This document shows, in pieces, positions 1-64,000 of a DNA stretch of 64,000 nucleotides (its first letter is position 1; each line of letters starts with the position of its first letter). The position numbers and the translations under genes were made by a program. Under the pieces are notes generated by a model. That model saw nothing but the letters and a program-made list of their open reading frames with translations. It did not search any database and was not told the DNA's origin. This DNA is from an uncultured archaeon (GTDB lineage Archaea; Thermoproteota; Nitrososphaeria_A; Caldarchaeales; Wolframiiraptoraceae): positions 1 to 64,000 of the forward strand of contig CALKCF010000007.1 in the NCBI GenBank assembly GCA_938083505.1, in the 5' to 3' direction.

Positions 1-46
1 TTATAAGAAATTTCTTCTTCGTAACTTCTTGTAAGCTTAACAAACC

Positions 47-691
47 TTAACACCGTTTCGCATTCTTTACAAATTCAAAAATCTTTTTTCTGTCCTTTAT
101 CCCAGGGCTAACTTCTATGCCAGACGATACATCGACGGCATAGGGTCTCACATTCTGTACAGCGTATGCTACGTTTTCAGGTGTTAGGCCACCGGCGAGT
201 ATCACAGGCTTGGGAGAAAGGTACTCAACGATCTTACTACTTATCTTCCAGTTATGGACCTTGCCTTGACCACCATATCCTCCGACAACCGAATCAAGTA
301 ATAAAGCGTCAAACTCATTTGCTAAGTTCTTCAAACTTTTAACATCAGAAACTTCATGGACATTAATCACCTTTATTAACTTAATATTTGACAACACATT
401 TCGTAATTTTTCAACATTTGAAAACTCGTTGCCGCATATCTGCAACGCAGAAGGTCTAAGCACATTGCAAACCTTAAGTAATTCGCTAAAATCTGACGTC
501 GCAGTTACTACTACGCTATCCACGAATATGGGCACATTCTTTATTAACTCCTTGGCCCTTTCGTATGTTAGATTTCTTGGTGATAACGGTGAGGCTACAA
601 CAAACCCTACGGCGTCTGCACCGGCATCTACAGCATCCGCTAAGTCTTGCTCGCGTGTTATGCCGCAGATTTTAACTCTTACACAAGTCAT
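47..691 (-). CDS. trpF: Phosphoribosylanthranilate isomerase
   Basis: N-terminal VKICGIT, ILAGGLTPENV and AVDVSSGIE motifs; last gene of the trp cluster. Confidence 0.96.
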   Translation of the reverse strand: MTCVRVKICGITREQDLADAVDAGADAVGFVVASPLSPRNLTYERAKELIKNVPIFVDSVVVTATSDFSELLKVCNVLRPSALQICGNEFSNVEKLRNVLSNIKLIKVINVHEVSDVKSLKNLANEFDALLLDSVVGGYGGQGKVHNWKISSKIVEYLSPKPVILAGGLTPENVAYAVQNVRPYAVDVSSGIEVSPGIKDRKKIFEFVKNAKRC

Positions 692-1466
692 AAACCATCA
701 CAAACCTTCTTACGCTACCTTCAATATCGCTCGATGTCATTATGTATGTCCCAACCAAGAAAGCGTCCGCGCCGAGGCTCTTCAGGAGAATGACTTGGGC
801 AGGGCTATTTATGCCACTCTCACATACGACCAGTTTATGTTTAACTTTTACATTCATAAGTATGTGTTCTGAAACACCAACGTCGACCTTTAACGTGTCT
901 AAATTACGGTTGTTTATCCCTAACATGTCTGCTTCTGTATTCATGCCAGAAAGAAATTCTTCTTCTGTGTGCGTTTCCAAAAGCACTTCAAGACCTAATG
1001 AGTGAGCCGTTTTTATCATATCATCTAAATCTTCATCACACATTCTCTGGTCGTAAACTTTTTTTATTAGAAGGACGGCGCTTGCTCCTAGCTTCGATGC
1101 CGCCTCAAGTTGTACGCTACTAACAATTATATCCTTCATAAGTATAGGTATACTGACGGTTTCTTTAACAAGTCTTAACTTCTCTAACGAACCATCGAAG
1201 AAGATATTCTCCGTCAAAACTGATATGCCTACGGCTCCACCGCGTTCCATAGCTTTAGCAATGTTTTTGACATCTCCATAAACGCGTCTTTCCATGGTCG
1301 GTGATGCCTGCTTCACTTCAGCTATTATGGGGACGGCCTTGCATGTGAGTATCGCCTCCTTCAAACTCGGAGTCTTCGAGGATGTTACCGAGGATGATAT
1401 GTTATAGTAACCGCTCTTCACACGGTTGATGGCATTTTCAACTAAGACTTTAAGGAAATTAACCAT
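672..1466 (-). CDS. trpC: Indole-3-glycerol phosphate synthase
   Basis: IIAEVKQASP, ISVLTE, PILMKD, GINNRNL, ESGI motifs. Confidence 0.96.
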   Translation of the reverse strand: MVNFLKVLVENAINRVKSGYYNISSSVTSSKTPSLKEAILTCKAVPIIAEVKQASPTMERRVYGDVKNIAKAMERGGAVGISVLTENIFFDGSLEKLRLVKETVSIPILMKDIIVSSVQLEAASKLGASAVLLIKKVYDQRMCDEDLDDMIKTAHSLGLEVLLETHTEEEFLSGMNTEADMLGINNRNLDTLKVDVGVSEHILMNVKVKHKLVVCESGINSPAQVILLKSLGADAFLVGTYIMTSSDIEGSVRRFVMVYDLCKS

Positions 1467-2508
1467 ACATTTCTTCCATCCTTTCGAGCTTAGATAGGTC
1501 GCCGCTGAGTTTTACCAACTCCTTCAGCTTTTTATATGCCATTCCGCTATCTAACGATTCCCTTGCCAACTCCATACCTTCAAGGAGGTTGTCCGTCAAC
1601 CCCCCTAATATTATGCCTAAAGTAGCATTAACTAGAACGGCGTCCTTTTTAGGACCGCCTTTACTGTTCAGAACCATGAAAGCCGTCTGTACTGCTTCCT
1701 CTTGCGTTTTAATTTCCAAGCCCTCCCGTTTGCATTGTTCCAAACCGAAATCTTTTGGTGTTACCTCAAACATCTTAATCTCACCATCCTTTAACCATGC
1801 AACCCTTGTCTTACCTATCGTTGACACTTCATCCAAACCATCAAGACCATGAACTATGAAGGCTTCTTCACGTCCTAGAGCCATCATAACGTATGCTAAC
1901 TTGCTTACCATTTTCTCATCATATACACCTAATAGCTGAGCGTTTACATTGGCCGGGTTCACAAGCGGTCCAAGAACGTTGAACATAGTCCTCACCCCTA
2001 TCTCCTTTCTTACTTGTTGAGCGTTCTTCATAGCAGGGTGGAAACACGGAGTATATATGAAACCTATGCCCACCTCTTCGATGGTCTTTTCGACCACTTT
2101 TGGTTCTTGTTCAAGCCTCAAGCCAAACATTTCAAGTAAATCGGCACTGCCGCACTTTCCAGAGACTGCCCTGTTTCCATGCTTTGCAACCTTTACACCC
2201 GCTCCAGCAACAACAAAGGCCGCAACCGTGCTTATGTTGAACGTTTTGATATTATCTCCGCCAGTTCCGCATATATCTATGAGTCTTCCGTTTATCTTGG
2301 GCTCTACCTTACGACAATATTCCTTCATAACTTTCGCAAAAGCAGTAAGCTCTATGATCGTCTCACCCTTCATCCTGAGAGCTGTCAAGAAACTTGCGAG
2401 CTGAGCATTAGTAACGTTACCATCCATTATACTCTTCATGGCAATCTCAGCTTCCTCATAACACAAATCGTAACCTTCAACGAGCTTCCTAAGTATTTCC
2501 ACAAACAT
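1459..2508 (-). CDS. trpD: Anthranilate phosphoribosyltransferase
   Basis: DICGTGGD, TFNIST, KHGNRAVS, GLDEVS motifs. Confidence 0.97.
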   Translation of the reverse strand: MFVEILRKLVEGYDLCYEEAEIAMKSIMDGNVTNAQLASFLTALRMKGETIIELTAFAKVMKEYCRKVEPKINGRLIDICGTGGDNIKTFNISTVAAFVVAGAGVKVAKHGNRAVSGKCGSADLLEMFGLRLEQEPKVVEKTIEEVGIGFIYTPCFHPAMKNAQQVRKEIGVRTMFNVLGPLVNPANVNAQLLGVYDEKMVSKLAYVMMALGREEAFIVHGLDGLDEVSTIGKTRVAWLKDGEIKMFEVTPKDFGLEQCKREGLEIKTQEEAVQTAFMVLNSKGGPKKDAVLVNATLGIILGGLTDNLLEGMELARESLDSGMAYKKLKELVKLSGDLSKLERMEEMYG

Positions 2509-2509
2509 T

Positions 2510-3091
2510 TTAAAACCCCTCCAAGAAATTTTTCAGAATTTTCTTACCATCCTCGCTCATGATGGACTCTGGATGGAATTGCACCCCCTCTATAGGGTAC
2601 TCTACATGACGGACACCCATGATTTCATAGTCATCGAGCGATTCAGCTGTAATCATAAGGCACGACGGTAAGGATTCTTTTTCTCCACAAAGGGAATGGT
2701 AACGGGCAACCCTTAGAGGATTTTTAACATTTCTGAATAACCCCCTACTATCATGCCTAATAAGGCTAGTCTTTCCGTGCATGAGTCTTTTTGCCCTTAT
2801 TATTTTACCGCCAAAGGCATGGATTATGCTTTGATGCCCTAAACAAACACCGAGCGTGGGTATCTTAGGCCCTAACTCCCTAATTATCTCGATGCACGAG
2901 CCGACGTACTTCGGATCCTGGGGGCGTCCAGGGCCTGGTGATAAAATTATCCTATCAGGCTTTAGCATTCTAGCATGCTCTAAAGTTATTTCATCATTCC
3001 TATACACAAGAGGTTCACCACCCAATTCGCCTACATACTGGACCAAGTTGTAAACGAAAGAATCGTAGTTATCTATGATAAGAATCCTCAT
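2510..3091 (-). CDS. trpG: Anthranilate synthase component II (glutamine amidotransferase)
   Basis: IDNYDSF, SPGPG, GVCLGHQ, QFHPES. Confidence 0.97.
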   Translation of the reverse strand: MRILIIDNYDSFVYNLVQYVGELGGEPLVYRNDEITLEHARMLKPDRIILSPGPGRPQDPKYVGSCIEIIRELGPKIPTLGVCLGHQSIIHAFGGKIIRAKRLMHGKTSLIRHDSRGLFRNVKNPLRVARYHSLCGEKESLPSCLMITAESLDDYEIMGVRHVEYPIEGVQFHPESIMSEDGKKILKNFLEGF

Positions 3092-4443
3092 TTTCCCTCA
3101 CCGCTGGAGACCTTTAACGCTTCTATGAGTGGGGCAAGCTTATGCTCAGTCTCTATCCATTCGTTTTCTGCTTTTGAATCTGCAACTATGCCTGCACCTG
3201 CTTGAATGAAGGCTTTACCGTCGTTAACAAACATCGTCCTGATGGTTATCGCGAAGTCGGAGTTGCCGTTAAATGAGACATAACCGACCGAGCCGGCATA
3301 TGGCCCCCTCCTCGTAGGCTCCAATTCTTCTATTATTTCCATCGCTCTTACTTTTGGTGCCCCTGTTACCGTGCCTGCTGGAAAAACGGCCCTAAGCGCA
3401 TCGTAGCAATCGTAGCCTTCTTTTAGTTCACCTATGACTCTTGAGACTATATGCATCACATGGCTATACTTATAGACACGCTTTAGCTCCGATACCCGCA
3501 CGCTACCGAACTTTGAAATCCTACCTAAGTCATTCCTCGCAAGGTCGACGAGCATCATGTGTTCTGAAAGTTCTTTCGGGTCACTAAGCAGATCCTTTCT
3601 TAGTATTCTATCATTCCCGCGCGGCCTTGTGCCAGCAATAGGCATTGTTTCGACGAAATTACCATGGACCTTAACGAGCGCCTCTGGACTAGAACCGACA
3701 AGATACTTCTTTCCCATTTTTAGTATGTACATATAAGGAGAAGGATTGAGCCCACGTAACGCCGAATAGAATACAGCAACGTTACCTTCGACATCAAACT
3801 TGTACCTTTTTGATAAGACAACCTGAAACACATCACCAGTAGCTATGTATTCCTTAGCTGTTTCTACCATGGATATGAACTCCTCTTTTTTGATGTTTGG
3901 TCTAAGCTCTGTATGCAGTAGGTGCTGTTGGACGCATCTCTTCCTGAGTAGGTGTGCAATTTCATCAAACCTGTCCTCTTTAAGGTAATAATAACGTACC
4001 CTTCCATCCTTTCTATCGAATAGCAACCAGTCGTAATATACTCCGAACTCCATGTCTGGAAATCCATACTCGTCGGTAGTTTTCTGAGGCAACTTTTCCA
4101 AGTACCTGACCAGATCATACGATATGTAACCAACGACGCCCCCAGCAAAATTTAGCTCCGTAAGGTCATGACGTGGTGGGCCAACTACCCCCCTTAAGAT
4201 TTGCAAGGGTTCTGACGTTCTTTTGCGTAGTTTACCATCGGACGACTTAATGACGTACTCACTATCTTTAATCATGACGGTCTTTAGAGGGGCAAAACCT
4301 ACTAAGCACTGCTGGGCAATTCTATGCTTTGAGTTTGCAAATTCTATAAGGTATGCGTATTCATAGTACTCGCTTAAGTTTATGAAAACTTCAATGGATG
4401 ATAGATCAGTGTATACGTCTTTAAACTTCGGGCAATCATGCAT
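3088..4443 (-). CDS. trpE: Anthranilate synthase component I
   Basis: [53 protein letters not shown]. Confidence 0.96.
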
Positions 4444-4667
4444 TTGATTGATGCCAAAGACACATGCCCCACAACCTTGACGTAGTTACAAAAGTCAATC
4501 GTATTTAATAATTAGTGCGCAAAGGTGTTCAACATAAACCGAAAATAATTTCTCAGAAAAAGCTTTCTAACTTGAAAGAAAACCAAGCCTTCTTTTTGAG
4601 TGCACAGATTTGTTCATTTAAAAGCGACTTTATAGTTATACTTACATATTGCTCGTGGAGGTTATCC

Positions 4668-5654
4668 ATGCATATGGGAAGGCAGGATATCGTAACGGTA
4701 CATGTGCCCTCAAGCTCAGCAAACCTCGGGCCGGGTTTCGACGTACTTTCCATAGCACTCAAAGAACCGTACCTAAGAGTAAGTTTGTCACTTAGTTGTG
4801 GTGATGGTGTCAAGCTCGTACTCAAAGGCAAGTATGGAGGGGCACTTCACACAAATCCAGAAACTCACTCTGGCTGTAAGGCGTTAAGAGCACTCATAAA
4901 TAACTATGGTATTAATGAAGGGTTTGAGATGACAGTATATGTTGACATACCACCAAAAAAAGGCCTCGGACTTTCTGGTGCAGAGGCCACCGGTGCTGTG
5001 GTTGCGGCGAACGAACTGCTATCTTTGGGGCTATCAAAAGATGAGCTGGTCCATTATGCATCACATGGTGAGCCAGAAGGACATTTGGACAACGTGTCTG
5101 CTTCAGTATATGGAGGCTTTAACATTGTTGTGAGAGATTACATCAGCGGAATGCCGCGCGTTTATAATTTCAGACCACCGCCAGACCTAGGCGTAGTAGT
5201 TATAGTTCCGAATGTCGAGAAAAAATCTACGGAAAATGCAAGAAAGGCTGTTCCCATGTTCGTCCAAAAGAGCGATATGGTCGAGAACGTTTCCAGAGTC
5301 GCTGCTGTGTCTGTAGGTTTCGTCACAGGCGATGTAAATTGTATTTTGAGAAATATAGCATGGGATGTCATCGTCGAGAAGGCTAGGGCCAATTCTCAGA
5401 TATACGGAAATGGTGTGGACTGGCGATTCTTAGAAGAAGAGAAGCTCTATCTATTCAAAAAATATGGCATCGCCGAGACGATAAGCGGTGCTGGGCCATC
5501 AAGGATTTTATGGTACAGCAGATCACAACAATCTCAGGTAATAGACGAGGCCTTAGGCTACGTTTTAGACCGTATAAAAGAGCTCGGGTATGACGTGGAA
5601 GAGATTTTTAAGACATACCCTTCTGAAATTGGCGCGTATAAACTATTGAAATGA
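4668..5654 (+). CDS. thrB: Homoserine kinase (GHMP family)
   Basis: PSSSANLGPGFD, GLGLSGA, HLDNV, ISGAGPS; start moved from 4515 to ATG 4668 (or 4674), which follows GGAGGT. Confidence 0.9.
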   Translation: MHMGRQDIVTVHVPSSSANLGPGFDVLSIALKEPYLRVSLSLSCGDGVKLVLKGKYGGALHTNPETHSGCKALRALINNYGINEGFEMTVYVDIPPKKGLGLSGAEATGAVVAANELLSLGLSKDELVHYASHGEPEGHLDNVSASVYGGFNIVVRDYISGMPRVYNFRPPPDLGVVVIVPNVEKKSTENARKAVPMFVQKSDMVENVSRVAAVSVGFVTGDVNCILRNIAWDVIVEKARANSQIYGNGVDWRFLEEEKLYLFKKYGIAETISGAGPSRILWYSRSQQSQVIDEALGYVLDRIKELGYDVEEIFKTYPSEIGAYKLLK

Positions 5655-5685
5655 TTTATTAATGGGTGTTTCATGTGAAATTGTC

Positions 5686-6102
5686 ATGAAAGACGAAGAG
5701 TTGGAAAAAATAAAACAACGTAAACTTGCTGAGCTTATGAAAAGGGTATCAAAAATAGGGGGCAGCCCTACAGCGTATGCATCTTCTGAGCTCGTCACGC
5801 TCACCGATGAAAATTTTGATAGCTTTATTTCTAGCAATAAGCTCGCCGTCGTAGACTTTTGGGCAGAATGGTGTGCACCTTGCAGGATGCTCGCACCACT
5901 CTTTAAAGAACTCGCGAAAGAATATGCTGGAAAGATAGCCTTTGGAAAGCTTAACGTAGATGAGAATCCGACAACTGCCGCGAAATTCGGGATAATGAGT
6001 ATACCGACCCTGATAATTTTTAAAAATGGGCAGCCGGTGGACATGATAATTGGTGCGACACCGAAAAGGCAGATAGAAGTGAGGTTAAATAGGTACATTT
6101 AA
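5686..6102 (+). CDS. trxA: Thioredoxin with N-terminal DEELEKIKQRKL extension
   Basis: DFWAEWCAPC active site and SIPTL; start chosen at ATG 5686 (track start 5662). Confidence 0.93.
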   Translation: MKDEELEKIKQRKLAELMKRVSKIGGSPTAYASSELVTLTDENFDSFISSNKLAVVDFWAEWCAPCRMLAPLFKELAKEYAGKIAFGKLNVDENPTTAAKFGIMSIPTLIIFKNGQPVDMIIGATPKRQIEVRLNRYI

Positions 6103-6198
6103 AATAATGTCCCGAAGAAGTAACCATCAGAAAATACGCTTTAATAGGTAGTTTGTGTTATATGCTGATTAGAACAGAAGAAGGCTGGTCGCAAAAAT

Positions 6199-7128
6199 TT
6201 GACCCACTTGATATGGGCTGATTTACTTGAGTACGTGGAAGCAGCGAAGGCAGAAATAGACAGGAAGCTCTTAGAGAGGATTAATAACAGGAGCGACAGG
6301 ATAATTATAAAAAACGCATTAGCCGGTGGGAAAAGATTAAGACCTGTGTTGCTTCTACTTGCTTACGATGCCCTTGGGGGTAAAGATAGGGACGTAGCAC
6401 TCGATGTTGCTTGTGCCTTAGAACTCGCGCATAGCGCGAGTTTGATCCATGATGACATAATTGATGGTGATATAGAGAGAAGGGGTAAGCCAGCACTTTG
6501 GAGACAGATAGGTGTGGCAAATGCGATAATACAAGGACATAGGATTATCAATCTTGCGTTTCAGACAGTACTCGACAAGGGAGTTGAGCTTGCCAAGATA
6601 TTCCTTAAAGCATGGAACGATGCTTCCAGCGGTGTTTTAGAAGAGATATTTTCAGGAGAGCCGTTCTCAAAAAAGCTTTATACAAAAATAGTTAAAGAGA
6701 AGACAGCCTCACTCTTCGCGGCGGCAGCCGAAAGCGCTGCAGTGCTCGCCCGTTCTAATGAGAAAGTAATAGAACTGATGAAAGAATATGGTGAGATGGT
6801 TGGTATGGCATATCAGCTTACAGACGATTATGTTGAAATAATAAGGGGCAAAAGACGTGCGAATCTCCCCATATTTATTCTCAGACAATTCGAAGAGATT
6901 ATAAAGCAACTTTATTTAGCAACGAAGACTGGTAATCTTCGTGCTCTTTTACCAAGGGTCATATTTGAGGCAAAAAGGAACGACATGTTCTTAAAAGATA
7001 TCAGGGATTACATAATGAGGGCAAAAGAAATAGCATACAATCCAGCGATACCCGATTCTCGCTATAAGGTTATGCTGGCAGAGTTTCCGAGATATTGTGT
7101 CGATTCCATGTTAAATGAGTTAAGATAA
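6199..7128 (+). CDS. trans-Polyprenyl diphosphate synthase (probably medium/long chain)
   Basis: GGKRLRP, first Asp-rich motif SLIHDDIID..RRG, KT motif, second motif QLTDDYVE. Confidence 0.88.
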   Translation: MTHLIWADLLEYVEAAKAEIDRKLLERINNRSDRIIIKNALAGGKRLRPVLLLLAYDALGGKDRDVALDVACALELAHSASLIHDDIIDGDIERRGKPALWRQIGVANAIIQGHRIINLAFQTVLDKGVELAKIFLKAWNDASSGVLEEIFSGEPFSKKLYTKIVKEKTASLFAAAAESAAVLARSNEKVIELMKEYGEMVGMAYQLTDDYVEIIRGKRRANLPIFILRQFEEIIKQLYLATKTGNLRALLPRVIFEAKRNDMFLKDIRDYIMRAKEIAYNPAIPDSRYKVMLAEFPRYCVDSMLNELR

Positions 7129-7130
7129 CT

Positions 7131-7580
7131 TTATTCTCTCTTTAAAAATCTCTTTTCCATCTCTTCTAGCTTTCTTATATTCTCCTCCTCAGAAGGATCG
7201 AAGGTTGTTGAAAACCATGCATCTAGTATTTCTTTTGCCTTTTCCTCCGTTGTCTCGGAAAGGCTCATCACCAAAATATTGGGCTTGTTCCACTTCCTTG
7301 CACCCTTGGCAATTTCACCACTACTACATAGGGCTGCTCTTATACCTGGAACCTTATTAGCTGCTATTGTCACGCCGGTACCAGTCCAACAGAACAGCAC
7401 CCCTTCGTCTACTTCTCCCTTTAGGATACTTTCGGCAACTTCAACGGCAACATCCGGCCATGGGGCTACATCTCTAGCAAGGGCACCACAAAGCTTGACA
7501 ACGTGTCCCCTCTTCTTCAATTCTTCAACGACAAAGTCTGTCAACCTAGTTCTCTCATCACTTCCTACAGCTATCCTCAT
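7131..7580 (-). CDS. rpiB: Ribose-5-phosphate isomerase B family
   Basis: RIAVGSD, CWTGTG, ANKVPGIRAALC. Confidence 0.9.
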   Translation of the reverse strand: MRIAVGSDERTRLTDFVVEELKKRGHVVKLCGALARDVAPWPDVAVEVAESILKGEVDEGVLFCWTGTGVTIAANKVPGIRAALCSSGEIAKGARKWNKPNILVMSLSETTEEKAKEILDAWFSTTFDPSEEENIRKLEEMEKRFLKRE

Positions 7581-7625
7581 ATTACATTCAAAAATCTAGT
7601 AGGCCGAAGCCATATTTAACAATTT

Positions 7626-7955
7626 TTAATTTAATTTTTTAACTAGTGCCTTTAGCGTGCCCGAGACCTTTTTAACATCCAAAGCTACACGTTCCCCCTC
7701 GATGTTGTTAACTAGAGCTATGGCCGCTACGAGTGTTCTAACTTGCTTTAAGTTGCACCTTATAACGAGCCCGTCCAAATCCTTTTGAATCTTGACCAAA
7801 TATGGGTTAACATCCGCATAGCCCAATGTACCGACAAGGTATTGAAGATTCGATATTATGGCCTTCCATATTTCAGATTTATCAAACTTAACATCTCTCG
7901 GAAAGCACCTCACGAAAACGTATCGATACTTAGCCCTAAACAAGCCATACACCAT
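7626..7955 (-). CDS. rnp2: Ribonuclease P protein component 2 (Pop5/Rpp14)
   Basis: KYRY N-terminus, VIRC, C-terminal VSGTLKAL; adjacent to Rpp30. Confidence 0.85.
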   Translation of the reverse strand: MVYGLFRAKYRYVFVRCFPRDVKFDKSEIWKAIISNLQYLVGTLGYADVNPYLVKIQKDLDGLVIRCNLKQVRTLVAAIALVNNIEGERVALDVKKVSGTLKALVKKLN

Positions 7956-8610
7956 CCTGTACCATCTTGCCAGTTAACTTAGCCCTGTTTCTAAGCAGTA
8001 TGTTTGATGGTATGGTCGAGAGTGCGTCAAGTGAGCACTCGAAGTTGAGACCAAGCACGTTGAGGATACATGAAGTCTCAAAAGGCCCCCTTTGCTCCAC
8101 GGGACTTGAGGCGCAGGAAGAAAAAATAATACTCAGATTTTTCGTAGCGATTAACCGTACAATACCCCTCATCTTCTGGAGCACGACTCTATCAGAAATT
8201 ACATCTACCAACGCAAGTTCTATGGGGTTTCGCATTACTGATAACATGTGTCTGTCGAAATTCATAAAACCATTTGGCCTAAATGCAACGGTATCAATTC
8301 TTCCATCCCTTAAGGCCACTAAGGCCGCAGATCTTGTTAAACAAGACACTGTCAATACATCATAAGAGTGTCTGAACTTGGCTGCCGCTTTAAGTATATC
8401 ACTCCTAGACTTAGCGGATACTACTACTTTACTGTAAAGCTCTAAACCGTATTCTTTGGTACTGCTCTTTAATTCTTCGAGCATATTTTTTGATGTCTCG
8501 ACGACGAGTGCCGAGTATCCTAAATCAGACGCCCTCTTACACATCTCCATTGCAACTTTGAGATCTGGAGGCCTTATCCAAAAGTCTATGAAATTCCTCT
8601 TACCCATCAC
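7936..8610 (-). CDS. rnp3: Ribonuclease P protein component 3 (Rpp30)
   Basis: PHP-like TIM-barrel pattern, ASDLGYS, FSSCASSPVEQRGP; context with Pop5 and DUF54. Confidence 0.8.
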   Translation of the reverse strand: MMGKRNFIDFWIRPPDLKVAMEMCKRASDLGYSALVVETSKNMLEELKSSTKEYGLELYSKVVVSAKSRSDILKAAAKFRHSYDVLTVSCLTRSAALVALRDGRIDTVAFRPNGFMNFDRHMLSVMRNPIELALVDVISDRVVLQKMRGIVRLIATKNLSIIFSSCASSPVEQRGPFETSCILNVLGLNFECSLDALSTIPSNILLRNRAKLTGKMVQDGVWLV

Positions 8611-9023
8611 TCTACACCCATCTCATGCTTCAAGTTTTCTAAACTTCCAGCTATCCTGAACTCTAACTTTATGGCATCCTTATCTGAAAGCTTCAGGCTT
8701 CCGAGGTATGCACTTTGTTTATCAAGCCTTACGTAAAGTATACCTTCCTGCCCTTTCTCTTCGAAGGCTTCAGAAACCAAAATGGACTTCTCGAAAACAC
8801 TCAAACACTTCTTTAACTTCTCCAACACAGCTTTGACCTTATCCCCATCAGTTAGCTCTAAAGTTAGGAGGACTATGGGGTCCCCATAATGACCGCTCAG
8901 CCGCTCCTTCTTAAGCTTCCCCTTTTCTATACTGCCCAAAACGTTCTCGAGAGCCTTTAGTACCTTCTTTTCGTCCTCAGTGGCATGACATATGACTCTG
9001 GCAGTTACACCTATAACCCTCAT
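8607..9023 (-). CDS. Predicted exosome-associated RNA-binding protein (DUF54/UPF0201-like)
   Basis: HATEDEKKV, GHYGDPI, LYVRLDKQ motifs. Confidence 0.88.
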   Translation of the reverse strand: MRVIGVTARVICHATEDEKKVLKALENVLGSIEKGKLKKERLSGHYGDPIVLLTLELTDGDKVKAVLEKLKKCLSVFEKSILVSEAFEEKGQEGILYVRLDKQSAYLGSLKLSDKDAIKLEFRIAGSLENLKHEMGVE

Positions 9024-9105
9024 AACCAGACCATGTGGGAGTAAAGGCTACTGATAAGCTTATTAAATGGAATCAGCACCAGACCTACAAACGGTTGAGT
9101 ACGGC

Positions 9106-9576
9106 ATGACAGGACTGTACGCGCATCTTTCAAAAATTTGGAGAGAAAAGCCGGAGGAGCTAAAGCAACTCATGAGGAAGAGGCTTATAGAGTGGCGTAA
9201 GCAGCCCGCGGTCGTAAGGGTTGATAAACCTTTGAGAATTGACAGGGCAAGAAGCCTTGGTTATAGAGATAAACAAGGTTATGTGATCTTAAGGGTGAGG
9301 GTAAGGAGGGGTGGTTTCGCAAAACCGAGGCCAAGGTCTGGCAGAAGGCCTAAGGCTATCGGTGTCGTAAAACATAAGGTAAACGTGTCCATGAAAGAAG
9401 AGGCCATAAACAGGGCCAAGAAGAAATATCCGAACCTGTACCCGCTCGGAGCTTACTGGTTAGCGAGCGACAGCCTCTACAAATGGTATGAAGTTATAAT
9501 GGTTGACCCCTACCACCCATCGGTCATATCCGATAGAAACTTATCCCTACCAGCTAAGGTTAGACAAGAGCGTTAA
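9106..9576 (+). CDS. rpl15e: 50S ribosomal protein L15e
   Basis: RLIEWRKQPAVVRVDKPLRIDRARSLGY, RVRVRRGG, KWYEVIMVDP; start at ATG 9106 preferred over 9067. Confidence 0.97.
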   Translation: MTGLYAHLSKIWREKPEELKQLMRKRLIEWRKQPAVVRVDKPLRIDRARSLGYRDKQGYVILRVRVRRGGFAKPRPRSGRRPKAIGVVKHKVNVSMKEEAINRAKKKYPNLYPLGAYWLASDSLYKWYEVIMVDPYHPSVISDRNLSLPAKVRQER

Positions 9577-9836
9577 TTATTTAGGGCCGATAATGTTTGC
9601 GAGCAAGTTATAAGGTATAGTTTGCTAATAGAGCCGTAGGCAGAGCACCCAAGCGTGTAAAGATAACAATTTTGCAGGAACAGAATGGTTGCTTAACTTA
9701 AATTAACTACTTTAGAAAAAAGAAGAATAAGTAGGGCAGCAAATTACGCAAAGATGAGGACATTAAGCTTGGCGTCATATAAGGCTTTTATAACATCGGC
9801 TGAATTTTACTTATAATATAGGAGCCGGATGCGGCT

Positions 9837-10832
9837 TTGCTTTACGTGAGGGTACCGAGCAGGTCTGAAAAACTGGCCTCAGAAGTATGCGAGACTATAG
9901 AGGCTCTCAACATGGAATACATGGCCCTGAAAAGTCTGTCTAACGTTGAGTATACGGAGGAAGATATCGCAATAGTCATCGGAACGGACAGCGACGTCCT
10001 AAAGGCTTTCCATGAACTTGGTTCAAAGTGCGTACCTATACTCGGCGTATGTGAAACGGAGACTAGAGGGTTCTTAACAGAGACATCTATAAAGGACCTA
10101 CCGCGTGCGCTTGAAAACTTACAAAAAAAGAGGTATATTGTGGAAGAAACTATAAGACTCTTGGTCTCGGTGGATGATAAAACCATTTTGCCCGCGGTGA
10201 ACGAAGCCGCAATCTTTCCCTCAAAAAGCGCTACTATAATGGAATACACACTAACACTTGATGATGAAATCGTGTGGAGGGATTGTAGTGATGGTGTGAT
10301 AATTTCGACACCTTTAGGCTCTAGCGCCTACGCACTATCCGCCGGTGGGCCCATGGTTGTTCACAAAGCGAAGGTGTTCGTGATAGTACCCGTCAACTCA
10401 TTAGACGTCACGAGAAGACCACTAATTATACCAGATGATTCTAAAGTCCTCATAAACGGCATACACTCAAGGACGAAGTGTGAAGTGGTCATAGACGGTA
10501 CTATTAGGCTCAAAGTTGATAACAAGGTGTGGGTCAAGAAGTATGAGATTCCAGCGCGGCTGGTGAGGCTCCCAGGCAGTTCTTACGTCTTGGAGAAGAT
10601 GGCGAAGAAGGTACAACTCGCTGAGGAGCTTTTAAAGATACCTCCAAGTGCTAAATTGATCCTGAAAACACTTGAGTATGAAGGACCTCTTACGCATAGG
10701 GAGCTGGCAAGGAAGACATTGCTGCCTGACAGGACGATGAGGCAAGCCCTGGCATTGTTGATAAGTAAGGGAATGGTAAGGAGGAAGCCACTTCTACGGG
10801 ACGCTAGGCAGAAGCTCTATTATATAGCATAA
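9837..10832 (+). CDS. NAD kinase-fold protein fused to a C-terminal winged-helix (MarR/ArsR-like) domain
   Basis: AVNEAAI and DGVIISTPLGSSAYALSAGGP NADK motifs; C-terminal PPSAKLILKTLEYEGPLTHRELARKTLLPDRTMRQALALL HTH; GGDG replaced by GTDS. Confidence 0.85.
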   Translation: MLYVRVPSRSEKLASEVCETIEALNMEYMALKSLSNVEYTEEDIAIVIGTDSDVLKAFHELGSKCVPILGVCETETRGFLTETSIKDLPRALENLQKKRYIVEETIRLLVSVDDKTILPAVNEAAIFPSKSATIMEYTLTLDDEIVWRDCSDGVIISTPLGSSAYALSAGGPMVVHKAKVFVIVPVNSLDVTRRPLIIPDDSKVLINGIHSRTKCEVVIDGTIRLKVDNKVWVKKYEIPARLVRLPGSSYVLEKMAKKVQLAEELLKIPPSAKLILKTLEYEGPLTHRELARKTLLPDRTMRQALALLISKGMVRRKPLLRDARQKLYYIA

Positions 10833-10917
10833 GCGCTCTTGTTAGTTAAAAAGCTCATAAACACATTTAAAAACAAGAAATAAATCAAGTTATGTGTCAC
10901 AGCTGGAGGTTTAGGTT

Positions 10918-11328
10918 GTGGCGACAAAGGAGCAGGTAGCTAAGGTAATCGCAGAACTTCAGATGATAGAGCAGATAGTTAATGAGTTTCAGATAAGGAT
11001 AGCAACACTTGACGCTGCACTAAAGGAGCACGAGAACGCCATATTCTTCATAGAAGAAATGAAGAAAGCCGAAGGTAGCATGGATGTCCTGATACCAATA
11101 GGTGGTGGAAACTTCGTTCATGGTACTATAACATCCACTGATAAGATGGAGGTAAGCGTGGGTGCAGGTGTCGTTATTACTAAGTCTTTAGAAGAAGGTC
11201 ATCAGATAATGCTAAAAAGAAAGGATAGCTTGCTGCGTATGAGAGAGGCATATTTACAAAGACTTCAGGAGCAGATTAATAGAGCCGCAGAGTTAAGAAG
11301 GTTTTTGGAGAGTGTGAGGGCCGAGTAA
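10918..11328 (+). CDS. pfdA: Prefoldin alpha subunit
   Basis: Coiled coils flanking LIPIGGGNFV and VSVGAGV beta-hairpins; upstream of ftsY. Confidence 0.92.
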   Translation: MATKEQVAKVIAELQMIEQIVNEFQIRIATLDAALKEHENAIFFIEEMKKAEGSMDVLIPIGGGNFVHGTITSTDKMEVSVGAGVVITKSLEEGHQIMLKRKDSLLRMREAYLQRLQEQINRAAELRRFLESVRAE

Positions 11329-12245
11329 TGCTTGAGGGTATTAAGAAAGCGTTTGCAAGCCTTGCGGATAGAATAAAGACAATAACACTTTCAGAAAGTG
11401 AGATAAAAAAATACGTCGAAGAGTTTAGACTACAATTGATTGCTAACGATGTGGCGGTCGAAGTTGCCGATAAGTTAGCGATGGAGGTCACAAAACGTCT
11501 TCAGAAATTGAAAGTTCCGAGGTTTTCGGAACATGAGGAAGTAGTCACACGGGTTTTGGAGGGAAGCCTTAGCTCGGTGATCTCGGAGGTCGATCCGGAT
11601 GTTTCCTTCGTAAATTTTGTTAGGTCTAACTACAGCATGGGCAAACCCACAGTAGTGCTTTTCGTCGGCCCAAACGGTGGTGGAAAGACAACGAGTGTCG
11701 TAAAGATGTCAAACTACCTGAAATCTAAAGGATTAAGTTCAATAATAGCATGCAGCGATACATATAGGGCTGGAGCAGTTGAGCAGCTAAAGGGTCTTGC
11801 TGAAAGGGTTGGAGTAAGGGTTGTAAGCCATAAGTATGGCGGAGATCCAGCGGCTGTTGCCTTAGATGCCATAGAAGCAGCAAAGGCTGCGAATATCAGC
11901 ACTGTTCTAATAGACACCGCAGGTAGGACAGAGGTTGATAAAAACCTCCTTGAGGAGATGAGGAAGATTAAAAGAGTGTCAAATTCAGATGTAGTAATAT
12001 ACGTTGGCGATGCGCTCGCAGGCAACGTCGTCGTCGAACAGGTTAAGAAATTCAACGAATACGTCGGCATAGACTACATAATCTTGGCTAAGCTGGATGC
12101 CGATACGAAGGGAGGCTCCGCAATATCCGTTAGTTACATGACTGGAAAGCCAATACTCTTCGTCGGAACTGGGCAAGGGTTAGATGACCTTAAACCACTG
12201 AACAAAAAAAGTATAATAAGCACGGTACTCGGTTACGCCTCCTAA
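11328..12245 (+). CDS. ftsY: Signal recognition particle receptor FtsY
   Basis: GPNGGGKTT, DTYRAGA, DTAGR, KLDADTKGG, GTGQGLDDL. Confidence 0.96.
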   Translation: MLEGIKKAFASLADRIKTITLSESEIKKYVEEFRLQLIANDVAVEVADKLAMEVTKRLQKLKVPRFSEHEEVVTRVLEGSLSSVISEVDPDVSFVNFVRSNYSMGKPTVVLFVGPNGGGKTTSVVKMSNYLKSKGLSSIIACSDTYRAGAVEQLKGLAERVGVRVVSHKYGGDPAAVALDAIEAAKAANISTVLIDTAGRTEVDKNLLEEMRKIKRVSNSDVVIYVGDALAGNVVVEQVKKFNEYVGIDYIILAKLDADTKGGSAISVSYMTGKPILFVGTGQGLDDLKPLNKKSIISTVLGYAS

Positions 12246-12300
12246 GATGTGGTACGTAGCTTTATCACGGTACTAAACCTCTATATTCTGGACTGGCGTA

Positions 12301-12945
12301 ATGTCTAACGTGCTGAAACTTCATGAACAGATAAATCAGCTCGTTAGAGGGGAAGCACCGGGTCCATCACCATCTTTTACGGCTTTGCATATTATCATGG
12401 CACTTCTTGTTTTGGGGGATAAGGGCATTCTAGGTAGGAAAAGGTTCGCCGAGGAACTCGGACTAGGTGAGGGCACCGTCAGAACGGTTGTTGGTAGGCT
12501 TAAGAAGCACTTCTTGGTCAAAGTAACGCGCTCAGGTTGTAGCTTAACCGAGAAAGGTAGGGAGCTTTATGAGGTCTTAAGAGAAAGGATGGGCAAATTT
12601 ATTGAACTTGCTGGAAATTTGCCGTGGAGTTACCGTTATAGTGTCGGCGTGAAAGTGAACCGTATGGCCAATCTATTGAAAATGGGTCTGGAGGAGAGGG
12701 ATGCTGCCGTGAGGGCAGGCGCTGATGCAGCCATGGCAATCACCATGCAGGGAGGATATTTGCTTATGCCAGGTGTTAGTAATCTTAGCAAGGAACAACC
12801 AAGCTTTACTTCAATGATTATGAACTTCTTTAACCCGTCAGAGGGCGATGTTATACTCATAGCAGGCTCGGACGATAAGATTAAGGCATTATACGGTGTC
12901 TTAGCGGCTGCCTACGAGCTCCTAAGAAAGACGGTTAATCAATAG
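12301..12945 (+). CDS. wHTH protein with C-terminal DUF4443-like domain
   Basis: GRKRFAEELGLGEGTVRT HTH; GLEERDAAVRAGADAA motif. Confidence 0.75.
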   Translation: MSNVLKLHEQINQLVRGEAPGPSPSFTALHIIMALLVLGDKGILGRKRFAEELGLGEGTVRTVVGRLKKHFLVKVTRSGCSLTEKGRELYEVLRERMGKFIELAGNLPWSYRYSVGVKVNRMANLLKMGLEERDAAVRAGADAAMAITMQGGYLLMPGVSNLSKEQPSFTSMIMNFFNPSEGDVILIAGSDDKIKALYGVLAAAYELLRKTVNQ

Positions 12946-13052
12946 ACCTTCAAGTTATTGCTAAGACACAGCCGAGTATTTCTAAGATGGTGCTCATCAC
13001 GGTCAGCTAATAATATATTATGACTATGTTTGGAAAAATAACTTAACTATCG

Positions 13053-14069
13053 TTGAAGGCAGTTTTTCTCAAGAAATTTAAGGAAATGCCAGAAATAGTC
13101 GAATTCGAACCTGATTGGTCTCTGGGTCCCGGTGAGGTTCTATTAGAGATAGAGATGTCCGGTCTCTGCTACAGAGATTTATTGACGATTGACGGACACT
13201 TCCCGAGAACAAAGCTTCCGATAATCTTGGGCCACGAGATAGCTGGTAAGGTAATCGCAATCAACGAAACCGTCACGAACTTCGAGCCTGGCGACAGGGT
13301 TGCGTCCTTAACATATATTCCTTGCGGTAAGTGTAGGTACTGTAAATCTGGAAATGAGAATCTATGCAAGCAGAGACTCGTGTTTGGCGAGGATATTAAC
13401 GGTTCGTTCGCCCAAATGATAAAGGTACACGAAGGGAGCTTGGTGAAGATACCGGATAAAGTCACAGCAGAGGGAGCAACAATAGCGTCATGCATAACAG
13501 GTATGGTGTTGCGTGCCTTCAGACATGTAGCAGGGGTAAAACAGGGCGAATTTGTGTTGATAACAGGTGCTGGCGGTGGTGTAGGAATACATGTGATCCA
13601 GGTCGCAAAGGCTCTTGGTTGTAAGGTAATAGCGGCAACAAGCTCTGAGGAAAAGTTTAGGTATATAATAGACGCGGGAGTGGATGAGGTTCTGCTCTTT
13701 GACGACAAGATAGTCGAGAAAGTCAAAAGTCTTACTGGTGGTGAGGGCGTAAAGGTTGTTTTGGAGGTAGTTAGCCAGCCTACTTTTGACAAAAGCCTAA
13801 GGTGTTTAGCATGGGGTGGAAGGATTGTTATGGTAGGGAGTGTGACGGTATCGTCCGTTAAAGTTCCGCTTGGATTGATAATCTTAAAAGCGAACTCTAT
13901 AGCCGGCACAATAGCCGCCACTAGAAAGGATTTAGAAGACGCACTCAGACTCACGGTGGAAGGAAAGGTTAGGCCTGTTGTAACAGCCTATCCACTCGAG
14001 AAAATACACGAGACGATAGAAAAGATGCGTCGGAAGGGATCTGTAGGTAGGATACTTCTGAAACCCTGA
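13053..14069 (+). CDS. Zn-dependent MDR oxidoreductase, acryloyl-CoA reductase-like
   Basis: CYRDL...LGHE, structural Zn CGKCRYC..C, CITGMV, GAGGGVG. Confidence 0.85.
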   Translation: MKAVFLKKFKEMPEIVEFEPDWSLGPGEVLLEIEMSGLCYRDLLTIDGHFPRTKLPIILGHEIAGKVIAINETVTNFEPGDRVASLTYIPCGKCRYCKSGNENLCKQRLVFGEDINGSFAQMIKVHEGSLVKIPDKVTAEGATIASCITGMVLRAFRHVAGVKQGEFVLITGAGGGVGIHVIQVAKALGCKVIAATSSEEKFRYIIDAGVDEVLLFDDKIVEKVKSLTGGEGVKVVLEVVSQPTFDKSLRCLAWGGRIVMVGSVTVSSVKVPLGLIILKANSIAGTIAATRKDLEDALRLTVEGKVRPVVTAYPLEKIHETIEKMRRKGSVGRILLKP

Positions 14070-14194
14070 AGCAAAAATAGGTGTTAGTAATAAAGGAAAT
14101 ACATCAACTACATTCAGAGAGGTGGGGGGAGGAATGGTATCGTTAATCCGCTTGATAGAAATTTATTAACAAGCATAACGCTGGTAGTTGACGT

Positions 14195-14371
14195 ATGGTA
14201 AAAATCGTGACACTAAAGCGGAAAGAAAAAAGCGAAATATATTACGTATGTGAAGAATGCGGCCTCATGTATTCCGAATTTAGCATCGCCGAACGTTGCG
14301 AGGAGTGGTGCCGAAATTATAAATCCTGCAACCTTAAAATAACAAAAAATGCAATAAACTTCAAAGGTTGA
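14195..14371 (+). CDS. Small Cys-rich metal-binding protein, 58 aa (not in ORF track)
   Basis: Manual translation MVKIVTLKRKEKSEIYYVCEECGLMYSEFSIAERCEEWCRNYKSCNLKITKNAINFKG; TTTATTAA 26 nt upstream; stop overlaps the larC start (TTGA). Confidence 0.8.
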   Translation: MVKIVTLKRKEKSEIYYVCEECGLMYSEFSIAERCEEWCRNYKSCNLKITKNAINFKG

Positions 14372-15600
14372 GAGCCTTGAAGCTCGTGGTAATCGATTGC
14401 TCGGTTTCTGGTGTATCTGGTGATATGCTTCTAGCAGCTTTGCTAGACATTGGTGCAGATGAGGAGGCTGTCAAGCGGGCTATTGAATGTGTTCCAAAAT
14501 TCTTAAAGGGCTGCAAGAAAATAACATTCACCTCGGAAGAAGCTTACGTTGACGAGATAAAGGCGAGAAGGGTCAAGATAACGGCCGAAGATGCTGCTAA
14601 TTCAAGACCAGCTACCGTGTTACTTGATGCAGTCAAAAGGTGCGTATCTGATCTGAATTTCTCAAACAATGCAGCTAACATCGCCATTAACGCCATAGAA
14701 CTCCTAGTAAGGGCTGAGTCTAATGTCCATGGCGAGTCGCCCGAGTCTGTGCACCTTCATGAGCTGGGCATGGTAGATACTGTGGCAGACATAGTTGGCG
14801 TAGCGGCCGCCCTGGATTCTCTTGGTTTAAGCAAAGAAATGATAATGACAACAAGGGTAGCCGTAGGCGGTGGAGTCCTAAAGCTATCCCATGGGGTTTT
14901 TCCAGCACCAGCCCCAGTCACCTTAGAAATTCTTAAGATTTCCGGAATCCCTTTCATCGGTGGACCGGTTGAAGGTGAGCTCGCTACGCCCACTGGTGTA
15001 GCGCTCTTAGCCTCAATGTCAAGCAGGATAGTCGATACTTATCCGTCGATGATCTTGGAAAGAGTAGGCTATGGAGTAGGCTCAATAATACATGGTAGAA
15101 GCCCGTCCGTGTTACGCTTACTCCTTGGTCAGGAGCAAGAAACTTGTGGGAATGTTGAGGAGATAGCAGTGCTTGAGACGAATGTTGACGACGTTACTGG
15201 CGAATCGTTAGCTTATATCGTAGATAAGCTATTGTCTGAAGGTGCCTTGGACGTGAGCATCATACAGGCAATTGGCAAAAAGGGTAGACCCACCAGCATA
15301 CTCAGCGTGTTAAGCAAAAAGGGTCATGAAGCAAAGTTTGCGAGTATGATGATGCAAGAGCTCGGTACGTTAGGTGTAAGGTTCCTGACCGTTAGAAGAT
15401 TTGTAGCCGCAAGAGGAGAATCTTTAGTTGATGTAAACATTGCTGGTAGAATTTTTAAGATAAGAATCAAGAAGTCCTTCCTCCCTGGAAGAGAGCCCCT
15501 AACTTTGAAGCCTGAGTTCGAAGACCTAAGAATGATAGCACGTGAGACCGGTCTATCCATAAGAGAAGTAGAGAACATCGTGAAAAAACAGCTGAATTAG
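14368..15600 (+). CDS. larC: Nickel-pincer cofactor Ni-insertion protein LarC
   Basis: SGVSGDMLLAALLD, VHG..VHLHELG..DTVADIVG, GELATPTG, LETNVDD, KKGRP, KPEFED. Confidence 0.93.
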   Translation: MRALKLVVIDCSVSGVSGDMLLAALLDIGADEEAVKRAIECVPKFLKGCKKITFTSEEAYVDEIKARRVKITAEDAANSRPATVLLDAVKRCVSDLNFSNNAANIAINAIELLVRAESNVHGESPESVHLHELGMVDTVADIVGVAAALDSLGLSKEMIMTTRVAVGGGVLKLSHGVFPAPAPVTLEILKISGIPFIGGPVEGELATPTGVALLASMSSRIVDTYPSMILERVGYGVGSIIHGRSPSVLRLLLGQEQETCGNVEEIAVLETNVDDVTGESLAYIVDKLLSEGALDVSIIQAIGKKGRPTSILSVLSKKGHEAKFASMMMQELGTLGVRFLTVRRFVAARGESLVDVNIAGRIFKIRIKKSFLPGREPLTLKPEFEDLRMIARETGLSIREVENIVKKQLN

Positions 15601-15908
15601 TAGAACATTTGCACGTGCATTACACCGCCGACTTTGATTACGGCGTTCTCGCGGATAAAACCTTTGCTTATCAACATGCTGACTATCCTGTTGCCCAGAA
15701 GGTTTATTATCGTAGCCTGCTCTATATAGCGTATAACACCCTCACCTTCGACTAGAACGCCCCCATAAAACGAGTTGTCAACCTTTATCTCAAACCCCTT
15801 CTCTGTAACTATCCTCTTACCGAGAAGCTCCTCGTCACAGATTGCCGCAACTACCTCTCCGGTCCTAGAATGGTGAAGCTTAACCCAGAACCTACTCCAC
15901 TCATTCAT
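15597..15908 (-). CDS. DUF424 family protein
   Basis: VVAAICDEELLGK, FYGG, ATIINLLG, HVQ motifs. Confidence 0.88.
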   Translation of the reverse strand: MNEWSRFWVKLHHSRTGEVVAAICDEELLGKRIVTEKGFEIKVDNSFYGGVLVEGEGVIRYIEQATIINLLGNRIVSMLISKGFIRENAVIKVGGVMHVQMFY

Positions 15909-16049
15909 CGTTTTTCATCAGAATTGTTTACTGGAAAGTTTTTAAACTTTTTAACTATCCTGTCCTATTTATTAAAAATACAACGCTATTCTTCAAAAAA
16001 CTTCATAAATGTTTATACCTTGCACGATGGACAAGATTGTGAGTAAAAG

Positions 16050-17198
16050 TTGAAGCTGTACGAGTACGAGGCAAAACAGCTCTTCTCTTTGTATAACATC
16101 TCGGTGCCAGAGTTTGAACTAGCAAGAACGCCGGAAGAGGCAAGAGAAATCACCCAGAAGTTGGGCGGTAAATCCGTTTTGAAGGCTCAAGTGCTAGTGG
16201 CAGGAAGGGGGAAGTTAGGTGGTATAAAATTTGCTGAGAGCCCACAAGAGGCTTACGAACTTGCCAAGAAATTATTGGGCATGGAGATAAAGGGCGAGAA
16301 AGTAAACTCTTTACTCGTAAGTGAGGTTGTTAACATAGAGAGGGAGCTTTATCTCAGCATAGTGATAGATAGGTCCGTTGGTGCTATATCGATACTAGCA
16401 TCTTCTGAGGGAGGTATAGATATTGAAGAACTTGCGGCAAGGTCACCAGAGAAGCTCATAAAAGTCTACGTGGACCCATTAATAGGCTTAAAGCCTTACC
16501 ACATTAGAAGGATAACGGAGTTCATGAACCTTTCTGATGAACAGAAGAAAGCACTTCAGGACATCACTCTTAACCTCTATAGGGTGTTCGTAGATTTTGA
16601 CTGTGAACTTGCGGAGATAAATCCTTTGGCAGTGGACAAAGAAGGTAAACTAGTTCCGGTAGATGCAAAAGTCATAATAGACGACAATGCTCTATTCAGA
16701 AGGAAGGAATTTGCCGAACGTGTATATGTAGAGTTAAACGAACTCGAGATAGAGGCAAAGAAACATGGCTTTAGTTACGTTGAACTTGATGGTGACATCG
16801 GAATAATTGGAAATGGTGCTGGCTTGACTATGGCAACAATGGACCTCGTTAAGTTGTATGGCGGAAGGCCTGCTAACTTTTTGGATATAGGTGGAGGTGC
16901 CAGGGCCGACGTCGTGGAGAAAGCTGCGTCCTTACTTTTGAAGCATCCGAAAGTAAAGGTTCTACTTGTCAACATTCTGGGTGGAATAACAAGGTGCGAT
17001 GAGGTTGCAAAGGGTCTAGTGAACGCCCTAACAAATTACGGTAAGGACAAAAAATTGGTCGTGAGACTCATAGGGACCAATGAGGAAGAGGGGAAGAAGA
17101 TACTAAGCAACGCTGGTATCTCAGCATTCGACTCTATGGAGGATGCCGCTAAAAATGCCGTAGAACTCGCCAAGGTGGTACGAGTATGGCCGTGCTAG
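16050..17198 (+). CDS. sucC: Succinyl-CoA synthetase beta subunit
   Basis: KLYEYEAK, KAQVLVAGRGKLGG, GNGAGLTMATMD, ANFLDIGGG, NILGGITRCD. Confidence 0.96.
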   Translation: MKLYEYEAKQLFSLYNISVPEFELARTPEEAREITQKLGGKSVLKAQVLVAGRGKLGGIKFAESPQEAYELAKKLLGMEIKGEKVNSLLVSEVVNIERELYLSIVIDRSVGAISILASSEGGIDIEELAARSPEKLIKVYVDPLIGLKPYHIRRITEFMNLSDEQKKALQDITLNLYRVFVDFDCELAEINPLAVDKEGKLVPVDAKVIIDDNALFRRKEFAERVYVELNELEIEAKKHGFSYVELDGDIGIIGNGAGLTMATMDLVKLYGGRPANFLDIGGGARADVVEKAASLLLKHPKVKVLLVNILGGITRCDEVAKGLVNALTNYGKDKKLVVRLIGTNEEEGKKILSNAGISAFDSMEDAAKNAVELAKVVRVWPC

Positions 17199-18064
17199 TT
17201 GATAAAAATACATACGTTGTCGTTCAGGGCATAACTGGAAGAGAAGGTAGCTTCCATACCAAGGCGATGCTAGATTATGGTACGAAAGTTGTAGCTGGTG
17301 TCACACCTGGGAAGGGCGGTCAAAGTGTCCACGGTATACCTGTCTATGACTCTATCTACGAGGCCGTGAGCAAGCACCAAGAAATCAACACCTCGATTAT
17401 ATTCGTCCCCTCCTCATACGCACCTGATGCTGTTTATGAAGCCATAGATGCAGGAATAGATATCATCGTACTCATAACGGAACACATACCGGTTCACGAT
17501 TCCATGAAATTTATAAGGTACGCAAAGCTGAGGGGGGTCTGCATAATCGGTCCTAATTGCCCGGGCATCATATCGCCGGGAGAGTCGAAGGTAGGCATAA
17601 TGCCAGGTCACGTGTTTTCTAAGGGAACAATAGGCATAGTATCAAGAAGCGGTACATTAACATACGAGGTGGCTTATGCTATAACGAAAATGAGGTTAGG
17701 TCAATCTACTGCAGTAGGCATCGGTGGTGACCCAATCACAGGCATGAGTATGATCGACATGTTAGAGCTGTTCAGGGAAGATGATGAGACTAAGGCAGTA
17801 GTCCTAATAGGTGAGATAGGTGGAGATATGGAGGAAAGGGCTGCCGAGTACATAAGGAGAAGCGGCTATGAAAAGCCAGTCGTGGCATTCGTAGCAGGTA
17901 GGACGGCGCCGCCTGGAAAGAGAATGGGACATGCAGGTGCAATAATCTCCATGGGTACTGGTGATGCTGAGAGTAAAGTAAGAGTATTTGAGGCGAGCGG
18001 CGTAAAAGTCGCTTCAACACCGACAGAGGTCGCTAAGTTGTTGAAAGAAATTCTGAAAGGTTAA
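17186..18064 (+). CDS. sucD: Succinyl-CoA synthetase alpha subunit
   Basis: [33 protein letters not shown]. Confidence 0.97.
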
Positions 18065-18073
18065 AGTTGTAAA

Positions 18074-18874
18074 ATGAGCGGACAGCTAGATGAAAAAGAA
18101 CTCATAAAACTTCTCGTAAACTCATCAGAAATATTTGAGAGCGAGCCCCAACTACTGAGCGTAGAAGGTGAGTGTGTAGTAGTCGGTGATATACATGGTG
18201 ACAGAGAGTCAGTCATTAGGGCACTGGAATTGCTTAAGCAAAATAGAATCCTAATATTTTTAGGAGACTACGTTGATAGGGGTCCTTATCAGTTAGAGAG
18301 CATATCTGCATTACTGAAAGCAAAGATAGAGAACCCATCAAAACTTATCCTACTAAGGGGGAATCATGAGTCGAGGAGTATGAACCTTTACTATGGATTT
18401 TACGATACTGTTTTGAGCAGATACTCGCAAGCCTTCTACGAACTCTTCGTTGAAGTTTTTTCGAAAATGCCAGTTTGTGCATTACTCAATGGAAATACGT
18501 TATGCCTCCATGGGGGTATAGCCGAGGGGCTAGAGAGTTTAGAGCAGCTAAAGGCCCTTCCAAAAGGTTATGATGACCCTGTAGATCAAATATACGTTCA
18601 GATATTGTGGAACGACCCGGATGAGAACATTAAGACTTTTGCCCCAAGTTATAGAGGTCCAAACGTTAGGCTCTTCGGCGCCCCTGTCCTCAAAAATTTT
18701 TTAAAAAAGAATGGGTTAAAGTTACTCATAAGGGCACATGAACCCCAACCTGAGGGTTTTAGGTTCATGTTCGAGAATAAGCTACTATCACTCTTCTCCT
18801 GTAGATATTATGGGATAAGACCTGCAGCTGCTCTTTTTAAGGAAAACGAAATTAAGATACTCAGCTTTTGGTAG
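18074..18874 (+). CDS. PPP-family Ser/Thr protein phosphatase
   Basis: GDIHG, GDYVDRG, RGNHE, HGG, WNDP, RAHE. Confidence 0.93.
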   Translation: MSGQLDEKELIKLLVNSSEIFESEPQLLSVEGECVVVGDIHGDRESVIRALELLKQNRILIFLGDYVDRGPYQLESISALLKAKIENPSKLILLRGNHESRSMNLYYGFYDTVLSRYSQAFYELFVEVFSKMPVCALLNGNTLCLHGGIAEGLESLEQLKALPKGYDDPVDQIYVQILWNDPDENIKTFAPSYRGPNVRLFGAPVLKNFLKKNGLKLLIRAHEPQPEGFRFMFENKLLSLFSCRYYGIRPAAALFKENEIKILSFW

Positions 18875-19769
18875 TCAACCTCTCTAAGTATCCAAGCATG
18901 CCCTCGACTGCCAACCTTATACTCATCCTTACATAGTCCGGTACTTCCTTTACATCCACGCTAAACTTTTTAGCTAAAGCTTTGCAGGCTGCATCGGTGA
19001 TCAACTCAACATCACTACAATTCTCTTTTTCAGAAGATATGAAATCTTTCCACCAATTCAGCAGAGAGATCTCTTCCTCAAAGACGTTTTTAGAGGCCTC
19101 CCTGATGCCGAAGTGCGGGGTCATCAAAAGTCTTGATCCCAGCCTCATCAAAAGCTTGAGGTCATCTATTAAACCAATAAAGTCAAAACTCGGAGGGACG
19201 GATGGTGGTACGAATACTGGAAAGCTTGGATATGCTCCCGAGACAGCATCGCCCGTGAATAGGAAAGAGTTTGTCTCCTCGTAAACGCAAAGGTGATGAG
19301 GTGCATGACCTTGTGTATAAATGAATTTAAGACGCATACTTCCCAAAGATACGCAAGTTCCATCCTCAACACCATAAATACGTTCGGGAGGAATAGGATC
19401 AACTTTTCCAAAGCGAGCTGCTTCCTGACCGTAGAGTTCTTTTACGCTGGAGATCAATCTTGTTGGATCTATGAGATGCTTTACGCCTCTTGGATGGGCG
19501 AGAACCTTTGCATTTATAGCATTTTTTATTAATGCGCCAGCAGCACCCGCATGGTCAAGATGAACATGCGTAATTATAACGTAGTCAATCGTTGAGGGGT
19601 CTAAACTTATGCTCCTAATATCAGATAAGAGTACATTGAGGGATGAGGCATACCCTGTATCAATAACCGCTACTTTTTCATCGACTAGAAGGTACGCGGC
19701 GACAAAATTCCTGATCCCTAATGCCATCGTATCTATGAGGTACGCGCTATCTTGAACCTGCATTATCAA
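18861..19769 (-). CDS. Metallo-beta-lactamase-fold hydrolase
   Basis: THVHLDHAG, GHAPHH, FTGDA. Confidence 0.9.
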   Translation of the reverse strand: MIMQVQDSAYLIDTMALGIRNFVAAYLLVDEKVAVIDTGYASSLNVLLSDIRSISLDPSTIDYVIITHVHLDHAGAAGALIKNAINAKVLAHPRGVKHLIDPTRLISSVKELYGQEAARFGKVDPIPPERIYGVEDGTCVSLGSMRLKFIYTQGHAPHHLCVYEETNSFLFTGDAVSGAYPSFPVFVPPSVPPSFDFIGLIDDLKLLMRLGSRLLMTPHFGIREASKNVFEEEISLLNWWKDFISSEKENCSDVELITDAACKALAKKFSVDVKEVPDYVRMSIRLAVEGMLGYLERLTTKS

Positions 19770-19862
19770 AGCCTTTCACCTGTTAAAACCTACCTACAAT
19801 TATTTAACTATAAAAATACGCAAACTTTTTAACGGAGATTGTTATAAAAAATTTGTACCTAT

Positions 19863-20777
19863 ATGATAACGATAGTAGGTACTGGAAGGGTTGGTGTTGC
19901 GGTAGCAATTCACTTAGCAATCAAGGGACTGGATGACCTCATGTTAATAGATATAATTGAAGGTTTACCACAAGGGGAGGCTTTAGATCTTGCACATATG
20001 TGCGCTACACTTGGCATTGATGTAGACATTTCCGGATCGAATGATTATAAGGATATGAGCGGGTCCGAACTCGTAATAGTTCCAGCAGGTTTCATAAGGA
20101 CTGCCGACATGAGTAGGCTTGACCTGCTACATAAGAACTCAGAAGTTATAAAGGTAGTCTCAAAAGGTATTAAAGACTATGCACCAAATTCAAAAGTCAT
20201 CATGGTAACAAATCCGCTTGATGTCATGACCTATCTTGCCTACAAAGTTACGGGATTTGAAAGGAATAGGGTGCTTGGGTTTAGCGGCTTACTTGATATC
20301 TCAAGATATAAGAGCTTGATAGCCAAAGAGTTGGGTGTTGCGGCATCAACTATCCACACGACAATAATCGGGGAACATGGAGATACGATGGTCCTCCTAC
20401 CACGTTTTACGATGGTCGGCGGCATTCCGTTGGAATCCTTACTACCAAAGGAAAAAATCCAACAAATAATCGAGCGTACAAAGAAAATGGGTGCTGAAAT
20501 AATAAAATTGAAAAAGTGGTCAGCATCGCATGCAGTCGGCGCTGGTGTTGCTATGATGGCAGAGGCCATCATTAAAGATACAAAGGCCGTTATACCGGTT
20601 TCGACTTATTTGCAGGGAGAGTACGGTGTTTCAGACGTATGTGTGGTTGTACCTGCTGTAATCGGCAAGAACGGTGTTGAGAAAATAATAGAACTCCCCT
20701 TAAACAATGAGGAGAAGGATGCGTTCCTTAAAAGTGTTGAGACAGTTAAATCAGCAATATCCCAACTCAGGCTTTGA
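19863..20777 (+). CDS. mdh: Malate dehydrogenase (LDH-like)
   Basis: GTGRVG, GEALD, R..DMSRLDL, VTNPLD, IGEHGD. Confidence 0.92.
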   Translation: MITIVGTGRVGVAVAIHLAIKGLDDLMLIDIIEGLPQGEALDLAHMCATLGIDVDISGSNDYKDMSGSELVIVPAGFIRTADMSRLDLLHKNSEVIKVVSKGIKDYAPNSKVIMVTNPLDVMTYLAYKVTGFERNRVLGFSGLLDISRYKSLIAKELGVAASTIHTTIIGEHGDTMVLLPRFTMVGGIPLESLLPKEKIQQIIERTKKMGAEIIKLKKWSASHAVGAGVAMMAEAIIKDTKAVIPVSTYLQGEYGVSDVCVVVPAVIGKNGVEKIIELPLNNEEKDAFLKSVETVKSAISQLRL

Positions 20778-20884
20778 GTAGCTCCTCCTGTTGCGTAGGT
20801 TAGGCATCACACCCCAATTTTTTAAGTGAGTAAAAAATTTAACTAAGTTATTTGTAGTTCATTGCTTTAGGGGAGTTCTGTAAA

Positions 20885-22165
20885 GTGGGCATGACAATAA
20901 CCGAGAAGATACTGGCTAGGGCAAGCGGCAAGCGTAGCGTGAGTCCAGGTGATGTGGTGTTTGCGAAGGTTGATAAAATTATGATGCATGATGTCGGCGG
21001 CCCTGGTGTCTGGACAGTGTTTCAGGAACTGAAACCACTCATAGGTGAAGTTGAGAAGTTGTGGGATCCAGATAAGGTGTGGTTAACTGAGGACCATTTC
21101 GTTCCGCCGATAGATAAACAATCTGCTGATAACATAAAGATACTCGAAGACTTTGCTAAGAAGTATGGAATACGCAAATACTTCAGATACGGTTTGGGTC
21201 AGTATGGTATCTGTCACGTATTATCTTATGAGGAGGCGCTTGTGTTGCCCGGCGAAGTATATGTAGGCACAGACTCACATACGAATACAACAGGAGTGGT
21301 CGGGGCGTTTGCTGCAGGCTTGGGACATACAGACATAGCGTACGTACTAGTGCACGGAAAAACTTGGTTCAGAGTCCCTGAGACTTTACTGTTCAGAATT
21401 GATGGTGAGCTTCAACCTTATTCTACAGCTAAAGACCTATCGCTCGCCATAATACACGAAATTGGAACTGACGGGGCCAACTATAAGACGATGCAGTTTT
21501 CCGGCTCTGCTATTAAGGCAATGGATATAGAGGAGAGGGCTACCTTGACCAACATGTCGACTGAGGCAGGAGCCAAGAGCGCCATAATCGAGCCGGATGA
21601 GCGTCTGCTTCAATATTTAAGAAATAAAACAGATTTACCACTAACACCCATTTATGGTGATGAAGGTGCCGAATTTTTTGAGGTTTACGACGTAGATGCA
21701 AGAACAATAGAACCTCTCGTCGCTAAACCCCATTCTCCCGGAAATGTATCTTCTGCGAGGGAGCTTAGTGATGTAGAGGTTGACAAGGTTTACATAGGCT
21801 CCTGCACAGGAGGTAAGATAACGGATTTGAGGATGGCTGCAAGCATTCTGAAGGGAAGGAAGGTGAGGGTCAGGACCGAGATAGTTCCGGCAACTCAAAG
21901 AACGTACATGCAAGCCCTAAGGGAAGGACTGATAGAGATATTTTTACAGTCTGGCGCCTTGGTCGGCGTGCCAACATGTGGTCTTTGCTTTGGAGGTCAC
22001 ATGGGCGTACTTAGAAAGGGTGAGGTTTGCATATCAACGACCAATAGGAACTTTCCGGGTAGGATGGGTGACAGAGAGTCAAAGACATACTTAGCATCAC
22101 CATTGACGGCCGTGGCAACGGCTGTAACTGGTAGGATAACTGATCCTAGAGATCTGAGTGGATGA
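20885..22165 (+). CDS. leuC: 3-isopropylmalate dehydratase / homoaconitase large subunit
   Basis: TITEKIL, DHF, GICH, DSHT, GSCT, CGLCFG, TTNRNFPGRMG. Confidence 0.92.
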   Translation: MGMTITEKILARASGKRSVSPGDVVFAKVDKIMMHDVGGPGVWTVFQELKPLIGEVEKLWDPDKVWLTEDHFVPPIDKQSADNIKILEDFAKKYGIRKYFRYGLGQYGICHVLSYEEALVLPGEVYVGTDSHTNTTGVVGAFAAGLGHTDIAYVLVHGKTWFRVPETLLFRIDGELQPYSTAKDLSLAIIHEIGTDGANYKTMQFSGSAIKAMDIEERATLTNMSTEAGAKSAIIEPDERLLQYLRNKTDLPLTPIYGDEGAEFFEVYDVDARTIEPLVAKPHSPGNVSSARELSDVEVDKVYIGSCTGGKITDLRMAASILKGRKVRVRTEIVPATQRTYMQALREGLIEIFLQSGALVGVPTCGLCFGGHMGVLRKGEVCISTTNRNFPGRMGDRESKTYLASPLTAVATAVTGRITDPRDLSG

Positions 22166-22665
22166 TGGGTTTGGAAGAAATACTGAGAGGTTATGTTCAC
22201 AAATACGGCGATAACATAGATACAGACAGCATAATACCTGGAAGGTTCCTGAAGGAGATGGACCCAAAGAAGCTTGCCGAGCATGCTATGGAAGGCATAG
22301 ACCCAAATTTCGTCAAGAAGGTAAGACCGGGAGATTTCGTTGTTGCGGGCAAGAACTTCGGTTGCGGTTCTAGCAGAGAACATGCGCCAATCGCCCTTAG
22401 GTATGCTGGCATCAAAGCTGTTTTGGCAAAATCCTTCGCCAGAATATTTTATAGGAATGCCATCGACGGTGGTCATCTCATACCAATTGAGATCGATGAC
22501 AACGTTTACGAGAAGTTATCTGATGGTGACGAAATAGAGGTCGACATATTGAAAGGAATCATCAGGAACTTAACTAAAAGTGAGGCCTACACTATACGGC
22601 CGATACCGGAGCTGGTGATGAAGATAATCAAGGCTGGTGGCATATTCATGTTTAAACATGAATAA
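22162..22665 (+). CDS. leuD: 3-isopropylmalate dehydratase small subunit
   Basis: DNIDTDSIIPGRFL, NFGCGSSREHA, SFARIFYRN. Confidence 0.93.
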   Translation: MMGLEEILRGYVHKYGDNIDTDSIIPGRFLKEMDPKKLAEHAMEGIDPNFVKKVRPGDFVVAGKNFGCGSSREHAPIALRYAGIKAVLAKSFARIFYRNAIDGGHLIPIEIDDNVYEKLSDGDEIEVDILKGIIRNLTKSEAYTIRPIPELVMKIIKAGGIFMFKHE

Positions 22666-22701
22666 CTTTATAGAGCGTCAATGAGATATAATGTAAGGCA
22701 T

Positions 22702-22833
22702 ATGATGGGGGCAGAAAAGTACCTATGCCCTTATTGTGAAGAACCCTTCGATACAGAAGAAGAACTCTCAAAACACATAGACAAAGTCCACATAGGCAAG
22801 GGCTTGCTGGAAGGCAATAGGAGAAAGTGGTAG
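22702..22833 (+). CDS. Small C2H2 zinc-finger protein, 43 aa (not in ORF track)
   Basis: Manual translation MMGAEKYLCPYCEEPFDTEEELSKHIDKVHIGKGLLEGNRRKW, a C-x2-C-x3-F-x5-L-x2-H-x4-H pattern; TTTATA about 30 nt upstream. Confidence 0.85.
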   Translation: MMGAEKYLCPYCEEPFDTEEELSKHIDKVHIGKGLLEGNRRKW

Positions 22834-22889
22834 TCGTCAATGAGCTAAAGGTTATATACCAAATTTTTCTATAAATATTTTGAGCAAAA

Positions 22890-22949
22890 TTGGCTAAGGC
22901 TAAAAAGGGTTCAAAGAAAAAGCGCTCAGGATGTAAGAGAAAAAAGTAG
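22890..22949 (+). CDS. Putative 19-aa Lys/Arg-rich micropeptide
   Basis: TTG-start ORF MAKAKKGSKKKRSGCKRKK; AAAGGTTATATA BRE/TATA-like element upstream; fills an otherwise empty intergenic gap. Confidence 0.4.
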   Translation: MAKAKKGSKKKRSGCKRKK

Positions 22950-22985
22950 TTCTGTAGGCTACGGAAAAATCAAAAATCATTAAAT

Positions 22986-24143
22986 TTATATAAGGTCCTC
23001 TAACTTTTTCAAAAACTCATATTCAGTACCTTTAGGTATCAAGCCCGATGCGGCGGTTGAATGCCCATCACCATAACCTTCGACGTAATCGGTCGCCTCC
23101 ATGACAAGCTTTGAGACAGAAGGCATCATCCCCTTGTTTATGAGGTTTGCCAGCAGCTTAGGCGCTCTTACGGACACTTTGGTCCATTCGCCCTCTATCT
23201 CGCCCAGCTCCGGTATTATTCGCGGAAAATTCATAAAACCAACGAGGTACTTCTTTTGGTCGACGAACCCCCTATATGCCAAAATAGATGTGAACGTTCC
23301 TAAGACTTTAGTTCCCATACCCGCGAAGCTATCTCCGACGGAGAACCATTGAACTTTTTCGCCACGGTTGATGCCGTATTTTCTTAAATTGCTCATAACT
23401 TTACTGAAGACTTGCTTCCTGTATTCCTCTAACCTTTCCACTTCATCCTCATTCAAGCTCTTTTTGAGACAGGACTCTACCGCCTTCTTGGGACCATTAG
23501 CATAATAGCCTACGCTTCCAAGTATCGTCAGTTTTGTCGATAACCTATCCCAAGATTCCCTAAAAGGTATTACGTAATACCTTTCCCTTCCTGCCGACTC
23601 TCTAACTTCAACATCGCCAACTTTAACGGCATGCCCAAGAGGTATCCTGTTCAGTGACGTTAAACTCCCTCCAAGCTCCGCCGAACCCACTACTGATGCC
23701 CATGCGAGGTGCTTAATGTCCGCAAGTTTCTCTACAAAAAGGTACGTAGCCGTAGCACCGCTTACATCCCTTTCGCCGCTAAAGCCGTAAAGCTCAGGGT
23801 TAAGGTTCAAAACATTAGGTTTATTGGCTGTAACTGGGTCATGATGGTCTAAGATTATGACGAGTTTTTCATCAGCCAATCTTTCTATTAATTCGGTTTT
23901 TCCTGAACCTATATCTGTGTAGACGTATGCATCATAATCGATGCTATGAAGGCTAGATATTATTATAGGATGTAACTTTTCAATACAAATCCTACCCGTC
24001 TTGATGCCTGAAGACTCAAAGGCTGATAGCGCGATTGCCGCTGAGCATATGCCGTCCGCATCGTCGTGATGTATCACAAGAACTTTGCTGGTTGACGATC
24101 TGAGGAGCTTACTAGCCCTTTCAAGCTCCTCAGAGTACTTCAT
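22986..24143 (-). CDS. DHH-family phosphoesterase (RecJ/Cdc45-like)
   Basis: HHDDADG, TDIGSG, LDHH, GDGHSTAASG; start taken at MKYSEE (24143). Confidence 0.88.
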   Translation of the reverse strand: MKYSEELERASKLLRSSTSKVLVIHHDDADGICSAAIALSAFESSGIKTGRICIEKLHPIIISSLHSIDYDAYVYTDIGSGKTELIERLADEKLVIILDHHDPVTANKPNVLNLNPELYGFSGERDVSGATATYLFVEKLADIKHLAWASVVGSAELGGSLTSLNRIPLGHAVKVGDVEVRESAGRERYYVIPFRESWDRLSTKLTILGSVGYYANGPKKAVESCLKKSLNEDEVERLEEYRKQVFSKVMSNLRKYGINRGEKVQWFSVGDSFAGMGTKVLGTFTSILAYRGFVDQKKYLVGFMNFPRIIPELGEIEGEWTKVSVRAPKLLANLINKGMMPSVSKLVMEATDYVEGYGDGHSTAASGLIPKGTEYEFLKKLEDLI

Positions 24144-24330
24144 GAAATCGACATTAAAGCCTTGATGTATTGTATTGGAAGCGGGATGCATAACTTTGCA
24201 CAGACCCCCCGTCCTATATATGGCTTCAGGTGTGCTACCATACCATATTTTAGGAAAAAGATAAGCGTGACCTTGGTTATGCTTCCTTTTGTTAAACGCA
24301 AATTACCAGAATATGACCTTAGAAATATGC

Positions 24331-25500
24331 CTATTCTTGCTTGCCTAAAAGCTCTAGGGCTATTTCATAGTAAATTCTTGCGGCAGCCTCAAGCTCATGG
24401 ATTGATACACTTTCGTTATAGGAATGTGCTTGGGAAAGCTCGCCGGGCCCCAATACGACACCTGGCATTCCAGCGGCGACTATCCATCCAAGGTCCGTAT
24501 AAGCTGGAAGGCCTGAGGGGTCGGCCCTAACCTTAAGCACCCTTGAAATGGCCTCTAAGGCTGCCCGTACCACTGGCTCAGAAGTGCTAACCTCCGTGGC
24601 CCTATGATACTGCGCAATGGAAACTGAGAAGTCCGTACCGCGTCTTTCTCTCATCACTTTAAGTGCAACATTCTCAAAGAACGCTTTAACAACCTCATGG
24701 TCCTCGCCTGGTATCAACCTCCTATCAATGATTATTACGCATTCGTCGGGGATGACGTTAGATTTTACGCCGCCGCTTATCATAGTAACGGCTACCGTTG
24801 GTTTACCGACCAAAGGGTGTCCATCACCTTTTGATAACGAGTCGGCCATTCGTTCTATTTCGTTACAATATGAGGCGGCAGCAAATATAGCGTTAACCCC
24901 CTCTTGGGGCATGCCGGCATGTGCAGGCTTTCCCCTCACCCTGACCTTCAATTCCAACCTACCTTTGTGGGCGGTGCAAACCCTCAACCCTGTCGGCTCG
25001 CCAACGACAGCAAAGTCAAATTTACCGTACTTTGATATAAACGCCTTAGTGCCGATACTGCTGACTTCCTCATCGGCTACCGCAGCAAGCACGACTTTCC
25101 CACATATCTTTTCTTGGGCGTTAAGGAGAGCCTTCAGGCTTGCAGCCATCGCCGCGATAGAACCCTTCGCGTCGGCCGAGCCCCTACCGTAGAGCCTACC
25201 ATCCCTAATAAGACCACCAAGAGGCTCCACCTGCCACCCATTCCGATCACCAACGGGCACCGTGTCCAGATGGGAGTTAAAAAGTAATGTAGGACCTCCA
25301 CGGCCACTTTCTAATATACAAACGGCATTCGCCCTAGTGCTGTCCAACCTATCTATTGTGGACTTTATACCAAGGTCCGCAAGCCGCTCCGCTAAAAAAC
25401 TTGCAGCCTCTAACTCCCTGCCGGGTGGGTTCTCCGTGTTTACCCGCACGAGTGCGGAGGCAATGTTCAGTAGGAATTCCCTATCTATATGTACATCCAT
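24331..25500 (-). CDS. M20 family metallopeptidase/deacylase (ArgE/DapE-like)
   Basis: NSHLDTVP, GRGSADAKG, DEE, GEPT, AHSYNE. Confidence 0.92.
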   Translation of the reverse strand: MDVHIDREFLLNIASALVRVNTENPPGRELEAASFLAERLADLGIKSTIDRLDSTRANAVCILESGRGGPTLLFNSHLDTVPVGDRNGWQVEPLGGLIRDGRLYGRGSADAKGSIAAMAASLKALLNAQEKICGKVVLAAVADEEVSSIGTKAFISKYGKFDFAVVGEPTGLRVCTAHKGRLELKVRVRGKPAHAGMPQEGVNAIFAAASYCNEIERMADSLSKGDGHPLVGKPTVAVTMISGGVKSNVIPDECVIIIDRRLIPGEDHEVVKAFFENVALKVMRERRGTDFSVSIAQYHRATEVSTSEPVVRAALEAISRVLKVRADPSGLPAYTDLGWIVAAGMPGVVLGPGELSQAHSYNESVSIHELEAAARIYYEIALELLGKQE

Positions 25501-25571
25501 AAAACAATTAATGAAACATCGGCGATATAACTTTAAAATTAAAGTTTAGAGTTTGTGCTGTACCTTTAAAG

Positions 25572-25769
25572 CTATACGCTCAGGAGAATCTCGGCAGGTA
25601 CTTCAACGTACTTCTCGTTGCTGGTTTGCTTCTTCTTTCTTGGCGAGTTCCTCAGCAAGGTCCCGCAGTAGGGACACCTAACTTTGTCCGTAAAATGATA
25701 TACCCTACACCTCGAACAATACTTGTAACCATTTGCGTAACTTCTCCTGACATGTCTTGTTTCGCTCAT
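25572..25769 (-). CDS. Small Zn-ribbon protein
   Basis: CSRC-x10-CPYC followed by basic LRNSPRKKK; ATG at 25769 (track start 25778). Confidence 0.75.
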   Translation of the reverse strand: MSETRHVRRSYANGYKYCSRCRVYHFTDKVRCPYCGTLLRNSPRKKKQTSNEKYVEVPAEILLSV

Positions 25770-25794
25770 TTTTATCAAAATTTTTGATAAAAAT
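25768..25794. promoter_or_regulatory. Perfect 13-bp inverted repeat (candidate operator)
   Basis: ATTTTTATCAAAA-T-TTTTGATAAAAAT between divergent Zn-ribbon and AbrB-PhoU genes. Confidence 0.55.
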
Positions 25795-25852
25795 TACGAT
25801 TATTAAACGTTATCTATATATAATAATTTTTGTATATACAAAAAAGAATGGT

Positions 25853-26902
25853 ATGATTGAAATAAGAAAGTTACAGAAGGTGGGCGCAGCAACCTTAACG
25901 GTGTCCTTACCTAAAAGATGGGTATTAAAAAAGGGCTTAAAACCCGGGGATAGAGTTACACTCATAGAAAACGAGGATGGCTCTTTACGCTTGGACGTGA
26001 GTGATATCAACACAGCAGAAGAAATAGCGTTTACGATCAACTATGACTTATGTAACTCTGACAACATGCTAACAAGATTGATAATAGGTGCATACTTACA
26101 AGGAGCGGGTATTCTAAAGATAGTCTCAAATAACCCATTAACAACGGACACGCTCAATAAAGTTCAGATGATAATTGATAAACTACCTGGCTTCGAGATA
26201 GTAGAGCAAACCCATAGAACAATACTTATCCAAAGCTTCGTAGATCCCTCAAAGTTCCCCATAGAGACTTTACTGAAAAGGTTACAGGTAATGGTAGCAT
26301 CAATGCTCAATCAGCTCATTTCTTCGATAGCTGAAGGTACGCCTATAAATATCAGCGAGATAATCAGACAAGAGAGTAAGATAGACGAATTATACTTTTT
26401 AACGATCAGGCAGCTATTCCTAGCGTTACGCAGATGGCACCTTAGCATGATCCTTGGCATAGATAGCCCGATTTACGCAGCGGGTGTACGGCTTATAGTA
26501 AAAGCGCTTGAAGACAGTGGTGATATGATTGAAAACATGGCAAAAGGGTTAAATTCCATGTACAAGCCCCATCTCAAAATAAGCTCTGAGATTGTCAAGA
26601 AAATAGAAGAGCTTGGTATGAAGATTCAGGCACTTTTTATTAAGACGATGAAAGCACTTTTTAGCCTCGATATAGAATTATTAAACGACGTCTTCGATAG
26701 CATTTCGTATGTGTTAGAGCAACATAACAAAGTATCTGAGGAGGTGTTGTTTACGGTAGATGACGAAAGATTTGCGTCATTCCTTAAGACTATCATCTGG
26801 GGCCTCGGTTGTATAGCACACAACTGTGAAATAATAGCTGAAGTAGCCCTTAACAGGTTTACAAGAATCCCCTCAAACATTATATCGATTGAGAAAGCTT
26901 AA
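25853..26902 (+). CDS. AbrB/PhoU-domain regulator (archaeal phosphate-uptake regulator family)
   Basis: EIRKLQKVGAATLTVSLPKRW AbrB N-terminus, GAYLQG, PhoU-like helical repeats; start at ATG 25853. Confidence 0.88.
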   Translation: MIEIRKLQKVGAATLTVSLPKRWVLKKGLKPGDRVTLIENEDGSLRLDVSDINTAEEIAFTINYDLCNSDNMLTRLIIGAYLQGAGILKIVSNNPLTTDTLNKVQMIIDKLPGFEIVEQTHRTILIQSFVDPSKFPIETLLKRLQVMVASMLNQLISSIAEGTPINISEIIRQESKIDELYFLTIRQLFLALRRWHLSMILGIDSPIYAAGVRLIVKALEDSGDMIENMAKGLNSMYKPHLKISSEIVKKIEELGMKIQALFIKTMKALFSLDIELLNDVFDSISYVLEQHNKVSEEVLFTVDDERFASFLKTIIWGLGCIAHNCEIIAEVALNRFTRIPSNIISIEKA

Positions 26903-26921
26903 CTTTGAAGGGGGTTTTAGG

Positions 26922-28598
26922 TTGGATAAGTATGGAGTAAAGCACAGAAGTCGACAAATATCAGAGGGTGCGGACAGGGCGCCGCATAGGGCATTACTTA
27001 ATGCCCTAGGGTTAACGTATGAGGAAATCTCGAGACCGTTCGTAGCCATCGCGAACAGCTGGAATGAGATCGTACCTGGACATATACATCTAAGAGAGTT
27101 GGCTGATAGGGTAAAAGTAGGGGTAAGGCGTAGAGGCGGTAGATCCTTCGAGTTTAACACCATAGCGATATGCGACGGTATAGCGATGGCACACGAAGGT
27201 ATGAGGGCATCCCTTCCAAGCCGTGATGTAATAGCGGACTCTGTAGAATTAATGGTCATGGCACATCAATACGATGCCGTCGTGGCAATCGCTAGCTGCG
27301 ACAAGATAGAGCCAGGCATGATGATAGCCTTGGCAAGGTTGAACTTGCCGTCGATATTCATAAACGGTGGTCCTATGCTGATGGGTGAGAGTTGTGGTAA
27401 GCGCTTCGCTGTAGGTAATGTATTTGAGGCTTTGGGCGCATATCACAAGGGTCAACTTACACTCGAGGAACTTTATGAAATTGAAAAAGTTGCATGTCCG
27501 GGTCCCGGTTCCTGCGCTGGTCTCTATACTGCTAACACGATGGCTGTGTTGATAGAAGCTTTAGGAATGAGCTTACCTGGCAGCTCCACGATACCAGCAG
27601 TTGACGTAAGGAGATTATATGTAGCTGAAAAGACCGGCGAGACTGTTATGATGGCTTTAGAGACAGATCTGAAGCCTAGCGACATTATGACATATGAAGC
27701 TTTTAGAAACGCCATAGCAGTCAATGCTGCGATAGGTGGTTCGACGAACGCCGTGCTACATTTGATGGCGATAGCCAAAGAACTTGACGTAAAGCTGACA
27801 CTTGACGACTTCGATGAGGTAAGTAGCAGAACACCACAACTCGTGGAGCTGATTCCAGGAGGACCATATGTGATGCAGGACTTAGATATGGCCGGCGGTG
27901 TTCCAGCGATAATGAAAAAGTTACTTGAGGCTGGCTTAATCGAGGGTTCCACCCTCACGATAACAAGCAAAACTTTGGCGGAGAACTTAAGAGAATTCGT
28001 CCAACCTACGAACGTGGAAATCATAAGGTCTATTGAAAATCCAGTACGCCCAACGGGAAGTATAGTGATACTCAGGGGAAACTTAGCACCTGATGGTGCT
28101 GTCGTGAAAATTTCTGGGATAAAGAGACTCAAGCATGAGGGGCCCGCAAAGGTCTTCGAGTGTGAGGAAGATGCTTATGTCGCGGTTAAGCAAGGGAATA
28201 TCGAAGAAGGGAACGTTATTATAATAAGATATGAGGGGCCGAAAGGTGGTCCAGGTATGAGAGAGATGTTGAGTGTTACGTCAGCTATAGTGGGCAGAGG
28301 CATGGGTGAGTCCGTGGCATTAGTGACTGATGGTAGGTTTTCGGGTGCCACTAGGGGTCTGATGGTTGGGCACGTATCTCCCGAAGCTTTCGAGGGAGGG
28401 CCGATAGCTGTGATTAGGGATGGCGACTGGATAAGGATTGACGCAGAGATGAAGGTATTGAATGTCGAACTCGACGGAGAGGAGATAAGGAAAAGGTTAG
28501 CATTTTGGAAGAGGCCTGCTCATAAGTACAAAAAAGGTGCGCTGGCAAGATACGCGAAATACGCATCATCAGCTTCAGAGGGTGCAATGTGTAGGTGA
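26922..28598 (+). CDS. ilvD: Dihydroxy-acid dehydratase
   Basis: CDGIAMAH, SCDK, CPGPGSCAGLYTANTM, GGSTN, EGPKGGPGMREM, TDGRFSG; start probably TTG 26922. Confidence 0.97.
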   Translation: MDKYGVKHRSRQISEGADRAPHRALLNALGLTYEEISRPFVAIANSWNEIVPGHIHLRELADRVKVGVRRRGGRSFEFNTIAICDGIAMAHEGMRASLPSRDVIADSVELMVMAHQYDAVVAIASCDKIEPGMMIALARLNLPSIFINGGPMLMGESCGKRFAVGNVFEALGAYHKGQLTLEELYEIEKVACPGPGSCAGLYTANTMAVLIEALGMSLPGSSTIPAVDVRRLYVAEKTGETVMMALETDLKPSDIMTYEAFRNAIAVNAAIGGSTNAVLHLMAIAKELDVKLTLDDFDEVSSRTPQLVELIPGGPYVMQDLDMAGGVPAIMKKLLEAGLIEGSTLTITSKTLAENLREFVQPTNVEIIRSIENPVRPTGSIVILRGNLAPDGAVVKISGIKRLKHEGPAKVFECEEDAYVAVKQGNIEEGNVIIIRYEGPKGGPGMREMLSVTSAIVGRGMGESVALVTDGRFSGATRGLMVGHVSPEAFEGGPIAVIRDGDWIRIDAEMKVLNVELDGEEIRKRLAFWKRPAHKYKKGALARYAKYASSASEGAMCR

Positions 28599-28604
28599 TG
28601 CATA

Positions 28605-28620
28605 TTTTATTTTGTTTTTT
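28605..28620 (+). terminator. Oligo-T putative archaeal terminator after ilvD
   Basis: T-rich tract (TTTTATTTTGTTTTTT) just after the ilvD stop. Confidence 0.45.
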
Positions 28621-28677
28621 AACATACCGTAAGATTTTTATACCTTTAATTTTTTCTCTGTTTTTGAGGAATAAAAT

Positions 28678-30123
28678 ATGTCAAAGTTTGTAGTACCCCC
28701 TGAAGAAGTAAATTGGGAAGAGCTTATAGAAATGGACAAGAAATATTTCCTGAGACCAGTATCAGCTGCAAAGGAATACTCTCCGCTACCAATAGCGAGA
28801 ACAGAAGGGGCCTATCTAATAACTTCGGAGAATGTCAAGATCCTAGACTTCATGTCGGTTCTACATTGCGCAAATGCAGGTGCTTACCATCCTAAGATAG
28901 CCCAGGCAATAAAGGAGTACGCTGAGTATTTCGGCTACTTATATGAAGGTGGTTTCTTAGAACAAATGAGACCAAAGGTGTGCAAATTCCTAATAGAGGA
29001 AGCTTTTAAGGGAGATATGGCTAAGGTCGGATTCGCGAACAGCGGAAGCGAGGCAGTTGAATACGCGTTAATGATAGCTAGAGTATACACCGGTAAACCA
29101 TACGTGGTTACTAGGTGGTATGACTACCACGGATGGACCGCTGGTGCAGTAGCTAACACCATAATACCGTATCTGAGAGACTTAGCAATAAAACCGACAA
29201 AACCGGGCGAGGTGCCGGAGATTAGCACACCTGTTGGTGGCATAGTTCCGTATACCGCGATAGCCCCGCCGCCCTATTGTTACCGCTGCCCATTAGGACA
29301 AACATATCCTGACTGCAAGGATAGAAAAGGAATGCTAGCCTGCATCAACATACTTAAGGAGCTTATACTTGCCTATCAACCCTATGTCGCAGCAGTCATA
29401 ACGGAGGTTGTGCAAGGAAGTTGTGGTGTGTTCGCTCCGCCACCTGAATATAATCCACAGTTAAGACAGATAACAAAGGAACTCGGCGTTCTTTGGATAG
29501 ACGACGAAGTTATCTGTGGCTTCGGAAGAACTGGACCTTGGTTTGGATACCAGAACTGGGACATTAAGCCCGATATCGTCACATTCGCTAAAGGTATAAC
29601 AAGTTCTCACATCCCCGCAGGTGGTGTCGCTATCAGCCCGGAGTTAGCTAAGTGGTTTGATGAAAGAAGGTGGTGGCACGCGAGCACGTTCGCATCCCAT
29701 CCGCTTGGTATGGCCGCAGCTTATGCAACGTTAAATGTGTATAAAGAGGAGAAGCTCATACCTGATCATGCGAAGAAAATCAGTAAAAGACTCGAAGAGG
29801 GGCTCAAAGGCATCCAAGATAGGCACAAATCTGTAGGAAATGTAAGCGGCATGGGACTCATATGGGGCATAGAGCTAGTAAAGAACAAAGAGACGAAAGA
29901 GCCGATATTACCGCAAGATAGGTTCTACTTCTGGCATGAGGAAGGTGCTAAGATACCGAGCAAGATCGTGGCCGTCAAGTGTATCGAGAGAAGGTTATTA
30001 GTCTCGACATTCGCTGCCAATAACATAACACTGATGCCATCACTTGTTGTGACTGAAGACGAAGTTGATAGAGCTATCAATATACTGGACAAAGCTATCG
30101 AAGAAGTCGACAAAATGATATAA
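28678..30123 (+). CDS. Class III PLP-dependent aminotransferase
   Basis: SGSEAVE, YHG, DDEVICGFGRTG, PDIVTFAKGITS, STFASHP. Confidence 0.93.
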   Translation: MSKFVVPPEEVNWEELIEMDKKYFLRPVSAAKEYSPLPIARTEGAYLITSENVKILDFMSVLHCANAGAYHPKIAQAIKEYAEYFGYLYEGGFLEQMRPKVCKFLIEEAFKGDMAKVGFANSGSEAVEYALMIARVYTGKPYVVTRWYDYHGWTAGAVANTIIPYLRDLAIKPTKPGEVPEISTPVGGIVPYTAIAPPPYCYRCPLGQTYPDCKDRKGMLACINILKELILAYQPYVAAVITEVVQGSCGVFAPPPEYNPQLRQITKELGVLWIDDEVICGFGRTGPWFGYQNWDIKPDIVTFAKGITSSHIPAGGVAISPELAKWFDERRWWHASTFASHPLGMAAAYATLNVYKEEKLIPDHAKKISKRLEEGLKGIQDRHKSVGNVSGMGLIWGIELVKNKETKEPILPQDRFYFWHEEGAKIPSKIVAVKCIERRLLVSTFAANNITLMPSLVVTEDEVDRAINILDKAIEEVDKMI

Positions 30124-30168
30124 ATGTTTCTAAAACAATTATATTTTTAATTTTTTATGTGATGAGAT

Positions 30169-31329
30169 ATGCGCATACTTGTACTAGGCGGAGCAGGAAT
30201 AATAGGCTCAGAAGTAGCTGAACATTTAGTAAAATATCCAGATGTAGATGAAGTGATCCTAGGAGATATACTCATAGATAAGGCCGAAAAGCTGGCTAGT
30301 AAAATGAAGAAGGCCAAAGCTCTGAAGGTGGATGTAACAGACCGCCCATCACTGATCGCCCAGATGCAGAAGGCAGATGTCGTCGTAGGTTGTGTGGGAC
30401 CTTACTACAAATTTGGCGTACCCATAGTGAAGGCTGCAGTTGAAGCCGGTGTTAACTTTGTAGATATAATGGACGACCCCCTTCCTTCTAAGGAGGTTCT
30501 TGAGGACAAAGCGCTTTTTGACGAAGCAAATAGAAAGAACATCAGCGTCATCATAGGTCTCGGCTCAACACCGGGTCTTTCAAACGTTCTGGCAAAGTAT
30601 GGTGCATCGAAGCTTGACGAGGTTGAAAATATAGACGTATCATGGATTTTCACAACAGCAGCTGGTGTTGCTTCAGAAGCAGTTACTGCTCACATGTTTA
30701 ACGTCACCAGCGGAAAGGTGTTGACCTATGAAAACGGAAACTGGAAAGAAGTTATACCGCTGGTTAATGGAAAAGAAGTTCAGGACTTCCTCGAACTTGG
30801 TAACGTGGAAGTATACCATATAGGTCACCCAGAGCCTGTAACTATTCCAAGGTACATAAAGGCAAAGAACGTGACGTGCAAAGCCGGAATGGTGCCTAGC
30901 GAAGTCGTCGAGATTTATAGGCTGTTAAATAAGCTGCAACTACTACAGCTCGAGGCAATAAATGTTAAGGGTCTCAAGGTATCGCCAAGAGATTTCATCA
31001 TGGCGCGCTTTGCATCGTTACCAATGGATGTTGCAATGGAGCTTTTCAAATTCGATGTTGCAGAGCCCCTATTCGAGATGAGAGTGGCAGTCAGCGGGAA
31101 GAAGGGCAAAAACCCAGCAAAATATGTATACAAATTCTCTGACGTAGGGCACGAATTCGCCACGGCAATATCTGCTGTTATAGGTGCCATAATGTTAGGT
31201 CGCGGCCAAGTGAAGGCAAAAGGTGTCTTTGCTCCAGAAGGTTGCATAGACCCGGAGATCTTCTTAAAAGAAATTAAAGAAAATGGTGTTATAATACAAG
31301 AGTCGTATCAGACTTCAATGGAACTATAA
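30169..31329 (+). CDS. Saccharopine dehydrogenase-like NAD(P) oxidoreductase
   Basis: LGGAGIIG, CVGPYYKFG, GLGSTPGLSN, HPEPVTIP, GVFAPE. Confidence 0.88.
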   Translation: MRILVLGGAGIIGSEVAEHLVKYPDVDEVILGDILIDKAEKLASKMKKAKALKVDVTDRPSLIAQMQKADVVVGCVGPYYKFGVPIVKAAVEAGVNFVDIMDDPLPSKEVLEDKALFDEANRKNISVIIGLGSTPGLSNVLAKYGASKLDEVENIDVSWIFTTAAGVASEAVTAHMFNVTSGKVLTYENGNWKEVIPLVNGKEVQDFLELGNVEVYHIGHPEPVTIPRYIKAKNVTCKAGMVPSEVVEIYRLLNKLQLLQLEAINVKGLKVSPRDFIMARFASLPMDVAMELFKFDVAEPLFEMRVAVSGKKGKNPAKYVYKFSDVGHEFATAISAVIGAIMLGRGQVKAKGVFAPEGCIDPEIFLKEIKENGVIIQESYQTSMEL

Positions 31330-31331
31330 CA

Positions 31332-31637
31332 TTATTCAGACTCGGCTTTTTCCCTCGGTTCTGCTATAATAACAGCCTCTTCTTCCGGTATTTTGAATTC
31401 ACTCATTTTATTTTTGTTTATGAATACATAGCCTCTTTGTGCATCAGCGCTGTATGTAACGTTCGCTTTGAATAGGAGCTCACCTTCGTACACTACCTCT
31501 ATTAGTTCATTCTCAGGCACTTTAAGTAACGCCATGTACTTGTTGTTTATCTTAACCGAATTTTGCGGCACGTTCGGGTCACTTTTTGCCTTAAGCCATA
31601 CGAATTTCTGACCTGGTAGAACGCCCATACTATACAC
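31332..31637 (-). CDS. Stand-alone double-psi beta-barrel-like protein
   Basis: Two internal repeats VPQNSVKINNKYMALLKVPENELIEV and AQRGYVFINKNKMSEFKIPEEEAVII. Confidence 0.6.
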   Translation of the reverse strand: MYSMGVLPGQKFVWLKAKSDPNVPQNSVKINNKYMALLKVPENELIEVVYEGELLFKANVTYSADAQRGYVFINKNKMSEFKIPEEEAVIIAEPREKAESE

Positions 31638-31732
31638 CTACCTGTTCTTAGATGCATGAGAGGACAACTTTATATAAATTTATTCAAATTTTATAAAGGT
31701 TTTTTATCTAAAATGAACTCGGTCGGTGCTGT

Positions 31733-32560
31733 TTGGTTAGGGTAGCCGCAATACAGGCCAAGCCTTCCTACGGACTCTTCACCGAAAAGAACCTGCCTAG
31801 GGCGTTAGAGTTACTCGATAATATCGCGAAGATGGAGGTTGATATAGCCGCATTTCCAGAAGGTTACCCATCAACGGGTGAGAAAGAACTCTGCAAAAAA
31901 GCTCGCGAGATAGGCTCTTACATTATAGCCACGATGCTCCAGAAAACAGAGAACGGAAAGTACAGAAGCACATGTATACTCATAAGCCCCGAGGGCGAAG
32001 TAATAGGTAAGCAAGGTAAGACTACACTTCTTTGGGTATTCGAGGAAGGGCTTTTTGAGCCTGCAGACTCTCTGCCGCTACACAACACTATTCATGGTAA
32101 AGTAGGCATTCTGAGGTGTTCCGAGATAATCTATCCTGAGCCTATGTCGATCCTAAGTATGATGGGGGCTGACATCGTATTCGTTATTTCAAATTGGAAT
32201 GCGAACGTGATACATCTTTGGCACCGCATAATTTTGGTCCGATCTTGGGAGAACTGGATGCCTATAGTAGGTGTTAACACGGCCGAATGGACTAAATCGC
32301 GATTGGTTTATGGAGACTTCGAATTAGAGCCTAGGTACGGGGGATACAGTATAATTGTCGTGCCCGAAGATGTCGCGAACATTGACGAGTTCATCGTCAG
32401 ACCTTATAGCGGTGAAAATATGTTCACGGAAGAGAGGTTAATAAAGTCGAAAGCAGGTAAAGATGAGGAGATATTGGTTGCGGACATGGACTTGAAGCGA
32501 TACTCTGAGTTTAGATGGACTGTCTTCTTCAGGAATAGAAGGCTAAAATTCAACGTATAG
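31733..32560 (+). CDS. Carbon-nitrogen hydrolase (nitrilase superfamily)
   Basis: VAAIQ, AFPE (Glu), QGK (Lys), GILRCSE (Cys), GAD, RSWEN. Confidence 0.88.
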   Translation: MVRVAAIQAKPSYGLFTEKNLPRALELLDNIAKMEVDIAAFPEGYPSTGEKELCKKAREIGSYIIATMLQKTENGKYRSTCILISPEGEVIGKQGKTTLLWVFEEGLFEPADSLPLHNTIHGKVGILRCSEIIYPEPMSILSMMGADIVFVISNWNANVIHLWHRIILVRSWENWMPIVGVNTAEWTKSRLVYGDFELEPRYGGYSIIVVPEDVANIDEFIVRPYSGENMFTEERLIKSKAGKDEEILVADMDLKRYSEFRWTVFFRNRRLKFNV

Positions 32561-32596
32561 AAAAAAGTTTTTAAATAAAGGATATGTTTACATGCT

Positions 32597-33445
32597 GTGC
32601 CTAAGGTATACATACCACATCCAAAATATCCTACAGTATCTATAACTGGTAGTAATTGTGAGCTGAAGTGCGACTACTGTCGCGCTCTTGTCTTAAGAAC
32701 GATGGTGCAGATAGAGAACCCTGACAGATTTCTGTCCTTTTGTAAGAGGTTAAAGGAAAGAGGTGGTATTGGATGCTTACTCAGCGGTGGCTTCAACAAG
32801 GAAGGTAAGTTACCTTTTGAGCCATACATTGAAGCCATAAGGTATGCAAAAAAGGAGTTAGGTCTAACGCTCAGCATACATCCCGGCATATTAGATAAAG
32901 ATGATACAGCCAAGTTAAAGGATTCTGGAATAGATATAGCAGAATTCTACGTCGTTCTCAGCGAAAGCGTTCTAAGGAAAGTTATGCATACCAAATTATG
33001 TAAGGACGACGTATTGAAGGCACTCGATACAATTTACACCCATGGTCCGCGTTATATCTCGCCACATATAACGGTAGGCTCAGATTATGGCAAAATCTCT
33101 TGGGAATATGAGGCCATCGATGTGTTGAGAGACTATGACCCCTACGTTTTAATATTTCTAATATTGGTGCCGATAGAAGGCACACCCATGGCTCATGTTA
33201 AACCGCCTCCTATAAGCGATTTGATAGACCTTTTTTCTACTGCTAGGAAAAAATTGGAAAACACGGAACTTGTGCTGGGCTGCATGAGGGTTAGGGGTAG
33301 GTATACGCAGACGCTTGAAAACGAGCTAATATATAGGGGTCTAGTTGACAGGATAGCGGTACCCTACACATCAATCCCAGAACCGATTATCGAGACATGC
33401 TGCTCTCTTCCGGACAGTATCGCAATAAAACATGCACAAAGATAA
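32597..33445 (+). CDS. lipS1: Radical SAM protein, LipS1-type archaeal lipoyl synthase subunit
   Basis: SITGSNCELKCDYC radical SAM motif plus C-terminal LGCMR and TCCS, matching the GC(M/A)R and CC motifs of Thermococcus LipS1. Confidence 0.75.
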   Translation: MPKVYIPHPKYPTVSITGSNCELKCDYCRALVLRTMVQIENPDRFLSFCKRLKERGGIGCLLSGGFNKEGKLPFEPYIEAIRYAKKELGLTLSIHPGILDKDDTAKLKDSGIDIAEFYVVLSESVLRKVMHTKLCKDDVLKALDTIYTHGPRYISPHITVGSDYGKISWEYEAIDVLRDYDPYVLIFLILVPIEGTPMAHVKPPPISDLIDLFSTARKKLENTELVLGCMRVRGRYTQTLENELIYRGLVDRIAVPYTSIPEPIIETCCSLPDSIAIKHAQR

Positions 33446-33468
33446 ATAAAAAAATAATAGATGTTGTT

Positions 33469-34551
33469 TTATTTGAAGTAAGGTATCACCTTCTCGCCTA
33501 TGAGCTTTATCTGCTCTTCTAGTTTCCTAACGTCACCCGTTACGTAAAGGCCTACTAAGTCCTTTATGACGACGTTCTTCGCTCCAGCCTTTAGGAACTT
33601 CTCTATGCCTGCAATTACTTCGTCTGGTGTACCTACGGCTAAGAACTTCTCAGCTATTTTATCAGGCATAGCTTCTGCAGCTTTTCTTGGCATAGCGACT
33701 ACTTCCTCGACAGGTGGTGCTCTCTGGTAAGAGTAGTCTACGGTCTCAGGTATCGGCACTTCAAACCCGAGCTCTTTCAGAGTCTTTCTATGCGTTAGCA
33801 TTATGATCTCTGGCTTTATGGCGTCGACTACAGCCTTTCTCATGTTTGGGTCGTCAGTTACTGCAGTATAGATAAAGGCGATCTTGTCTATAGCTTCAAA
33901 GTCCCTTCCTGCCTTCTTTGCGGCATCCTTTATTATCTCCAGCCTTTTCTGATAGAGTTCCGGTGTGGCAAGCCAAGGTTTCCAACCATCAGCAACTTCG
34001 CCTACTAACCTAAGAGACTTGGGAGATCCCAATGCGCCTACATAGATAGGTGGTGCGGGCTTCTGCACAGGAACTTGGTCTATCCAAGCGTTCTTAAGCT
34101 TATAAAACTTCCCCTCAAAATTAACAGGACTTGCCCTACTGGACTTCCATGAGAGCCTGATCACTTCTATGGCTTCCTTCAACCTTGAAACCCTCGTTTC
34201 TGGATCCTCCCACGGTAAACCGTATGCCACTATGTTCATAGCTTCACCGGCTCCGAGTCCGAGTATTGTCCTACCACCAGTCAGCTCGTCAAGCGTAGCG
34301 GTAATATGCGCAACTTTTGTCGGATGCGCCCTAATAACATCCGTCACATCTGTTGCAAGCCTCATGTTCTTTGTTTGTGCGCCTATAGCGGTGAGTGTTA
34401 CCCAGGGGTCAACTTTGTCGCCCGAGGGTGGCATGTCCGTATAATGGTCTGGAACCCATGCAGACGTAAAACCATATTTTTCGGCAAGTACACCTGCATA
34501 TACTAGATCCGCCACAGGTAGAACAGTTAGGTGTATGCCAAACTTTACCAT
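33469..34551 (-). CDS. LLM-class (probably F420-dependent) oxidoreductase
   Basis: AEKYGFTSAWVPDH, TLDELTGGRTILGLGAGE, PPIYVGALG, GEVADGW, GTPDEV. Confidence 0.88.
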   Translation of the reverse strand: MVKFGIHLTVLPVADLVYAGVLAEKYGFTSAWVPDHYTDMPPSGDKVDPWVTLTAIGAQTKNMRLATDVTDVIRAHPTKVAHITATLDELTGGRTILGLGAGEAMNIVAYGLPWEDPETRVSRLKEAIEVIRLSWKSSRASPVNFEGKFYKLKNAWIDQVPVQKPAPPIYVGALGSPKSLRLVGEVADGWKPWLATPELYQKRLEIIKDAAKKAGRDFEAIDKIAFIYTAVTDDPNMRKAVVDAIKPEIIMLTHRKTLKELGFEVPIPETVDYSYQRAPPVEEVVAMPRKAAEAMPDKIAEKFLAVGTPDEVIAGIEKFLKAGAKNVVIKDLVGLYVTGDVRKLEEQIKLIGEKVIPYFK

Positions 34552-34620
34552 AACATTTCGGAAAAAAATTGGTCAATTAGTTTAATAAGTCTTTCCGTTT
34601 TTTCTTATATAAAATCTAAA

Positions 34621-35787
34621 TTATTGCTTCCCTTTTTCAACTTTTGAGATAATAGCGATACATGCCATCGCAGCGGCCATTAGGGCTTGGAGAAGGAAGC
34701 TTTCTCGTAGACCTATCGTCTCGGATACATATCCGGCTAGCAATGGACCGCATGCAAAACCAAGACCGAATATGCCCTCATATATGCCTACGACAAAGCC
34801 GTACTTCTCTGCAGGCGTGTTACGGGTTAGCGCATTAAAGAGTAAGGAGGTAAAGTAGCTTAACGTTGCAGCATAAATTGCAACTGCAGCATAAAAAACG
34901 GCCAGGGATGGGAAGTGTGCTATTAAAAGCATAGGGATGGCAAAAAGCGCTGAGGCTATCGTGAAGGCAAACTTCGGCGGTGACTTAACAATCTTTCCTA
35001 CAACTAAAAATGACAGTAATCTGGCAAGGCTGAAGACTGTGAATATCGTGCCAACGTAGAACTCGCTTATTCCTAATCTCCAAGCATAGTTGGGAAATAT
35101 AACTAAGAGTGTCGCGTAGACCATTGACTGGATAATGAGCATGCTATAGAATGGTGCGAGTTTAAGAAGAGAAAATTCACCATATTCCCACTTCTCATTC
35201 AAATTCTTTTGCTCCAAGGTTTTCGGTTGCCTTAGTGCAAGGACCAGCGGTATCGCAACCACTAATATTGCCAAGGATAGCCAGAATGCGGTATATATGC
35301 CGAAACTCTCAGCTATGTAGCCTCCGATACTGGGTCCGAGCAGAAAGCCGGCGTTCCACGAGACGCTATAGAATGCAAACGTCCTGATCCTATTCTGAGC
35401 TGTTGAACTAGAAGCAACCATAGTTTCTCCTACAGGCCAGTAGAAGACAAATGCCAGACCGATCAGAAACTGAGCGGCGATAATTCCAGGTACGCTCCTA
35501 ATCAGTGAGACAACCATGTAAAAAATTGCAGCCATTATAGGACTAACCAAGTACAACTTAACTTTGTCGACGCCCGCCAAAAAATGTCCGACAAGAGCGG
35601 GTAGGAAGGTATATGGCAATGCTCTCACGAAGCCGAGCGCTCCTATCTCTATATAAGATGCGCCAAGAACCTCAGCCTGTATGGGGATAAAGTATAGACC
35701 AGAAGATATGCCAAGTCCTATGACGAATGTGGAAGTGCTGAGCAGCCGCAGGAACGTTGCAGATTCTTTTAGCGTAAATTCACCCAA
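34621..35787 (-). CDS. MFS transporter
   Basis: About 12 hydrophobic segments; GFLLGPSIGG and GFACGPLLAG repeats. Confidence 0.88.
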   Translation of the reverse strand: MGEFTLKESATFLRLLSTSTFVIGLGISSGLYFIPIQAEVLGASYIEIGALGFVRALPYTFLPALVGHFLAGVDKVKLYLVSPIMAAIFYMVVSLIRSVPGIIAAQFLIGLAFVFYWPVGETMVASSSTAQNRIRTFAFYSVSWNAGFLLGPSIGGYIAESFGIYTAFWLSLAILVVAIPLVLALRQPKTLEQKNLNEKWEYGEFSLLKLAPFYSMLIIQSMVYATLLVIFPNYAWRLGISEFYVGTIFTVFSLARLLSFLVVGKIVKSPPKFAFTIASALFAIPMLLIAHFPSLAVFYAAVAIYAATLSYFTSLLFNALTRNTPAEKYGFVVGIYEGIFGLGFACGPLLAGYVSETIGLRESFLLQALMAAAMACIAIISKVEKGKQ

Positions 35788-35875
35788 TTTCGTGTGCCCT
35801 TTAAGTACTGCTGTGATTAAAATGTTTTCAGTTCAAGTATAACTATGAAGAGAATCATGTAAAAATTCTAAATTT

Positions 35876-36580
35876 TCAAACGAAAGCAAACCGTCTTGCT
35901 TTCTTGAACACATTGTTCAACATGTTCTGCGTCAACCTACCAGTCTGCGTGTTTTGTCTGCTAGGATGATAGGCTGCGATGATTAGAGGTGCAGCTCTAC
36001 CGAACAACTCTCCTTCAAACTTGTAAACAGCACCATGCAAAAACTTCGGGGAAGGTCTGGGTATTCTAACACCTAATTCCGATAAGATTCTCACACAACT
36101 ACGGAACGCTATCATGCCGAGCGCAACTATTACCCTCACATTTCTGAGAAGGAAGATCTCATTCTTTAGGTATACTAAACAATTCCTGATTTCTCCCTTA
36201 GAAGGCATGTTTTTGGGCGGGACGCACCTGACAACGGCTGTTAGGTAGACTCCCTCAAGCTTAAGCCCATTATCCTTATGAATGCTGTAAGGCTGAGATG
36301 CGTAGCCCGCAAAGTACAGCGCCCTCATCAAGGTATCAGCGGAACCATCGCCTGTGAACATCCTTCCGGTCCTGTTCCCTCCATGAGCAGCTGGTGCGAG
36401 TCCGACGACTAAGAGTCTAGCATTGGGGTCGCCGAAGCCTGGTATGGGTTTTGCCCAATACTCCTCGTTCAAATACCTCTTCGGCCGATTCTCAGCTACA
36501 TAACGCCTATAGAATACAAGCCTGGGACATTTGTTACATGAAATTATCGTTGCTATTAGTTCTTCTAAACTGTTTAGCAT
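35876..36580 (-). CDS. udgB: Uracil-DNA glycosylase family 5
   Basis: CNKCPRL, GLAPAAHGGNRTGRMFTGD, VRCVPPKN, YHPSRQN. Confidence 0.92.
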   Translation of the reverse strand: MLNSLEELIATIISCNKCPRLVFYRRYVAENRPKRYLNEEYWAKPIPGFGDPNARLLVVGLAPAAHGGNRTGRMFTGDGSADTLMRALYFAGYASQPYSIHKDNGLKLEGVYLTAVVRCVPPKNMPSKGEIRNCLVYLKNEIFLLRNVRVIVALGMIAFRSCVRILSELGVRIPRPSPKFLHGAVYKFEGELFGRAAPLIIAAYHPSRQNTQTGRLTQNMLNNVFKKARRFAFV

Positions 36581-36597
36581 GTAATATTCTCCGTTAC

Positions 36598-37236
36598 TTA
36601 ACGCCTAGTCAACTTTATGAACGGATTATCCCTCCTTTCAGTACCTATCGTTGTCAGTCTTCCATGCCCAGGATACACTACGTAATCATCTGGTAGAGAC
36701 ATCAACTTTTTGGATAACGAATTTACTAACTGCTCGCTGTTACCGCCGAGAAAATCCGTTCTGCCAACGGTACCAGCGAATAGTGTATCACCAGTAAACA
36801 CAAACCCATCACCTACTATTGATACGCTTCCGGGAGTATGTCCAGGAGTGTGTAAAACTCTAAGTAGATGCTGACCGATCTCCAGTACATATCCATCGTA
36901 CAGGTAGCCGTCCGGTTCGGCTATATTTGGGATGTTATCTCCTACATACTTCCTAGCAATTTTAGCGGCAATTTCTAATAACCATACATCATCCTTATGT
37001 ATCAAGAATTTACAATCAAGAGCGTCTCTAACGTAATTGGCTGCTAGTATGTGGTCAAAGTGTGCATGCGTGCCGCACAGGTAGCTGATCTTAACACTAA
37101 CTCTATCCACCAGCGCTACTATCTTGTCACCGTCGCCGCCGGCATCAACTATGATACCTTCATTTGTATCAGAATCGTATACAAGGTACGAATTGCTTGA
37201 AAGCGGTCCGACGACAACTTTCTCGACGCGCAGCAA
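36598..37236 (-). CDS. MBL-fold hydrolase (glyoxalase II/YcbL-like)
   Basis: THAHFDH, HTPGHTPG, FTGDTLF..GRTD, YPGHG. Confidence 0.92.
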   Translation of the reverse strand: MLRVEKVVVGPLSSNSYLVYDSDTNEGIIVDAGGDGDKIVALVDRVSVKISYLCGTHAHFDHILAANYVRDALDCKFLIHKDDVWLLEIAAKIARKYVGDNIPNIAEPDGYLYDGYVLEIGQHLLRVLHTPGHTPGSVSIVGDGFVFTGDTLFAGTVGRTDFLGGNSEQLVNSLSKKLMSLPDDYVVYPGHGRLTTIGTERRDNPFIKLTRR

Positions 37237-37256
37237 TGAGTATCACGCCCCGCATA

Positions 37257-38192
37257 TTAACCATAGACAAGCTCTTCCATTTCCTTATACTTTTTGAGTT
37301 TGGCCTCTATGAGTTCAACAATCTGACTCGGCCTTAGTATACCTTCCTCTGTTACGTAAGCCGTCACGAGCTCTACGGGCACAACCTCAAAGTATGGATT
37401 CCTTACCTTTATCTTTTGGGTAGGGAGCGATTCTGGCGGTAGTACCTCTTCGGTGACATGCTCCTCTTCCAGATACTCTAAGGTAGGTAGGGCTTTCCAT
37501 GTTGTGGAGACGACGTAGAGCGGCTTTCCTAAGAACCTACATGTGCATGCTAACTGGAGCGTACCAACTTTGTTAGTGAAAGAACCGTCCATAAGGATCG
37601 AATCTGCTCCGACAAGCGCAGCATCTGCCTCTTTCAGCATGTAACCGATTGCAGCATCTGTTGTTAGCACCGTGTCGATTCCCGATTCTGCTAAAGCCAC
37701 TGCCATCCTTCTACCTTCAAAGAGAGGTCTAGATTCTGCCACGTAAACCTTAATGTTCCTTCTAACCTCCTTAAGGACTGCCAACACTGATGAGCTATAA
37801 CTTAACGTTACAACACTGCCAAGTCCTGAAAGCAGTTTACGTCCAAACCTCCTAAGTCTTTCGACTGCAACATTATGTTCCTCGAGTACCGACATGGTTA
37901 TCTGTTTCAGCAGCTCTTTTAAGACGTGAGGGTTATCTACGTAACGTGAAGCCTCAACAAACTTGACCGCTACCTTAAACGCTGCGTTTTTCAAAGAGAA
38001 CATCGAAGGTCTGGAGTCTGCTATCTCTCGTGCCAACACGATAACTGATCGTCTGAGCGCATCCGCAGACTCTACGTATGCCGAATCTGCTAAAGTGATA
38101 AAGGCGTCCATAGCCCTGATGGTAAGCTCTGCCGATCCACTTTCCACATCGTTCTTTATCTTCCTGAGTATGCTCTCAAACTCTTGCTCCAA
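37257..38192 (-). CDS. eIF-2B alpha/beta/delta family protein
   Basis: SRPSM, TLSYSS, AESRPLFEG, VGADSI, NKVGT, NPYFE, TEEG. Confidence 0.88.
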   Translation of the reverse strand: MEQEFESILRKIKNDVESGSAELTIRAMDAFITLADSAYVESADALRRSVIVLAREIADSRPSMFSLKNAAFKVAVKFVEASRYVDNPHVLKELLKQITMSVLEEHNVAVERLRRFGRKLLSGLGSVVTLSYSSSVLAVLKEVRRNIKVYVAESRPLFEGRRMAVALAESGIDTVLTTDAAIGYMLKEADAALVGADSILMDGSFTNKVGTLQLACTCRFLGKPLYVVSTTWKALPTLEYLEEEHVTEEVLPPESLPTQKIKVRNPYFEVVPVELVTAYVTEEGILRPSQIVELIEAKLKKYKEMEELVYG

Positions 38193-38268
38193 ATATCACC
38201 TACCCAATCTAATCAACTCTCGTAATCTTAGATTAAAAGCTAGCGCTTTTGTGTTTACATTAGACTGA

Positions 38269-40806
38269 CTACATGAAACTTTCCAAGCCACTTACGCCCA
38301 CCATCTTATCGAAGTCTATTCCTAGCGCATCCAGAACTTGCTCGAACGTCGACCTCATATAGTCGATATACTTCTCGACGTCAACATGCTCTGGCCTTGC
38401 AAGTTGGAGCGGTCTGACACCATCTTTATCCTTAGTCTTCACGAAACTTATTATGTCTCCGGCCGACAGCTGTATACCAATGACCTCTAGCTTTCTCGCC
38501 GCCTTGACATGTTGTGGCGTCGTTTTCGTGTATTTCTCGGGCATCTTGGATAACATGACCCTAAATGCTAAGTCCTCCAACTCAAACTGCCCGTTCTTCA
38601 GTTTGTAGTACCAACTCCTTAAGAGGTTTTGCAGATTCTGCTTAGCTTGCTCGAAGTCATCTTCGTTCTGTACCTTCTTGAACTCCTCCAACATATTGTC
38701 AAAGGCTTCCTTTATGAACGTCGGTATGTGTCTCTTCTTTCCAGTCAGACCCTTAACGTCCACGACATCCTTCGTCGTCACACCAAGATAGTTCTTCTTT
38801 CTCGTGGAGAAGACAACATACCTGTAAACCTTGTCAACCTCGAGGTCTAACCTTAGCGTGCTCTTCGCCCATGATATGAGCTCATCTATGAGCTTCGGAT
38901 CGTTAGTCTTCAAGAAGAGGGAATCTGTATCGCCGTAAACTACCCGTATCCCTAGCTCTCTGGCTTTCTTTAAAGTCATCTTAAATGCATACCTTCCTAT
39001 TGCTGCAGTACTCTCGGCAACTGGTGGACAGTAGAGCTGGAAGTTGGAGAAGCCGAACACGCCGTAGCTAGCATTGAGCAAAACCTTCAGAGCCCGTTGG
39101 ACAACCTCATACCAACCCCTAACTTCGAGCTGGAGCGTCTTGTCGCCGCTCTTGGGCTTGTACCATCCGATCCTTATATCCCTTAGTGCGCCTATCACAA
39201 GGCTTTGGAGACCGCGCCTCTTCTTACAGACCCAATGACCAGTTTCTGGGATAATGTTGTCCTTACACTCTTCATGGACACACCTCACAGTTTCGTAGCT
39301 TAAGTTCCACTCCTTGAGGGCTGAAGGATATAGGCTTGCAAAGTCCAAGACTGTAACCCCAAAGTGTACGCCCGCCATCGGTTCCGCAACCAAAGCACCC
39401 CTGTACTTCTTTCCCTCGATAACTGCCTTAGTCGTAGTGGCTCCTTTTTCTTGAAGCAACTCGTCTTGTCTCGGTATCAGGTAGCCCCTCCTTCTATGCT
39501 CGAAGTAGAGCAAGCTCTTTATCCAGCCTGAAACTCCATGTCTGCAAACATCCTCGATGGGCATTCTGCTTATTCTCGCCAAGATTATGAGTAGTTTGAT
39601 TAAAAGCGAATCATTAAAGCTCAATAACTCGTGTACCAGTGCAGCGTCCCAGAAGCTGTACCTAGCTAACTCCTCCAGGCTCAACTCGCCCAGCGGCTTG
39701 CTTATCTCTACTTTGCCTTTTCCTATGAGCGCTCTTGAGATTGCTTCTAACGTGTTTTCTCGGTATTTGTTATCAAAGGCATATACCTGTATGGATTTGT
39801 TTAGGAAGAGCCTGTATAGGTCCACATGTATTCCCTTACGTAATGTTGCCCCCTCTTTACCGATTAATATCGGGTTCTTCTCCTTGGGTATGCCTAACTT
39901 GTCACCCCTGTTCTTTAAGTACGGTAGGTCAAAATCATCACCGTTGAATGTTGCAACAAGAGGGTATGAGCTTATTACATTAAATGCCTCCTCCAGCATC
40001 GTCTTTTCATTATCGAAGAGTCTTAACTCGAATCCCTCGTTAATTGGATTGGATGTGATATTTCCTCTTTTTAGCAGAAATACTGCATTGAAACCGTCAG
40101 AACCGACGAACGAGATTGCCACGACAGGGTCTTCGGCTTTCGTCGGCGAGGGTACTCTGGTAGTTACCGGTGCCAGAACTTCTATGTCGATAGAAACGTG
40201 CTTTATCTTAGGATACTGTGCCTCCAAAATTGAGAGCCATTTTCGAATCTCCTCGGCATCCTCGCCCTTCGCTTCAGCAAGATGTTTGGTCATGGCCATT
40301 ATTTGGTTAATAACATTGTCGCTGGCCACCATTATGGTAAGCCTTCCATCGGTAATTGTATAGGGCATGCCCGGTATCAAGCCCTTGTCATACAAATAGC
40401 AGAGGTGGTAAGGTATGTCTGCCTCCCAAACTGTGAGGAATTCCCTTATTGAATTGGATCTCCCTCCGATTGCCAGCGGGTCGTTAGCGATGATCTTAGT
40501 CAGCGTTATTTCCCTATCATGTAAAAGATCGCGCTTCTTTTCTTCTACAAAACCTATGGCCCCTCTGGCCTTCAGCTCTTGGTTGTTAGACAGCTCCTCC
40601 AAGCTTAGATTCGAATAACAATATGGTTTGTGCTCGCTTTCATCGTAAAGAATGAGTACCTCGTTCTTTTCAGGGTCTAGCATCTTAAGATAAGCCTTAC
40701 CAGTTTGGCCATCATAGGCTGACGATAGTAGATATAGCACCTTTTCTCCGCACTTTGTCCAGTCTTCTAAGGATGTCTGTTGAATCATATAAGATTCTTG
40801 ATCCAC
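38269..40806 (-). CDS. polB1: Family B DNA polymerase, PolB1 type
   Basis: Exo DIE and FNGDDFD; DFASLYPS, KVLLNASYG, YGDTDS, KKNY; Dpo1-like N-terminus; no intein. Confidence 0.95.
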   Translation of the reverse strand: MDQESYMIQQTSLEDWTKCGEKVLYLLSSAYDGQTGKAYLKMLDPEKNEVLILYDESEHKPYCYSNLSLEELSNNQELKARGAIGFVEEKKRDLLHDREITLTKIIANDPLAIGGRSNSIREFLTVWEADIPYHLCYLYDKGLIPGMPYTITDGRLTIMVASDNVINQIMAMTKHLAEAKGEDAEEIRKWLSILEAQYPKIKHVSIDIEVLAPVTTRVPSPTKAEDPVVAISFVGSDGFNAVFLLKRGNITSNPINEGFELRLFDNEKTMLEEAFNVISSYPLVATFNGDDFDLPYLKNRGDKLGIPKEKNPILIGKEGATLRKGIHVDLYRLFLNKSIQVYAFDNKYRENTLEAISRALIGKGKVEISKPLGELSLEELARYSFWDAALVHELLSFNDSLLIKLLIILARISRMPIEDVCRHGVSGWIKSLLYFEHRRRGYLIPRQDELLQEKGATTTKAVIEGKKYRGALVAEPMAGVHFGVTVLDFASLYPSALKEWNLSYETVRCVHEECKDNIIPETGHWVCKKRRGLQSLVIGALRDIRIGWYKPKSGDKTLQLEVRGWYEVVQRALKVLLNASYGVFGFSNFQLYCPPVAESTAAIGRYAFKMTLKKARELGIRVVYGDTDSLFLKTNDPKLIDELISWAKSTLRLDLEVDKVYRYVVFSTRKKNYLGVTTKDVVDVKGLTGKKRHIPTFIKEAFDNMLEEFKKVQNEDDFEQAKQNLQNLLRSWYYKLKNGQFELEDLAFRVMLSKMPEKYTKTTPQHVKAARKLEVIGIQLSAGDIISFVKTKDKDGVRPLQLARPEHVDVEKYIDYMRSTFEQVLDALGIDFDKMVGVSGLESFM

Positions 40807-40832
40807 AATATAATTAGTCTACAAGCACATAC

Positions 40833-42608
40833 TTAATAACGTTTATCTGGTAAAAATTTGGTACTCGTCTCAGAAGTTGGTTTTTCTAGGACCCTGCTCC
40901 TCCGCCAGCTTAGCAGCACATATAAAAGACATGATAGCGATGCGACGAGTAGCGCAAGCGTCAGGATCTGAACGACTGACATGACGTCCACCAACGATCC
41001 ACCTATGCTGATCTTGTCACCTATTGTTATCCTAAGTTCCTCAGGACCCACCAATGGTATGCTGCGTTTCTGTAAGAGCTCTCCATCCATAAACACCGAA
41101 ACCATGAGCTTGCCTGGGTACGGTAAGGTCAATCTTATACCCTCTCCATCAACAATACCGTCAAACATATTTTCCCCTTCAAAGCTGACTTGAAGTCTTA
41201 GGCCGCCTATTGATGTGCCGAGCGAATCTACAACAGAAACGGTCACAGGATAGTTAATGGACTTCAGCCTTATGTTAATGTCCCCTTCACCGAGATTCAT
41301 AACACCATAATGTACTGGCCTTCCCATGTAGTTGAGCGTAACCTCGTACAAGCCTGGAAGGATTTTCAGATCGGCGCGTCCATCGTTTTCCGTAGTCGCC
41401 CCATACTCAGTGCCCGAGATGGTATCTTTGGCCTTGAGTGTTACACCGGCAAGCGGTACGCCTTCGTAATCCGTTACCGTTAACACAGCCCTAGAAAGCC
41501 TCGCAACAAACGTCTCTTCGGTGAGTGCTGACGTCACTTTCGTAACGAGCTTGCCTATGTACGATTTGCCTCTGAACAGCATTAGGGTGTAATCGCCAAC
41601 GTTACTGGGTGGTGTTGAGAAGGGTGCATTGGCGAGCGTGATCGTACCATCTGCATCGGTTTTCAAGGTCGTAAAGTTAGTAATAAGCCCATTACTTATC
41701 ATCACGCTTATTCCCTTAATCGGCTTTCCATCCTCATCAACGACCTTGAGCTTCAACGTGCCTAGGCTCGCGACTATGTCCAGAGCCACATCATGCATAA
41801 CATTCCTATTTTCTCTGTAAATGGTTATCGGCGTCGTGATAATAGTTTTTGTGACCTCTATTGTATAGTATTGTGTCGGTGCAAGCTCTGACGATGGAAT
41901 GTTCCGGAACGATACTGTTCCATCGGGTCCCGTGAGGCTCTTGCTAAAGTCTTCGGATCTTATCGTTACGGTTACTTGCGGGACTTTTTTACCTTCCATA
42001 TTCGTCACTGTGACGTTCAGATTCACGATCCTCGCAGATAGATTAATCAACGTTTTCTCTGGCACGGAGAACTGCGAGCTGACAACGATTATGCCATCCA
42101 CGAGAGCCTCAGCCGTATAGTCTCCTATGCCTACAACCGAAGAGTATGGAACGTCGGTAAAAGATACGCTGCCAAATTCGCCAGTCTTTCCGCTTAGGTT
42201 GATGCGACCACCAGAATCCCTTATACGCACCGTTATGTCCTGAACAGGCCTCTCCTTCGTATCTAGAACGATTACATTAATGGATGATATTTTGAGGACG
42301 AGCTCCACGTACGATTCTTTTGGAAACTCTACAACTTTTTGTGTCACGACAAAATCCCTGATTGCCGCCTCAACAGTATAGGTACCGCCTGGTAGATTCT
42401 TGAACACCGCATGACCTGTGCTGTTCGTTACGAAGATACGACTGAACCCTTCTTTGATAACTCTGACCTCGACATTACCCCTCGGCCTACCATCAGCATC
42501 GACCACGTGGACGTAGAGGTCCTGTTGCGCATGGATTACCGGCAGTAAGTAAGCAACGATTAGCGCTAAGGTAACGAGCAAAACCAACCTTTTTAAAGCC
42601 CCGTTCAT
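40833..42608 (-). CDS. Secreted, membrane-anchored protein with six tandem carboxypeptidase-regulatory/Ig-like repeats
   Basis: N-terminal signal peptide; repeats starting VHVVDADGRP, VIVLDTKERP, VTVTNMEGKK, LKVVDEDGKP, LTVTDYEGVP, VSVVDSLGTS; C-terminal TM helix and basic tail. Confidence 0.8.
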   Translation of the reverse strand: MNGALKRLVLLVTLALIVAYLLPVIHAQQDLYVHVVDADGRPRGNVEVRVIKEGFSRIFVTNSTGHAVFKNLPGGTYTVEAAIRDFVVTQKVVEFPKESYVELVLKISSINVIVLDTKERPVQDITVRIRDSGGRINLSGKTGEFGSVSFTDVPYSSVVGIGDYTAEALVDGIIVVSSQFSVPEKTLINLSARIVNLNVTVTNMEGKKVPQVTVTIRSEDFSKSLTGPDGTVSFRNIPSSELAPTQYYTIEVTKTIITTPITIYRENRNVMHDVALDIVASLGTLKLKVVDEDGKPIKGISVMISNGLITNFTTLKTDADGTITLANAPFSTPPSNVGDYTLMLFRGKSYIGKLVTKVTSALTEETFVARLSRAVLTVTDYEGVPLAGVTLKAKDTISGTEYGATTENDGRADLKILPGLYEVTLNYMGRPVHYGVMNLGEGDINIRLKSINYPVTVSVVDSLGTSIGGLRLQVSFEGENMFDGIVDGEGIRLTLPYPGKLMVSVFMDGELLQKRSIPLVGPEELRITIGDKISIGGSLVDVMSVVQILTLALLVASLSCLLYVLLSWRRSRVLEKPTSETSTKFLPDKRY

Positions 42609-42664
42609 TGTAGAACCAACCTTGATGCCTTTAGAAATACAACAAGACAGTTGTTAATAATATT

Positions 42665-43093
42665 TTACGGGCATCTACCTATGGATATGAGGAAGTTGTG
42701 AGCCTTAGTTAATGTCTCTTTTGCTGTCTTGTATGTGAGCTTCTTTAGGGCGTTCTCGTAATCTAACCACATGTAGTCCTTATGCTCGCTGGACAGTGTA
42801 ACATTCTTTTCGTGCGACCTAACCAGATAAAATATGACCTTTTTGTTGACAATATCACCCATTTTCTTGTAGAAGTACCTTATCTCGTGCTTGAACCCTG
42901 GCACAAATGTAATGTTCTTTATACCAGTTTCCTCAAAAATTTCTCTCCTTACCGTCTCAACAATCTCCTCCCCTTCCTCTATGTTTCCCTTAGGGAAATC
43001 CCAGTGTCCAGCCTCGTAAAGCAATAGCAGGTACTCGATGCTGTTGCCTTCACAGTAAAATACAACGGCTCCTGCTGATTTCTCATGAAGCAT
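42665..43093 (-). CDS. Nudix hydrolase, Ap4A hydrolase-like
   Basis: EKSAGAV, HWDFPKG-x5-E-x7-REIFEETG, LSSEH. Confidence 0.92.
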   Translation of the reverse strand: MLHEKSAGAVVFYCEGNSIEYLLLLYEAGHWDFPKGNIEEGEEIVETVRREIFEETGIKNITFVPGFKHEIRYFYKKMGDIVNKKVIFYLVRSHEKNVTLSSEHKDYMWLDYENALKKLTYKTAKETLTKAHNFLISIGRCP

Positions 43094-43224
43094 GCTTATA
43101 TTGCCCCCGACGGCCTCAGCGAACTTTGCTAAATTTATTCATAAGCAATGCGTATTAAGTTTAATTGCGGCATAAGTTTCTGTGAAATAAATATTAATAA
43201 CCTTAAACTCACCAATTAAGGAAT

Positions 43225-44097
43225 ATGCTTGTAGAAAGAAAACCTGAGTGGATAAGGACAAAAATTCCGTCAGGCCCTTTATACAATCGTGTGCATCGTG
43301 CTCTAAGAAGCAAAGGTCTCCATACCGTATGTGAGGAGGCCTTATGCCCAAACATAGCGGAGTGTTGGGCTCGTGGGACGATAACTATAATGTTGTTGGG
43401 TAATGTATGTACACGCTCGTGCAAGTTCTGTGCGCTCAGGGTAGGAAACCCGATGAAGCATGTTGATATTTATGAGCCGGAGAAGGTGGCTATGGTTGTG
43501 AATGAGCTGAATTTGGACTACGTAGTCCTGACTTCGGTGTGCAGGGATGATCTGTATGATGGGGGTGCTGGAGTGTTCGCCGAGGCTATCAAGGCGATCA
43601 AGAGGATGCATCCAAAGGCAAAGGTTGAAGTACTCGTACCTGATTTTAAGGGCGATAGGAATGCGATCGAAGCAGTAATAAGATCGAAACCGGATGTCGT
43701 CGGTCATAACTTGGAAACTGTTAAGAGGTTGACGCCGATAATCAGGGACGGAAGGGCGAGCTACCATACATCGCTCAACGTTCTAAAGATGTTCAAAGAG
43801 CTGGACGGTGGTATATATACGAAGTCGTCTTTAATACTCGGTCTTGGTGAGACTGAGCAGGAACTCGTGGAGGCTATGTCAGACCTGAGATCGGTCAGGG
43901 TCGACATCTTAACTTTGGGACAGTATCTTAGACCCACTAAACGACATGCGCCGGTCATCGAGTACGTCCGTCCTGAAACTTTCGAAAGACTGGGGGACAT
44001 AGCACGCTCTTTAGGCTTTAAGGCCGTAGCTTCTGCCCCCCTTGTGAGGAGCTCGTACATGGCCGCAGAGTTGTTCCAGAAGGTATCAGAGGGTTGA
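43225..44097 (+). CDS. lipA: Lipoyl synthase
   Basis: CEEALCPNIAEC (CX4CX5C), CTRSCKFC, HNLETV, RSSY. Confidence 0.97.
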   Translation: MLVERKPEWIRTKIPSGPLYNRVHRALRSKGLHTVCEEALCPNIAECWARGTITIMLLGNVCTRSCKFCALRVGNPMKHVDIYEPEKVAMVVNELNLDYVVLTSVCRDDLYDGGAGVFAEAIKAIKRMHPKAKVEVLVPDFKGDRNAIEAVIRSKPDVVGHNLETVKRLTPIIRDGRASYHTSLNVLKMFKELDGGIYTKSSLILGLGETEQELVEAMSDLRSVRVDILTLGQYLRPTKRHAPVIEYVRPETFERLGDIARSLGFKAVASAPLVRSSYMAAELFQKVSEG

Positions 44098-45497
44098 CGC
44101 GTTTGGAGGTTGACGCGGTAGTCATAGGCGGAGGCCCTGCTGGTTACGTTGCGGCGATAAGGTTAGGTCAGCTTCATAAAAAAACTGTTTTGATAGAAAA
44201 GGACAACTTAGGTGGTGTATGTCTCAACCATGGTTGCATTCCGTCAAAGATTATTGTGATGGCGGCTGACCTCTTTTGGAAGGTTAGAAAGCTCAATAAG
44301 TTCGGCATAAAGGTTCAAGGAATATCCATAGAACTTAAGCAGTTGCAGAATTGGAAGAGGAAAGTTGTCACGAAGCTGAGGGATGGTATAGCTTATCTGC
44401 TTAAGGGAAATGGTGTTCAGACGATCAAAGGTTTCGCAAAGCTGAAGTCGCATAAAGAAGTCGAGGTTAGGACGGAGACTTCTGAAATCACGCTCAAAGC
44501 CGAGAATGTACTCTGGGCCGTTGGTGCCGAGGACGTAGGTCTCCCAAATATGCCGTATGACGGTAGACGCATAATAAGCTCAAGGGACCTACTTGACCTA
44601 GAAATCTTACCAAAGAGTATGCTGATAGTAGGTGGAGGAGCAATAGGTCTCGAGCTTGGAACCGCCTTTGCCAAGATGGGTACAAAGGTCATAATTGTTG
44701 AGATAATGGACCAATTGCTTCCAGGGATCAGCAAGGATAGCGTGGCCGTTGTTCATAGGAACTTGAAGAGGTTTGGCGTCGAGGTATACACTAATTCTCG
44801 TGTGTCGACATACAGATATGATGGTGAGAACGTTTCAGTAGATGTTGTAAAGAATGGCGAGACATTAAACTTTAATGTAGAGTACGTGCTCGTTACGGTC
44901 GGTAAGAGAGCACCATCCCAGAACTATCAGTTGAAGGAACTCGGCGTAGAACTTAACAAGAACGGTTTCGTGGTCGTGGAGTCCAACATGAGGACTTCGG
45001 TGAACGGCATATTCGCAGCTGGTGATGCTACCGGCCCTCCATTCCTTGCCCATAAGGCTTCGAGACAAGGCTTGATAGCCGCTGAGGCGATGGCTGGTCA
45101 GAAAGAGAGACTTGGGCTTCCACCAGTACCCCTAGCGCTTTTCACAGACCCGGAGATCGCGGTTGTGGGGACGTCGGAGGAAGACGCGAAAACATCAGGC
45201 ATAGATGTCGTTATTGGTAAGTTCCCACTCACGGCCTTAGGAAGGGCAAACGTATCGAGCGATACGGAGGGTTTCGTTAAAGTTGTCGCGGAAAGGCCCA
45301 GTGGAAAGGTCTTGGGCATTCAGATAGTCGGGCATGGAGCAACGGACCTAATAGGTGAAGCTGCTTTCGCGGTATCTATGGGAATCACGGTTGAGGATTT
45401 AGGGAACGTACTCCATCCCCATCCGTCGTTCTCGGAGGCAATAAGTGAGGCTGCACATGCTGTAAATAAAAAAGCTATACATATGTTGAACGTTTAA
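44094..45497 (+). CDS. lpdA: Dihydrolipoamide dehydrogenase
   Basis: GGGPAGY, GGVCLNHGCIPSK, GGGAIGLE, HPHPSFSE. Confidence 0.96.
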   Translation: MTRLEVDAVVIGGGPAGYVAAIRLGQLHKKTVLIEKDNLGGVCLNHGCIPSKIIVMAADLFWKVRKLNKFGIKVQGISIELKQLQNWKRKVVTKLRDGIAYLLKGNGVQTIKGFAKLKSHKEVEVRTETSEITLKAENVLWAVGAEDVGLPNMPYDGRRIISSRDLLDLEILPKSMLIVGGGAIGLELGTAFAKMGTKVIIVEIMDQLLPGISKDSVAVVHRNLKRFGVEVYTNSRVSTYRYDGENVSVDVVKNGETLNFNVEYVLVTVGKRAPSQNYQLKELGVELNKNGFVVVESNMRTSVNGIFAAGDATGPPFLAHKASRQGLIAAEAMAGQKERLGLPPVPLALFTDPEIAVVGTSEEDAKTSGIDVVIGKFPLTALGRANVSSDTEGFVKVVAERPSGKVLGIQIVGHGATDLIGEAAFAVSMGITVEDLGNVLHPHPSFSEAISEAAHAVNKKAIHMLNV

Positions 45498-45505
45498 AGA
45501 ATAAC

Positions 45506-46252
45506 ATGTTTGACATCTGCGTAACGAAGTGTTTGGTGATGAGGAGAGGCTTCCTTCTCGACCTTGGCTTCTGTGAGTATGAGCCTGCTTGGAGGCTTCA
45601 GCTTAAGTTAGTAGAGCTGAGGTCATCTTCCGCGATCTTAGATACCTTACTGCTTGTGGAGCACGATCACGTGTTCACGCTTGGTAGAAGAGCTTCGATG
45701 GACGACATAATCGTTGCAAAGGCACCCGTGTTCAGAGTGGAAAGGGGTGGCGGCGTTACGTACCACGGCCCGGGGCAGCTTGTAGGTTATCCGATAATAG
45801 ATCTGAGCGGTATGAAACTGGATATCAAGCACTACGTCCGTAAGCTGGAGAACGTCTTGGTCAAGACCGTGCGTAGGTTTAACGTAGAAGCCGACATCAG
45901 GGAGGGCTATCCGGGTGTATGGGTCGGCGAAAAGAAGATAGCGTCAATAGGTATAGCCATTAGGAACTGGGTCACTTTCCACGGCTTTGCGCTGAATGTA
46001 AACCCAGACATGAGCTATTTTAGATGCATAAGGCCATGCAATATGGAGCCCGACGTAATGGTTTCGCTCATGGAGGTTTTAGAGACCCCCATTAAGATGG
46101 AGGGGGTAAAGGAAGTTCTTATAAAGGAATTTGAAACGGAATTCGGCATGAATTTAAGCTATTTCCCGTCAGATCTTTGGAAAACCATCTCAGAATCTGT
46201 TGATTTATTACAAAAAGTAAAATGCAAAAATGCTTATAAGCTAAGCTTTTAA
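45506..46252 (+). CDS. lipB: Octanoyltransferase
   Basis: EHDHVFTLGR, RGGGVTYHGPGQLVGYPI, KIASIG, HGFALNV, IRPC; true start may be 45539. Confidence 0.95.
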   Translation: MFDICVTKCLVMRRGFLLDLGFCEYEPAWRLQLKLVELRSSSAILDTLLLVEHDHVFTLGRRASMDDIIVAKAPVFRVERGGGVTYHGPGQLVGYPIIDLSGMKLDIKHYVRKLENVLVKTVRRFNVEADIREGYPGVWVGEKKIASIGIAIRNWVTFHGFALNVNPDMSYFRCIRPCNMEPDVMVSLMEVLETPIKMEGVKEVLIKEFETEFGMNLSYFPSDLWKTISESVDLLQKVKCKNAYKLSF

Positions 46253-46295
46253 ATATAAATACAATACTATTTAAATAAACATGGAGAGTTGTGTA

Positions 46296-46868
46296 ATGCC
46301 AAAGGGGCCTGAGCCAACTATAAAAATAGAAAATGTCGTAGCCAGTGTGACCCTTTTCCAGAGACTCGACCTATCTCAGATACAGAGGAGCTTCCCGGAT
46401 GTTGAGTACAAGCCGGCACAGTTCCCAGGCCTTGTCTTCAGACTTCAGAAGCCGAAGACGGCCACGCTGATCTTCAGCAGCGGCAAGATGGTCTGCACTG
46501 GGGCTGAGAGCGAGGAGGAGTCTATCAAGGCAGTTAAGACAGTCGTCAAACTCCTGAAAAAGGAGGGCTTCCTGATTAAGGAGGAGCCGCAAATAGAGAT
46601 ACAGAACATAGTGGCGAGCGTTGACCTCCATGGCAGGATAGACTTGGAAAGGGCTGCAGCGGAGTTGGAAAATGTCATGTACGAGCCTGAGCAGTTCCCA
46701 GGCCTAATCTACAGAATGGAGCAACCCAAAGTCGTCATACTTATGTTCGCGAGCGGCAAGCTCGTCTGCACTGGCGCTAAGTATGAGCGGGAGGTCTACG
46801 AGGCGGTACAAAAGTTGAAGGGAATACTGGAAGATAAAAATCTGCTGATATATAACACAACGTCATGA
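46296..46868 (+). CDS. tbp: TATA-box binding protein
   Basis: Two repeats IENVVAS/IQNIVAS, Y.P.QFPGL, FSSGK/FASGK.VCTGA. Confidence 0.98.
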
Positions 46869-47891
46869 CGTACGCTTTCCTTTTAGCAGAATTTCGATGA
46901 ACCTTTTTGTTACGTCTTCTGCGGTCGCTCTACCGCCTAAATCAGGTGTCAGGCTCTTCGGGTCCTGCAGTAAGCAGAGCACAGTGTCCTCCAGGTCTCT
47001 TGCCGCTTTTAGCATGACCGTGTTGTTCTTTTTCTTGCCAAGCCACTCGAGCATCATCTTTGACGCCATAATTTGAGCTATAGGGTTTGCGTATAGTGGG
47101 TTGATGTCCGGCGCCGTTCCGTGAACCGGCTCGAACAGGCCGAACTCGTCTCCTATATTGGCCGAGTAGGCTAGGCCCAAGCTACCAACTATGCCCGCAG
47201 CCTCGTCGCTCAGTATATCGCCGAACATATTCGTCGTGAGTATGACATCGAACTTCTGTGGATTACTCACGAGCTGGTACGCCGCATTATCGACGAGCAC
47301 CTCCTCTATAGTTACGTAGGGATAAGATTTAGCGACCTCGAACGTTGCCCTTCTTAAAAGCTCAAAACTTTTCAGCACGTTTACCTTGTGGACGACCGTC
47401 ACCCTTTTCTTCCTGGCTTCTGCTATCTGAAACGCAACATTAGCTATCCTCAAGCACGCCTTCTTAGTAAGCACCATAAGGGCAACCGCATACTCCTCGC
47501 CGACGTCCTCAAGGCCTTTATACAAGTCTTCTGTGTTCTCCCTGACGATCACTAAATCCACATCACTCCACTTGGAGCTCACTCCAGGAAACGTCCTGAA
47601 GGGTCTTATATTGGCATAAAGGTCCAGCTTCTGCCTTAGGAAGACTATTACGTCCTTCGCCGACTCGCCGACAGGCCCCTTTAAGCATGCGTCTGAAGAC
47701 CTTATCTTGTCGAACGAGTCCTTCGGTAGCGGCTCGCCGAAATCCTTCTTTGCAGAATCGCCGGCTGGTGCCTCCACGAAGCTCAAATTGAAACCATAAG
47801 CCTCAGAAATGACCTCCAATACTTTTTTTGCAGACCTGACGACGACAGGGCCTATGCCGTCGCCCGGTATTACGCTTATGAGGTTTGCCAT
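46863..47891 (-). CDS. leuB: 3-isopropylmalate dehydrogenase (isocitrate/IPM DH family)
   Basis: [37 protein letters not shown]; divergent from leuA. Confidence 0.9.
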
Positions 47892-47982
47892 ATTCTAGCC
47901 CACTTTTCTGTGAATATTTAAGCGTTGAAATCTGGCATCATGGGACCATGATCGCAGCATCTGTACTTTTCCGGCAAACTGT

Positions 47983-48032
47983 GAATTAGTTCAGTATTCG
48001 CGGAAAAATTTTCCAGCATGCTGAACTAATTC
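47983..48032. repeat. 50-bp imperfect palindrome in the leuB/leuA divergent promoter region
   Basis: GAATTAGTTCAG...CTGAACTAATTC 12-bp arms with inner GGAAAA-A-TTTTCC. Confidence 0.85.
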
Positions 48033-48035
48033 TCG

Positions 48036-48050
48036 AGAAACGCTTATATA
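48036..48050 (+). promoter_or_regulatory. BRE/TATA promoter for leuA
   Basis: GAGAAACGCTTATATA about 155 nt upstream of the leuA ATG. Confidence 0.6.
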
Positions 48051-48112
48051 TCGTTTGCCAACAAAGATGTGTAAGTTCGATAGGTGAGCAAAGTGAACCA
48101 ACTCGAATAAAT

Positions 48113-48198
48113 TTGGCAAAACTTTTCGAGCTAACATCTAACAAAACCTTTCAAAAATCCTGTTCTGTCGATGTTGTTGCACTTCTTCTCTGAGGTGC
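48113..48198 (+). promoter_or_regulatory. Candidate leuA leader: Leu/Val-rich uORF plus SD-sequestering hairpin
   Basis: uORF 48113-48193 ends VDVVALLL*; GCACTTC (48179-85) pairs with GAGGTGC (48192-98). Confidence 0.45.
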
Positions 48199-48204
48199 TG
48201 TCCA

Positions 48205-49731
48205 ATGGCTTGGAGGAAAATACTATCTGAGGGGTATAACATTCCCGAGAGAGTTAGTATATTCGACACGACCCTAAGAGATGGTGAGCAGACGCCTGGC
48301 GTCGCCCTGACGCCGGAGGATAAGGTCGAGATAGCTATACAGCTCGACAAGCTCGGCGTCGACATCATAGAAGCAGGCTTTCCGATAACCTCGAAGGGTG
48401 AACAGAAGGCCGTATCGGACATATGTAAGCTCGGCCTCTCGGCCAAAATATGCGCACTTGCAAGGTGCGAGAAGAACGACATAGATGCGGCGGTCGATGC
48501 TGGCGTCGATTGGGTCCACGTGTTCCTGGCAACCTCCGACATACACCTAAAGCACAAGCTTAGGATGACAAGGGAGCAAGCCCTCACGAAGATAGCAGAA
48601 GCTGTTGAGTATGCTAAATCAAGAGGGGTGATTGTTCATTACTCGGCCGAAGATGCGACAAGGACAGAACATGACTTTCTGATGAAAGCGTTAAAAGTAG
48701 CAGTCGATGCTGGAGCGGACAGTGTAGACATACCAGACACCGTTGGCTTTGGGATACCCGCGGCAATTCGTAGAATAGTGTCCTCTGCGAAGTTTGTTAC
48801 AGGAAAGCCAGTAGCAGTTCACTGTCATGACGACATGGGGTTGGCAGTAGCAAACTCGCTTTCAGCCGTCGAAGCAGGTGCGGAGATAATCCATGCGACG
48901 ATTAACGGAATAGGTGAGAGGGCTGGCAATGCAAGCTTAGAGGAGATAGTCGTAGCACTAAACATGCTTTACGGTGTGAAGACTAACATAAACCTACAAG
49001 AGATATACAAGACGTCTAGGCTTGTTGCAAAGCTTACTGGTGTTTGGATTCCTAAGAACAAGGCAATAGTCGGCGAGAACGCTTTTGCGCACGAGAGCGG
49101 TATACACGTGCACGGTATACTCGGCTCTCCTGAAACTTACGAACCAATAGCACCAGAACTTGTCGGAAGGAGAAGGAAGATAGTTGCCGGAAAGCACTCA
49201 GGCATACACAGCATAGATTTCCTGCTTAAAGAGCGCGGTCTTGAGATGGACAAGGTGAAGGCTAGAGAAGTTCTGGAAAGGGTCAAAGCCCTCGGGGATA
49301 TGGGCATGAGGGTTTCGGACGCCAAACTTAAGGAGATAGCTGAAGAAATTGTAGGCGAGTCAAGAGATTCTCGGACAATATTCCTGAAGGAGTTCAGCGT
49401 CGTATCGAATACGAATTGTGCGACGGCGCGCATATCTTTGAAAATAGGCGACGAAGTCATCACGGCTGAGTCTTTAGACCACAGCCCGGTTGCCGCATCC
49501 CTCTCAGCCCTTCTGAACGCTGTATCGAGAAAGATGAACATCAAGTTGATTGACTTTAGAATCGATGCAACATCTTACTCACCAGATTTGAAATGTGAGG
49601 CAGAAGTAGTTTTGAGTGTCAACAACTCACAGGAGTATGTTGGCGAGGCGGTCGGGCACGACCCGGCTTTTGTCACAGTAAACGCCATAATAACGGGCAT
49701 CGAGAAGGCTGTGCAGTCCTCTCGGTCATAG
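48205..49731 (+). CDS. leuA: 2-isopropylmalate synthase / citramalate synthase family
   Basis: [46 protein letters not shown]; C-terminal allosteric domain. Confidence 0.92.
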
Positions 49732-49755
49732 GTGGAGTAACATGAAAGTTATCAC

Positions 49756-49770
49756 GAAACGTTTTTATAA
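49756..49770 (+). promoter_or_regulatory. BRE/TATA promoter for ilvBNC
   Basis: GAAACGTTTTTATAA about 155 nt upstream of the ilvB ATG. Confidence 0.6.
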
Positions 49771-49799
49771 TGCGGAAGTTTTTCCCTTCACTTTGAGAT

Positions 49800-49927
49800 G
49801 TGAGGGTGATAATAATGCGCCAAATTATCTAGCAATTTTAGATAAGCCCTCACCTAGTATCTACCCTCTAGTATCGTGCTGTTCTCTTCTTTATCTGGAA
49901 ATCCATTTGTATGCGGTGAAGGCATAT
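49800..49927 (+). promoter_or_regulatory. Candidate ilvB attenuator leader: uORF MRQII* and alternative anti-SD pairings
   Basis: SD GAGGGTGAT followed by ATG CGC CAA ATT ATC TAG (49815-49832); 49842-54 is complementary to both 49800-07 and the ilvB RBS at 49915-27. Confidence 0.55.
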
Positions 49928-51671
49928 GGTAAGGGCAGCTGATGCTCTGGTCAAGGCCATGGAATCAAAGGGTGTGGAGGTCATCTTCGGTATACCCGGT
50001 GGTTCTAATTTAACGTTTTACGACGCGCTGTATGACAGTAACATAAGAACCATACTGATGAGGCATGAACAGCAGGCAGTGCATGCGGCAGAGGGTTATG
50101 CAAGGGTTAAGGGAAGGCCTGGGATAGCCTTAGCGACATCAGGTCCAGGTGCAACGAACCTAGTGACCGGAATAGTTAACGCGATGATGGACAGTCAGCC
50201 TGTTATAGCGATAACTGGTCAGGTAACGCGCGACGTGCTCGGAACAGATGCCTTCCAAGAAACGGACATAACAGGCATACTTTTGCCCGTCACAAAATAT
50301 ACTGTAACTGTCAAAGACCCATCTAAGCTTGCCCAGACGTTCATAGACGCATGGTACATCGCCACAACCGGCAGGCCTGGTCCTGTTCTCATCGACGTTC
50401 CAAGGGACGTGTTCCAAGCAGAGGTCGAGCCTCAGTGGAAGAACGAGCCAAGTCTAGCGAAGTATGTGCTAGACTCTCAGATAAGCCATGTCCATGAACC
50501 GGACCCGGAGCTCATAGTGAGGGCTGCCGAGATATTGACGAACGCCGAGAAACCCGTGATAATAGCTGGCGGAGGTGTGATAATAAGTAACGCTTCCGAG
50601 GAACTCGTCAAGCTGGCCGAGTACCTTATGGCTCCTGTCGTGGTTACAACACCTGGTCTGGGTTCCATACCTTCTGACCACCCGCTCATGCTGGGCGTCA
50701 TTGGTATGCATGGCAGAATTGAGGCAAACCTTGCCGTGATAGAGTCGGACACGATTCTGGCAGTCGGTATAAGGTTCTCCGATAGGTCTGTTGGAAGGTT
50801 TGATGAGCTTCAAAGAGATAGAAAGATAATCCACATAGATATAGATGCTAGCGAGATCAGCAAGAATGTTACACCAACCGTAGGCATAGTCGGCGATGCC
50901 AAGAGGACTTTGGCCGAAATTTATGCCTGCGTAACTTCAAGGATTGCAAGAAAAGACGCGAGACCATTCGTTCAAAGGCTCAAAGCGATAGGTGAGAGGT
51001 TTGATGAGTTCATGAACAACCATGGCGAACTGAGTAGGATAACTCCTTGGCGTGCGCTTAAGGTGATAAGAGAGGAGTTACCACGGAATGCAATAGTAGC
51101 GACGGGTGTCGGGCAACACCAGATGTGGGTCCAGCTTTACTTCAAGGTTTTCGAGCCAAGAACGCTTCTGACGAGTTGCGGCCTCGGAACTATGGGCTTC
51201 GGCCTACCTGCTGCCATCGGCGCGAAAATTGCAGCACCAGACAGGGCCGTAGCCTGCATCGATGGCGACGGTAGTTTCATCATGACGTGCCAGAGCTTGA
51301 TACCGATAGCCCAGTACGACATACCCATTATATGCATAATATTCAACAATAGGGTCCTAGGTATGATAAGGCAGTGGCAGGACTTCTTCTACCAAAAAAG
51401 GTACAAGGATGAGAGTCTCAATATATATCTAAAGAAATACGTCAGTAAAAGCGTTGATTATGTGAAGCTCGCAGAATCCATGGGTGTAGAGGGAGCTTTA
51501 GCAGAGTCGCTGGACGATTTAAGGATGTTAATTAGGAGGGCTGTAAGAGCAGGACAAGCGCTGGTCATAGACTTGCCGATAGACAAGGATGAGAGAGTAC
51601 TGCCAATGGTACCTCCTGGCAAGTGGCTCAGTCAGATGATAGTGCCCCAGGGGTTCGATATCTATGGTTAA
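49926..51671 (+). CDS. ilvB: Acetolactate synthase large subunit
   Basis: FGIPGG, RHEQ, TSGPGATN, AFQE, GVGQHQMW, GTMGFGLP, GDGSF..NN. Confidence 0.96.
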   Translation: MVRAADALVKAMESKGVEVIFGIPGGSNLTFYDALYDSNIRTILMRHEQQAVHAAEGYARVKGRPGIALATSGPGATNLVTGIVNAMMDSQPVIAITGQVTRDVLGTDAFQETDITGILLPVTKYTVTVKDPSKLAQTFIDAWYIATTGRPGPVLIDVPRDVFQAEVEPQWKNEPSLAKYVLDSQISHVHEPDPELIVRAAEILTNAEKPVIIAGGGVIISNASEELVKLAEYLMAPVVVTTPGLGSIPSDHPLMLGVIGMHGRIEANLAVIESDTILAVGIRFSDRSVGRFDELQRDRKIIHIDIDASEISKNVTPTVGIVGDAKRTLAEIYACVTSRIARKDARPFVQRLKAIGERFDEFMNNHGELSRITPWRALKVIREELPRNAIVATGVGQHQMWVQLYFKVFEPRTLLTSCGLGTMGFGLPAAIGAKIAAPDRAVACIDGDGSFIMTCQSLIPIAQYDIPIICIIFNNRVLGMIRQWQDFFYQKRYKDESLNIYLKKYVSKSVDYVKLAESMGVEGALAESLDDLRMLIRRAVRAGQALVIDLPIDKDERVLPMVPPGKWLSQMIVPQGFDIYG

Positions 51672-51933
51672 GCATACGTTCACCGCATTGATAGAGGACT
51701 CACTGGAGGCACTCCTCAAAGTATTCTTGACTACGAAGCAAGCTCAGGCGAAGCTTATCCGTGTGGAAGTTGACGATTCTGGTATAGATAACGTCAAGCT
51801 CTTAACTATGACGGTGTCGGTAAAACCTGAAAGGGCGGAGTGGCTCAAGAGAAAGTTATTTAACCTACCTGTGGTGCTGAAGGTAGATTACACAATATCG
51901 GATACGGGTCTGATGAAAAGTATGGATGCATAG
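51664..51933 (+). CDS. ilvN: ACT-domain acetolactate synthase small subunit
   Basis: 89 aa ACT-like pattern ending [11 protein letters not shown]; lies between ilvB and ilvC. Confidence 0.75.
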
Positions 51934-51947
51934 GTGGTGAGAGGCAG

Positions 51948-52928
51948 ATGGTAAAAATATACTACGAGAGCGACATAAGCCTCGAGCCGCTGCTTGGTAA
52001 GAAGGTAGCAGTCATAGGTTACGGGAGCCAAGGAAGGGCCCAAGCACTCAACATGAGGGACTCTGGAATAGACGTCATTGTTGGTGTTAGAGAAGGAGGA
52101 AAATCTTGGAGTGTGGTGAAAGAAGACGGTCTTGAGCCGCTTCCTGTAGAGAAGGCAGCGAAGGAAGGAGACGTAATCCACATGCTAATACCGGATGTGA
52201 TGCAGCCTGAGGTTTACAAGAAATTCATAGAACCAAACCTGAAAGCTGGAAAGGTCTTGGGCTTCTCGCATGGCTACAACATACACTTTAGGCAGATCAT
52301 ACCACCAAGTTACGTGGACGTCGTGCTCGTCGCTCCTAAGGCACCAGGTCCGAGAATGCGTGAGCTCTACCTTGAAGGCAAGGGCGTCCCGGCACTTTTC
52401 GCGGTGAAACAGGATTATTCTGGAAACGCAAGGATGATAGCTTTGGCTATGGCTAAGGCGTTAGGTTGCGCCAGGGCTGGCGTCCTTGAGACGACATTTA
52501 AGGAGGAGACGGAAACTGACCTACTGGGAGAGCAAGCGGTTTTGGTTGGCGGTCTCATTGAGCTCATAAAGAAGGGATATGAGGTACTGGTCGAGGCAGG
52601 ATACCAGCCAGAGCTTGCATACTTCGAAGTATGCAACGAGATGAAGCTAATAGTCGACTTAATATATAAAGGAGGCTTGGTCGGAATGCTGAAGGCAGTC
52701 TCCGATACCGCAAAGTTCGGCGGCCTACTTGTGGGCTCCCAGATAATCGACGAGCGTGTAAAGGAGAATATGAGGGAGGCTCTCAGGAGAATTCAAGACG
52801 GCTCCTTCGCGAGACTTTGGAGCGAAGACCCGAGGAGTAAGCTAATACTCGAGAAGAAGATGGAGGAAATAAGGAACCATCCAATAGAGAAAGTGGGCGA
52901 GGCCGTTAGGAAGTTGGCCCAAATATAG
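51948..52928 (+). CDS. ilvC: Ketol-acid reductoisomerase
   Basis: [35 protein letters not shown]. Confidence 0.97.
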
Positions 52929-53699
52929 TCAGCCTTGGAATAAGATCGGAAGGAGTTTGTAGTACACTGCCAGGCCGAACAGGAGCAGAGACATTAACAA
53001 GACCACATAGTCCTTAGCACTCATTTTAAGTTCTCTTAATGAAGTTCTTTTCTTCGCAGCACCAAAGCACTTAACTTCCATCGCCTCCGCCAACTCGTAT
53101 GCCCTTCTGAGAGCGTTCGCGAGGAGCGGTACGAGTATCGGTATAAGCTTCTTAGCTCTCTCTAAAGGCCCGCCCCTGTCCAGCTCGACGCCGCGTGCCC
53201 TCTGCGCATCCATGATGTCTTTGAGCTCTTGGGCTATTATCGGCGTAAACCTTATCGCCGATATGAAGGCGAATGTGTATGGGTAGGGGACACGCCAGCT
53301 TGTAAGCGTTAGCCCTATCTCTTCCGGTGTCGTGGTCAAGAAGAATATTGAGAACGATGAAAGGAACAGCACAAGCCTGTACGCTAGCGTTGCTGAATAG
53401 TAAAGCGTCTCTTGCAATGTCGCATGGGTATCAGTCGAGATGAAGAATATAGCATTTAAACCAAAGACAAGGGCAGCCAGGGGCATCGAGCCCCTTATCG
53501 TCTTAAGCCAGCGTCGCACTATCTTAGCAATGTAAGCCATAACCGCCTGTACTGTTATGAGAATCGTCAGCATCCATACCTCTGCATACATCACGACTAT
53601 GATGAGCATTATCGTGGAAACGAGAAGTTTCACCCTTGGATCGAGCTTGTGTATCGCTGTATCGCCAGCGTAGAACTTAAGCCCCTCTAGTATGCTCAA
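52929..53699 (-). CDS. ecfT: ECF transporter T component
   Basis: HKLDPRVKL, TTTPEE, IRFTP, AQRARG. Confidence 0.92.
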   Translation of the reverse strand: MSILEGLKFYAGDTAIHKLDPRVKLLVSTIMLIIVVMYAEVWMLTILITVQAVMAYIAKIVRRWLKTIRGSMPLAALVFGLNAIFFISTDTHATLQETLYYSATLAYRLVLFLSSFSIFFLTTTPEEIGLTLTSWRVPYPYTFAFISAIRFTPIIAQELKDIMDAQRARGVELDRGGPLERAKKLIPILVPLLANALRRAYELAEAMEVKCFGAAKKRTSLRELKMSAKDYVVLLMSLLLFGLAVYYKLLPILFQG

Positions 53700-54513
53700 G
53701 CCTCCTCAACCCATCCACTATGCTCCTTATAGCATCCTCGACCGAGATTACCTTAGTATTAAAGCCAAGGTCTGCCAACCTAGACACCGTTGCGGCCACC
53801 TGGGGCATGAGTATCGAGCAGCTGCTAAGCAGCTCACCATCTGTCAATATCGCCTCAGCCCTACCGTCCGCCACTATCCTTCCTCTTGACATCAGGATGA
53901 CCCTCGGTCTAAGTTCAGCGACAAACTCTACGTCATGTGTTGAAATTATGACTGACCTTCCCTGTAGATTCAGCTGCTTTATCATTTCCTTTAGCTTCTC
54001 CTTCTGCGCATTGTCCTGGCCGACTGTCGGTTCGTCCATTGCTATGACCTGTGGATTCCATGCCAAGATTATCGCAAGGGCTAGCCTCTTCTTCTCACCA
54101 CCGCTCAGTAGAAAGGGAGACCTCTTCCGGTATTTCTCCAGCTCCATGAACTTAAGGGCCCAGTCTACCCTTCTCTGCACAACCTCCTCACTGAAGCCCA
54201 AATTCCTTAAAGAGAAAGCAACCTCCTCCTCAACCGTCGGAAGAAAGAACATATCGTCGGTGTTTTGGAACATTATGCCGACGATCCTGGACAGTTGTGC
54301 CACGCTAAGCGTCCTAGTGTCCTTTCCGTTTACGTAGACGCTACCGGTGGTTGGTTTTAGAAGACCGTTTAAGTGCTTTATGAACGTAGTCTTGCCAGCA
54401 CCGTTCTCGCCCATCAGCGCCACTAGCTCACCTCTTCCGATCTCGACACTGATACCGTTTAACGCCTTTACACCAGTGGGATAAACGTAGGTCACGTTAT
54501 CGAACCTTATCAT
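53677..54513 (-). CDS. ecfA: ECF transporter ATPase
   Basis: GENGAGKTT, FQN, LSGGEKKR, DEPT. Confidence 0.93.
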   Translation of the reverse strand: MIRFDNVTYVYPTGVKALNGISVEIGRGELVALMGENGAGKTTFIKHLNGLLKPTTGSVYVNGKDTRTLSVAQLSRIVGIMFQNTDDMFFLPTVEEEVAFSLRNLGFSEEVVQRRVDWALKFMELEKYRKRSPFLLSGGEKKRLALAIILAWNPQVIAMDEPTVGQDNAQKEKLKEMIKQLNLQGRSVIISTHDVEFVAELRPRVILMSRGRIVADGRAEAILTDGELLSSCSILMPQVAATVSRLADLGFNTKVISVEDAIRSIVDGLRRLEHTRGA

Positions 54514-55351
54514 GGACGAATCCTCTTATACCCCGCTCGAACTCTTCGGGGCTTAGCGGCACATCGTTAAACACTTTTAAATGTTTGTTCACACCCTTAG
54601 CCATGCTTACGACCTTCGGGACAGGTACACCGTAGGGCATAACCTCTTCCGAGGCGAAAATTTCCCTCGGATCCCCGTCCATGATTATACTTCCTTTCTG
54701 CATGACGATTACCCTGTCTACCTTGTCGGCCAACAGCTCAACTCTGTGCTCAGCCACTATGACCGTGGTCCCTAGCTCTTTCTTTATCTTAAAAATTGTA
54801 TCGATTATCGACTTTGCGGATACGGGGTCCAAGGATGACGTCGGCTCGTCAAGTACCATGAGCCTGGGCATCAACGCGAGTATCGAGGCGATAGCAACCT
54901 TCTGTTGCTGACCTCCTGACAGCTCGAAAGGTGACCTCTTACTCAGGTCCTCTATCCCAACTGCCTTGAGAGCAAAATCCACTCTGCGCCTGATCTCATC
55001 TCTTGGTATGCCCAAATTCTCGAGCGCAAAGGCGACGTCGTTCTCAACAGTCAACGAGAATAGCTGATTCTCTGGATTTTGGAATACCATGCCAACGTGT
55101 TGGGAGAGTACATAGGTTGGTGTTTTGGAAACGTCCATACCGGCAACTATTACCCTTCCGTCAATCTTGCCAGCATAAAAATGCGGTATGAGACCATTTA
55201 GACATCTGCAAAGCGTTGACTTTCCACAGCCGCTAGGTCCGAGGAGGAGGACAAACTCTCCATCTTCGATACTTAGATCTATGTTACTGAGGGCGGGAAT
55301 ATCAGAACCACTGTAGGTAAATGTCAGCCCCTCGACCTTTACTATCTCCAT
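54497..55351 (-). CDS. ecfA: ECF transporter ATPase
   Basis: GPSGCGKST, FQNPENQ, LSGGQQQK, DEPT. Confidence 0.93.
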   Translation of the reverse strand: MEIVKVEGLTFTYSGSDIPALSNIDLSIEDGEFVLLLGPSGCGKSTLCRCLNGLIPHFYAGKIDGRVIVAGMDVSKTPTYVLSQHVGMVFQNPENQLFSLTVENDVAFALENLGIPRDEIRRRVDFALKAVGIEDLSKRSPFELSGGQQQKVAIASILALMPRLMVLDEPTSSLDPVSAKSIIDTIFKIKKELGTTVIVAEHRVELLADKVDRVIVMQKGSIIMDGDPREIFASEEVMPYGVPVPKVVSMAKGVNKHLKVFNDVPLSPEEFERGIRGFVHDKVR

Positions 55352-55357
55352 CTTCTG

Positions 55358-56371
55358 TTACACTCGGCTCAACTTATCACTGAGCAAACCTTCTAATAAG
55401 CTCAAGCACAGCTTAATGGCCTCTTCTGGTGTTGATTTACAATATACCCTTGCGGCTGTAGCATGACCTCCGCCATGTCCTCCTAGCCTTGCACCAACTA
55501 CCTGCGCCACATCCTTTCCTAGGTTTATGTTAGTTCTGGCAAAGAAATCTTGCTGAGACCTCATTGACACCGCAACACCGTCCTTATACTCGCCAGCCAC
55601 TATTGATATATGACAACCAAGCGATAGGAGAGCCCTAGCGACAGACGTCTGGAATGAGCTTACTTGTGATGTTGCTATTAACCACTCGCCAGACCTGTAT
55701 AGGTTCATTCTAGTAGCTCCCTTCAGACGTGCTATCCTTTCTGAAATATCTATCGGAACCTCTACCGCTTGTATGCTCTTGGAAGGATTGACGCCCAACT
55801 TTATGAGCTCGCAAACTTTACTCATAGTCTCCAAATTTGCAAGCGACAATCTTGCAGTATCGTAGTATATTCCGAGGAATAGCGCCTCAGCCTCTATCAA
55901 GTCAAGCTTTATATTCATAAGCTGGAAAACGTCCATTATGAGTTCGCAAAGTGCGCGGTAATCCTCGGAAAGGAATGCCAAAAAACCTTGTGGATACCCG
56001 CCTTGCGGAGGTGCGTGATGGTCTATGATGTATACTTTACCGCGAGCTTTCATAACGTCTTCGATGTATTCGCCTACTTGTTCGAATGAACCGACATCTA
56101 CTAATATTATGATGTCGACATCACCTATGGGCCCGCTTCTTATTTCGAGCTCGAGATAATCCACCATGGCCTTTACTTGTGCTGAAGTCTCATCTGGTAT
56201 GTGCACGTATACTGCGGTGCAACCTACGACCTCTTCAAGGACCCTCTTAAGAACGTAGGCGGCACCGACAGCGTCAGCGTCACCACCGACATGTGTTACT
56301 ATGGCTACAGTTTTACCACTAATTGAGCTAAGGAAGTCGCTAACGTCCTTGGCGAGTATCCTGTCTTTCAT
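55358..56371 (-). CDS. DHH/DHHA1 phosphoesterase (NrnA-like)
   Basis: THVGGDADA, IDHH, GIYYDT, GGHGGGHATAA; typical position after prefoldin beta. Confidence 0.88.
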   Translation of the reverse strand: MKDRILAKDVSDFLSSISGKTVAIVTHVGGDADAVGAAYVLKRVLEEVVGCTAVYVHIPDETSAQVKAMVDYLELEIRSGPIGDVDIIILVDVGSFEQVGEYIEDVMKARGKVYIIDHHAPPQGGYPQGFLAFLSEDYRALCELIMDVFQLMNIKLDLIEAEALFLGIYYDTARLSLANLETMSKVCELIKLGVNPSKSIQAVEVPIDISERIARLKGATRMNLYRSGEWLIATSQVSSFQTSVARALLSLGCHISIVAGEYKDGVAVSMRSQQDFFARTNINLGKDVAQVVGARLGGHGGGHATAARVYCKSTPEEAIKLCLSLLEGLLSDKLSRV

Positions 56372-56727
56372 GACGAAGTCTGCTGGCCAGACATGATTCT
56401 TTGTATGTCCTTCTGTACAGATTCTATCTGCGTCCTCATCTTGGCATCCTGCTTCTCCAAGATTTTAAGCCTCGTCTCCGTCAGCTCCTTTTTTTCCTTT
56501 AGCTCAACAATAAGCTTGTCTTTGTTCACTTTTACGAGTATCGGGCCTGCAGCCTTATACACGACTACATTCTCGTCAGTCTTCTCAAGCTCCTCGAGTG
56601 CATTGGTTATTTCAGCAAGCTCCACTTCAAGCCTCTGTCTCTCCGCTAATAGGGCATTCAGCGTCTGCTGGAGCTGCTGTAGTCTGAGCAATTGCTGCTG
56701 AATACTTGGCGGTATCTCTTTCGACAA
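56368..56727 (-). CDS. pfdB: Prefoldin beta subunit
   Basis: IPPSIQQQL, coiled coils, VYKAAGPILVK. Confidence 0.95.
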   Translation of the reverse strand: MSKEIPPSIQQQLLRLQQLQQTLNALLAERQRLEVELAEITNALEELEKTDENVVVYKAAGPILVKVNKDKLIVELKEKKELTETRLKILEKQDAKMRTQIESVQKDIQRIMSGQQTSS

Positions 56728-56797
56728 CCTACCACCCCCACAATAACTTCTAATGACCCCGAAATTCTTTTTAAAGCCTCCCTATAAACGTGTTCTA

Positions 56798-57055
56798 TCA
56801 GGCCTTACCAGACGCCAGCTCGTAGACTTGCAAGACAGCATCTATCCAACGTAAAAAGGAGTTAATGCTGGCCCTCATGGCCGTTAGGTCGTTAGCACTC
56901 ACCTTCAGGTTAAGGGCACAACCTGAGGCCTCTACACCCACTGTTACCCTTTTCGACGAAATAGTCTCGGTCTCAATTTTTAGTGCCCGCGCGATAACCT
57001 CCGATGTTCTACCTTTCATCGGTATGGATATGCTGACCTTTACATACCTTTCCAT
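56798..57055 (-). CDS. pcc1: KEOPS complex subunit Pcc1
   Basis: ANDLTAMRASINSFLRW motif; start at ATG 57055. Confidence 0.88.
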   Translation of the reverse strand: MERYVKVSISIPMKGRTSEVIARALKIETETISSKRVTVGVEASGCALNLKVSANDLTAMRASINSFLRWIDAVLQVYELASGKA

Positions 57056-57060
57056 TCCCG

Positions 57061-57288
57061 TTACTTCTTTGAAACGTATGGTGTGTACGCACCACCCGCG
57101 AAAGTGTAACCACACTTTCTACAGCCCCATACGCCAATGAACTTCCGCCTGACAGCCACCACACCACACTTCGGACACTCATACGTTGCCTTTTGCTGCT
57201 GTTCTATTTCCAATAACCTTTTCCTCAGAGTCGCACCGTATCTTGCGCCGAACCGATTGACAGAGTTCCCGACTTTCTTACCCAACAC
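57061..57288 (-). CDS. rpl37ae: 50S ribosomal protein L37ae
   Basis: RFGARYGATLRK, CPKC, GVWGCRKCGYTFAGGAY. Confidence 0.97.
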   Translation of the reverse strand: MLGKKVGNSVNRFGARYGATLRKRLLEIEQQQKATYECPKCGVVAVRRKFIGVWGCRKCGYTFAGGAYTPYVSKK

Positions 57289-58108
57289 CCACGACCTCCT
57301 TAAATTGCGCCCTAATCTTGCTTATCTGTTCTTCTGCGATATTTATTATACTTTCCATCAACAAAAACGGTATATGTCCTGGAGAGTTCTTCTGTACCGC
57401 GACGACGTTGGATGCGCTATCCATACATATCACGATTGATGTATCTAATGAGTTCTCCTCGGCCAGACAGGGATCTACCAGCAGCTTGTCCTTGATTATG
57501 CCTATCGTTAAGGAAAGAGGCACATCCCTGATGGGCACTTTTATGTACTCACCTTCAACCCTTTCAACTTTCTCGTTGACGAGTGAATAATTAGGTAATG
57601 TACAAGTCGCCAGAGCAGCCATTGCAGAGATAACAGATGGGTCGAAATAGTTGCCATCATAGTCCAGCACATATATATCTATGTAGAGGACGTAGACCGT
57701 CCTTCCTGGAACGATGCAGAGCTTCTCGAGGTCTATCGCCTTTCCTTCACGTATGCACCTATCCACAACTCTCGCCAGCTCTATGCCCCTCTCATCAGGT
57801 GGGCCCGGCTCGAAGCTTTTAGACGCAAGCGGTAGTAGCTCAGCATTGACGGAGAATACGCCCTCGTTGGGTCTATCGCCGTACGGTGTACCGAGCTCGA
57901 CCTTTATCCCCGTAAGTATCCTCGTGCTTCCCATAGAAACTAGAGCTGAGCCGTTTGCCTTCTCCACGACGTTCGTTTGTATCGTTATCTTCCTGAACTC
58001 GTATGGTGACCTCTCATCTATCCTCTTTCCTTGCTGAAGTAGCTTGTACACCCTTTCACTCATTATCTTTATGGTAAACGACCTCTCCTTAAGAGGAAGG
58101 AATGACAT
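57278..58108 (-). CDS. rrp42: Exosome complex component Rrp42
   Basis: RNase PH fold, KANGSA, FEPGPPDE, ELARVVDR, DYDGN. Confidence 0.95.
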   Translation of the reverse strand: MSFLPLKERSFTIKIMSERVYKLLQQGKRIDERSPYEFRKITIQTNVVEKANGSALVSMGSTRILTGIKVELGTPYGDRPNEGVFSVNAELLPLASKSFEPGPPDERGIELARVVDRCIREGKAIDLEKLCIVPGRTVYVLYIDIYVLDYDGNYFDPSVISAMAALATCTLPNYSLVNEKVERVEGEYIKVPIRDVPLSLTIGIIKDKLLVDPCLAEENSLDTSIVICMDSASNVVAVQKNSPGHIPFLLMESIINIAEEQISKIRAQFKEVVGVG

Positions 58109-58111
58109 AAT

Positions 58112-58846
58112 CTAAACCTCCGTCGTGCTTGCTCCATATTTCCTTCTAATAGCTTCGCGTTGAGCTTGGTAAATCTTCTGAATGCCTGCCTGGGCTAACT
58201 CAAGTCCCTGTTTAAACTCATCTTTCGTCATCTTTCCGTTTAGTTGAAGTAATACGATGGTGTTTGAGCTAGGTGTCATGCCAACTGGCATATCAGCCTC
58301 CCCATACTTATCCTCTATATCCGATGGGTCTAGGATGATCGTCCCGTCTACCTTACCGACAGCCACCGCAGCTATAAGCTCCCTCATCGGTATGCCTGCA
58401 TCTGCCAAGGCGAGCGATGCAGCCGTAAGTCCGGCAGTCCTTGTGCCACCATCAGCCTGTACAACTTCCACGAACACATCTATGGCGGACCTTGGGAACT
58501 CCTCAAGGAACACAACAGACTCGAGTGCTTCTCTTATGACCTTAGAAAGTTCTACTTCCCTTCTCGTCATACCAAGAATTTTTCTCTCATCCGTACTAAA
58601 GGAAGTCATGTGATACCTACAATTAAGTATCGCCCTATCTGGTATTGCGAGGTGCTTCGGATGCGCCTCCTTCGGTCCGTACACTGCCGCGTACACTTTC
58701 GTCTTGCCCAGCTCCACGTATGCAGAGCCATCGCTTTTCTCCAGAATACCAACCTCTATCTTCAGGGATCTTAAATCTGTCGGACCCCTTCCGTCCAACC
58801 TTCTGCCGTTTTCGTCGATGAGTTTAGGTTTTGTCGTTTGTGTCAT
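58112..58846 (-). CDS. rrp41: Exosome complex exonuclease Rrp41
   Basis: [38 protein letters not shown]; start at ATG 58846 after GGTGGTGA. Confidence 0.96.
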
Positions 58847-59522
58847 ATGCGACTTCACCACCAACTAATCTGCTTACATATGCCATGACCTTATCGGTCA
58901 AACCTTGGGAGTGCGTCTCCCTTTCTATAAGCCTTATCGCGGACGCTGCGGCAAACTCACTTGTAGGTGAGGGGCCGTTCACTATCACGAAACCATTTGT
59001 GCCGACCATTATACTACATCCAGTGATCTTCTTAATCATGTTTATCATGGAACCCTTCTTCCCTATCAGCCTGGGTACCTTCGTCGGGGTAATAGTTAAG
59101 AGCACCCCTTCGGTTATCTTCTTAAATTGTTCATTTAACTCCAGTAAAACTCCTTTAAGTCCACTGCTTGCCACCCTTGCATAAATCACGTCCCCGATTT
59201 TTAGGTTAAGCGATAAAAGCTCCTTTGCGTTCTTAACTTTAAGCAGCGCCGTTACGTAGCTCCCAAGCTCAACCTCCACACCTATCGGTTTTATGTCCGA
59301 TACTATGCCGATGACCATGTCGCCAGCCATTGGTCTATACGGTCCCTTTAACATTATGACCTCTACTTTTCCGTCCCTTATTGTTGCTATCCCAACTGTG
59401 GATGCGAAAACTTTTCCATTCGTTACGTACGTCCCTTCACCAGCCCTCCTGCTATCGTCGGACAGGAGCTGTCCCGGTAGCACGATTTCCCTCTCGTTGA
59501 AATAAATAGGCACATGCATCAC
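58824..59522 (-). CDS. rrp4: Exosome RNA-binding subunit Rrp4
   Basis: VLPGQ, S1 domain ([11 protein letters not shown]), KH domain [18 protein letters not shown]. Confidence 0.94.
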
Positions 59523-60218
59523 CTACTCAATGGGCCTTGCCTCTGCCCTTCCCGAGCAGAGTTTGTTTAGCTTTTCTATCAAGTCTGCTTGAAGACCAAC
59601 CAGTATTTCGACCTCACCAACCCAGCTACCGTCACTTTTATACTCTTCCTTTAAGATCTTTCCGACGTTCTTTAAAAGACCGTACGCTTTACCTACAAAC
59701 TCGCCCGGCACTCTGACGTACATTCTCATCATGCCCATCTTCATCGGAAGTATTGTGCTTAGTTTCTCTATAACTTTCGTTGCTTGCTCTTTTGCATCAA
59801 CAAATGGGTCTATTGATACGCCCGCTTGCTCCATAGCCAACTCGATCCTTTGTGGAGGGTGGGGCAGTCTTGTCCTCGGATCGACCACGTTCTTGGATAT
59901 GAACTCTATTATTTGTCTCCTCTTTTCATCTATCAATCTATGCCTCTGCTCGGACGTTATCTGTAGGGTCCCCTCGCTGAGTATCTTGGCAGCTATGGCC
60001 AGTTTGTCCTTTGTCTTAAAAACCTTTAACAGTTGCTCTTCCGATGCCCTTATACCCTTCTTCGCGTCGGTGTATATTTCTTCGTATATAAGGACCTTCA
60101 AAATGGGTATCTTTTCCCCCATCTTGTATTTGAGTGCACTATCTGGGTCCACGAGTATTTCGAACGTTTCACCGCGCACTAATCTTGCGATGGTGTATGA
60201 CTCTTTTTGTTTCGTCAT
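59523..60218 (-). CDS. sbds: Ribosome maturation factor SBDS/Sdo1
   Basis: FEILVDP, DAKKG, DPRTRLPHPPQRIE. Confidence 0.96.
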   Translation of the reverse strand: MTKQKESYTIARLVRGETFEILVDPDSALKYKMGEKIPILKVLIYEEIYTDAKKGIRASEEQLLKVFKTKDKLAIAAKILSEGTLQITSEQRHRLIDEKRRQIIEFISKNVVDPRTRLPHPPQRIELAMEQAGVSIDPFVDAKEQATKVIEKLSTILPMKMGMMRMYVRVPGEFVGKAYGLLKNVGKILKEEYKSDGSWVGEVEILVGLQADLIEKLNKLCSGRAEARPIE

Positions 60219-60231
60219 TCTAAAAACCCGG

Positions 60232-60981
60232 TTACTTCAAACCATGAGGTTTGTACTTTTCCATCATCTCTTTGACGTACTTCTCAAGCTCCGATAACGG
60301 CATGGGCGTGTATTTCCTCGTAGAGGTGGGTATCGTAACGAGCCTGATAGTCCACCCCTCATCTATCTTTTCGGCTTGAATTATCAGGGACGCGACGGCC
60401 AGTCTTATGGCCTCCTCCAGAGTTATGTCGTTTCTGTAGTTCGCCTCTAAGAACTCCTTTACTTTATCAGCACCCCTTCCTATGGACCACGAAAAGTACT
60501 CCAGAACTAGCCCGCTCGGCTCTGTGTAAAATACATGCGGGCCAGTTTTGTCAACACCGCCGATTAGCAGAGCGGCACCGAACGGTCTCACACCTGCGTG
60601 TTGTGTATACATCTGCATTATGTCCCCGATCCTCTTTCCGATAGCCTCTACCGTCGCCGCATCGTCGTACGATAGTCTTATTATCTGGGCGTATATTCTT
60701 GCGTTATCTACCAGAACTCTTGCGTCGGAATTTAGACCCGCGGCCGCTGCTCCTATGTGTTCGTCAATCTGGAAGAGCTTCCATGAGTACTCTGGATTCT
60801 GGAGCTTTGTATGCATCCTTTCCTCAACCGCTAACACAACACCTTCATTTGATGTTATGGCGACAACAGTAGATCCAGACCTTACAGTCTCGAGGGCATA
60901 TTCTACCTGGTACAACCTTCCCTGCGGCGAGAAGACGGTAATTGCCCTGTCATAAGCCCCTGCTATACCTAACGCTGTCAT
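60232..60981 (-). CDS. psmA: Proteasome alpha subunit
   Basis: AYDRAITVFSPQGRLYQVEYA, YTQHAGVRPFG. Confidence 0.98.
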   Translation of the reverse strand: MTALGIAGAYDRAITVFSPQGRLYQVEYALETVRSGSTVVAITSNEGVVLAVEERMHTKLQNPEYSWKLFQIDEHIGAAAAGLNSDARVLVDNARIYAQIIRLSYDDAATVEAIGKRIGDIMQMYTQHAGVRPFGAALLIGGVDKTGPHVFYTEPSGLVLEYFSWSIGRGADKVKEFLEANYRNDITLEEAIRLAVASLIIQAEKIDEGWTIRLVTIPTSTRKYTPMPLSELEKYVKEMMEKYKPHGLK

Positions 60982-61114
60982 TCTTATCCCTATCCCCTAA
61001 CTTCTAAAAATTGGCATTAATTAAATATATCTTTAAATTTAATATTGTATTAAATTTTAAATTAAACTAACCAACTACGGGCCGGCCACGCTATATGGCG
61101 CGGAGATATCGACA

Positions 61115-61771
61115 TTAATCTTCTTTATTTAGTATTTTTACTTCGCATTTTGCCAGCTTTTTGAACTGTTTAGCATCCTTTTCTGAACCAACTATCGCGC
61201 CGTAGTGCATGGGTATGGCAAGCCTCGGCATCATGGTATTCGCAACAGAGGCAGCCTCCTCTGCTGTCATAACATACGTTCCGCTTACCGGAACTAGAAG
61301 AACATCCACCTTTAATTCCTTCATCTCCGGAATGAAGTCCGAGTCGCCTGTATGGTATATGTTTATGCCTTTTATTTTCACTATGTAGCCGACACCGCCT
61401 GCGTCCTTTGGATGGAACGGCCTTCCAGGTTCTCTGAACTTTGTAGTGTTATATGCAGGCACCACCTTTATCTTTACACCGTCAACTTCGACCTCGTCTC
61501 CGGGCTTCACATACTTTATCTCCTTGGCCTTCACCCTTCCCAACTGGTTTGCACAAGACCTCGCAGCCATTATAACGCATTTTTCAGAGGATATCTTGTT
61601 TATGTCGTCAACACTAAGATGGTCAAAATGTTCATGCGTTATTAATATGATGTCTGCCATCTCTTCCCCCTTTATCTTGTAAGGATCTATGTAAATGGTT
61701 TTGTCATCCTTTAACCTGAATGCATCATGACCAAGCCAACTTATCTTAATACCTTCAAACTCTATTGGCAC
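61115..61771 (-). CDS. MBL-fold metal-dependent hydrolase (UPF0173-like)
   Basis: WLGHDAF, IDPY, THEHFDH, YHTGD, IPMHYG. Confidence 0.9.
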   Translation of the reverse strand: MPIEFEGIKISWLGHDAFRLKDDKTIYIDPYKIKGEEMADIILITHEHFDHLSVDDINKISSEKCVIMAARSCANQLGRVKAKEIKYVKPGDEVEVDGVKIKVVPAYNTTKFREPGRPFHPKDAGGVGYIVKIKGINIYHTGDSDFIPEMKELKVDVLLVPVSGTYVMTAEEAASVANTMMPRLAIPMHYGAIVGSEKDAKQFKKLAKCEVKILNKED

Positions 61772-61939
61772 ACTGTACCAACCTCAAGTTTACTCTGAAG
61801 TTCATACTTAAAAAAGTTATGCCATGTGGCTTTCCCGCAACTCTTATACCTGCACACATCAACCTATATCAATCCTGTTAAACTTCAAACTGATTATGAT
61901 TATACGCTCATATCTTTCTAAAAGGAAATCTAATGCTCT

Positions 61940-62152
61940 TTAGCCCTCGCCTAAACCTTTCCTCTTATACCGTTCTTTACCTAGGCTGAAGATTAAGCCC
62001 ACACCACCGGCTACGATAAGTGAAGAATAAACTAAAGAAAGTATGATAATTTCATACCACTGAATATTTTGTAAGAACACGAGCAAGGTCGGCAACCCTA
62101 TGGCGCCGATGACTATCGCGAAGATATATAGAAGCAATAACTTTTTCAGCAT
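61940..62152 (-). CDS. Small two-TM hypothetical membrane protein
   Basis: Two hydrophobic helices and a basic C-terminal tail; fills the intergenic space. Confidence 0.6.
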   Translation of the reverse strand: MLKKLLLLYIFAIVIGAIGLPTLLVFLQNIQWYEIIILSLVYSSLIVAGGVGLIFSLGKERYKRKGLGEG

Positions 62153-62200
62153 GATGCGCGTTGGAAGATGATACCCTATAAACTTTTACTAAAAACTGCT

Positions 62201-62869
62201 CTAAAACCTTAGGTTTAGTCTTCTTTTTTCCTGACCGTAACCCCTTATATATGCTTCCCTAAGCCTCTTCACCTCATCAATATCAAGGGGCTTTGCATAG
62301 CCTAAAGAGCTTGCAAGAATGAACGTTCTAGCCTCATCCTCCACCAACAAAGCGGTTTGAAATGCGTCCTCTAAAGAATCGCCGACAGCGATCACACCAT
62401 GGTTTCTCAACAGGACAGCCTTTCCTTCGCCCAAATTCTTGACAACCTCCTCTGCAAACTCTTGTGTGCCGGACATAACGTAACGTGTAACGGGCACTTT
62501 ATGACCTACGGCAGATGCAAACTCAGATGTCAGCACTGGTATCTCCTGTCCAGTAACGGCTAATGCAGTTGCATAATGCGAGTGCGTATGTATGATTGCA
62601 TTTACATCCTCTCTTACTTTGTAAATCAGGCTGTGCACGGGTACTTCCGAGGAAGGTCTCCACTTTCCCCTAATGATATTGCCTTGTAGGTCCATCAGAA
62701 TTATGTCGCTCGGCTTAAGGGCCGACTTGTCGAAGCCACTTGGTGTCATGAGCACCATATTCTTACCAAGCCTTGCGCTTATGTTACCCCAAGTACCGGA
62801 TAAGAGCTTATAATCAAAAGCCCTTTTTCCTACGGCCACTATCTTCCTCCTAAGCTCTTGCTCTGACAT
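62201..62869 (-). CDS. Class II aldolase/adducin family (FucA-like)
   Basis: GNISAR, TPSG, PSSE..H, HTHS, LLRNHG. Confidence 0.92.
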   Translation of the reverse strand: MSEQELRRKIVAVGKRAFDYKLLSGTWGNISARLGKNMVLMTPSGFDKSALKPSDIILMDLQGNIIRGKWRPSSEVPVHSLIYKVREDVNAIIHTHSHYATALAVTGQEIPVLTSEFASAVGHKVPVTRYVMSGTQEFAEEVVKNLGEGKAVLLRNHGVIAVGDSLEDAFQTALLVEDEARTFILASSLGYAKPLDIDEVKRLREAYIRGYGQEKRRLNLRF

Positions 62870-62943
62870 TCTCGCGAATGTTTACTATTTTTAATGTGGA
62901 CGTAATAAACATTCTCTTACATAAATCAGTATACAGGGGTCTT

Positions 62944-63186
62944 TTAAGGTTTAATGAGGTTCTCAAGACTTAAAAATTGAGGAAGTAAGTGGCTTAATCC
63001 ATCCTTTCCATCTCTTCTGAGATACGTCTCGATAGCCACTCGTTCATGAATTGGCTGAAAGCTCGGAGGTCTTCTGCGCTCTTCAAACATCTTTTGGACT
63101 AGCCTTCGGTGTAGCCCCTCAAGGTACTCAGCGATCTGAAGGCCCACAGTTATTGTCATCTTAACCTTAGCCGGAGGCATATTCAT
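62944..63186 (-). pseudogene. RHH-like small DNA-binding gene, probably frameshifted
   Basis: KVKMTITV strand plus a helix; removing one T at about 63058-60 gives ...PPSFSQFMNEWLSRRISEEMERMD* (stop at 62994-96). Confidence 0.5.
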
Positions 63187-64000
63187 CAGATGCTTATCCT
63201 TGCTATGGCTTTTGAACGTAGTATGTCCATACCTATCCGTCCACTTGCCATGATGCCGTAGACTTCGTCCTTCATAGTCTCGTAACTGCTTATCGTTAAG
63301 TCACGTCTGATGAGTAGCACACCGGCTGCCTTCCTATCTATGACTAATGCTTTGTTATCTGGAACCGAGCTGCTGTTATCAACTATTAGCTCCAGTCCTA
63401 AGAAGTTGCCTAGCACACCCCTCTGCTTATCGATAGTCTCGCCGAAGTAAAAGCTATGTATGAACTTGTCATCCTTCCAAAGGTCGGCCTCCCTGGACGT
63501 GCTGACCAGTAAGCAATCTGGGTGGAACATCTCCTTCAATACAGCCTTCCTCGCGTTTACAACGTCCTCGTAACTAAGCCTTCCAGAATTGATAGTCGCT
63601 ATCTCCGAGTCTCCGGCGAGCTCATCTTCTGGTATCTGTGTGAACATGCTTATGACCTCCTCTGTCTCCAGCAGACCGACGGTCCTGCCCAGCTCCGCAG
63701 CTCATCTTTCTAACACAACCCATAGTGCATCTTTAAGGAACTTCATCGTCCATTCTGCCGCTGCCCTTGTCTCTAAGTCAGCTTTAACGTCTTGAACGTC
63801 ATACCTCTCACCGGTGATCCATACTTGGGCCAGCTCTGCACTTTTGTACGTCCTAGCCTTCTTCACCTTCAGAAACCTTATGACAGGGTCCGAGGTTCTT
63901 ATGACCTGAACAAAATGTCTGGCTATCAGGTTGGGCTGAGCCGCCTCGACCACAACATCGTGCATCCTCGCTACAGCTTCGAGTATGCTACTCGTTATAG
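63186..64000 (-). pseudogene. HK97-fold major capsid protein gene, 5'-truncated by the window and interrupted by an in-frame TGA at 63702-63704
   Basis: Track ORFs 63702..63965 and 63186..63647 share a frame, joined by LER*AAELGRTVGLLETEEVISMFTQ; MCP-like motifs AAQPNLIAR, EWT.KFL.DA.W, DDKFI, GNFLGL, IRRDLTI, GRIG..ILR..AIARI; frame stays open to the window end. Confidence 0.72.

Follow-up and report, generated by a model that had tools for sequence, protein, structure and literature searches.

The window analyzed here is a stretch of 64,000 nucleotides from an uncultured archaeon of the order Caldarchaeales, and all features described below lie on its + strand. The gene at 49926-51671 encodes a protein of 581 amino acids that matches the Pfam families TPP_enzyme_N, TPP_enzyme_M and TPP_enzyme_C and shares with its homologues the name ilvB, the large subunit of acetolactate synthase. 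Judged by the signals in its sequence, the region 49754-49942 is the ilvB promoter together with a leader of about 130 nt. Inspection of the sequence reveals a BRE/TATA-like promoter box, ACGAAACGTTTTTATAA (49754-49770), which resembles the boxes in front of leuA and ileS, and the position of its TATA box predicts a transcript start at about 49790-49796. The leader then presents a Shine-Dalgarno (SD) region within 49800-49810 (GAGGGTGAT at 49802-10, with GGTGA at 49805-09), to be read against a 16S rRNA 3' end of ..GGATCACCTCCT, and a mini-ORF, ATG CGC CAA ATT ATC TAG (MRQII*; 49815-49832), in which the CAA codon (49821-23) lies 11 nt from the GGTGA and is followed by the Ile codons (49824-29). 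The promoter box, the SD and the MRQII* mini-ORF were all found as a preliminary description of the locus had given them. Further downstream lie a conserved block, TAGTATCTACCCTCTAGTATC (49856-49876), which is a 7-nt direct repeat around an anti-SD-like ACCCTC, a pyrimidine tract (49879-49896) whose longest T run is 3, and the ilvB translation start (49915-49928) with its SD GGTGA (49915-19) and ATG (49926). The preliminary description missed a 66-codon ORF (49742-49942) that contains the whole leader in the frame at -1 to the mini-ORF; preceded by an SD of its own, this ORF opens with an ATG 11 nt past the leuA stop and terminates 14 nt into ilvB.

To compare the leader among relatives we assembled 15 distinct ilvB leaders from one Caldarchaeales ("Aigarchaeota") genus, those of close relatives being collected through exact-protein look-ups; a metagenome scan with the IlvB N-terminus was of no use for the leader because it was swamped by relatives no more than 61% identical. 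The SD-led mini-ORF is kept beyond chance in all 15 leaders, even in one whose IlvB is only 74% identical, and always has an Ile or Val codon (ATT, GTC or GTT) after the CAA. The next codon is CTC, CTA, ATC or CCA (Leu, Ile or Pro), and the variants in relatives include MRRQVL*, MRHQVL*, MVRQIL*, MRRQIP* and MANQIPYV*, with synonymous changes among them (GTC/GTT, CTC/CTA). The six bases of the start region differ (ATGAGG, ATAATG, CTAGTG, ACGGTG, ATGGTG, ATGGTA), and an in-frame ATG or GTG is present throughout. The base 5' of the CAA is always C though the codon to which it belongs varies (CGC, CAC, AAC, AGC, TAC), and only 5% of Arg codons are CGC. The promoter box is conserved in 13 of the 15 leaders, including those of second tandem ilvB copies that lack the start of the upstream ORF, the ilvB SD GGTGA is invariant in 14, and the block at 49856-49876 is kept in about 9, one clade having ATGTAATCTG in its place. 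A search of other genera recovered no such ilvB leader, ilvB there abutting leuA or having a short promoter region. By this comparison the ilvB leader is limited to one genus, and elsewhere ilvB directly follows leuA.

Related elements precede two further genes, and the three sets of leaders share a common core comprising an SD, a start codon, one variable codon, CAA and a codon cognate to the pathway, with an SD-to-CAA spacing of 10-11 nt. The leuA leader of the window has the SD GGTGA followed by GTG AAC CAA CTC GAA TAA (MNQLE*; 48083-48110), and the x-Q-L core recurs in 8/8 leuA leaders, namely those of all seven genomes of the genus and L115 (MQNQLCLIH*). This bears out the related Leu-codon leader that had been proposed before leuA, to which the leader of ileS, the isoleucyl-tRNA synthetase gene, can now be added: its x-Q-I core occurs in 7/7 genomes within the genus and also in four more genera of the family, and the ileS element as a whole was found in three families of the order, including f3, where the leader MARQIHIFI* has three Ile codons, and f4, where it reads MSHQIL*. 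In leuA-ilvB operons headed by leuA the leader is (M)LQI.. or (M)LGLL*, and in the genome G008 the core CAA ATT ATT TAG stands in front of ileS without an in-frame start. Across ilvB, leuA and ileS the leader ORFs are 5-8 codons long and the key codon tracks the amino acid concerned. On the strength of this shared core, the ilvB element belongs with the leuA and ileS leaders in one Caldarchaeales family. A classical leader ORF of 22 codons, rich in Phe, Tyr and Trp, precedes the aromatic operon of the same genome. Upstream of the leuA TATA box there is, as a separate observation, a large palindrome, which shows that protein operators exist in the region. The regions upstream of valS and leuS contained no comparable mini-ORF, and the CAA-ATT element was absent upstream of ileS in 11 genomes of other classes of the phylum. 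A genome-wide scan for an SD, a mini-ORF and a -1 frame open to the gene start gave 33 loose matches, of which only those at ileS, leuA and ilvB were convincing. The ten matches whose sequence was read were set aside as unconvincing, some being gene starts or ends, and a CAA-type candidate, VTQL* on contig C4, located before an ORF judged by eye to be radical-SAM-like, was taken as chance.

A second regularity of these leaders concerns the frame at -1 to the mini-ORF. In 17 of 17 representative leaders no stop interrupts this frame until it is within 20 nt of the main start, the stop itself falling between -16 and +26 nt from that start, and the +1 frame is equally open in just 5 of them; the per-leader shuffle probabilities of the -1 openness range from 0.12 to 0.61, and their product is about 6e-11. 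All ten leuA-adjacent ilvB leaders have 0 stops in the -1 frame versus 3-7 in the other frames, the -1 frame is likewise open in L115, and deletions of 21 and 24 nt among the leuA-adjacent leaders preserve it, even though the TATA box is lost in one of them. In these leuA-adjacent leaders the frame starts at its own ATG. Most ileS and leuA leaders lack a start codon for it, and a consistent independent start sought there was not found; the AUU in a conserved ATTGCT of leuA leaders from outside the genus is a possible non-canonical start. In two genomes, G006 and G040, the -1 frame is fused with ileS itself. In the leuA leader the -1 frame ends in GCA CTT CTT CTC TGA (ALLL*; 48179-48197), with its stop inside the leuA SD GAGGTG, and comparable runs of Leu and Ile close this frame across the order (IILLL*, LLIL*, IIIIL*, ILLLW*). 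The comparative data may thus point to translation of the overlapping -1 frame up to the ilvB start.

These observations could be read as meaning that the 66-codon ORF alone is the functional unit, either as a spacer ORF that holds ribosomes on the leuA-ilvB message or as a small protein, and that the mini-ORF is incidental. The ORF does have an SD and an ATG, the frame is open in every leuA-adjacent leader and in L115, its indels are in frame to the point of sacrificing a TATA box, its stop overlaps the ilvB start, and gene callers predict a gene there, annotating a frame of 54-69 codons as a hypothetical protein. However, the ORF has no Pfam match, and its substitutions display neither codon-position bias nor an excess of synonymous change. 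On these grounds we reject it as a sequence-constrained protein, though not as a translated frame, and the annotation as a hypothetical protein is probably misleading. Furthermore, the promoter box and the mini-ORF persist in the second tandem ilvB copies, where the long ORF either lacks a start or is interrupted, and the same mini-ORF core occurs before ileS and leuA without such a started ORF. We hence regard this explanation as unlikely.

An attenuator of the bacterial style, as envisaged in the preliminary description, would require a ribosome on the Ile codons to select between mutually exclusive pairings, which would free or hide the ilvB ribosome site or form a terminator at the pyrimidine tract. 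Every pairing proposed for it does exist in the window. The hairpin TTATCTA/TAGATAA (49825-49845; 7 bp, 49825-31 with 49839-45) appears in the minimum-energy fold; segment B, with its core CCCTCAC (49847-49853), complements GTGAGGG of the uORF SD region (49800-06) perfectly and the ilvB ribosome site at 11 of 13 positions; and ACCCTC (49863-68) is, as claimed, complementary to GAGGGT. In relatives, too, the uORF SD has two possible partners, CCCTCGC and ACCCTC. Neither the hairpin nor segment B is conserved, however: the former is present only in the window leader, relatives having a different, G+C-rich hairpin 3' of the stop or none, and at the site of CCCTCAC they have CCCTCGC or CCTTCGCC, the 3' arm of their own hairpin. 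With a single G-C pair the window hairpin is weak for a thermophile, as are AU-rich helices of 6-7 bp in general at hot-spring temperatures. The window leader folds no better than its shuffles (-33.4 versus -31.9 +/- 3.8 kcal/mol, z -0.39), individual folds differ from leader to leader, and RNAalifold on 14 leaders (-4.7 kcal/mol) found no shared helices except a 4-bp stem. This is the SD pairing GGYG:CRCC, whose variable pair is U.G in 9 leaders, U-A in 3 and C-G in 1, and the conservation of CGCC could serve this pairing instead of a shift of frame. Folding constrained by a ribosome footprint on the uORF, an equilibrium model only, did not alter how accessible the ilvB site is in 12 of 14 leaders at 37 C or in 13 of 14 at 65 C, and in the window the mean unpaired probability of that site with and without uORF occupancy compared as 0.43 vs 0.38. 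The pyrimidine tract is present as claimed; it is poorly conserved among relatives, and a search of the compared leaders for the oligo-T of a terminator disclosed no T run above 3-4 in the tract. Archaeal intrinsic termination relies on oligo-T. Given the window-specific pairings, the missing consensus fold and the unchanged accessibility, mutually exclusive structures find no support as the mechanism, and we consider an attenuator of this kind quite improbable. The observations of the preliminary description are thus partly confirmed and its interpretation is partly supported.

Another reading would treat the core, from the SD-like GTGAGGGTGAT to GCGCCAA, as an operator bound, on DNA or RNA, by a regulator such as an Lrp-type protein, the start, the stop and the codon identities being coincidental. 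It would accommodate the conservation of third codon positions as nucleotides (CGC CAA), which is unlike protein coding, as well as the position of the core just downstream of the predicted transcript start and the precedent for protein operators set by the palindrome near leuA. Yet it leaves unexplained the pathway-matched triplet after CAA (Leu for leuA, Ile for ileS, Ile or Val for ilvB), the constant start and early stop, and the openness of the -1 frame, and accordingly appears very unlikely. Least probable by far is a T-box-like RNA sensing uncharged tRNA directly, its specifier being ATT, GTC or CTC: as in the T-box riboswitches of Firmicutes, genes for branched-chain synthesis and ileS would be under an element with a triplet matching the amino acid of the regulated gene, an aminoacyl-tRNA synthetase gene being among the targets, but an Rfam scan of 47000-53000 with E up to 10 gave only noise and no leader, T-box or riboswitch family, there is no conserved structure, leaders from different genera are otherwise unalignable, and what is conserved instead is a set of translation signals (SD, start and stop) that a T-box does not require.

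The most economical reading of a conserved, SD-led Ile/Val/Leu mini-ORF with its own promoter and with sisters before leuA and ileS is an amino-acid-sensing system, and we estimate at roughly 0.6 the probability that the ilvB mini-ORF is an amino-acid-sensing leader ORF. The working part of the leader would then be the 5'-proximal, SD-led mini-ORF (49815-32) with its Ile/Val/Leu codons just before the stop, serving as a gauge of charged tRNA that is read by the ribosome. Under a shortage of Ile or Val, the ribosome would pause at the Ile/Val codon in the A site while CAA occupies the P site, and the comparative evidence suggests that a ribosome so paused would raise ilvB expression. The best-fitting, though doubtful, output of such a pause would be a -1 shift into the overlapping frame: tethered by the SD 10-11 nt upstream, the paused ribosome would slip into the frame 49742-49942, bypass the nearby stop, translate across the leader and pass to the ilvB start by termination-reinitiation. 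Shifted ribosomes would likewise be delivered to the start of leuA or ileS, and in the two genomes with fused frames the shifted frame would be ileS. The C before CAA might let tRNA-Gln re-pair at 2/3 positions after the slip. On transcripts from the leuA promoter the -1 frame would be entered at ATG 49742, merely coupling leuA to ilvB.

Several observations tell against parts of this scheme, among them the restriction of the ilvB leader to one genus and the missing in-frame start of the G008 ileS leader. As to sensing, the ilvB mini-ORF offers a single Ile/Val codon plus one Leu/Ile/Pro codon and no run, cognate-codon runs being confined to the f3 ileS leaders and the end of the leuA-leader -1 frame. 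As to the shift, C CAA ATT, like C CAA GTC and C CAA CTC, is not a slippery heptamer of the form X XXY YYZ, and the -1 slip of tRNA-Gln leaves a mismatch at the middle position. Moreover, since the -1 frame of the leuA-adjacent ilvB leaders has its own ATG, ilvB alone needs no frameshift, and in the second tandem ilvB copies the openness of the frame might be left over from gene conversion. Hairpins of differing sequence follow the stop in ileS leaders, as does GGGCG/CGCCC in most ilvB leaders, and a frameshift-stimulator hairpin suitably placed, at 5-9 nt past the shift site, was sought without success in the window, L113 and L115.

Enterobacterial transcription attenuators with leader peptides include ivbL-ilvBN, ilvL-ilvGMEDA, leuL and pheM-pheST. 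The Caldarchaeales leaders resemble these in having a short SD-led ORF at the 5' end of the message (a position predicted from the TATA box), in codons for the amino acid that the downstream gene makes or charges, and in having ilvB, leuA and an aminoacyl-tRNA synthetase gene among the targets. They differ in the length of the ORF, 5-8 codons of which the one or two right before the stop would be the sensing ones, in lacking conserved alternative hairpins (1:2, 2:3, 3:4) and a terminator hairpin with a U run, and in the archaeal nature of the host. In the translational attenuation of ermC, cat-86 and cmlA, very short leader ORFs are employed, and a ribosome paused near the 5' end can also stabilize the message. 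The common element is a ribosome paused in a very short 5' leader ORF that controls the downstream cistron; those systems, however, sense antibiotics and open a hairpin over the downstream ribosome site, an opening that is not predicted here. Among programmed frameshift sites, that of dnaX (-1) uses an upstream SD and a stem-loop, and that of prfB (+1) senses a slow A site. With both, the leaders would share a start-less overlapping frame and a slow A-site codon with a zero-frame stop soon after; with dnaX, also hairpins shortly downstream, in relatives and ileS leaders. The likeness to frameshift sites extends to the two genomes in which the shifted frame is that of ileS. Unlike dnaX, the Caldarchaeales site has no X XXY YYZ heptamer, and unlike either the sensed ligand would be an aminoacyl-tRNA and the peptide of the shifted frame is unconstrained, so that its role would be coupling. 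An SD-like element 9-14 nt upstream is reported to stimulate -1 shifts (PMC5009743), a range that includes the 10-11 nt between the SD and the candidate shift codon, an arrangement like that of dnaX. In Corynebacterium, the available portions of two reports describe a conserved uORF upstream of ilvB in ilvBNC, as in the Caldarchaeales, and propose that it controls the synthesis of branched-chain amino acids; that case differs in being bacterial and in its three-hairpin terminator model, and those portions describe no overlapping start-less frame (PMC10272879, PMC11857589).

Hardly any documentation exists of archaeal gene control that acts after promoter recruitment; according to a 2021 paper, no example of attenuation or antitermination is known in archaea (PMC8448881), and our full-text literature searches turned up no leader-peptide system in this domain. 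In the present case ilvB, leuA and ileS, three genes of one regulon, carry related leader ORFs across an uncultured order of hot-spring archaea, and these make ribosome-based gauging of amino acids in archaea directly testable with short, defined sequences. Classical attenuation gives no account of a -1 frame that lacks a start codon and always extends to the main start. A starvation-induced shift, if true, would fill a gap named by a review of frameshifting, according to which "no examples are known" of a starvation-specific use of hungry-codon shifting (PMC5009743). A frameshift switch triggered by starvation would then be the first case in which nature employs hungry-codon frameshifting for regulation, as well as a translation-based amino-acid sensor in archaea.

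The genome carrying the window is archaeal (1.15 Mb, 98% complete), and its IlvB has as nearest named homologues those of Nitrososphaerota/"Aigarchaeota" metagenome-assembled genomes, among them Candidatus Terraquivivens tikiterensis, an affiliation that puts the genome in the hot-spring order Caldarchaeales. The locus comprises, in order, leuB (minus strand), leuA, ilvB, a small ilvN-like gene and ilvC. A preliminary description had placed in the ilvB leader a BRE/TATA-like box (ending at 49770), a Shine-Dalgarno sequence (SD) GAGGGTGAT (49802-10) and a six-codon mini-ORF (49815-32); each was confirmed at exactly these positions. Given that the 3' end of the 16S rRNA reads ..GGATCACCTCCT, GGTGA and GAGG are genuine SD matches. 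What had been missed is a 66-codon frame (49742-49942), -1 relative to the mini-ORF, that is open over the whole leuA-ilvB spacer.

We compared 15 distinct ilvB leaders, all from metagenome-assembled genomes, drawn from six species genomes of the genus, further assemblies and the second copies of tandem ilvB-ilvN duplications; the most distant is that of contig L115, whose IlvB is only 74% identical. The SD and mini-ORF were recovered in all 15, and a promoter box is common to them apart from variants such as L119, a relative's locus without the TATA box. The encoded peptides are MRQII* in the window and MRRQIP*, MRRQVL*, MRHQVL*, MVRQIL*, MVHQIL*, (GTG)RQIL*, (GTG)RQVL* and MANQIPYV* elsewhere. 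CAA is invariant, followed by an Ile/Val codon and then by one for Leu/Ile/Pro, with synonymous changes seen at these codons. Six bases of the start region vary by lineage and an in-frame ATG or GTG is kept throughout; in the window the usual ATG is gone and a replacement ATG lies one codon further downstream. As a conserved element, the ilvB leader is thus more than chance, and it is restricted to one genus. The tandem duplication occurs at L004, L002, L006 and L118 (genomes G001, G005 and G002, plus one additional assembly), and every copy is preceded by a promoter box and mini-ORF leader of its own; the second-copy leaders form a separate sequence type, MVRQIL*. At 49856-49876 a direct repeat of the 7-nt (C/T)AG(C/T)ATC flanks TACCCTC on both sides, its two copies tending to co-vary among species (both are TAGTATC in the window and CAGTATC in L005); the ACCCTC block is gone from the leaders of one clade.

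The same description had proposed that a ribosome on the Ile codons switches the leader between mutually exclusive structures. The 7-bp hairpin, the pyrimidine tract and the perfect GTGAGGG/CCCTCAC complementarity are all present in the window, and segment B (49842-54), the suggested anti-SD, is indeed complementary to the ilvB ribosome site at 11 of 13 positions. The switch itself does not hold. Neither the window hairpin nor segment B recurs in the relatives' ilvB leaders, where a hairpin rich in G+C (GGGCG/CGCCC) stands a few bases 3' of the mini-ORF stop or no hairpin is present; RNAalifold on 14 leaders yielded one 4-bp helix, between the SD and the codon preceding CAA, and no other that is credible. 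When a ribosome footprint was forced onto the uORF at 37 and 65 C, the ilvB ribosome site was predicted to be as accessible as before in nearly all leaders, and the pyrimidine tract, suggested as a terminator, is devoid of an oligo-T run. Measured against dinucleotide shuffles, the ilvB leader shows no excess of folding stability (z -0.39), and as a structure it is not above chance.

A genome-wide scan for an SD, start, 1-2 codons, CAA, 1-5 codons and stop returned 41 matches, the intergenic ones preceding a gene including those of ilvB, leuA and a 1069-aa class-I synthetase that, from its length, HIGH-type motif and Pfam family, is the isoleucyl-tRNA synthetase (IleRS, gene ileS). The ileS leader (contig C6 of the same genome, 115640-115760; L120:240-360) has a TATA-like box, the SD GGTGAG and ATG TAC CGC CAA ATT TAA; throughout the genus it reads ATG TAC CGC CAA ATT stop, and the hairpin 3' of it varies in sequence by species with pairing maintained. 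Four further genera of the family, with IleRS identities of 62-67%, also have an x-Q-I core ahead of ileS, and the element is kept in three families of the order, reading MARQIHIFI* with three Ile codons in family f3 and MSHQIL* in f4; in G008 the core is without a start codon. None was seen upstream of ileS in eleven genomes of other classes in the phylum. Family f3 is AT-rich; its ilvB matches (L025, L027, L028) are interrupted by 1-2 in-frame TGA codons and its ileS matches (L139-L141) by 1 in-frame TAG, which may reflect recoding, a frameshift or a match running beyond the true start.

The leuA leader (48083-48197) combines the mini-ORF MNQLE* with a start-less -1 frame; its form in the genus is GTG A(A/G)C CAA CTC GAx stop (7/7 genomes), and MQNQLCLIH* in L115. 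In other genera leuA heads a leuA-ilvB-ilvN-ilvC operon in which ilvB is without its own leader, and these leuA leaders begin SD-N5-TTG CT(T/C) and read (M)LQI.., (M)LGLL* and similar. In each of the three gene families, leuA, ileS and ilvB, the variable triplet of the leader thus tracks the amino acid with which the regulated gene is concerned. This would not be predicted were the conserved core an operator for a binding protein, a reading that we regard as very improbable, nor were the ORF a product of chance. Separately, a large, perfect inverted repeat at 47983-48032 (GAATTAGTTCAG ... GGAAAAATTTTCC ... CTGAACTAATTC) adjoins the leuA BRE/TATA box on its upstream side, between the divergent leuB and leuA. 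Relatives keep this repeat, which shows a weak palindromic Rfam match and probably serves as a transcription-factor operator; leuA may therefore be under two layers of control.

Across 10 leuA-adjacent ilvB leaders the frame of 49742 contains no stops, against 3-7 in the other frames, and 21- and 24-nt deletions are both in frame, one deleting the TATA box. The 21-nt deletion, at L119:2320-2500, loses the TATA box with the long ORF and mini-ORF kept; the counterpart in L115 is a 60-codon ORF that has an SD and an ATG of its own. Substitutions are without codon-position bias: openness, not the peptide, is under conservation. In ileS leaders the -1 frame spans 25-32 codons, is shut just upstream by a TGA within the SD, has no consistent start codon and stops 7-26 nt beyond the ileS start, except in G008 (16 nt before) and one f3 genome (2 nt before); in two genomes, G006 and G040, ileS itself lies in this frame. 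In leuA leaders it spans 33-57 codons, ending within the leuA SD, and across the order closes in Leu/Ile runs (ALLL*, LLLLL*, IILLL*, LLIL*, IIIIL*, ILLLW*); that of the window terminates in Leu-Leu-Leu-stop, its stop within the SD, and its Leu codons CTTCTTCTC are also a pyrimidine strand able to pair with that SD. Of 17 representative leaders, all have a -1 frame that comes to within 20 nt of the main start before any stop, and 5 a +1 frame that does so; the product of the per-leader shuffle probabilities is ~6e-11, for lineages that are not fully independent.

Elsewhere in the window, a nine-codon uORF with one Trp (4465-4436, minus strand) overlaps a candidate trpE start (ATG 4443) by 8 nt and has a TATA-like ATTATTAAATA ~40 nt upstream. 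On contig C1 of the same genome (~42465-42540, plus strand), a 22-codon ORF that begins with GTG and is preceded by GGCGGTGA lies ~50 nt upstream of a 415-aa ORF; containing codons for Phe-Phe, Tyr, Trp-Tyr and Tyr, it looks like a classical leader peptide that would need no frame change.

According to Blombach et al. 2021 (PMC8448881), archaea have no known example of attenuation or antitermination, and full-text searches found no report of an archaeal leader-peptide system. The name leuA-Halobacteria motif likewise led to no paper. In function the element is like the bacterial leaders ivbL, ilvL, leuL and pheM, but it has neither their conserved alternative hairpins nor a terminator, two defining features. 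Translational attenuators of the erm/cat type are similar in size, but the ribosome-site opening by which they act is not predicted here. Of four features of dnaX-type frameshift sites it shares the overlapping -1 frame and the upstream SD, and in part a third, a downstream structure: hairpins come after the stop in ileS leaders and in most ilvB leaders, none being suitably placed in the window, in L113 or in L115.

The evidence, all of it comparative and drawn from metagenome-assembled genomes, shows a conserved mini-ORF that can be translated, a cognate codon whose position is fixed and a -1 frame open to the main start. Scarcity of charged tRNA would probably leave a ribosome dwelling at the Ile/Val codon of the mini-ORF. 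As output we tentatively favor a -1 shift of this waiting ribosome, at a probability of roughly 0.3, because the -1 frame mostly lacks any other entry, the zero frame stops right after the sensing codon, and the SD lies 10-11 nt before CAA, within the 9-14 nt at which an upstream SD is reported to stimulate -1 shifts, a single SD being able to serve initiation and shifting alike (PMC5009743). Moreover, C always precedes CAA though the codon that it ends varies (Arg, His, Asn, Ser, Tyr; CGC is rare, at 5% of Arg), and two of three tRNA-Gln pairs would be kept after the slip; in the other leuA leaders, the ATTG that is kept there could similarly hold the initiator tRNA on ATT or TTG. Against a shift stand the absence of a canonical slippery heptamer, the mismatched middle position after the slip and, in the window, the lack of a suitably placed hairpin. 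Possible other outputs are a 5'-paused ribosome shielding the message from 5'-to-3' decay, or effects on factor-dependent termination. Under the -1 shift, a ribosome that reaches the end of the shifted frame, on the main start or slightly within it, would reinitiate there. In transcripts begun at the leuA promoter, ribosomes would enter this frame at ATG 49742, which would simply couple leuA to ilvB.
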